From Thermoproteota archaeon (GTDB lineage Archaea; Korarchaeota; Korarchaeia; Korarchaeales; Korarchaeaceae), in assembly GCA_015522685.1 (NCBI GenBank), contig WALU01000057.1, positions 1 to 23,220 on the forward strand: DNA of 23,220 bases, written 5' to 3'. The notes under the pieces were generated by a model. It was not told the origin of the DNA, did no database searches, and was given only the letters and a program-made list of their open reading frames with translations. This document shows, piece by piece, positions 1-23,220 of this stretch. The position numbers and the translations under genes are program-made. Numbering within the stretch: position 1 is the first letter of the stretch; each line of letters begins with the position of its first letter.

Positions 1-75
1 ATTGGTTGGATGATATATAGGATCCTCCAAAAGCCCAGCTCTTCTCTCCCGTCTACAAACTTTCTATTTGATATG
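1..75 (-). pseudogene. Possible degraded N-terminus of an archaeal ATPase (ATPase_2/PF01637-like), running off the window
   Basis: Minus strand reads ..NRKFVDGREELGF.., resembling the FVDRExEL N-terminal motif of archaeal ATPases. There is no ATG and the match is short. Confidence 0.2.
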
Positions 76-142
76 GTTATATTCTAAAGTTTACTATAAA
101 TCAAAGATAGCTCTACTAAGAAAGTTTCTCTTTCTTTCCTTC

Positions 143-1252
143 TCATGGCCCTTTTATTAGGTTAAGAGCTTTTAAATTGATCTCCCTAAGCCCTTGGGGT
201 ATTGGCGCATATCCAGACACTATCTTGCTCTGCCCTTCCCCATTCACGTATTTAATAAACTCCTTTATCGCCTCAAGCTTGGCAGGATCATTGTACCTAG
301 TGTAGAAGAGGAGGTGGCTAAAGGATGCTATTGGATAGGAATTATCGCCAGGAGCATAGACAATTACATTCAGGTCGTTACTGAAGTCATCTAAGGGGCT
401 ATCTGGTAGGTAGGATAGAGCACCAGCTGCAGCCGCAGTTATGGTCTCAGCGCTAGGCCCAACGAATTTTCCTTCCCTGTTCTTTATTAGAGCAACAGGC
501 ATCTTCTCCTCCAAAGCAAAGGAAAGCTCAACATAACCTATTGAGTATTTGGTGGAGGTAATTACCTGGGCTATCCCTTGGTTGCCTTTCCCACCAACTC
601 CGTTGCCTATCTCATCTACAGGCCAATCTACTGTTTTTCCAACGAGGTCTTGAGACCATGTCTCTGGAGCTGCCTTATGAATGAATGTTGTAAATATTTG
701 AGTAGTACCACTTGCATCTGATCTATGCACCACTATTATCCTCTCATGCGGAAGTTTTATCCCAGGATTTAGGAAAGCTATCTTCGGATCATCCCAGTAC
801 TGTATTATAGCTGAGAATATTGAGGCTAACGCTTCACCATCGAGTTTCAGCTTCCTATTTCCCAGCTCAGGCAGATTATATGTAATTACAACTCCTCCTA
901 GGATATAAGGCATCTGAATGAGCTTCCCCCTCCATCTATACCACATAACCTTAGATACTGGTGGATCACTGCCAGCGAAGTCCACAACTCTGCTGAAGAA
1001 TTGACTCTGGCCAGTACCGCTGCCAGTTGGGTTATAATTCACAACTATGTTTGAATGCTCCTTATGAAAGTCAATTAACCAGCTAGCCAGCTGAGGATAA
1101 GGAAAAGTGGCTCCAGATCCCAAAAGCTTGACAATCCTGCCACCGCTCTGAGAGGTAGCTATTCCCTGGGATGAGAGGATCAGTCCTAGTATCGCCAATG
1201 CTGCCATAACAATCGAACTTACTATTGCCAGCGATTTCTCTATCTTTACCAC
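143..1252 (-). CDS. pstS: Phosphate ABC transporter substrate-binding protein PstS
   Basis: Motifs GSGATFPYP, YNPTGSGTG, DFAGSD, HRSDASGTT, GGKGN, IGYVE and YPIASFS; N-terminal TM anchor. Confidence 0.96.
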   Translation of the reverse strand: MVKIEKSLAIVSSIVMAALAILGLILSSQGIATSQSGGRIVKLLGSGATFPYPQLASWLIDFHKEHSNIVVNYNPTGSGTGQSQFFSRVVDFAGSDPPVSKVMWYRWRGKLIQMPYILGGVVITYNLPELGNRKLKLDGEALASIFSAIIQYWDDPKIAFLNPGIKLPHERIIVVHRSDASGTTQIFTTFIHKAAPETWSQDLVGKTVDWPVDEIGNGVGGKGNQGIAQVITSTKYSIGYVELSFALEEKMPVALIKNREGKFVGPSAETITAAAAGALSYLPDSPLDDFSNDLNVIVYAPGDNSYPIASFSHLLFYTRYNDPAKLEAIKEFIKYVNGEGQSKIVSGYAPIPQGLREINLKALNLIKGP

Positions 1253-1344
1253 TCTAATTCCTTCCCGTGAGGCATTATATTACTATGCGCTACGCTCATT
1301 AACTCAAGAGTAAAATATATAGTCTATAATGTAGATATATACAA

Positions 1345-2352
1345 GTGCGGACCAAGTTATATGTAAGGAGCTTACAGTTTACCGGAAGGACTACATACAC
1401 TATTTCGCTCCCTAAGGAATGGGTTCTATCTTTAGGGTTAGATAGAGGCTCCAAGCTATATGTAGAGATTATGTCGGATGGCTCTCTTAGGATATATACC
1501 AATCCTAAGAGAGGAAGGAGTGCTCTATCAAAGGAGATATCAATCAATGAAAGAAGCGATCTTGGAAGCCTTATAAGGAGGATAATAGCCGCTTACCTAG
1601 CGGGTTTCTCAACCTTAACGCTTAGCTTTGATCCTGAAAGAAGAGAATTCGCTAGTAAGGTAAGGGAAATATTGGAGTCGTCTATCCTTGGGTTTAGTGC
1701 CCTCAAGGAGAGCAAATCGACCTTTACTTTCTATTCGGTTATAGATGAGGAGAGCATGAATCTGAAGGATGCAGTCTTCAGGCTCTATGAGGATGTGTAC
1801 TACATGATGAATGATGCCCTAATGGGAATAAAGGAGGGGAATCTGAAGGTCCTGAGGGGAGTTATAGACCAAGATCAATTGATAGATAAGCTTTATCTGT
1901 TCGTGGCAAAGCAGCTCACCAGTATGCTCATGAATCCCTTCAGAGCTAAGGACTATGGGCTGGAGACTGCCGCTGAGGCTCCTTATCTCTTTCTAGCAGT
2001 GAAAGCCATGGAGAGGATTGCTGATCATGCCTCTAAGATATCCAAGAAATCAATATCCATCATATTAGAAGGTAAGGAGATTCCTAAGTGGGTAGTTGAG
2101 AGAATCGAGAATGCTATAGATCTATTTGACAGATCTGCCAAGGCACTTCTCAATCCTGAGAAAGATCTAGCATCTGAGGCAGCTAGAGCGATAGACGAGG
2201 CGTCTAAGGCTAAGGGCGGTAAGGAAGTAGATGAGCCAAGACTACAGATAACCTTAAACAGTGTTGATAGGATTTTAGGTTATAGTTTAGATATAGCAGA
2301 AGCAGTAATAGACATGCAGGCGATAGAAGAAGTAGTTAGAAATCTTAAATAA
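1345..2352 (+). CDS. phoU: Archaeal phosphate uptake regulator: N-terminal AbrB/SpoVT DNA-binding domain plus PhoU domains
   Basis: N-terminal RSLQFTGRTTYTISLPKEW (AbrB-like), RIIAAYLAG, DQLIDKLY and KAMERIADHA; divergent from pstS. Confidence 0.9.
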   Translation: MRTKLYVRSLQFTGRTTYTISLPKEWVLSLGLDRGSKLYVEIMSDGSLRIYTNPKRGRSALSKEISINERSDLGSLIRRIIAAYLAGFSTLTLSFDPERREFASKVREILESSILGFSALKESKSTFTFYSVIDEESMNLKDAVFRLYEDVYYMMNDALMGIKEGNLKVLRGVIDQDQLIDKLYLFVAKQLTSMLMNPFRAKDYGLETAAEAPYLFLAVKAMERIADHASKISKKSISIILEGKEIPKWVVERIENAIDLFDRSAKALLNPEKDLASEAARAIDEASKAKGGKEVDEPRLQITLNSVDRILGYSLDIAEAVIDMQAIEEVVRNLK

Positions 2353-2393
2353 TGAAATGATTAGCAAACCTTAGGAGGCAACCTAGGATAAAT

Positions 2394-2939
2394 CTAATGG
2401 AGGATAAACATAAATACGACCTCTAGAGCCCCTATCAAAGCCCCTAAAAGAGCGTCATTTAGAGATATATACTTCAGCTCCTTTCCTACTGCCTTCAAGA
2501 ACATTTCCTCAAATTCCTTGTCGTCCACTTCATCGAACTTCCTGAGTATATACTCCCTTACATCAATCTCATCCTTAGCTCCCCCTAAGAAGGAGTTAGT
2601 AACCCCGAGGAAGATATACCTCAGAAATGATTCAGTTATACTCTTTAACATAGGAGGAGTTAGCTTGGATACTATGGGAATGTTTCCATTGGCCCTGCTC
2701 TCAATAGCCTCCCTGACTATGTTCATTATCTCGTTCCTCGTTACAACTCTCTCCGAGATAACTGAGGCGATTCTCTCAGTTACGGCCCTTTTCTTCTTGG
2801 GAAATATCCCTTGTACTGTGATAGGACCTATTTTTATGGGATTTATTGGATGAAAAAGCATCCATATAGCGAGTCTATTTGCTATGTATCCTATGGCAGC
2901 GCCGAATGCCGAGCCTATAGGTAGAAGTGTCAACTCCAT
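2394..2939 (-). CDS. DUF445 (YheB-like) membrane-anchored protein
   Basis: GAAIGYIANRLAIWMLFHP...QGIFPK at the N-terminus and ELKYI...GALIG at the C-terminus. Start placed at ATG 2939, which follows a GGTGGT SD. Confidence 0.85.
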   Translation of the reverse strand: MELTLLPIGSAFGAAIGYIANRLAIWMLFHPINPIKIGPITVQGIFPKKKRAVTERIASVISERVVTRNEIMNIVREAIESRANGNIPIVSKLTPPMLKSITESFLRYIFLGVTNSFLGGAKDEIDVREYILRKFDEVDDKEFEEMFLKAVGKELKYISLNDALLGALIGALEVVFMFILH

Positions 2940-3151
2940 AACACCACCTATAGGGAAGTGAAGCAAGAGAGATATTAAATGAAATGAACGTGATCTTCCT
3001 AACCCACTTTAATGAAGCATCCTGTAAAAGAATCTTGCAACCACCTGTCTTATTCATGATAGGCTGTGCGAAGGTCCTACGCTGTACCTCTCTGAGAGTG
3101 CACGAAAAGCCTTTAACTGAACTGGCTAATTGGCTAGTAAGAGGTGTTTCC

Positions 3152-4825
3152 TTGGATCTAAAGTGGAGGAGTAGGGTAGTGACTGAAGGCCCTGAGAGAG
3201 CTCCTCAAAGGTCCCTCTTGAGGGCCACGGGTTTGAATGAAGAAGATTTAAAGAAGCCTCTCATTGGAATAGCAAACTCATGGAATGAGATAGTTCCTGG
3301 TCATGTAAATCTGGATAGGGTAGCCGAAGCTGTGAAGCAGGGAGTTAGAGAAGCTGGGGGTACTCCCCTCGAGTTCAATACGATCGCCATATGTGATGGA
3401 ATAGCAATGGGGCATGAGGGAATGAAAGCGCCCCTACCCAGCCGGGATTTAATAGCAGCCAGCATCGAGCTAGTAGCAAAGGCTCACGCCTTCGATGCCT
3501 TGGTTCTAGTTACTGCATGTGATAAGATCACTCCTGGTATGCTCATGGCTGCTGCAAGGCTTAACATACCTTCTATTCTAGTGAATGGTGGTTGCATGCT
3601 TCCGGGGAAGGTGAATGGAAGAGAAATGGCATTAAGTCATGTGTTTGAAGCTGTTGGCTGGTACAAAGCTGGAAAAATATCGGAAGAAGATCTAAGAAGA
3701 ATTGAATCTCTAGCAGTGCCAGGTCCGGGGTCATGCGCAGGCTTATATACGGCCAACACAATGGCCATAGCTTCTGAATCTCTAGGAATGGCACTTCCAT
3801 GGACATCCACTATTCCCGCGGTATCGGCGGATAGGATAAGAGCGGGAAGGTCAGCTGGTAAGGCTATAGTGAAGTTGCTAGAGAAGGGGATAAGGCCGAG
3901 GGATCTAATGACTGAGGAGGCTTTTAAGAATGCCATTAGAGTGGACGTCGCATTAGGGGGATCAACGAATGCCGTCCTTCATCTAATGGCCATAGCTCAA
4001 GAAGCAGGCATAAACCTCCCTCTCAAGATCTTCGATGAGATAAGTAAGGAAACACCTCACATAACGAATCTCAATCCAGCAGGGCCTCACTACGTAGTTG
4101 ACCTCCATTATGCAGGAGGAGTACCTGCCATATTCAAGGAGCTCTCAGATATGATGCACCTGGATCAAATGACTGTATCCGGCAGTACCTGGAGGGAAAT
4201 AGTTAGGAGAGCAGAAATCCTGAACAGAGATGTTATTAGGCCTAGGACTAATCCTTATCACAAGCAGGGAGGTCTTGCGATACTATGGGGTTCCTTAGCA
4301 CCAAGGGGTGCTGTAATAAAGCAGACAGCTGTTGATCCCAGTATGCTCTCCTTTAAGGGCAAGGCGAAGCCATTTGATTCCGAGGAGGAGGCTGTTAAGG
4401 CGATATCTGATGGAAGCATAGAAGAGGGGGATGTAGTTATCATAAGGTACGAGGGACCTAAAGGTGGCCCGGGAATGAGGGAGATGCTAACCGCTACTTC
4501 GATCATAGTAGGGATGGGATTAGACAGAGTTGCTCTCATAACAGATGGGAGGTTCTCAGGAGCAACGAGGGGACTGGCTATAGGTCATGTTTCTCCTGAG
4601 GCAGCTGAAGGTGGGCCCATAGCCCTTGTCGAAGAGGGAGATGAAATCCTAATAGATGTGCCTAACAGAAAGCTAGATCTCATCGTCGATGAGACTATAC
4701 TAAGAGAGAGAAAGGCTAAGTGGAAGCCTCCTAAGCCTAAGGAAGAAGGTTTCTTGGCTATCTACTCTCTCTTGGCAACATCGGCGGATGAAGGAGCTAT
4801 AATGAGGCCTAGATACGCCCTCTGA
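3152..4825 (+). CDS. ilvD: Dihydroxy-acid dehydratase
   Basis: Motifs [57 protein letters not shown] and GHVSPEA. Likely start is TTG 3152 after the SD GAGGTG (3141-3146), not 2984. Confidence 0.96.
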
Positions 4826-5083
4826 ATATTATTTACCACTCCTCCCCCATTTTTATATACCAAGCTATACACCTATGAGTTCAGGATTACCCATGAATAA
4901 GGAAACTCCTGGTCATTCTCCAGCTACTTTACATAATATCAATATTATGTAAATTATAGTAAGGCTGAAATTACTGATTATCACCTCTATCGGAATCATG
5001 CGCCGATGAACGTGAAGTAGAGGATGATGACACTACTGGTAGAAGCGTTAACTATTTTTAGGAGTTTAGGTGTATTTGTGTTA

Positions 5084-5190
5084 GTGGGTACCGGGGGAGC
5101 TGGGGGGAGAACCCGGCTGAGAGGGCGGCTAGTCTGCCGCCGACCCCTCGAACCTGATCCGGGTAATGCTGACGTAGGGAGCGTGCCCGC
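5084..5190 (+). ncRNA. TPP (thiamine pyrophosphate) riboswitch aptamer
   Basis: Consensus elements GGGG...CTGAGA...ACCC...AACCTGATCCGGGTAATGC..CGTAGGGA. Stems: P3 agctggg/cccggct, an extra ggcggc/gccgcc hairpin, and P1 gtgggtac/gtgcccgc. It lies directly upstream of thiB, with a TATA-like TATTTTTA at 5053-5060. Confidence 0.93.
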
Positions 5191-5211
5191 GGCTCCTTAT
5201 GCTGGCTCAGC

Positions 5212-5233
5212 CTCTCCAGTGCCCGCTGGAGGG
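5212..5233 (+). promoter_or_regulatory. SD-sequestering hairpin (riboswitch expression platform)
   Basis: CTCTCCAG (5212-5219) pairs with CTGGAGGG (5226-5233), covering the GGAGG SD of the thiB ATG at 5241. Confidence 0.75.
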
Positions 5234-5240
5234 TAGCAAT

Positions 5241-6344
5241 ATGAGGTTAAGTGGTAAATGGATTGTGAGCTTAGCCATAATCGTGATAGTGGTTTTGGGT
5301 CTAGCTTACTGGGTTCTTACATTCCAGCCAAGCGGAGAGAGAAAGCTTGTGATCTATACATACGAAAGCCTCCTCAAGTGGGGCGATAATCCGAACGCAA
5401 CTAGAAAGGTAGTGTTCGGGGAGTTCGAGCGCAGATATAACTGTAAGGTGGAGATAAGGGAGTTCGATGATGCCAGAACGGCTCTGCTTGCAGTTATTCA
5501 GGAAAAGAATAAGCCGAAGGCCGACGTGATTATAGGCATTGATAACGTGCTCGTGCATGAGGCTATACAGGCTGGTGTGTTGGAACCTTACACCCCAGAG
5601 AACCTGAAATATGTGCACGATTGGCTCATCAAATCTCTAGATCCAACGCATCACGTTGTTCCCTATGATTATGGCCTCATAGCTTTAGTCTATGATAGTA
5701 AGAGGTTGTCCCCTGATAAGATGAAAGGTCTGACCTTCGAGAAACTGGCCTCTAAGGAATATGCTTCTAAGCTCATCTCTGAAGATCCAACGATCAGCAG
5801 CACGGGCATCAACTTTCTGCTATGGGGGATAGCCTACTACAAGATGAAGGGAGGTGACTGGAAGGATTGGTGGAGACAAGCCATGAAGAATGGGCTTAAA
5901 GTCGTGGGAAGCTGGGGAGATGCCTATGATATATTCTTGGATGAGAAGCAAGGAAGACCCGTTGTCGTTAGCTACGGAACGGATGGCGCTTACTCTTACC
6001 ATTTCTACAATGCGACGAGGTACAAGGCTGCTTTGATCACAATCAATGGGGAAGAATGGGGATGGCTCCAGATAGAGGGCTTGAGTATAGTCAGGAACGC
6101 TCCTCATAAAGAGTTGGCTGAGAAATTCGTGAACTACTTCCTGAGTAATGAGGTGCAGCAGTACATCCCGCTGAACAACTGGATGTATCCGGCAAATAAG
6201 AACGTGAAGCTTCCAGAGGAATATGTAAAGTACGCCCTGGATCCGACCAGGATAAAACTGTTCAATGAAGTACTGGCATCTGAAGAGGTGGGAAAGAATC
6301 TTAAGACATGGCTAGATGAATGGAGGAAGACTGTTGGATCATAA
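5241..6344 (+). CDS. thiB: Thiamine ABC transporter substrate-binding protein
   Basis: Motifs LVIYTYES, ADVIIGIDN, PYDYG, DPTISSTG, WGDAY, VVSYGTD, LQIEG and IPLNNWMYP; TPP riboswitch upstream; start ATG 5241 has an SD. Confidence 0.92.
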   Translation: MRLSGKWIVSLAIIVIVVLGLAYWVLTFQPSGERKLVIYTYESLLKWGDNPNATRKVVFGEFERRYNCKVEIREFDDARTALLAVIQEKNKPKADVIIGIDNVLVHEAIQAGVLEPYTPENLKYVHDWLIKSLDPTHHVVPYDYGLIALVYDSKRLSPDKMKGLTFEKLASKEYASKLISEDPTISSTGINFLLWGIAYYKMKGGDWKDWWRQAMKNGLKVVGSWGDAYDIFLDEKQGRPVVVSYGTDGAYSYHFYNATRYKAALITINGEEWGWLQIEGLSIVRNAPHKELAEKFVNYFLSNEVQQYIPLNNWMYPANKNVKLPEEYVKYALDPTRIKLFNEVLASEEVGKNLKTWLDEWRKTVGS

Positions 6345-6350
6345 TACTGC

Positions 6351-6378
6351 TTTTTCTTTTTATCTTTTCTTCTCTTTT
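6351..6378 (+). terminator. Archaeal oligo-T terminator after thiB
   Basis: TTTTTCTTTTTATCTTTTCTTCTCTTTT begins 7 nt after the thiB stop. Confidence 0.65.
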
Positions 6379-6520
6379 AGGGAGCTGATTCCGATGTAAA
6401 GTCTGCCGAGCAGAGAAAGTCCCTTGAGTTCGATTTAACTTTCTCTGAAAGACTCATCAGAACTATTTAGTTCTTTCCTCCTTTATGGCCCTTTTCTTCA
6501 AATGTACCGATGATTTGGCG
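6378..6520 (-). pseudogene. Possible RelE-like toxin remnant
   Basis: Minus strand reads VHLKKRAIKE/KELNSSD across a frameshift, resembling a RelE N-terminus; it lies just downstream of the antitoxin-like remnant. Confidence 0.3.
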
Positions 6521-6544
6521 TAATATGATCGATCTCCCTATTCA

Positions 6545-6710
6545 TCACTCTTCGGTATTTTTCTCAGCATTCTCCAAACTGATTAGTTCATTCTCGGACT
6601 CTATGGTTTTTATTTCATCAGAGAGGCTCATCTTCAGGCATTTCCTTCTCTAAAAGTAGTCTTATCATGAATTCTAGGGCTTCAAGCCCTCATAATCTCC
6701 TTTAATTCAG
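6545..6710 (-). pseudogene. Degraded RelB-type antitoxin-like gene
   Basis: Joined across two frameshifts it reads ELKEIMR/LEALEFMIRLLLEKEMPEDEPL/DEIKTIESENELISLE, matching the acidic 'EEP.xDEIxAI...LISLE' pattern of archaeal RelE-associated antitoxins. Confidence 0.45.
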
Positions 6711-6910
6711 CTGAAGTGGACTTTTCCTTTCAGTTAATGCTTTAACCATGAAGAGAGTTCTTCAGATATCTATAGAAGAAATTGCTTTGGAAGAGCGTAA
6801 GACGATATGTTCGAGTAAGGCCTAAAAACCTCTTTTTAATGGGCATGTCTTATTGTTAGGTGTTATTCATGCCAGTTTGCCTCTGCCAATGCCAAAACCT
6901 TAAATAAAAA

Positions 6911-6931
6911 ATCGTGTATTCAATACATGAT
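6911..6931. promoter_or_regulatory. Inverted-repeat operator at the vapB start, downstream of a BRE/TATA element
   Basis: ATC-G-TGTATT-C-AATACA-T-GAT is a near-perfect palindrome overlapping the ATG. AAACCTTAAATA lies at about 6895-6905. Confidence 0.6.
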
Positions 6932-7169
6932 GCCGAAAACTATAACCATATCTGATGATGTTTATGCCGAGCTATCAAAAATAAAGGGAGCAAGGTCCTT
7001 CTCTGAAATTCTCAGGGAATTACTTAAAGGTAAGAGAGGGAATCGATATGTCTTAGTCAGGCTCTTTGGAACGATGGATAAAGAAAGGCACGAATCGCTG
7101 AGGAGAAGCTTACTGGAGGTAGAGGAGGAATTTGAAAAGTGGGGTCGGTCCTTGACACGAATATCGTAA
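6927..7169 (+). CDS. vapB: VapB-family antitoxin (UPF0330/DUF217-like)
   Basis: MPKTITISDDVYAELSKIKG..SFSEILRELL signature; overlaps a downstream PIN gene. Confidence 0.88.
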   Translation: MMPKTITISDDVYAELSKIKGARSFSEILRELLKGKRGNRYVLVRLFGTMDKERHESLRRSLLEVEEEFEKWGRSLTRIS

Positions 7170-7532
7170 TTGAGATAAGCTGCTGGAAATAGAGATGTAC
7201 TGGATGAGGTCCTATCACTCGATAATATCTTCTACTTGACGACTATCAGCAGGTTTGAGCTACTGTTGGGAAATCTGAGCGAGGAGGAGAAATTCTGGAT
7301 TGAGCAGCTAAATAGCCTTCCTTTCGATGATAGCGCCTCCGCCATGGCAGCATATCTCTTTAAAGAGCTAAAGAGGAAGGGAAAGCCCCTATCTCTCAGA
7401 GATTTATTCATAGGGGCCATATGTATCTCTCAGGGTATGAGACTGATCACCATAGATAAAGACTTCAGGGCATTAAAACCCTACGGCTTAGATCTTTATC
7501 TAATTGAGCTTAGGAAAGGCGATACTAGTTAG
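7139..7532 (+). pseudogene. vapC: VapC PIN-domain toxin, frameshifted at 7177-7178
   Basis: GTG 7139 (SD GAGGAGG) gives MGSVLDTNIVIEI, then one extra A. The shifted frame continues AAGNRDVLDEVL...TTISRFELLLG...DLFIGAICI...LITIDKDF. Confidence 0.85.
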
Positions 7533-7558
7533 GATAGGATGAATAACGCTACATTGCG

Positions 7559-7744
7559 ATGAAAACCTTGAAGATTAAGCTTTCAGATCTGCTTGACTCT
7601 ATAGGAATAGGAGAATCGAGGACTTTGCAGATCTGCATGAGCTTAGGAGGGCCTTATATTGTATTATTAGTAGATATAAGAGCTGAAGGAGAAAACTCGA
7701 AGGTAGCAACTGCTGATGCCTCACCGGATAGTGAATGTCTTTAA
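7559..7744 (+). pseudogene. Possible fragment of a DUF3368-like PIN protein
   Basis: LLDSIGIGESRTLQICMSLG..IVLLVDIRA resembles the LxxGEAEAIxLAxE...LxDDxxAR pattern; the N-terminal DT motif is missing. Confidence 0.3.
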
Positions 7745-7766
7745 TGATTACTGGTACGATAGCAGG

Positions 7767-8519
7767 ATGAGGGTCAAGGATGTAGCTTCAGGTCTTCCGA
7801 AAACCGATAAACTCTATCTCAAGGATTCCTACCTAAAAGAAGCATATTCTAAGATAATAAGGGTAGTTAGGGAGAAAGGAAAGCGTTACTATTTAGTCCT
7901 AGCTTCATCGATATTCCATTCACTGGGAGGGGGACAGCCCAGCGATACTGGTATGCTATTGGCTTCAGGATTCAAGTTTGATGTAAAGAAGGCTCTGGAA
8001 AGCGGAGGAGTTGTTGTACTCTATGGGAAGTCCTTGGAAGGAGAGCCAGTAGAGGGGCTGGAGGTAAAGCAAGAGCTGAATTGGGAGAGGAGATATTTGA
8101 TAATGAGGCTTCACACAGCGGGTCATGTAATAGATAGAGCTGTATCAGACACCCTTAGAAACCGTATTGATACGATGGGAGCTTTACATGGACCTCCTCA
8201 TGCATATGTTGAGTATAAAGCTGAAATAAGCGAGGACCAGCTCATTCAAATAGAAGAACTCACTAACGATATACTAGATGACAGAGAAGTTTTGATAAAG
8301 GAGGTAAGACCTGAGGAGCTTCAAAATTACATATATGGAGCTCCTAATCTAGGAAGGCTCCCTGAGGCCTCAGTTTACAGGATAGTTGAGATCAAAGGAA
8401 TAAATGCGATTCCATGCTCAGGAACTCACGTTTCTAGAACATCGGAGATAGGAAGGATAAAATTGATGAGCGTGGATAAAGTAGAGGGAGGATCTCGCCT
8501 CTACTACGATGTGGAATGA
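7767..8519 (+). CDS. alaX: Free-standing alanyl-tRNA editing protein AlaX (AlaX-M type)
   Basis: LYLKDSYLKE, IFHSLGGGQPSDTG, and the zinc motifs MRLHTAGH (HxxxH) and PCSGTHV (CxxxH). Probable start ATG 7767. Confidence 0.92.
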   Translation: MRVKDVASGLPKTDKLYLKDSYLKEAYSKIIRVVREKGKRYYLVLASSIFHSLGGGQPSDTGMLLASGFKFDVKKALESGGVVVLYGKSLEGEPVEGLEVKQELNWERRYLIMRLHTAGHVIDRAVSDTLRNRIDTMGALHGPPHAYVEYKAEISEDQLIQIEELTNDILDDREVLIKEVRPEELQNYIYGAPNLGRLPEASVYRIVEIKGINAIPCSGTHVSRTSEIGRIKLMSVDKVEGGSRLYYDVE

Positions 8520-8587
8520 GATTAAGGTAAGGCAAGATAGGATAGGAAAGGAAGGAAGCGGAAGATTTAGCGCCCCAAAGCAGCTAA

Positions 8588-9856
8588 TTAGATGAGCTTC
8601 TTGAGGTCCTTTATTTTGAGATCCTTTAGGATGGATCCTAGGATGCTTGGAGGATAATCACCAAGGCCTATCACTGAAGCCTTCTTCCTCGGCCATACGA
8701 CATCTGACTCTAAGGATACCTCATAGTAGAGGGTGAAGGATTTAGGCGCATTATTTACCCTCGCCTTCTCCCCTGGGAAAAGGACCTTGTTTATGGTTAT
8801 CTCCTGATCTCCTTGTGCTAGCTTCTCCACCTTTATTGGCCTATTCCAAGAATTCTTTATTGTAAGTTCCCCATTCCACTCTAAGGAGACATGTTCTCCC
8901 AGCTGGAGGGTTCTCCCAAATACCTGAACTATTGGCTCCGCTTTTATGAGCTTTCCATCTGAGACCTTAGCTATCATTTGTAGCCTGTAATCCACATCCA
9001 TTACGTAAAGGTACTTATCAGAGTACTCAGCCAGCACTCCCTGATAGAGCTTAATCTCTCCCTCTACATCATCTACTCTAACTGTGATCAATCTGCCTAT
9101 GCTGTTTTCCAGGAGAGGATCGTATGTTTGCGTTATGGCACTCTCTAATGTCTTTTTCTCCGCTTCTTCAAGTGATTTCTTAAGATTGGGGGGAATAATT
9201 GTTGTGATAGTTCCTGCCGTTGATGTTAGAGCAGATGCTATCTTGTCCTTGACGTAGCTCAGGGCATTATACGTTCTCCTCTTGGCTACTTTGATGAAAG
9301 GCCTGCTATATAATTCGCTTAGCTCCTTCCATCTTCTCTTTCTCTCCTCTTCGCCCATAAAGTCAACAAAACTAACTATCATCCAGAGATCATTAAGCTC
9401 GCTTGAGTATACCTTCCTAGACACAAGGCTAGGAGGAGACCATGGATTTACTCTTATATCCTTCTCGGTCAGTTTATCTTCAACGAGTTCGAACCTCTTA
9501 AGGTAGTTTAGTATGACTCTAGCCTTCTCCAAGAATCTCTCGTTCCCTGTTTCGTGGTAATTTTTCATGAGAAAGGCGACTAGTGAGAGGGGATTTTTCA
9601 TACCTTCTTTCATATAAAATATCTCAAAACCGCCACCTCCTCTAGGCAGGATATGTAGCTTTCCATAGTGAGCTTCTTTTCCTATGAAAACGAAGGTCTT
9701 TCTACCTTTGACGAGCTTTAGTACTCTATCCATGGAAAACATGTTTACTAAAGAAAATAGGAAAGATATTATCACACCTAGGACTATAAGATAGATAAGA
9801 GGTAATATCGACTGCAGAGTGGAGGAAAAAGATAGTGATTCCTGCATCAACAGCAC
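8588..9856 (-). CDS. Hypothetical protein with an N-terminal TM anchor
   Basis: 422-aa ORF with one N-terminal hydrophobic helix, 13 nt downstream of the S9 peptidase. ATG 9847, preceded by an AAGGTG SD, is an alternative start. Confidence 0.8.
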   Translation of the reverse strand: MLLMQESLSFSSTLQSILPLIYLIVLGVIISFLFSLVNMFSMDRVLKLVKGRKTFVFIGKEAHYGKLHILPRGGGGFEIFYMKEGMKNPLSLVAFLMKNYHETGNERFLEKARVILNYLKRFELVEDKLTEKDIRVNPWSPPSLVSRKVYSSELNDLWMIVSFVDFMGEEERKRRWKELSELYSRPFIKVAKRRTYNALSYVKDKIASALTSTAGTITTIIPPNLKKSLEEAEKKTLESAITQTYDPLLENSIGRLITVRVDDVEGEIKLYQGVLAEYSDKYLYVMDVDYRLQMIAKVSDGKLIKAEPIVQVFGRTLQLGEHVSLEWNGELTIKNSWNRPIKVEKLAQGDQEITINKVLFPGEKARVNNAPKSFTLYYEVSLESDVVWPRKKASVIGLGDYPPSILGSILKDLKIKDLKKLI

Positions 9857-9869
9857 CTTATCTACCGTT

Positions 9870-11750
9870 TTACTTTGACTTCAGATGATTATCCAGCCAT
9901 TCTATTATCTTCTCCAGCCTTATGATTCTATGTTTAGGCTTGCCCTTTCTGCTCAGATCATGATCCTCTTCAGGGAATAGGACAAGCTCTGTATCAATTC
10001 CTCTTGATTTTAAAGCCGTAAAAAGCTCTAAAGCCTGGCTCAGCCAACATCTATAGTCATCCAAGCTATGGATTATGAGTGTTGGGGTCTTAACCTTGTC
10101 AACATAGGTTATAGGACTCTTCTCCCAATAAACTTGAAAGTTCTCCCATGGAGTACCTCCTATATGCTCTGGGTTGAAGAAGAAGCCTATATCCGTCGTT
10201 CCATAATCACTTATCCAGTCACTTATGCTTCTCATTGTTATGGCAGCCTTGAACCTATCCGTATGCCCTATTATCCAGTTGGCCATGAAACCACCATAGC
10301 TCCCTCCCATTACTGCTAGCCTATCGGGGTCAGCTAGTCCCATCCCAATAACTTCATCTACAGCTTCCATCAGGTCCTGATAATCCCTCTCACCATAATG
10401 CTTTCTTATATCCCTGAATTCTTCTCCATAGCCCTCGCTTCCTCTTGGATTAGTGAATATGACAGCATAGCCCCTATCCCTGAGGAGGTAAAGCTCGTGC
10501 ATGAAGGCATAACCAAATGCTGTGGCTGGTCCTCCATGTATATATAGGACCGTCGGGAAGGGTGGTTCTCCATCATCAGGCCTCAAGATAAATCCTTCTA
10601 TCTTGACTCCATCGCTTGCTAAGAAGGAGAATCTATTTGGCTTAGGTAACTTCACTCTCTTATTAAATCCACCATTAAGATCTGTTAACTTGATTAACCT
10701 ATCTGCTAGCTCATAGATCTCTGCTGGTTTATCTATTCTCATTAAGTTGAGAACTATCCTCCCAGCCTTGGCATCAAAGCCTTCTATTGAGACGTCTTCG
10801 TTGATCAACTGTACCAGATTCCCATCGTTAGCATAAAGATGAACTGATGTTCCATCGTGTATTGTGAAATACCATTTTCCATTCATCCATTTAGGCCTCT
10901 GATCGCTTCCTCCCCTAACATCACTGTTTAAGCTATTTCCTAGACTTCTATTCATCGGAGATTTATCTTCAGGCCTCCAATTATCTATTGAAGTCTCATA
11001 GAGATGTTCATTGGTAGCAAGACCCCTTCTTCTATCATGTCCAACGATTCCTAGAACTCTTCCATTATTCCCCCAGTTAACAGATTGAAGGAACCAGTTG
11101 CCTGGCCCTATCTCATATCTATTGCTTCCATCCATGGAACTTATGAAGAGACTTACATCTAAAGGCTTTGATTTATCTTTTAGAGATAAAAAAGCCACCT
11201 TTTTACCATCAGGTGATGGCATGAAATCCTTAATGTACATTCCGTCCGGGGAGATCGGCCATTTCTCACCTGTATTCAGATCTATCCCATAAAGCCTGCT
11301 TACATACCAGTAGGTCCATCCCTTTCCATTCTTCCAGAAGGGGATCGTCTTTATTACCTTAACATCTTCTTCCTTATCTCCTTCATTTAATGCAGCAACT
11401 GCTATTCTTTCAGATGCCCATTCAGCTCTGCTTATTCCATTTTTCCACCTGAAGACAACTAGCTTTTCCCCATTCGGAGTGAACATTACAAGCTCATCCT
11501 CACTATCGCTCTTCCTGATGAAGATGAATCTCTTCCCCTGAGGCTCCCATGAAGGATCTCCGTCTCTTGGTCCTTCCGTAATGGGAATTGGTCTTTCACC
11601 AAGCTTCATACTCCATATTCTATAATCATACATGTTCTTATTAAGATCAGCCCTACCAGCGCGGAATGCAATGAATTCTCCATCGAATCTCAATTTAGGC
11701 GGACCTATAAGCACTACTCTAGAGAAATCATCCAGTTCGATGGATCGCAT
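9870..11750 (-). CDS. S9 family serine peptidase (acylaminoacyl/dipeptidyl peptidase, S9C-like)
   Basis: Beta-propeller-like N-terminus, IHGGP, NPRGSEGYG, the nucleophile motif GGSYGG, DYRC and catalytic His in EDHDL. Confidence 0.95.
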   Translation of the reverse strand: MRSIELDDFSRVVLIGPPKLRFDGEFIAFRAGRADLNKNMYDYRIWSMKLGERPIPITEGPRDGDPSWEPQGKRFIFIRKSDSEDELVMFTPNGEKLVVFRWKNGISRAEWASERIAVAALNEGDKEEDVKVIKTIPFWKNGKGWTYWYVSRLYGIDLNTGEKWPISPDGMYIKDFMPSPDGKKVAFLSLKDKSKPLDVSLFISSMDGSNRYEIGPGNWFLQSVNWGNNGRVLGIVGHDRRRGLATNEHLYETSIDNWRPEDKSPMNRSLGNSLNSDVRGGSDQRPKWMNGKWYFTIHDGTSVHLYANDGNLVQLINEDVSIEGFDAKAGRIVLNLMRIDKPAEIYELADRLIKLTDLNGGFNKRVKLPKPNRFSFLASDGVKIEGFILRPDDGEPPFPTVLYIHGGPATAFGYAFMHELYLLRDRGYAVIFTNPRGSEGYGEEFRDIRKHYGERDYQDLMEAVDEVIGMGLADPDRLAVMGGSYGGFMANWIIGHTDRFKAAITMRSISDWISDYGTTDIGFFFNPEHIGGTPWENFQVYWEKSPITYVDKVKTPTLIIHSLDDYRCWLSQALELFTALKSRGIDTELVLFPEEDHDLSRKGKPKHRIIRLEKIIEWLDNHLKSK

Positions 11751-11921
11751 GTGTCAAATTAGAAGAGGAGAGATTTAACGATATCCCTGCTTATGTTAGA
11801 TGTGATATGCAATATAATAATGCCTTTTCTATTATTGATTGACTTGGAAGACCTAAATCAATCTTTCAAGAGACTTACGACCTTGAGTTGTTATTGCAGA
11901 ATAGATAAATAAATGGGATGA

Positions 11922-12830
11922 CTATATAGACTCCTTCTCAGCTGTGAGGAAAGACCACACCAGTATAGTCGATATAAGCAGGAGGGAGATCCATGATGGC
12001 AGATCTATACCTAAAGCCGTTAGCAGGAAGGCAACACCTAGGTAGACTAGGTATATGGCTAAGCCTTTCCCTAAGTTCTTCAACTTCCTGACCCCATGCT
12101 CAAGCACGAAGTAGAGGGATCTGAGTCCAAGAATAGCCATTATGTTGGAAGTGTATGCTGCAAAGAATTCCCTCGTTATTGCCAGAACGGCTGGGACAGA
12201 GTCAAAGGCGAACATTATATCTGTCGTTTCTATAGCTAGAAGGACGAGAATCAGAGGAGTGAAGACGAGCCTGACCCCATTTCTGAGCATGAACCTATCA
12301 TCCTCATAATTAGAGGTCAGAGGGAGTATCCTCTTAGCCCACTGGACTATCTTATTTCTACTTGGATCTACGCTTTCAGCTCCCCCCTTGGCCATCTTGT
12401 AGCCGGAGTAAAGTAGTATAGTCCCAAAGATGTAAGTCATCCATTGATACCGCTCCAAGAGGGCGACTCCCACCAAGATGAAAGAAGCTCTGAATATTGC
12501 AGCGAATACTATGCCTAGAAGTAGGGTGAAGGGTCTAGATCTATAAGGAACTGAGAAATATGTGAATATCGCTAGAAAGACGAAAATGTTGTCCATTGAG
12601 AGGGAATATTCTGTTACATAGGCTGTTATGTACTTAACAAATTCTCCAATTCCATACCTATTATATACGAAAAATGAGAAGGCTAGTCCTATTGATACCC
12701 ATATGGTCACCCACTTCATGCTGTCCCTGAAGGACATCTTGGCCTTCTTGTAATGTCTAAGATCTATAATTAAGAACACAGCAATCACTGTGTGAAAGGA
12801 TATCCAGAAGATGGGTGAGGTTATTTCCAT
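11922..12830 (-). CDS. TerC/Alx family metal-homeostasis membrane protein
   Basis: Motifs EYSLSMDNIFVF, IETTDIMFAFDSVPA and SNIMAILGLRSLYF. Confidence 0.93.
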   Translation of the reverse strand: MEITSPIFWISFHTVIAVFLIIDLRHYKKAKMSFRDSMKWVTIWVSIGLAFSFFVYNRYGIGEFVKYITAYVTEYSLSMDNIFVFLAIFTYFSVPYRSRPFTLLLGIVFAAIFRASFILVGVALLERYQWMTYIFGTILLYSGYKMAKGGAESVDPSRNKIVQWAKRILPLTSNYEDDRFMLRNGVRLVFTPLILVLLAIETTDIMFAFDSVPAVLAITREFFAAYTSNIMAILGLRSLYFVLEHGVRKLKNLGKGLAIYLVYLGVAFLLTALGIDLPSWISLLLISTILVWSFLTAEKESI

Positions 12831-12982
12831 TCACACCAACGATGCCTCTGATATACCATTAAAAACTTGTTTTTATTCAGATATAAAGAAGGGCTCTCTA
12901 TTAATTCCAGTTCTCGTTCTCATAGGAGGATATATATGTGAGTGAGATTATAAAGCTAGGACACTTAGAGGCATGATGTAAA

Positions 12983-13525
12983 ATGGAGAAAGAGGAACTA
13001 AGAAAGAGAATAAGGAGACTCCTTGGATCGCTAATAAAGCTCATTTTAGTACTATTTACTTTAACTATATTAGATGCTATATTTGGTGGCTTAACATTCA
13101 CATTCTTTGGCTTTCAAACAGATACTTCAGAGGTTCTAGGGACAATTAGGCTGGTAGCTATAGTATATTATGGATACTGGATACTTAAAGATTCCCTTTT
13201 CTTCTTAGATATACTTACCGACGTTCTAGCCAAGAGGTTCAATTTAGGCAGCTCTGGAAATCTTAGAAGGATTGGGCTGGACTTTCTCTATCTTATCTCC
13301 TTAGGCTTGGGGTGGTTCGCTTTTTCTCCCTTTCTTAAGCTAGTCCCAGACATAGCTATCAGAGCTCTTGCCTTAATATTCCTTCTACTGGCAATAGTGT
13401 TCCTTTATGATCTAGTTAAGACAGTGTATTCCATTCTGAGGATGAGTTATGAATCGCTCATAGACGCTCTATCTGATATTATAGGAAGGCTTACTGAATC
13501 AGAGAAATCCAAAGATAAGCATTAG
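12983..13525 (+). CDS. Hypothetical 4-TM membrane protein
   Basis: 180-aa ORF with four hydrophobic segments and a TTATAAA TATA box upstream; its 3' end overlaps the convergent gene. Confidence 0.75.
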   Translation: MEKEELRKRIRRLLGSLIKLILVLFTLTILDAIFGGLTFTFFGFQTDTSEVLGTIRLVAIVYYGYWILKDSLFFLDILTDVLAKRFNLGSSGNLRRIGLDFLYLISLGLGWFAFSPFLKLVPDIAIRALALIFLLLAIVFLYDLVKTVYSILRMSYESLIDALSDIIGRLTESEKSKDKH

Positions 13526-14770
13526 ATAAAACTCGCTTATCAATAGATGGAGGAGAGTTAGAGGAGCGCTATATCTCGTGAACTCCATGGGAGAAATCCC
13601 TTCTTCTCTCTGTAGTATGCTAGAAGCAACTAGAGATGGAGGAGATGCGAAGTAGGTCAGATTGCCTCCTATATTCGAGCCTAGAGCTACAGCGAAGGCA
13701 AAAGCCCTACCTCCTAGGCCTGAGGGAAGGGCCTTTAGGAGAGATGCGAAGGTAAGGGCTACGGGAATGTTATCAACGAAACCGCTCATCAGCCCGGAAG
13801 TCCATAGGACAACTGTGAGGAACGTGAGGGGGACCGCGTACACCCCTTTAAGCATTATAGATGCATATTTAAGTAATCCAGCTGATTCTACTCCTCCTAC
13901 AACCACATAGAAGGATGCTAGGAAGAAGACAGTTGACCAATCAACATTTGAGAATATGTTATCTGGGTCAGCTCCTCCCAGCCAAAGCATGAAAGCCGCC
14001 ATTAGAAAGGCAACCAAATCCATAGGAAGCTTGGGAAGGTTAAGTACTATTAAGATCAAGAAAGCTAGGAAGATAAATGATGCTCTCAGGAGCTTCCCTC
14101 TCTCAAATGGTTTAGTAGGTTCAATACGAGCAGATACCTCCTCTTTGTAGAGATCTCCGCTAATGATTCCTATAAGTGCAGTTACGCCCGTTAAGATGAG
14201 TGAAAGAGGTAAGGCATAAAACATGAATTCGTTGAAGTTTATCCCGAAGTTAAGCGCCACTATGAGATTTGGTATACTGCTGATCATCAGGCCCATGGCT
14301 CCACTGTTGCATATTACTGCCTCATAGACTATCCATTTCTTAACGTTCAGTCCAAGCTTATCCTTTAGTGATGTTGTCATGGCCCCCATTATGAGCATGG
14401 CTGGAAAGTTCGCCAAGAATAGAGTGACCGCTAGTGTAAGAAACATGAAGGAGATAAAGAGGAGATCTCTTCTTTTAGCTAAAGTTTTCGCCACAGCTAT
14501 GCCCATTGCCTGAAAGAGACCTGATTCTGATAGCCCTTCCACTAGTATGAGAACGCCGACTATGAATAGGAGGGTATGCCAGTCTATGAAATTAAACACG
14601 GAGTTAGGATCGAATAGATGATAGACGTAGGCACCGAAGTAGACCATTAGGGCTGCCGAAATCATTGCAGATGTTGCTCTATGATACTTCTCGGTTATGA
14701 GGAGGAGTATTGATAGGAGGAAGACTCCGAGGACTGCTAGCTGGGGGTCAGTCAGTTGGATCCAATTCAT
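13499..14770 (-). CDS. ArsB/NhaD (IT superfamily, P-protein/SLC13-like) permease
   Basis: Motifs IDWHTLLF, SIPNL, VDWSTVFF, SGFVDNIP and GSNIGGNLTYFAS; about 12 TM segments. Confidence 0.88.
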   Translation of the reverse strand: MNWIQLTDPQLAVLGVFLLSILLLITEKYHRATSAMISAALMVYFGAYVYHLFDPNSVFNFIDWHTLLFIVGVLILVEGLSESGLFQAMGIAVAKTLAKRRDLLFISFMFLTLAVTLFLANFPAMLIMGAMTTSLKDKLGLNVKKWIVYEAVICNSGAMGLMISSIPNLIVALNFGINFNEFMFYALPLSLILTGVTALIGIISGDLYKEEVSARIEPTKPFERGKLLRASFIFLAFLILIVLNLPKLPMDLVAFLMAAFMLWLGGADPDNIFSNVDWSTVFFLASFYVVVGGVESAGLLKYASIMLKGVYAVPLTFLTVVLWTSGLMSGFVDNIPVALTFASLLKALPSGLGGRAFAFAVALGSNIGGNLTYFASPPSLVASSILQREEGISPMEFTRYSAPLTLLHLLISEFYLMLIFGFL

Positions 14771-15080
14771 CCTTACCAGCCATTTCCTCAGCTAGTTCAT
14801 TCACTTTCCCAATGAACCCCTTGTTGTCCTCCAACTTTCTTACATTATCTGGGGAGAGCTTTACTGGGAGTACTAAAACAAAGGATCCCTCTTCTTTGCT
14901 TTTTATATATAGAAAGACGAGTTTCTCCAGCCTTTCCCTAAAATCAGGATCATCTGGTAGCTTAGCATGATCCTTAAGACTTACTCCTTCAGGCTTATAT
15001 ATCTTGAGCCTCACAAATGGCCTTATTACCTTCTCCATCTCATCTTTTAGCGTCTCAAATCGCTCTAATCTCTTGCTCAT
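14748..15080 (-). CDS. Hypothetical soluble protein, translationally coupled to the permease
   Basis: 110-aa charged ORF with a TTTATA box upstream, overlapping the permease start by 23 nt. Confidence 0.7.
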   Translation of the reverse strand: MSKRLERFETLKDEMEKVIRPFVRLKIYKPEGVSLKDHAKLPDDPDFRERLEKLVFLYIKSKEEGSFVLVLPVKLSPDNVRKLEDNKGFIGKVNELAEEMAGKDELDPTD

Positions 15081-15195
15081 GCAGGGAATGTAATCCTGAG
15101 AACCTATAAAGATATTTATTTATTTATCCCCCTTCTCTTCTCATCGCCAGCTAGAATTGGAGGATTAATTCAAAGTAAAGAAGGGAGGTTATCCT

Positions 15196-16194
15196 ATGAA
15201 GGGGAAGGAGGTACCATATGGAATAACTGGTCGCATCCTCATAGATATGAAGAAACGCCTTTACCTTTACGTAGCGTTGGATATAATAGTAGCCACAATT
15301 CTAGGAAGCCAAATCACCGTTCAAAAAGGCATAATGAAACCGATAAGCATAATCGCAGTTTTTCTCATGCTCTATCCTATGATGATCAGGCTCGCCGTCG
15401 AGAAACTTAGGTCTTCTACTAAGAATTACAAGCTATTAGGGGCTTCTCTTCTCTATGCCTACGGAATAGGGCCATTAATTGCTTATGCTGTAGCTAAGTT
15501 GATGCTAGAGCCATTTCCAGAGCTATATGCCGCTCTAATACTCGTTGGCACAATTCCCTGCAGCAACATGCTCATAGGATGGTCTGGGATCGCTGGAGCC
15601 AGTGTTGAGGATGCTCTGATAGTTGCCGTCATAGGTCTTTTATCCATCCCTTTCCTCTCTCCATTGCTAACAAAATTTCTTTTGGGCTCTGAACTTCAGA
15701 TAGATCTACTCAAACTATTTCTGGCCCTCTTGCTTTATATACTAGTTCCCCTCATCCTAGGATATTATACGAGGAATCTTATGATAAAGAGAAAGGGGAT
15801 AGAATACTTTAATTCCCTCAAGATAGTGCTGCCAGGACTTTCCTCCCTAGGAATACTCCTCATAGTATTCATAGCTTCTCTTAAGGCTGCCAAGATAATC
15901 ATACAGTATCCCATAGTGATAGTTATGATAATTATATCCCTCTTATCTTTCTACGTCATTCAAACGATTTTAGCCCTCGCTGGGCTCAAAATACTCAAGT
16001 TCAAGTATGAGACAGGCTTCATCTTCCTCCTAGCAGCAGTTGCTAGATCTCAAGCCATATCCCTAGCAGTGGCTGCCACTTTCTTCTCAGCCCTGACTAC
16101 GCTCGCCATATCGTTCAAACCTATTCTGCAGGTTGCTTACATACTCATGCTCATCTATCCAATGGGCAATTGGCTGAAAAGATATATGAGATAA
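15196..16194 (+). CDS. Acr3/SBF (arsenite efflux or bile acid:Na+ symporter-like) transporter
   Basis: MLYPMM, the Acr3-type conserved Cys in GTIPCSNMLIGW, YILVPLILG and about 10 TM segments; SD GGAGGT at 15184-15189. Confidence 0.82.
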   Translation: MKGKEVPYGITGRILIDMKKRLYLYVALDIIVATILGSQITVQKGIMKPISIIAVFLMLYPMMIRLAVEKLRSSTKNYKLLGASLLYAYGIGPLIAYAVAKLMLEPFPELYAALILVGTIPCSNMLIGWSGIAGASVEDALIVAVIGLLSIPFLSPLLTKFLLGSELQIDLLKLFLALLLYILVPLILGYYTRNLMIKRKGIEYFNSLKIVLPGLSSLGILLIVFIASLKAAKIIIQYPIVIVMIIISLLSFYVIQTILALAGLKILKFKYETGFIFLLAAVARSQAISLAVAATFFSALTTLAISFKPILQVAYILMLIYPMGNWLKRYMR

Positions 16195-16195
16195 T

Positions 16196-17185
16196 TCATT
16201 TCACCAAAAACCATCTTTTCGGCTTTATCTCAAAGGTCTCCTTAGGAATCGATGAGAGCCATATCTCAAACTGCGAGCCCCATCCATCTCTAACCATCAC
16301 CCTATATCCAGATCGATGCCTCGATGAGGCCGTTACCTTAACCTTGATTCCAGGACCTATCTCCACATCTTCTGGGTAAAATCCTATTCTGATCGCTTGC
16401 AGCCCCTTTCTATACAGTACGGTAAGGTTTTCCAAGGAGTAAAGGCCTCCATCTCTCTCCTTCAGCTCTATTATGTTCGCTCCTAAGAAGCGAGCTACGA
16501 ACTCATCTCTGGGATTAGTAACAACTTCGCTCACACTTCCCTCCCTCACTATCCTGCCGTCTTTCATCACAGCAAGTCTTTCAGCTAGGGACATTGCCTC
16601 CACTTGATCGTGGGTGACATGAAGGGCAGTGAATCTCCTCTCAACCCATAGCCTCTTTAGTTCCCAGAGGAGCTCTTCCTTCAATTTGGCATCCAGAGAA
16701 CCGAATGGCTCATCCAACAAGAGTATATCTGGATTTGGGGCCAATGCTCTGGCTATTGCTACCCTCTGCTGCTGTCCTCCTGAGAGCTGATGAGGATACC
16801 TGCTTTCCAAACCCTTAAGCTTCAAAATCTCGATGAATTCCTTGGCTATTCTTATTGACTCCTTCCTGCTTAGTCCTCTGGCCTCTAATCCGAACATGAC
16901 GTTTTCCAGAACTGTCATATGTGGGAAGAGAGCTAGATCTTGAAACACCATACCAACATTTCTAACGGAGCTTGGAAGCTGGGTTACGTCCCTACCACTG
17001 AACATTACTTTACCGGAATCAGGAGTTTCCAAGCCAGCTATTATCCTGAGGAGAGTCGTCTTTCCGCTCCCACTTGGGCCTACTACAGCCATTATTATGC
17101 CATTAGGGATGAACAAGTTGACTCCGTTGAGAGCTACCGTTTCTCCAAATCTCTTACTAATGTTGATCACTCTGATCTCAGCCAT
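16196..17185 (-). CDS. thiQ: ABC transporter ATP-binding protein (thiamine/iron/polyamine class), probable ThiQ
   Basis: Walker A GPSGSGKTT, signature LSGGQQQRVA, Walker B LLLDEP and HVTHD; overlaps the ThiP-like permease. Confidence 0.8.
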   Translation of the reverse strand: MAEIRVINISKRFGETVALNGVNLFIPNGIIMAVVGPSGSGKTTLLRIIAGLETPDSGKVMFSGRDVTQLPSSVRNVGMVFQDLALFPHMTVLENVMFGLEARGLSRKESIRIAKEFIEILKLKGLESRYPHQLSGGQQQRVAIARALAPNPDILLLDEPFGSLDAKLKEELLWELKRLWVERRFTALHVTHDQVEAMSLAERLAVMKDGRIVREGSVSEVVTNPRDEFVARFLGANIIELKERDGGLYSLENLTVLYRKGLQAIRIGFYPEDVEIGPGIKVKVTASSRHRSGYRVMVRDGWGSQFEIWLSSIPKETFEIKPKRWFLVK

Positions 17186-18711
17186 AGTAAACCTACCTCT
17201 ATTCTAGACTTCACCAAGAGGAAGGTCCATGTAAGTATCATAATGATGAACGATGCTGCAGCAGCCAACTGAAACCTCCTCGCTCCTGAATATCTTAAAG
17301 CAGCTACTGTTAACGTTAATGTTTCAGGGGTTGCTAGGAGAGTGGATGCAGATGTTTCAGATAACGATATTGCTAAGGAATAGAAGGCTGCAGATAGAAC
17401 TACTGGAAGAGCTGCTGGAAGCAGCACCTTGAATATAGCATCTAGCCTGCTGGCTCCCAAAGTTTCAGCTGCATCCATGAGATGCGACGATATACCAGAT
17501 ACACCTGATTCGAGGGATCTTATAGCAAAGGGAAAGGCTATGAGGACATGGCTCATTACTATGGCGATCCATCCCGGAATTCCCAGCTCCGAGCTGAACA
17601 GGAATAGTCCAAGAGCCAAGGTAATGGAGGAAGTTCCAAGAGGAAGTATAGATAGATCTCTAGCCAGTTTTCTAGCTTTATTGGATAGGAGAATGAGGGA
17701 GGATAACGTCAGAACTATTAGAGCTGTCATGAATGCAAAAAATAGGCTGTTAAGCAAGGGTCTAATGGTAGAAACTCCTAAAATAGGATCATATCTAGGA
17801 ATGAGGAAATCTAGATAGACTAGGGGGTCAAACTTCCCCGTGTAGGGGCTAAATATTGACTTAAGGAAAAGGTATCCTATAGGATAAAGTGCTACTACAG
17901 ATAGGGTATATGGAATGATCAGCAATGGTAGGAGGGATTTTGGTAGGATTCTCCTCCTCCTGAGTTCCATGGCCCTAGCCAGTTTAGCTCTCCTACTCAT
18001 GAGGATGGAGAGCAGGAAGGTTACGATCAGCTGTAGAATGGCGGCAGCTGAAGCCTTACCTTCATCGAGGAATATCTTGTACAGCGAGTATATTTCGACT
18101 TCCAGCGTTCTGGAGCCAGGACCTCCAAGCAGAAGGGGTACTGCAAAACTAGCAAAGCTTAAAGTGAATGTGAGGATGAACCCGTAGCTCACCCCCCTTA
18201 AGCTGAGGGGGAGTATTATCTTCCTCCATTTCATCCATTTCGAGGCCCCAAGAACATCAGCAGCTTCCTCTATTCTCTTTCCAACCGTTAATAGAGAAGA
18301 TGAGATCATTTGAGCGCAGAAACCGAAGTTGAAATAGGCATTCGCTAGAGAGATGGCCAGTAGGCCCGGTGTTAGAAGGCCTACCCTCACCATCAGGAGG
18401 AAAGCAAGAGCAACGGAGATTGTGGGCATAGTGAATGGAACTAAGGTAGCCATTTCAACGATACGCCTCCCTGGATAATCATACGTTGCGTTTAGGTAAC
18501 CTAGCGGTATAGCTAGAGCTATTGCCATCAAAGATGCGAGGATAGCCTCCTCCAAGGAGAATACGATGGCTGATTGTATGGATGGATCAGCAAGGGTATC
18601 TACTAGATGAGGAATTCCCATCCCTAAGAGGGGCACTATTATGAGAGTCCAGATTACCGGTATGATGAGGGAGGAGATGAGAGCCGATAAGCGATCCCAC
18701 CTCCTCCCCAT
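17167..18711 (-). CDS. thiP: Double-domain ABC permease, ThiP-like
   Basis: Motifs YPGRR...PFTMP, LANAYFN, two EAA loops (EEAADVLGAS, DAAETLGAS), LLLGGP..TLEVEIY and SHVLIAFPF. Start is probably ATG 18711 with a GGTGA SD. Confidence 0.82.
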   Translation of the reverse strand: MGRRWDRLSALISSLIIPVIWTLIIVPLLGMGIPHLVDTLADPSIQSAIVFSLEEAILASLMAIALAIPLGYLNATYDYPGRRIVEMATLVPFTMPTISVALAFLLMVRVGLLTPGLLAISLANAYFNFGFCAQMISSSLLTVGKRIEEAADVLGASKWMKWRKIILPLSLRGVSYGFILTFTLSFASFAVPLLLGGPGSRTLEVEIYSLYKIFLDEGKASAAAILQLIVTFLLSILMSRRAKLARAMELRRRRILPKSLLPLLIIPYTLSVVALYPIGYLFLKSIFSPYTGKFDPLVYLDFLIPRYDPILGVSTIRPLLNSLFFAFMTALIVLTLSSLILLSNKARKLARDLSILPLGTSSITLALGLFLFSSELGIPGWIAIVMSHVLIAFPFAIRSLESGVSGISSHLMDAAETLGASRLDAIFKVLLPAALPVVLSAAFYSLAISLSETSASTLLATPETLTLTVAALRYSGARRFQLAAAASFIIMILTWTFLLVKSRIEVGLLWLRSE

Positions 18712-19177
18712 GAAGTCACCCAGATTCACCATTGGGACATATAAATAACATTAATCTCATTTCCTTGACCTAGGAAAGAGTTCGTCCTGCTGCCGAGATA
18801 TAGACCGGTATCTTCTTCGTTAGACTCGGATGTATTGATAAAGGAAGTTGCTAAGCATGATACAGCTGAAAACTTCTCCATGTAGGCGCATAATTCTACC
18901 GATAGAAAGTTTTAAACTACTAGATCACCTCATTCTATGCTTTTTGGGTAGTAAATTCATTTGGGGTCTATGAGTTGCTTCTCTTTCATTCTCGAGAGGT
19001 TCTTAGGATCGGATGATAATGAAATCCTTAGATACATTAAACTGACGCTTAAGCCTCCAGTAACTAGTTTGGATTATTCCCGAGTGTTTCGCGCGCGGAG
19101 AGTGATGATGCGATCTCTCCTCAAGAGTATAGGAAAGTAGAACTCCTGAGAAGAAATTTCTAATCCTAACCATCATC

Positions 19178-19891
19178 TCAGGAGAAAAGAGTTATTACTA
19201 GACCCACGGCGAGATTTGGTAGGGTAGAGGACACAAGGGCCTTGGAGGGGGATAACCTTGTTACTAGCCTAAGCCCTATATAGTACAACGAGATAACTAG
19301 ATTTTCAACTATTTTTCCTAATCTAAGTAAACCTTGTAAGTAGGCTCTGTACCGAATAGGATCCTTAGCAACCGATAACTGCATGGGTAGAGTTCGCCAA
19401 TCCATCACTAAGGGAATTGCATAAATCAAATAAACAATAGAATTTATTTTAAGCAAATCATTGTATCTTACATCCATTTCCTCAGAGAGAAATATGCAGA
19501 GAAGCCATTCAAGCAGTGAGAAGAAGAATACTCCAAAGAATTGGGATAAAAATGTAGAGAGACCTATAAAAGCCAATGCTACAGCATTAGCATTTGAAAA
19601 GAGAAGCCCTGCTTTGAAGCTTGCCTCTACGCCTGTAAATATGGATAGGATCAAAACTCCGGTCAGAGGTATTAACATGCTTACATCATTTACTTTCAGG
19701 GCAATTTTCCCTCCTCCAGAACTCTTAGGGAGGATTATAGAGACAGCAAGAGCTAGTAAAAATCCGCTGGCCTGTGATAGCAGCGCATCTAGAAGTACTT
19801 TTTCTGTGCCAAATGAGAGGAGCATGATTGAACTAGTTAAAAAGAAGGAGATGGCGAGGGCTATATCGTATCTGTTCATCTTACCACTCAC
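19178..19891 (-). CDS. Multi-TM membrane protein (Yip1-like topology), partner of SpoIIM/DUF95
   Basis: 237 aa with about 6-7 TM segments; overlaps the upstream SpoIIM gene. The Yip1 assignment rests on topology and context only. Confidence 0.6.
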   Translation of the reverse strand: MSGKMNRYDIALAISFFLTSSIMLLSFGTEKVLLDALLSQASGFLLALAVSIILPKSSGGGKIALKVNDVSMLIPLTGVLILSIFTGVEASFKAGLLFSNANAVALAFIGLSTFLSQFFGVFFFSLLEWLLCIFLSEEMDVRYNDLLKINSIVYLIYAIPLVMDWRTLPMQLSVAKDPIRYRAYLQGLLRLGKIVENLVISLYYIGLRLVTRLSPSKALVSSTLPNLAVGLVITLFS

Positions 19892-20399
19892 ACGCTATAT
19901 AAGGTGTTATTTTCCACTCAATAAGGGCCCCGATAATAAGAAGGATGTATGATAATATGATAGATCTCTTGTAACACAATATACTAGAGGGATTGTGATC
20001 TTTGCTCAACCTATAAGAAGCAATGAGGGATGCATAAGAGATGGTTATGAGCCATGTCAATTCAAATATTGCATGAGGGATAATCAGCTTTAGAGTGAGA
20101 ATAAAGGGTCGGCTTCTCAGTAGATAGCCCATTATGAACCCGTTTAATGCTACGAGGGATAAAGTAAGTACCCCGTAGGTCAGATACCCTATAAGAAGAA
20201 GAGCAAAGACCGACGTATTCCTGAGCATGATTAGCATCAAATTTGCCCTCTTCAATCCATTGCAAGATATTTCAGCAGGTTTGTCATTCAGCAAGTATCC
20301 AACAAAGATGGATATTGATAAGACGAACAGTATGGCAAAGAGGGCAAGAGCACGCCAGCGCAGAGGAACTGCACTGATCCGCTGAGGCACAATACTCAC
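19881..20399 (-). CDS. SpoIIM/DUF95 family membrane protein (copy 2)
   Basis: Pattern I..RN....L...G..T.G........NG.I.G, plus IIPHAIFEL and GALIE..ITP. Confidence 0.88.
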   Translation of the reverse strand: MSIVPQRISAVPLRWRALALFAILFVLSISIFVGYLLNDKPAEISCNGLKRANLMLIMLRNTSVFALLLIGYLTYGVLTLSLVALNGFIMGYLLRSRPFILTLKLIIPHAIFELTWLITISYASLIASYRLSKDHNPSSILCYKRSIILSYILLIIGALIEWKITPYIACEW

Positions 20400-20430
20400 C
20401 CTTTAAGAGTTTAACCTATGTCTACACTAC

Positions 20431-20766
20431 TTATTGCTGATTGCTAGGCCTCCTCTTCCTCTCACTTATTTTCGGCCCTATACCTGTGATCCTCAGTATA
20501 GCATCTATGAAAGTGCCGGTGATAGTAATCCCAGCTATGCTTAACAGAATATCGATAAGGGTGTTTCCTGTGAAAGGAACTGTTACGATAGATGTAATGA
20601 TCGCCGCGAAAGCTAAAAAGGATATGGAGTTCACGCCCACGGATGGGAAGTACCTCCCTTCTATCTCCCTTCTCCTCCTTACATAAATCACAAGAATCAA
20701 CAAAAGCGCCAGACCAAAAAGGAAGAGAGGGAAGTTGAAGCTCATAGAATCCCTCGTTCTATTCAT
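20431..20766 (-). CDS. Small cationic 3-TM protein, paralog B (immunity-like candidate)
   Basis: Shares YFPSVG, FTGNTLIDIL and GIGPKI with the adjacent ORF. Confidence 0.75.
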   Translation of the reverse strand: MNRTRDSMSFNFPLFLFGLALLLILVIYVRRRREIEGRYFPSVGVNSISFLAFAAIITSIVTVPFTGNTLIDILLSIAGITITGTFIDAILRITGIGPKISERKRRPSNQQ

Positions 20767-21067
20767 ATCCTTTCATCTTCCTTATTCTCGGCCCTATCCC
20801 CATTAGCTCCATGACTATGTCTAGAGCAGACGTCATTCCCCATCCAAAGACTATAGGAATCAAAATATCAAGTAAAGCATTTCCTGTAAAGGTTATACCC
20901 TCCGATAGGGAGCTAAGGATTACTCCGACTCCTATGTAAGAGATGATCCTGAGACCGAGAGATGGATAGTACTTCTTATACTTTCTCTTTCTCCACAGGA
21001 GGTATATAGAGTAGGCTGCTACATAACTTATGCCAAAGAAGAGAAGGGAGATATGAAGGAAATCCAT
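20759..21067 (-). CDS. Small cationic 3-TM protein, paralog A (immunity-like candidate)
   Basis: Contains YYPSLG, FTGNALLDIL and GIGPRI; GGGGGAT SD, 12 nt after the upstream peptide stop. Confidence 0.78.
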   Translation of the reverse strand: MDFLHISLLFFGISYVAAYSIYLLWRKRKYKKYYPSLGLRIISYIGVGVILSSLSEGITFTGNALLDILIPIVFGWGMTSALDIVMELMGIGPRIRKMKGYE

Positions 21068-21079
21068 AGCTATCCCCCT

Positions 21080-21325
21080 TTAGAGCCATACAGCTGCGCC
21101 TATGGCGAAATTAACCCAGCACGATATGGCGATACCAAGAGGGAGAGCCATATAGCTGCCTAGGGTCATATAAGCAGAGCCTAGGAGAAAGTAGCCGAAG
21201 CTTTCCCTTCCATAGTAATATGAAATGTATGCACCTACAGTACTGCTTGGTTCTTCTATTAATATTAGAGATGGAAAGAGCAAAGATAGCATGAGAAAAC
21301 TGATTAACGCATGCCACCTTTTCAT
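21080..21325 (-). CDS. Small hydrophobic secreted peptide; candidate circular-bacteriocin-like precursor
   Basis: 81 aa from ATG 21325: signal-like leader MKRWHALISFLMLSLLFPSLILIEEPSST, then a Gly/Ala/aromatic-rich core ending GAAVWL. It is the first gene of an operon containing SpoIIM. Confidence 0.6.
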   Translation of the reverse strand: MKRWHALISFLMLSLLFPSLILIEEPSSTVGAYISYYYGRESFGYFLLGSAYMTLGSYMALPLGIAISCWVNFAIGAAVWL

Positions 21326-21469
21326 ATGAAGAATACATGGGATCTCCTTTATCATTTTTTTTTAAAAAATTGTCGAATTTACCTTCACCTATTGACGTTA
21401 TGCGTTGCTTGCTTATGTTACGTCGTTGGGTTAGTTACCATGCGATATTATGCCGATTCGTACCTAGGT

Positions 21470-21680
21470 ATTCCTTCCTATTTCCTTACTTCCCTTCGGC
21501 CTCGAGCCAAATAACATATACCAGAACTTAAATATTAGTGCTGCCTTTAGGCAATTATCGCGCGATAATCTTCGTGTGCAATCCGGTAAATTTGGATGAG
21601 GTCCGCCTCTCCTTCGTTATGAGATCTTCAGGCATAGAGTCGTTATACTGGCTAAGGATGGTAAGCGCGTCACGATCTAA
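21470..21680 (+). pseudogene. Decayed minimal nucleotidyltransferase (MNT) gene
   Basis: Across frameshifts: ..LF.Y.FG(S)RAK.. (ttcggcctcgagccaaa, 21495-21511), then VNLDE/PPLLRYEIFRHRVVILAKD (21586-21659), a typical MNT C-terminal motif. Confidence 0.5.
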
Positions 21681-21723
21681 TAACTTAGAGGCTTAAAAAC
21701 TGATGCATGTGCATGGAGGAAGA

Positions 21724-22284
21724 TTAGCTTCTCACTATATGCTGAGCCACTATCTTTGGGTAGTAAATTCTCAGAAATAAATCGATGATAAGCAGAAGAG
21801 TTATCATCACCGCACCTTCTTTCTCTTTTATTGTATATTCCTTACTGATGGATTTATAGAAGTAGATAAATGATGAGAGAGAAAATAGTGTATCTACCAA
21901 CATTTTGGTTAAGGAATACGTCTCAATTTCTGTTGCCATTATAGGAAAGAGCATTAGATCTACCGCAAATGATATTGATGCGAAAAGGAAGTATATGGAT
22001 ATCTTGTTCAATATGTGGGAGAGCGGACCTCTATATACGCCTCTGTAGAAAAGGAAGAGGTAGGATGACGTACCCAGCAGACTCCAGAGTAGAGCGCCGC
22101 TGAGCCCGCTCCCCAGCAATACGAAGTATGCTATGAAAGGAAGAGGAATGGAAAGATCTGGTGGGATTAACTTGCCTAGGACGAAGATCAGATACATAGA
22201 TTGGATGATTACGTAAAGTAGATAGAGGAGAAAGACCCTTCTCCCGCTAGCCTCTGTTGATGATTCTCGATCATCCTCATCCAT
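21724..22284 (-). CDS. 5-TM membrane protein (Yip1-like topology), partner of SpoIIM/DUF95
   Basis: 186 aa with five hydrophobic helices; overlaps the upstream SpoIIM gene by 8 nt. Confidence 0.65.
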   Translation of the reverse strand: MDEDDRESSTEASGRRVFLLYLLYVIIQSMYLIFVLGKLIPPDLSIPLPFIAYFVLLGSGLSGALLWSLLGTSSYLFLFYRGVYRGPLSHILNKISIYFLFASISFAVDLMLFPIMATEIETYSLTKMLVDTLFSLSSFIYFYKSISKEYTIKEKEGAVMITLLLIIDLFLRIYYPKIVAQHIVRS

Positions 22285-22825
22285 TTAACCCCACCAACAG
22301 ACATGGGATGGATATGTAATATTCTATAACTGAAGAGACCGTTATGATAAATAGACTTAAGATGACTAGCTTAATTAAATAAATTAGTTGATACTTAGAG
22401 ATGGCAAAGAGATCCATACCGTAGATAACTGCTATGATGCTCGAAAGTCCTACAGATGAGGATAGTAAGATGGAAGTGACTTCTAACGGCCCATGAAATA
22501 GAAAGCAGATAAGTGCGCCACCTAAATTCTCACTGAGCATCTCCTTAAGAATGCTACCTACTATCATACCGTTGAAGCTCAGAGATAGGGCTGTAAGTGT
22601 TCCAAATGTCACGTATCCTAGAGAGAGGATTAATATAGTGAAGCAGTTTGAAAATAGGAGCCCGTATAGATCGTAATGCTCCTCTAAGTAGGGCAAGTGG
22701 GATCCCTGGCTTGCCCATTTCATATGAGAAGGACCTGCCACGAAGAAGCTTCCTAATATCCCAGCTGTGTAGAAAAGAGAGGCTAGTATCAACCCTTTAC
22801 TTATTCCCTGCCTCCTTCTTTCCAT
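22277..22825 (-). CDS. SpoIIM/DUF95 family membrane protein (copy 1)
   Basis: Contains LFSNCF..L.LSLGYVTFG...LSFNGMIVG, FHGPLEV and SSVIEYYIS. Confidence 0.85.
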   Translation of the reverse strand: MERRRQGISKGLILASLFYTAGILGSFFVAGPSHMKWASQGSHLPYLEEHYDLYGLLFSNCFTILILSLGYVTFGTLTALSLSFNGMIVGSILKEMLSENLGGALICFLFHGPLEVTSILLSSSVGLSSIIAVIYGMDLFAISKYQLIYLIKLVILSLFIITVSSVIEYYISIPCLLVGLNG

Positions 22826-23219
22826 AGCTCGCCCTCCTAATAGCCTCTATCCTCTTCTCCAAGCTGGGATGAGTTGGCAGGAAGGAAGGAGATTCCTTTA
22901 TCCTGTATATCTTGATTAGAGCATTTATCAAATCCTCTGGATTTGTATAAGAGGCTGCTATCAGATCAGCCCTAGTCTCCCTCCTTCTTATCAGGATCAG
23001 GAAGATGGAGAGCGTTGCTAGGAAGCCAGCTATAAACACGATAAGGATCACAATAGATCCATTCGGCAAACCCATTATGGATATGATTTCGCCGATGAGG
23101 AGAAGCGTCACATACATGAGCAGGCTGTAGCCTAAGTACCGGATGATGTCTCCTCCCATATAGTGGCCCAACTCATGAGCCAGTACGCTTTCAAGCTCGC
23201 CCTCTGACAGTTCGCTTAA
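22797..23219 (-). CDS. M48 (HtpX/Ste24-like) membrane zinc metallopeptidase, C-terminal part; 5' end lies beyond the window
   Basis: The frame is open to the window edge: LSEGELESVLAHELGH (HExxH), RRRETRADLIA (third ligand E) and PTHPSLEKRI. Confidence 0.92.
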   Translation of the reverse strand, partial: LSELSEGELESVLAHELGHYMGGDIIRYLGYSLLMYVTLLLIGEIISIMGLPNGSIVILIVFIAGFLATLSIFLILIRRRETRADLIAASYTNPEDLINALIKIYRIKESPSFLPTHPSLEKRIEAIRRASYGKKEAGNK

Positions 23220-23220
23220 C

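What the first reader, a model, noticed from the sequence alone, without database searches (positions are those of the whole stretch)
19178..23220. Candidate archaeal circular (head-to-tail cyclised) bacteriocin/archaeocin gene cluster
Seen: a co-oriented, tightly overlapping minus-strand array of M48 peptidase, SpoIIM/DUF95 and a 5-TM protein, then a gap, then a small hydrophobic peptide, two paralogous small cationic membrane proteins, a second SpoIIM/DUF95 and a multi-TM protein. Established: DUF95/SpoIIM proteins are hallmark genes of bacterial circular bacteriocin clusters such as AS-48 and lactocyclicin Q. These clusters also encode small cationic immunity proteins, and some carry Yip1-like proteins and M48 peptidases. 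Inference: this is a peptide maturation, export and immunity system in a thermophilic archaeon, and I do not recognise the peptide family. The usual ABC ATPase is not in the window and may lie upstream.
Basis: partly seen in the sequence, partly recalled or inferred. Interest (0 to 1): 0.85.

Follow-up and report, generated by a model that had tools for sequence, protein, structure and literature searches.

The report
Archaeal SpoIIM peptide cassettes, bacteriocin-like
The end of this hydrothermal-vent archaeal contig carries two rare, fast-evolving gene cassettes that pair a SpoIIM membrane protein with small exported greasy peptides, laid out much like the bacterial gene sets that make ring-shaped antimicrobial peptides, but nothing yet shows that a peptide is cut, closed into a ring or toxic.

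Summary

They form two cassettes, not one cluster:
- A: M48-SpoIIM-TM5. In its two orthologous loci an 81-aa Ala/Gly-rich peptide gene sits 10 nt upstream of M48.
- B: peptide, two cationic proteins, SpoIIM, TM237. This layout recurs at about 30% identity in two relatives.

Stand-alone SpoIIM cassettes are accessory. Fifteen of the 21 genomes searched in the genus show only the housekeeping RDD-SpoIIM copy, three incomplete ones show none, and only four carry extras (this one five). A sister cassette adds an exporter-type ABC ATPase.

Ten of 12 cassettes examined carry a peptide with a signal-like leader and a Gly-rich C-terminus; 8 of those 10 peptides bear an FxIG motif that is rare elsewhere in the genome.

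I read them as bacteriocin-like peptide production and immunity modules (0.45). Cyclisation is untested. The peptides match no known family, and the window has no exporter ATPase.

The closest archaeal description is Makarova's arCOG01996 DUF95 cassettes. Unchecked notes of this scan report similar cassettes in Asgard archaea and several bacterial phyla.

The parts
22797..23220 (-). Cassette A, gene 1 as seen: C-terminal 140 aa of an HtpX-like M48 zinc peptidase (HELGH, ETRAD). The N-terminal ~180 aa and anything upstream are lost at the contig end.
   Evidence: PF01435 6.7e-20; alignment with the full-length 316-323 aa relatives; window = whole contig.
22277..22825 (-). Cassette A: stand-alone SpoIIM/DUF95 protein (SpoIIM_A, 182 aa). 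It overlaps the M48 gene by 29 nt.
   Evidence: PF01944 1.4e-11; orthologues at 62-64% identity in G002 and G020 only.
21724..22284 (-). Cassette A: orphan polytopic membrane protein TM5 (186 aa, 4-5 hydrophobic segments). It overlaps SpoIIM_A by 8 nt.
   Evidence: No Pfam/NCBIfam family. Only 3 clusters in 5.8 billion proteins. Weak Yip1 lead only.
21356..21723 (.). Intergenic gap separating the two cassettes. A T6A8 box at 21356-21369 lies about 37 nt upstream of the ATG at 21325 and is a likely archaeal TATA-type promoter for cassette B (inferred).
   Evidence: sequence. No Rfam family or tRNA here.
21080..21355 (-). Cassette B: small hydrophobic peptide (91 aa by longest ORF, 81 aa from the ATG at 21325). 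It has a basic and hydrophobic signal-like leader, a YYYGR motif, and a Gly/aromatic-rich hydrophobic C-terminal half with FAIG five residues from the end.
   Evidence: E 4e-4 to the 86-aa peptide at the same position in G002; the collection holds it as an 81-aa protein. AF2 gives three helices at pLDDT 60.7.
20759..21067 (-). Cassette B: small cationic 3-TM protein cat102 (pI 9.6, net +5). Candidate immunity or accessory subunit.
   Evidence: no family.
20431..20766 (-). Cassette B: paralogue cat111 (pI 11.4, net +7), overlapping cat102 by 8 nt.
   Evidence: 36% identity, E 7e-14; not found with this query in 40 relatives at E<=0.01 except one weak unrelated hit.
19881..20399 (-). Cassette B: stand-alone SpoIIM/DUF95 protein (SpoIIM_B, 172 aa) with the conserved PH.I.E and IE..ITP motifs.
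   Evidence: PF01944 3.4e-12; paralogue on C38 at 46% identity; 28% identity, E 8e-10, to the G002 cassette-B SpoIIM; alignment.
19178..19891 (-). Cassette B: orphan polytopic membrane protein TM237 (237 aa, about 6-7 hydrophobic segments), overlapping SpoIIM_B by 11 nt.
   Evidence: Homologues sit next to SpoIIM in G002 and G019 (31-33% identity). Decayed copies lie on C38 and C51. Only 5 representatives in 1.84 billion proteins.

Best explanation
Window 19178-23220 holds two adjacent but separate accessory 'SpoIIM cassettes'. They belong to a set of at least five in this genome.

Each cassette pairs a stand-alone SpoIIM/DUF95 membrane protein with three things: (i) its own family of small peptide, which has a signal-like N-terminal leader and a glycine-rich hydrophobic C-terminal part, usually bearing an FxIG motif near the end; (ii) a polytopic orphan membrane protein; and (iii) either an M48 zinc peptidase, small cationic 3-TM proteins, or an exporter-type ABC ATPase.

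I read them as bacteriocin-like (archaeocin) production and self-protection modules that work like bacterial circular-bacteriocin loci. The proposed steps are all inferred:
- The peptide is targeted to the membrane by its leader.
- The leader is removed, by the M48 peptidase in cassette A and by a general signal peptidase elsewhere.
- SpoIIM and the polytopic partner mature or release the peptide.
- The cationic small membrane proteins (cat102, cat111) shield the producer.

Shown: gene content, conserved gene order, purifying selection on the peptide genes of relatives, patchy accessory distribution, and the shared C-terminal motif.

Not shown: processing, export, toxicity, immunity, and above all head-to-tail cyclisation.
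For: - Families and layout.
- In the two orthologous loci of cassette A, an 81-aa Ala/Gly-rich peptide gene lies 10 nt upstream of M48. Its dN/dS is 0.11, from 19 synonymous and 7 non-synonymous differences.
- The cassette B layout (peptide, small cationic TM protein, SpoIIM, TM237 homologue) recurs in G002 and G019. The peptide leader and YYY motif align at E 4e-4. The peptide there has dN/dS 0.10.
- A sister cassette C runs peptide, SpoIIM, 5-TM protein, 215-aa exporter-type ABC ATPase and two membrane proteins. It occurs in G002 and G020 and in rearranged form on G000 contig C25. It meets the three-gene rule used for circular-bacteriocin mining in PMC8534725 and PMC8659200.
- Of the 12 accessory SpoIIM cassettes I examined in 4 genomes, 10 have a leader-bearing hydrophobic peptide gene, 1 is cut by a contig end (cassette A here) and 1 has none recognisable (C38).
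- F[TLA]I[GA] lies in the last 30 residues of 8 of those 10 peptides. The background is 4 of 499 small TM ORFs in the genome, and 3 of those 4 are these same peptides.
- Accessory and fast-evolving: extra SpoIIM copies occur in 4 of 21 genus genomes. All 29 phylum genomes of at least 85% completeness have the one housekeeping RDD-SpoIIM. Synteny with the closest relative, G019, stops exactly at the cassettes. Decayed copies lie on C38 and C51. TM5, TM237 and the peptide families have only 2-5 clusters in billions of proteins.
- cat102 and cat111 are small, cationic and hydrophobic, as the review describes immunity proteins (PMC6131525, passages).
Against: - No peptide matches any bacteriocin family in Pfam, NCBIfam or PDB sequences.
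- The AF2 models of pep91 and pep81 have low confidence (pLDDT 60.7 and 65.4). They show three long helices, not the compact 4-5-helix bundle of solved circular bacteriocins (that fold is recalled, not from a call). Foldseek finds nothing at E<=0.001.
- Three helices is also what a plain small 3-TM membrane subunit would look like.
- The window has no ATP-binding protein for export or ligation. Its neighbouring ABC system is an importer.
- Close M48 homologues also occur without SpoIIM or a peptide (L038 at 55% and L039 at 70% identity).
- The FxIG motif was defined after seeing the peptides, so its statistics are inflated. pep86 lacks it.
- cat102 and cat111 are larger than I recall typical immunity proteins to be and have no homologues outside this genome.
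- There are no expression data (one search listed no RNA holder).
Confidence: 0.45

Rival explanations
1. Structural membrane complex. The cassettes encode lineage-specific membrane assemblies for membrane remodelling or vesicle formation, as Makarova et al. proposed for arCOG01994/arCOG01996. The small proteins, pep91 included, are permanent 3-TM subunits, and SpoIIM is the scaffold, as in the B. subtilis DMP engulfment complex.
For: PMC5898192 section 3.3 (read in full) describes archaeal COG1300 paralogues in 3-4-gene cassettes with small, highly diverged 3-TM proteins and a polytopic partner. It infers membrane remodelling or vesicle formation. AF2 predicts three helices for pep91 and pep81. 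cat102, cat111 and the C18 113-aa pair each have three hydrophobic segments. The window has no exporter.
Against: A cell-biological machine would not be expected in 5 divergent copies in one genome while being absent from most genomes of the genus. Nor would it be expected as decayed copies, or at a synteny break. It does not explain the exporter-type ABC ATPase of cassette C or the dedicated M48 peptidase. It also does not explain the leader-like N-termini and shared C-terminal motif.
Confidence: 0.25
2. Membrane-associated antiviral or anti-mobile-element defence. The variable small membrane proteins sense or block infection, and SpoIIM and the peptidase act as effectors. This is the 2014 reading by Makarova et al. 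of arCOG01996 islands.
For: PMC4158269 (passages) lists arCOG01996 among the commonest families in archaeal dark-matter islands. [quoted passage not shown] Supporting observations here are the patchy distribution, the position of cassette B in G002 and G019 next to ORFs that look like PIN-type toxin-antitoxin genes (my reading of the translations, not tested), and the C38 cassette lying between tRNA genes.
Against: No hit to any PADLOC defence model at E<=0.01 for 8 of 8 proteins. There is no nuclease, ATPase or sensor domain in the window. PHROGs gives only generic metalloprotease hits for M48.
Confidence: 0.12
3. Unrelated neighbours. M48-SpoIIM-TM5 is an HtpX-like membrane-protein quality-control unit. 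The downstream genes are miscellaneous small membrane proteins whose resemblance to bacteriocin loci is coincidental.
For: The M48 fragment scores best against HtpX models, far below their cut-offs. The genome has a third, canonical HtpX-like M48. Close M48 homologues stand alone in L038 and L039.
Against: The same SpoIIM-plus-peptide theme recurs in 10 of 12 accessory cassettes examined. M48 is paired with SpoIIM at two separate loci of this genome and in G002 and G020. Gene overlaps indicate operons. A housekeeping role does not fit presence in only 3 of the 41 genomes searched.
Confidence: 0.1

Closest known systems
Head-to-tail cyclised (circular) bacteriocin gene clusters of Bacillota (AS-48, carnocyclin A, leucocyclicin Q, gassericin A, cerecyclin and others)
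   Same: SpoIIM/DUF95 gene beside a small hydrophobic precursor-like gene with an N-terminal extension. Small cationic hydrophobic proteins and an extra polytopic membrane protein are also present. A few bacterial clusters carry an M48 peptidase (PMC8659200) or a YIP1 protein (PMC8534725). The sister cassette C adds the ABC ATPase and membrane partners.
   Different: The host is an archaeon; the mining papers I read in passages report only Firmicutes, Actinobacteria and Thermotogae (PMC8534725). The peptides have no sequence or detectable fold relation to known precursors. There is no ATP-binding protein in the window's two cassettes. The leaders look like Sec signals or TM helices. The candidate immunity proteins are 102-111 aa with 3 TM segments. 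Cyclisation is untested.
arCOG01996 (DUF95/COG1300 paralogue) cassettes of archaeal 'dark matter' islands (Makarova, Wolf, Koonin and colleagues; PMC4158269, PMC5898192)
   Same: A stand-alone SpoIIM paralogue, distinct from the housekeeping copy, sits in a 3-4-gene cassette. Its partners are small, fast-evolving 3-TM proteins and a polytopic partner. The cassettes lie in variable islands, sometimes next to an ABC exporter.
   Different: They were reported from Archaeoglobi, Methanococci and Thermococci, not Korarchaeia. The polytopic partner there is a recognisable Yip1 (PF04893); here it is not detectable. No M48 peptidase is mentioned in the section I read. The authors proposed defence or membrane remodelling. 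The 2015 paper never mentions bacteriocins, and the single mention in the 2014 paper concerns a different locus. I could not test arCOG membership, because no arCOG profiles are at hand and the supplementary tables are closed.
Bacillus subtilis SpoIIM of the SpoIID/M/P engulfment complex
   Same: Same Pfam family (PF01944).
   Different: There are no SpoIID or SpoIIP homologues in archaea (PMC5898192), and no peptidoglycan. The gene context is different.
HtpX-type M48 membrane zinc peptidases
   Same: HEXXH and ExxAD motifs, TM helices between them, and a PF01435 hit.
   Different: This is a narrow subfamily: only 3 close loci among 185,579 species genomes. It scores far below every HtpX equivalog cut-off. 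It is operon-linked to SpoIIM and a small peptide.

Membership tests
Circular bacteriocin biosynthetic gene cluster | A SpoIIM/DUF95 (PF01944) gene in the cluster | tested here: met
   Two copies, E 1.4e-11 and 3.4e-12, both above the 26.9-bit cut-off.
Circular bacteriocin biosynthetic gene cluster | A precursor peptide belonging to a known circular-bacteriocin family (such as the Pfam BacteriocIIc_cy or NCBIfam circularin/uberolysin models) | tested here: not met
   pep91, pep81, pep86, pep102/103 and pep94 give no such hit in Pfam or NCBIfam at E<=10. pep81 gives none in PDB sequences at E<=10.
Circular bacteriocin biosynthetic gene cluster | A small precursor-like gene with an N-terminal leader (2-48 residues) and a core of about 58-70 residues (the core size is recalled, not from a call) | tested here: inconclusive
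   pep91 is 81 aa with a hydrophobic leader-like segment of about 25-30 residues and a remainder of about 52-58 residues. No cleavage site can be fixed, and a 3-TM membrane protein would look the same.
Circular bacteriocin biosynthetic gene cluster | An ATP-binding protein or ABC transporter in the cluster | tested here: not met
   None in 19178-23220. The adjacent ABC genes carry BPD_transp_1 permease domains and so are an importer. The feature is met only in sister cassette C on C25 and in G002 and G020. The DNA beyond 23220 is not assembled.
Circular bacteriocin biosynthetic gene cluster | A small, cationic, hydrophobic immunity protein | tested here: inconclusive
   cat102 and cat111 are cationic (pI 9.6 and 11.4) and hydrophobic, but they have no homology to any immunity protein and no functional test.
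Circular bacteriocin biosynthetic gene cluster | A mature peptide with a head-to-tail peptide bond | not testable with these tools
   Needs mass spectrometry of the expressed product.
arCOG01996-type archaeal DUF95 cassette | A stand-alone COG1300 paralogue in addition to the housekeeping copy | tested here: met
   Five stand-alone copies plus one RDD-SpoIIM fusion in G000. The fusion is the single copy in most relatives.
arCOG01996-type archaeal DUF95 cassette | A 3-4-gene cassette with small, highly diverged roughly 3-TM membrane proteins | tested here: met
arCOG01996-type archaeal DUF95 cassette | A Yip1 (PF04893) polytopic partner | tested here: inconclusive
   No PF04893 hit for TM5 or TM237 at E<=1. 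The HMM hits three other loci of the genome. hhalign against the genome's own Yip1 proteins gives probability below 1%. ESM Atlas nearest clusters carry Yip1 in only 13-16% of members, at scores of 0.88-0.90.
arCOG01996-type archaeal DUF95 cassette | The SpoIIM copy falls in arCOG01996 itself | not testable with these tools
   No arCOG profiles are available, and the papers' supplementary tables are closed.
Peptidase family M48 | HEXXH plus a downstream Glu (ExxAD) and a Pfam PF01435 match | tested here: met
   HELGH and ETRAD in the fragment. PF01435 at 72.1 bits against a 20.3-bit cut-off. The gene is truncated by the contig end.

The most novel reading that the evidence does not exclude
Korarchaeal SpoIIM cassettes make genuinely head-to-tail cyclised archaeocins. 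In this reading the cassette-encoded M48 peptidase is the leader (or C-terminal follower) peptidase that has never been identified in bacterial circular-bacteriocin clusters. The conserved C-terminal FxIG motif is the recognition or ligation signal read by SpoIIM. That would make the SpoIIM-peptide pair an ancient maturation system shared by both prokaryotic domains.
Probability: 0.12. Interest if true: 0.85.

Novelty: new variant of a known kind. Interest (0 to 1): 0.55.

Why it matters
How circular bacteriocins are cut and ligated is still unknown, and the role of DUF95/SpoIIM is unproven (PMC6131525, passages).

A compact archaeal version may help. It has a dedicated zinc peptidase directly next to the peptide and SpoIIM genes. 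Several divergent peptide families share one C-terminal motif. Together these give a minimal, comparative system in which to test what SpoIIM does.

It would also be the first peptide-antagonism system proposed for Korarchaeia, an uncultured hot-vent lineage. In the library searched I found no paper that describes an archaeal circular bacteriocin or links the archaeal DUF95 'dark matter' cassettes to bacteriocin biosynthesis.

If the rival reading (structural membrane complex) is right, the cassettes still define an undescribed, rapidly turning-over membrane module.

Tried and rejected
- Complex prediction of the SpoIIM_B alignment with the peptide alignment: no verdict. The score was 0.00, and the partner's pLDDT was under 50 in at least one run.
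- AF2 of pep91 and pep81: low confidence. Foldseek against PDB: no match at E<=0.001 and no bacteriocin among the listed rows.
- The look-up of sequencing runs: one DNA holder (a hydrothermal-vent metagenome) and no RNA holder listed.
- Read laying of that run's contigs: five short pieces, none running beyond the window's end. The one loose end looks like a sequencing-adapter remnant (my recollection).
- A metagenome-contig scan with the M48 fragment found only distant M48 genes (28-38% identity) and not the longer contig.
- tblastn of the G002 M48 N-terminus and pep81 against the own genome: the missing part is not on another contig.
- hhalign of TM237 against TM5, and of each against the genome's own Yip1 proteins: no support, but the alignments hold only 2-4 sequences.
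- PADLOC: 0 of 8 proteins hit. PHROGs: only the M48 fragment hit.
- Class III (prepilin-type) signal reading of the peptide N-termini: only pep81 fits my recalled K/R-G/A cleavage pattern. I judged this by eye and dropped the idea.
- BLAST between the peptide families A, B, C and D: no significant similarity.
- Three further weak or short SpoIIM hits (G044:C21, G030:C82, G024:C33) were not examined.
For that reason the 58,966-bp contig that carries identical TM5 and pep91 proteins could not be fetched.

Full report
**What is there**

The window is an entire 23,220-bp contig (C57) of a 1.48-Mb, 92%-complete archaeal MAG. The closest named record is titled 'Thermoproteota archaeon'. The only run that holds the stretch is a hydrothermal-vent metagenome.

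Pfam confirms an M48 peptidase fragment (PF01435, 6.7e-20) and two SpoIIM/DUF95 proteins (PF01944, 1.4e-11 and 3.4e-12). The other five proteins match no Pfam or NCBIfam family. The M48 fragment keeps HELGH and ETRAD and is cut by the contig end. cat102 and cat111 are paralogues (36% identity, E 7e-14), cationic (pI 9.6 and 11.4), with three hydrophobic segments each. Overlaps of 8-29 nt tie the genes into two blocks separated by 368 nt. The gap ends in a T6A8 box about 37 nt upstream of the peptide's second ATG at 21325. I read that box as a separate promoter (inference). The protein collection also holds the peptide as an 81-aa product, matching the second ATG.

**Two cassettes, not one cluster**

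Cassette A (M48-SpoIIM_A-TM5) is conserved at 52-66% identity in only two of 40 relatives, G002 and G020. None of the cassette B genes lies beside it there. In both of those loci an 81-aa Ala/Gly-rich hydrophobic peptide gene sits 10 nt upstream of M48. In our genome that position lies beyond the contig end, and it is not on any other contig.

Cassette B runs peptide, cat102, cat111, SpoIIM_B, TM237. It has the same layout in G002:C1 and G019:C38, namely an 86-aa peptide, a small cationic 2-TM protein, SpoIIM and a TM237 homologue. The divergence there is large: TM237 is 31-33% identical, SpoIIM 28% (E 8e-10), and the peptide about 26-30%, with the leader and a YYY[GS]R motif aligning at E 4e-4. 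The first search with the 91-aa peptide found no relative. The positional homologues were found only through TM237.

**A wider family of cassettes in this genus**

The genome has six PF01944 hits and three M48 hits. One SpoIIM is an RDD-SpoIIM fusion of 493 aa. That form is the single copy in most relatives. All 29 phylum genomes of at least 85% completeness have it. In the genus, 18 of 21 genomes have a PF01944 match, and the three without are 63-78% complete. Stand-alone extra copies occur in only G000 (5), G002 (4), G020 (2) and G019 (1). There are also three weak or short hits in G044, G030 and G024 that I did not examine.

I inspected the 12 accessory loci of those four genomes and found five layouts:
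- A: peptide, M48, SpoIIM, TM5.
- B: as described above.
- C: a 102/103-aa peptide, SpoIIM, a 5-TM protein, a 215-aa exporter-type ABC ATPase (best NCBIfam hits CcmA and DrrA) and two further membrane proteins. It occurs in G002 and G020, and in rearranged form on the 3.4-kb contig C25 of G000.
- D: a 94-aa peptide, a 4-TM protein, SpoIIM (G002:C6).
- E: a 113-aa protein, a 97-aa peptide, a 113-aa paralogue, SpoIIM, M48 (G000:C18).

Ten of the 12 loci carry a small gene with a basic and hydrophobic leader-like N-terminus and a Gly/Ala-rich hydrophobic C-terminal part. One is cut by the contig end (cassette A here). One has no recognisable peptide (C38, whose TM237 copy is also frameshifted).

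**The peptides**

Families A to D show no BLAST similarity to one another. Even so, 8 of the 10 peptides carry F[TLA]I[GA] within the last 30 residues: in seven it lies 0-5 residues from the end and in pep97 21 residues from it. pep86 of G002 and G019 lacks it. In the own genome the motif occurs in the last 30 residues of 4 of 499 small TM ORFs, and three of those four are the SpoIIM-linked peptides. Among larger membrane ORFs it occurs in 6 of 300. I defined the motif after seeing the peptides, so these numbers overstate its significance. It needs an independent test set.

The peptide genes of relatives are under purifying selection. pep81 has dN/dS 0.11 (19 synonymous, 7 non-synonymous differences) and pep86 0.10 (9 and 3). 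pep103 has too few changes to judge (1 and 5). In the pep81 family nearly all substitutions fall in the first 29 residues, and the rest is almost invariant.

None of the peptides matches a known bacteriocin family. The peptide families are tiny, with 2 clusters each in 5.8 billion proteins. So are TM5 (3 clusters) and TM237 (5 representatives in 1.84 billion).

**Accessory nature**

Synteny with the closest relative, G019 (80-90% protein identity), runs from window position 8588 to the ABC permease at 18732 and then stops. G019 continues with unrelated genes and has no cassette there. TM237 has decayed copies on C38 and C51. The C38 cassette lies between tRNA genes.

The ABC genes next to cassette B are a binding-protein-dependent importer (BPD_transp_1). 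Their G002 homologues sit beside the homologue of the solute-binding protein, which in our window follows a TPP riboswitch. So this is a thiamine-type uptake system, not the 'missing' exporter.

**What it most likely does**

The recurring set is a leader-bearing small hydrophobic peptide, SpoIIM, a polytopic partner and small cationic membrane proteins, with a peptidase or an ABC exporter in some versions. This mirrors the shared features listed for circular-bacteriocin clusters: precursor, small cationic hydrophobic immunity protein, ABC ATPase plus membrane protein, and a DUF95 protein (PMC6131525, passages). M48 peptidases and YIP1 proteins occur in a few bacterial clusters (PMC8659200 and PMC8534725, passages).

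Many divergent cassettes in one genome, absence from most close relatives, decay and rapid divergence are typical of conflict systems. I therefore favour peptide production and immunity modules that work like circular-bacteriocin loci (0.45). Processing, export, toxicity and immunity are all inferred.

Cyclisation in particular has no support beyond analogy. The window's cassettes have no ATPase. The AF2 models are low-confidence three-helix models (pLDDT 60.7 and 65.4) with no fold match. Close M48 homologues also exist without SpoIIM.

The main rival (0.25) is that these are structural membrane assemblies, as Makarova et al. inferred for archaeal COG1300 cassettes. Antiviral defence (0.12) and coincidental neighbours (0.10) are less likely (and the recurrence data above).

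**Comparison with what is known**

Two precedents exist.

(i) Bacterial circular-bacteriocin clusters. The two mining papers I read in passages predict them only in Firmicutes, Actinobacteria and Thermotogae (PMC8534725), or do not mention archaea at all (PMC8659200; the term occurs 0 times).

(ii) Archaeal 'dark matter' cassettes around arCOG01996, a DUF95/COG1300 paralogue. These carry a Yip1 protein and fast-evolving small 3-TM proteins, sometimes near SalXY-type ABC transporters. They were reported from Archaeoglobi, Methanococci and Thermococci and read as defence (PMC4158269, passages) or as membrane remodelling (PMC5898192, section 3.3 read in full; 'bacteriocin' occurs 0 times in that paper).

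The korarchaeal cassettes fit the second description in architecture. They differ in three ways: an M48 peptidase, no recognisable Yip1, and the leader/FxIG peptide class. arCOG membership could not be tested.

Three literature searches found no paper that describes an archaeal circular bacteriocin or ties the archaeal cassettes to bacteriocin biosynthesis. The searches were 'circular bacteriocin' + DUF95 + archaea (1 paper, on rumen bacteria), 'arCOG01996' (the 2 papers above) and 'archaeocin' + 'circular bacteriocin' (11 papers that look like reviews; search listing only). Subscription journals and supplementary files were not visible.

Unchecked notes of this same scan report similar SpoIIM-peptide cassettes in a Lokiarchaeon, a Thorarchaeote and several bacterial phyla. 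One of them is a peptide, zinc protease, SpoIIM cassette in Bacteroidota. So the theme has been seen before by this scan on other DNA.

**Verdict**

This is a new variant of a known kind: SpoIIM-centred small-peptide cassettes, here in Korarchaeia, multiplied and diversified, one with a dedicated M48 peptidase. I score interest at 0.55. The genomic pattern is coherent and testable and touches an open mechanistic question, but everything functional is inferred.

Noticed in passing
window 5083-5198 (+): TPP riboswitch (RF00059, 61.2 bits against a gathering score of 54.3) directly upstream of a solute-binding-protein gene (5199-6344, SBP_bac_1). With the BPD-type permease and ATPase at 16196-18732, whose G002 homologues lie beside the SBP homologue, this suggests a split thiamine-type ABC importer under riboswitch control in an archaeon.
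   Followed up: partly
G000 contig C18:15566-17047 (L003:508-1989): The housekeeping SpoIIM of this lineage is a 493-aa RDD-SpoIIM fusion (PF06271 plus PF01944). It is present once in all 29 phylum genomes searched, at lengths of about 475-577 aa.
   Followed up: partly
G000 contig C18:52394-55050: Second M48-SpoIIM pairing in the same genome (cassette E): two paralogous 113-aa 3-TM proteins (40% identity), a 97-aa leader-bearing peptide with GFTIA, a 223-aa SpoIIM and a full-length 316-aa M48. The gene order differs from cassette A.
   Followed up: partly
G000 contig C38:18104-19579 and C51:8467-9130: Decaying copies. The C38 cassette (94-aa 2-TM protein, SpoIIM, frameshifted TM237 homologue) lies between tRNA-Cys/Arg/Gly and tRNA-Leu, opposite MoxR-like AAA and VWA genes. 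C51 holds TM237-like fragments with stop codons.
   Followed up: partly
L121 and L122 (G002:C1, G019:C38), flanks of cassette B: ORFs that look like PIN-domain toxin and small antitoxin genes lie next to the cassette in both relatives. This is by eye from the translations and was not tested against a family library.
   Followed up: no
L030 (G002:C4:156000-172000) 4371-5442: Between cassettes C and A of G002 lie a tRNA-Met and ORFs that look like a LAGLIDADG-type homing endonuclease (by eye), hinting at a variable island of about 16 kb that holds both cassettes.
   Followed up: no
window 9870-11750 (-) and 8588-9856 (-): A prolyl-oligopeptidase-family S9 peptidase (626 aa, PF00326 1.6e-61) is followed by a 422-aa protein with no Pfam family at E<=1e-5.
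   Followed up: no
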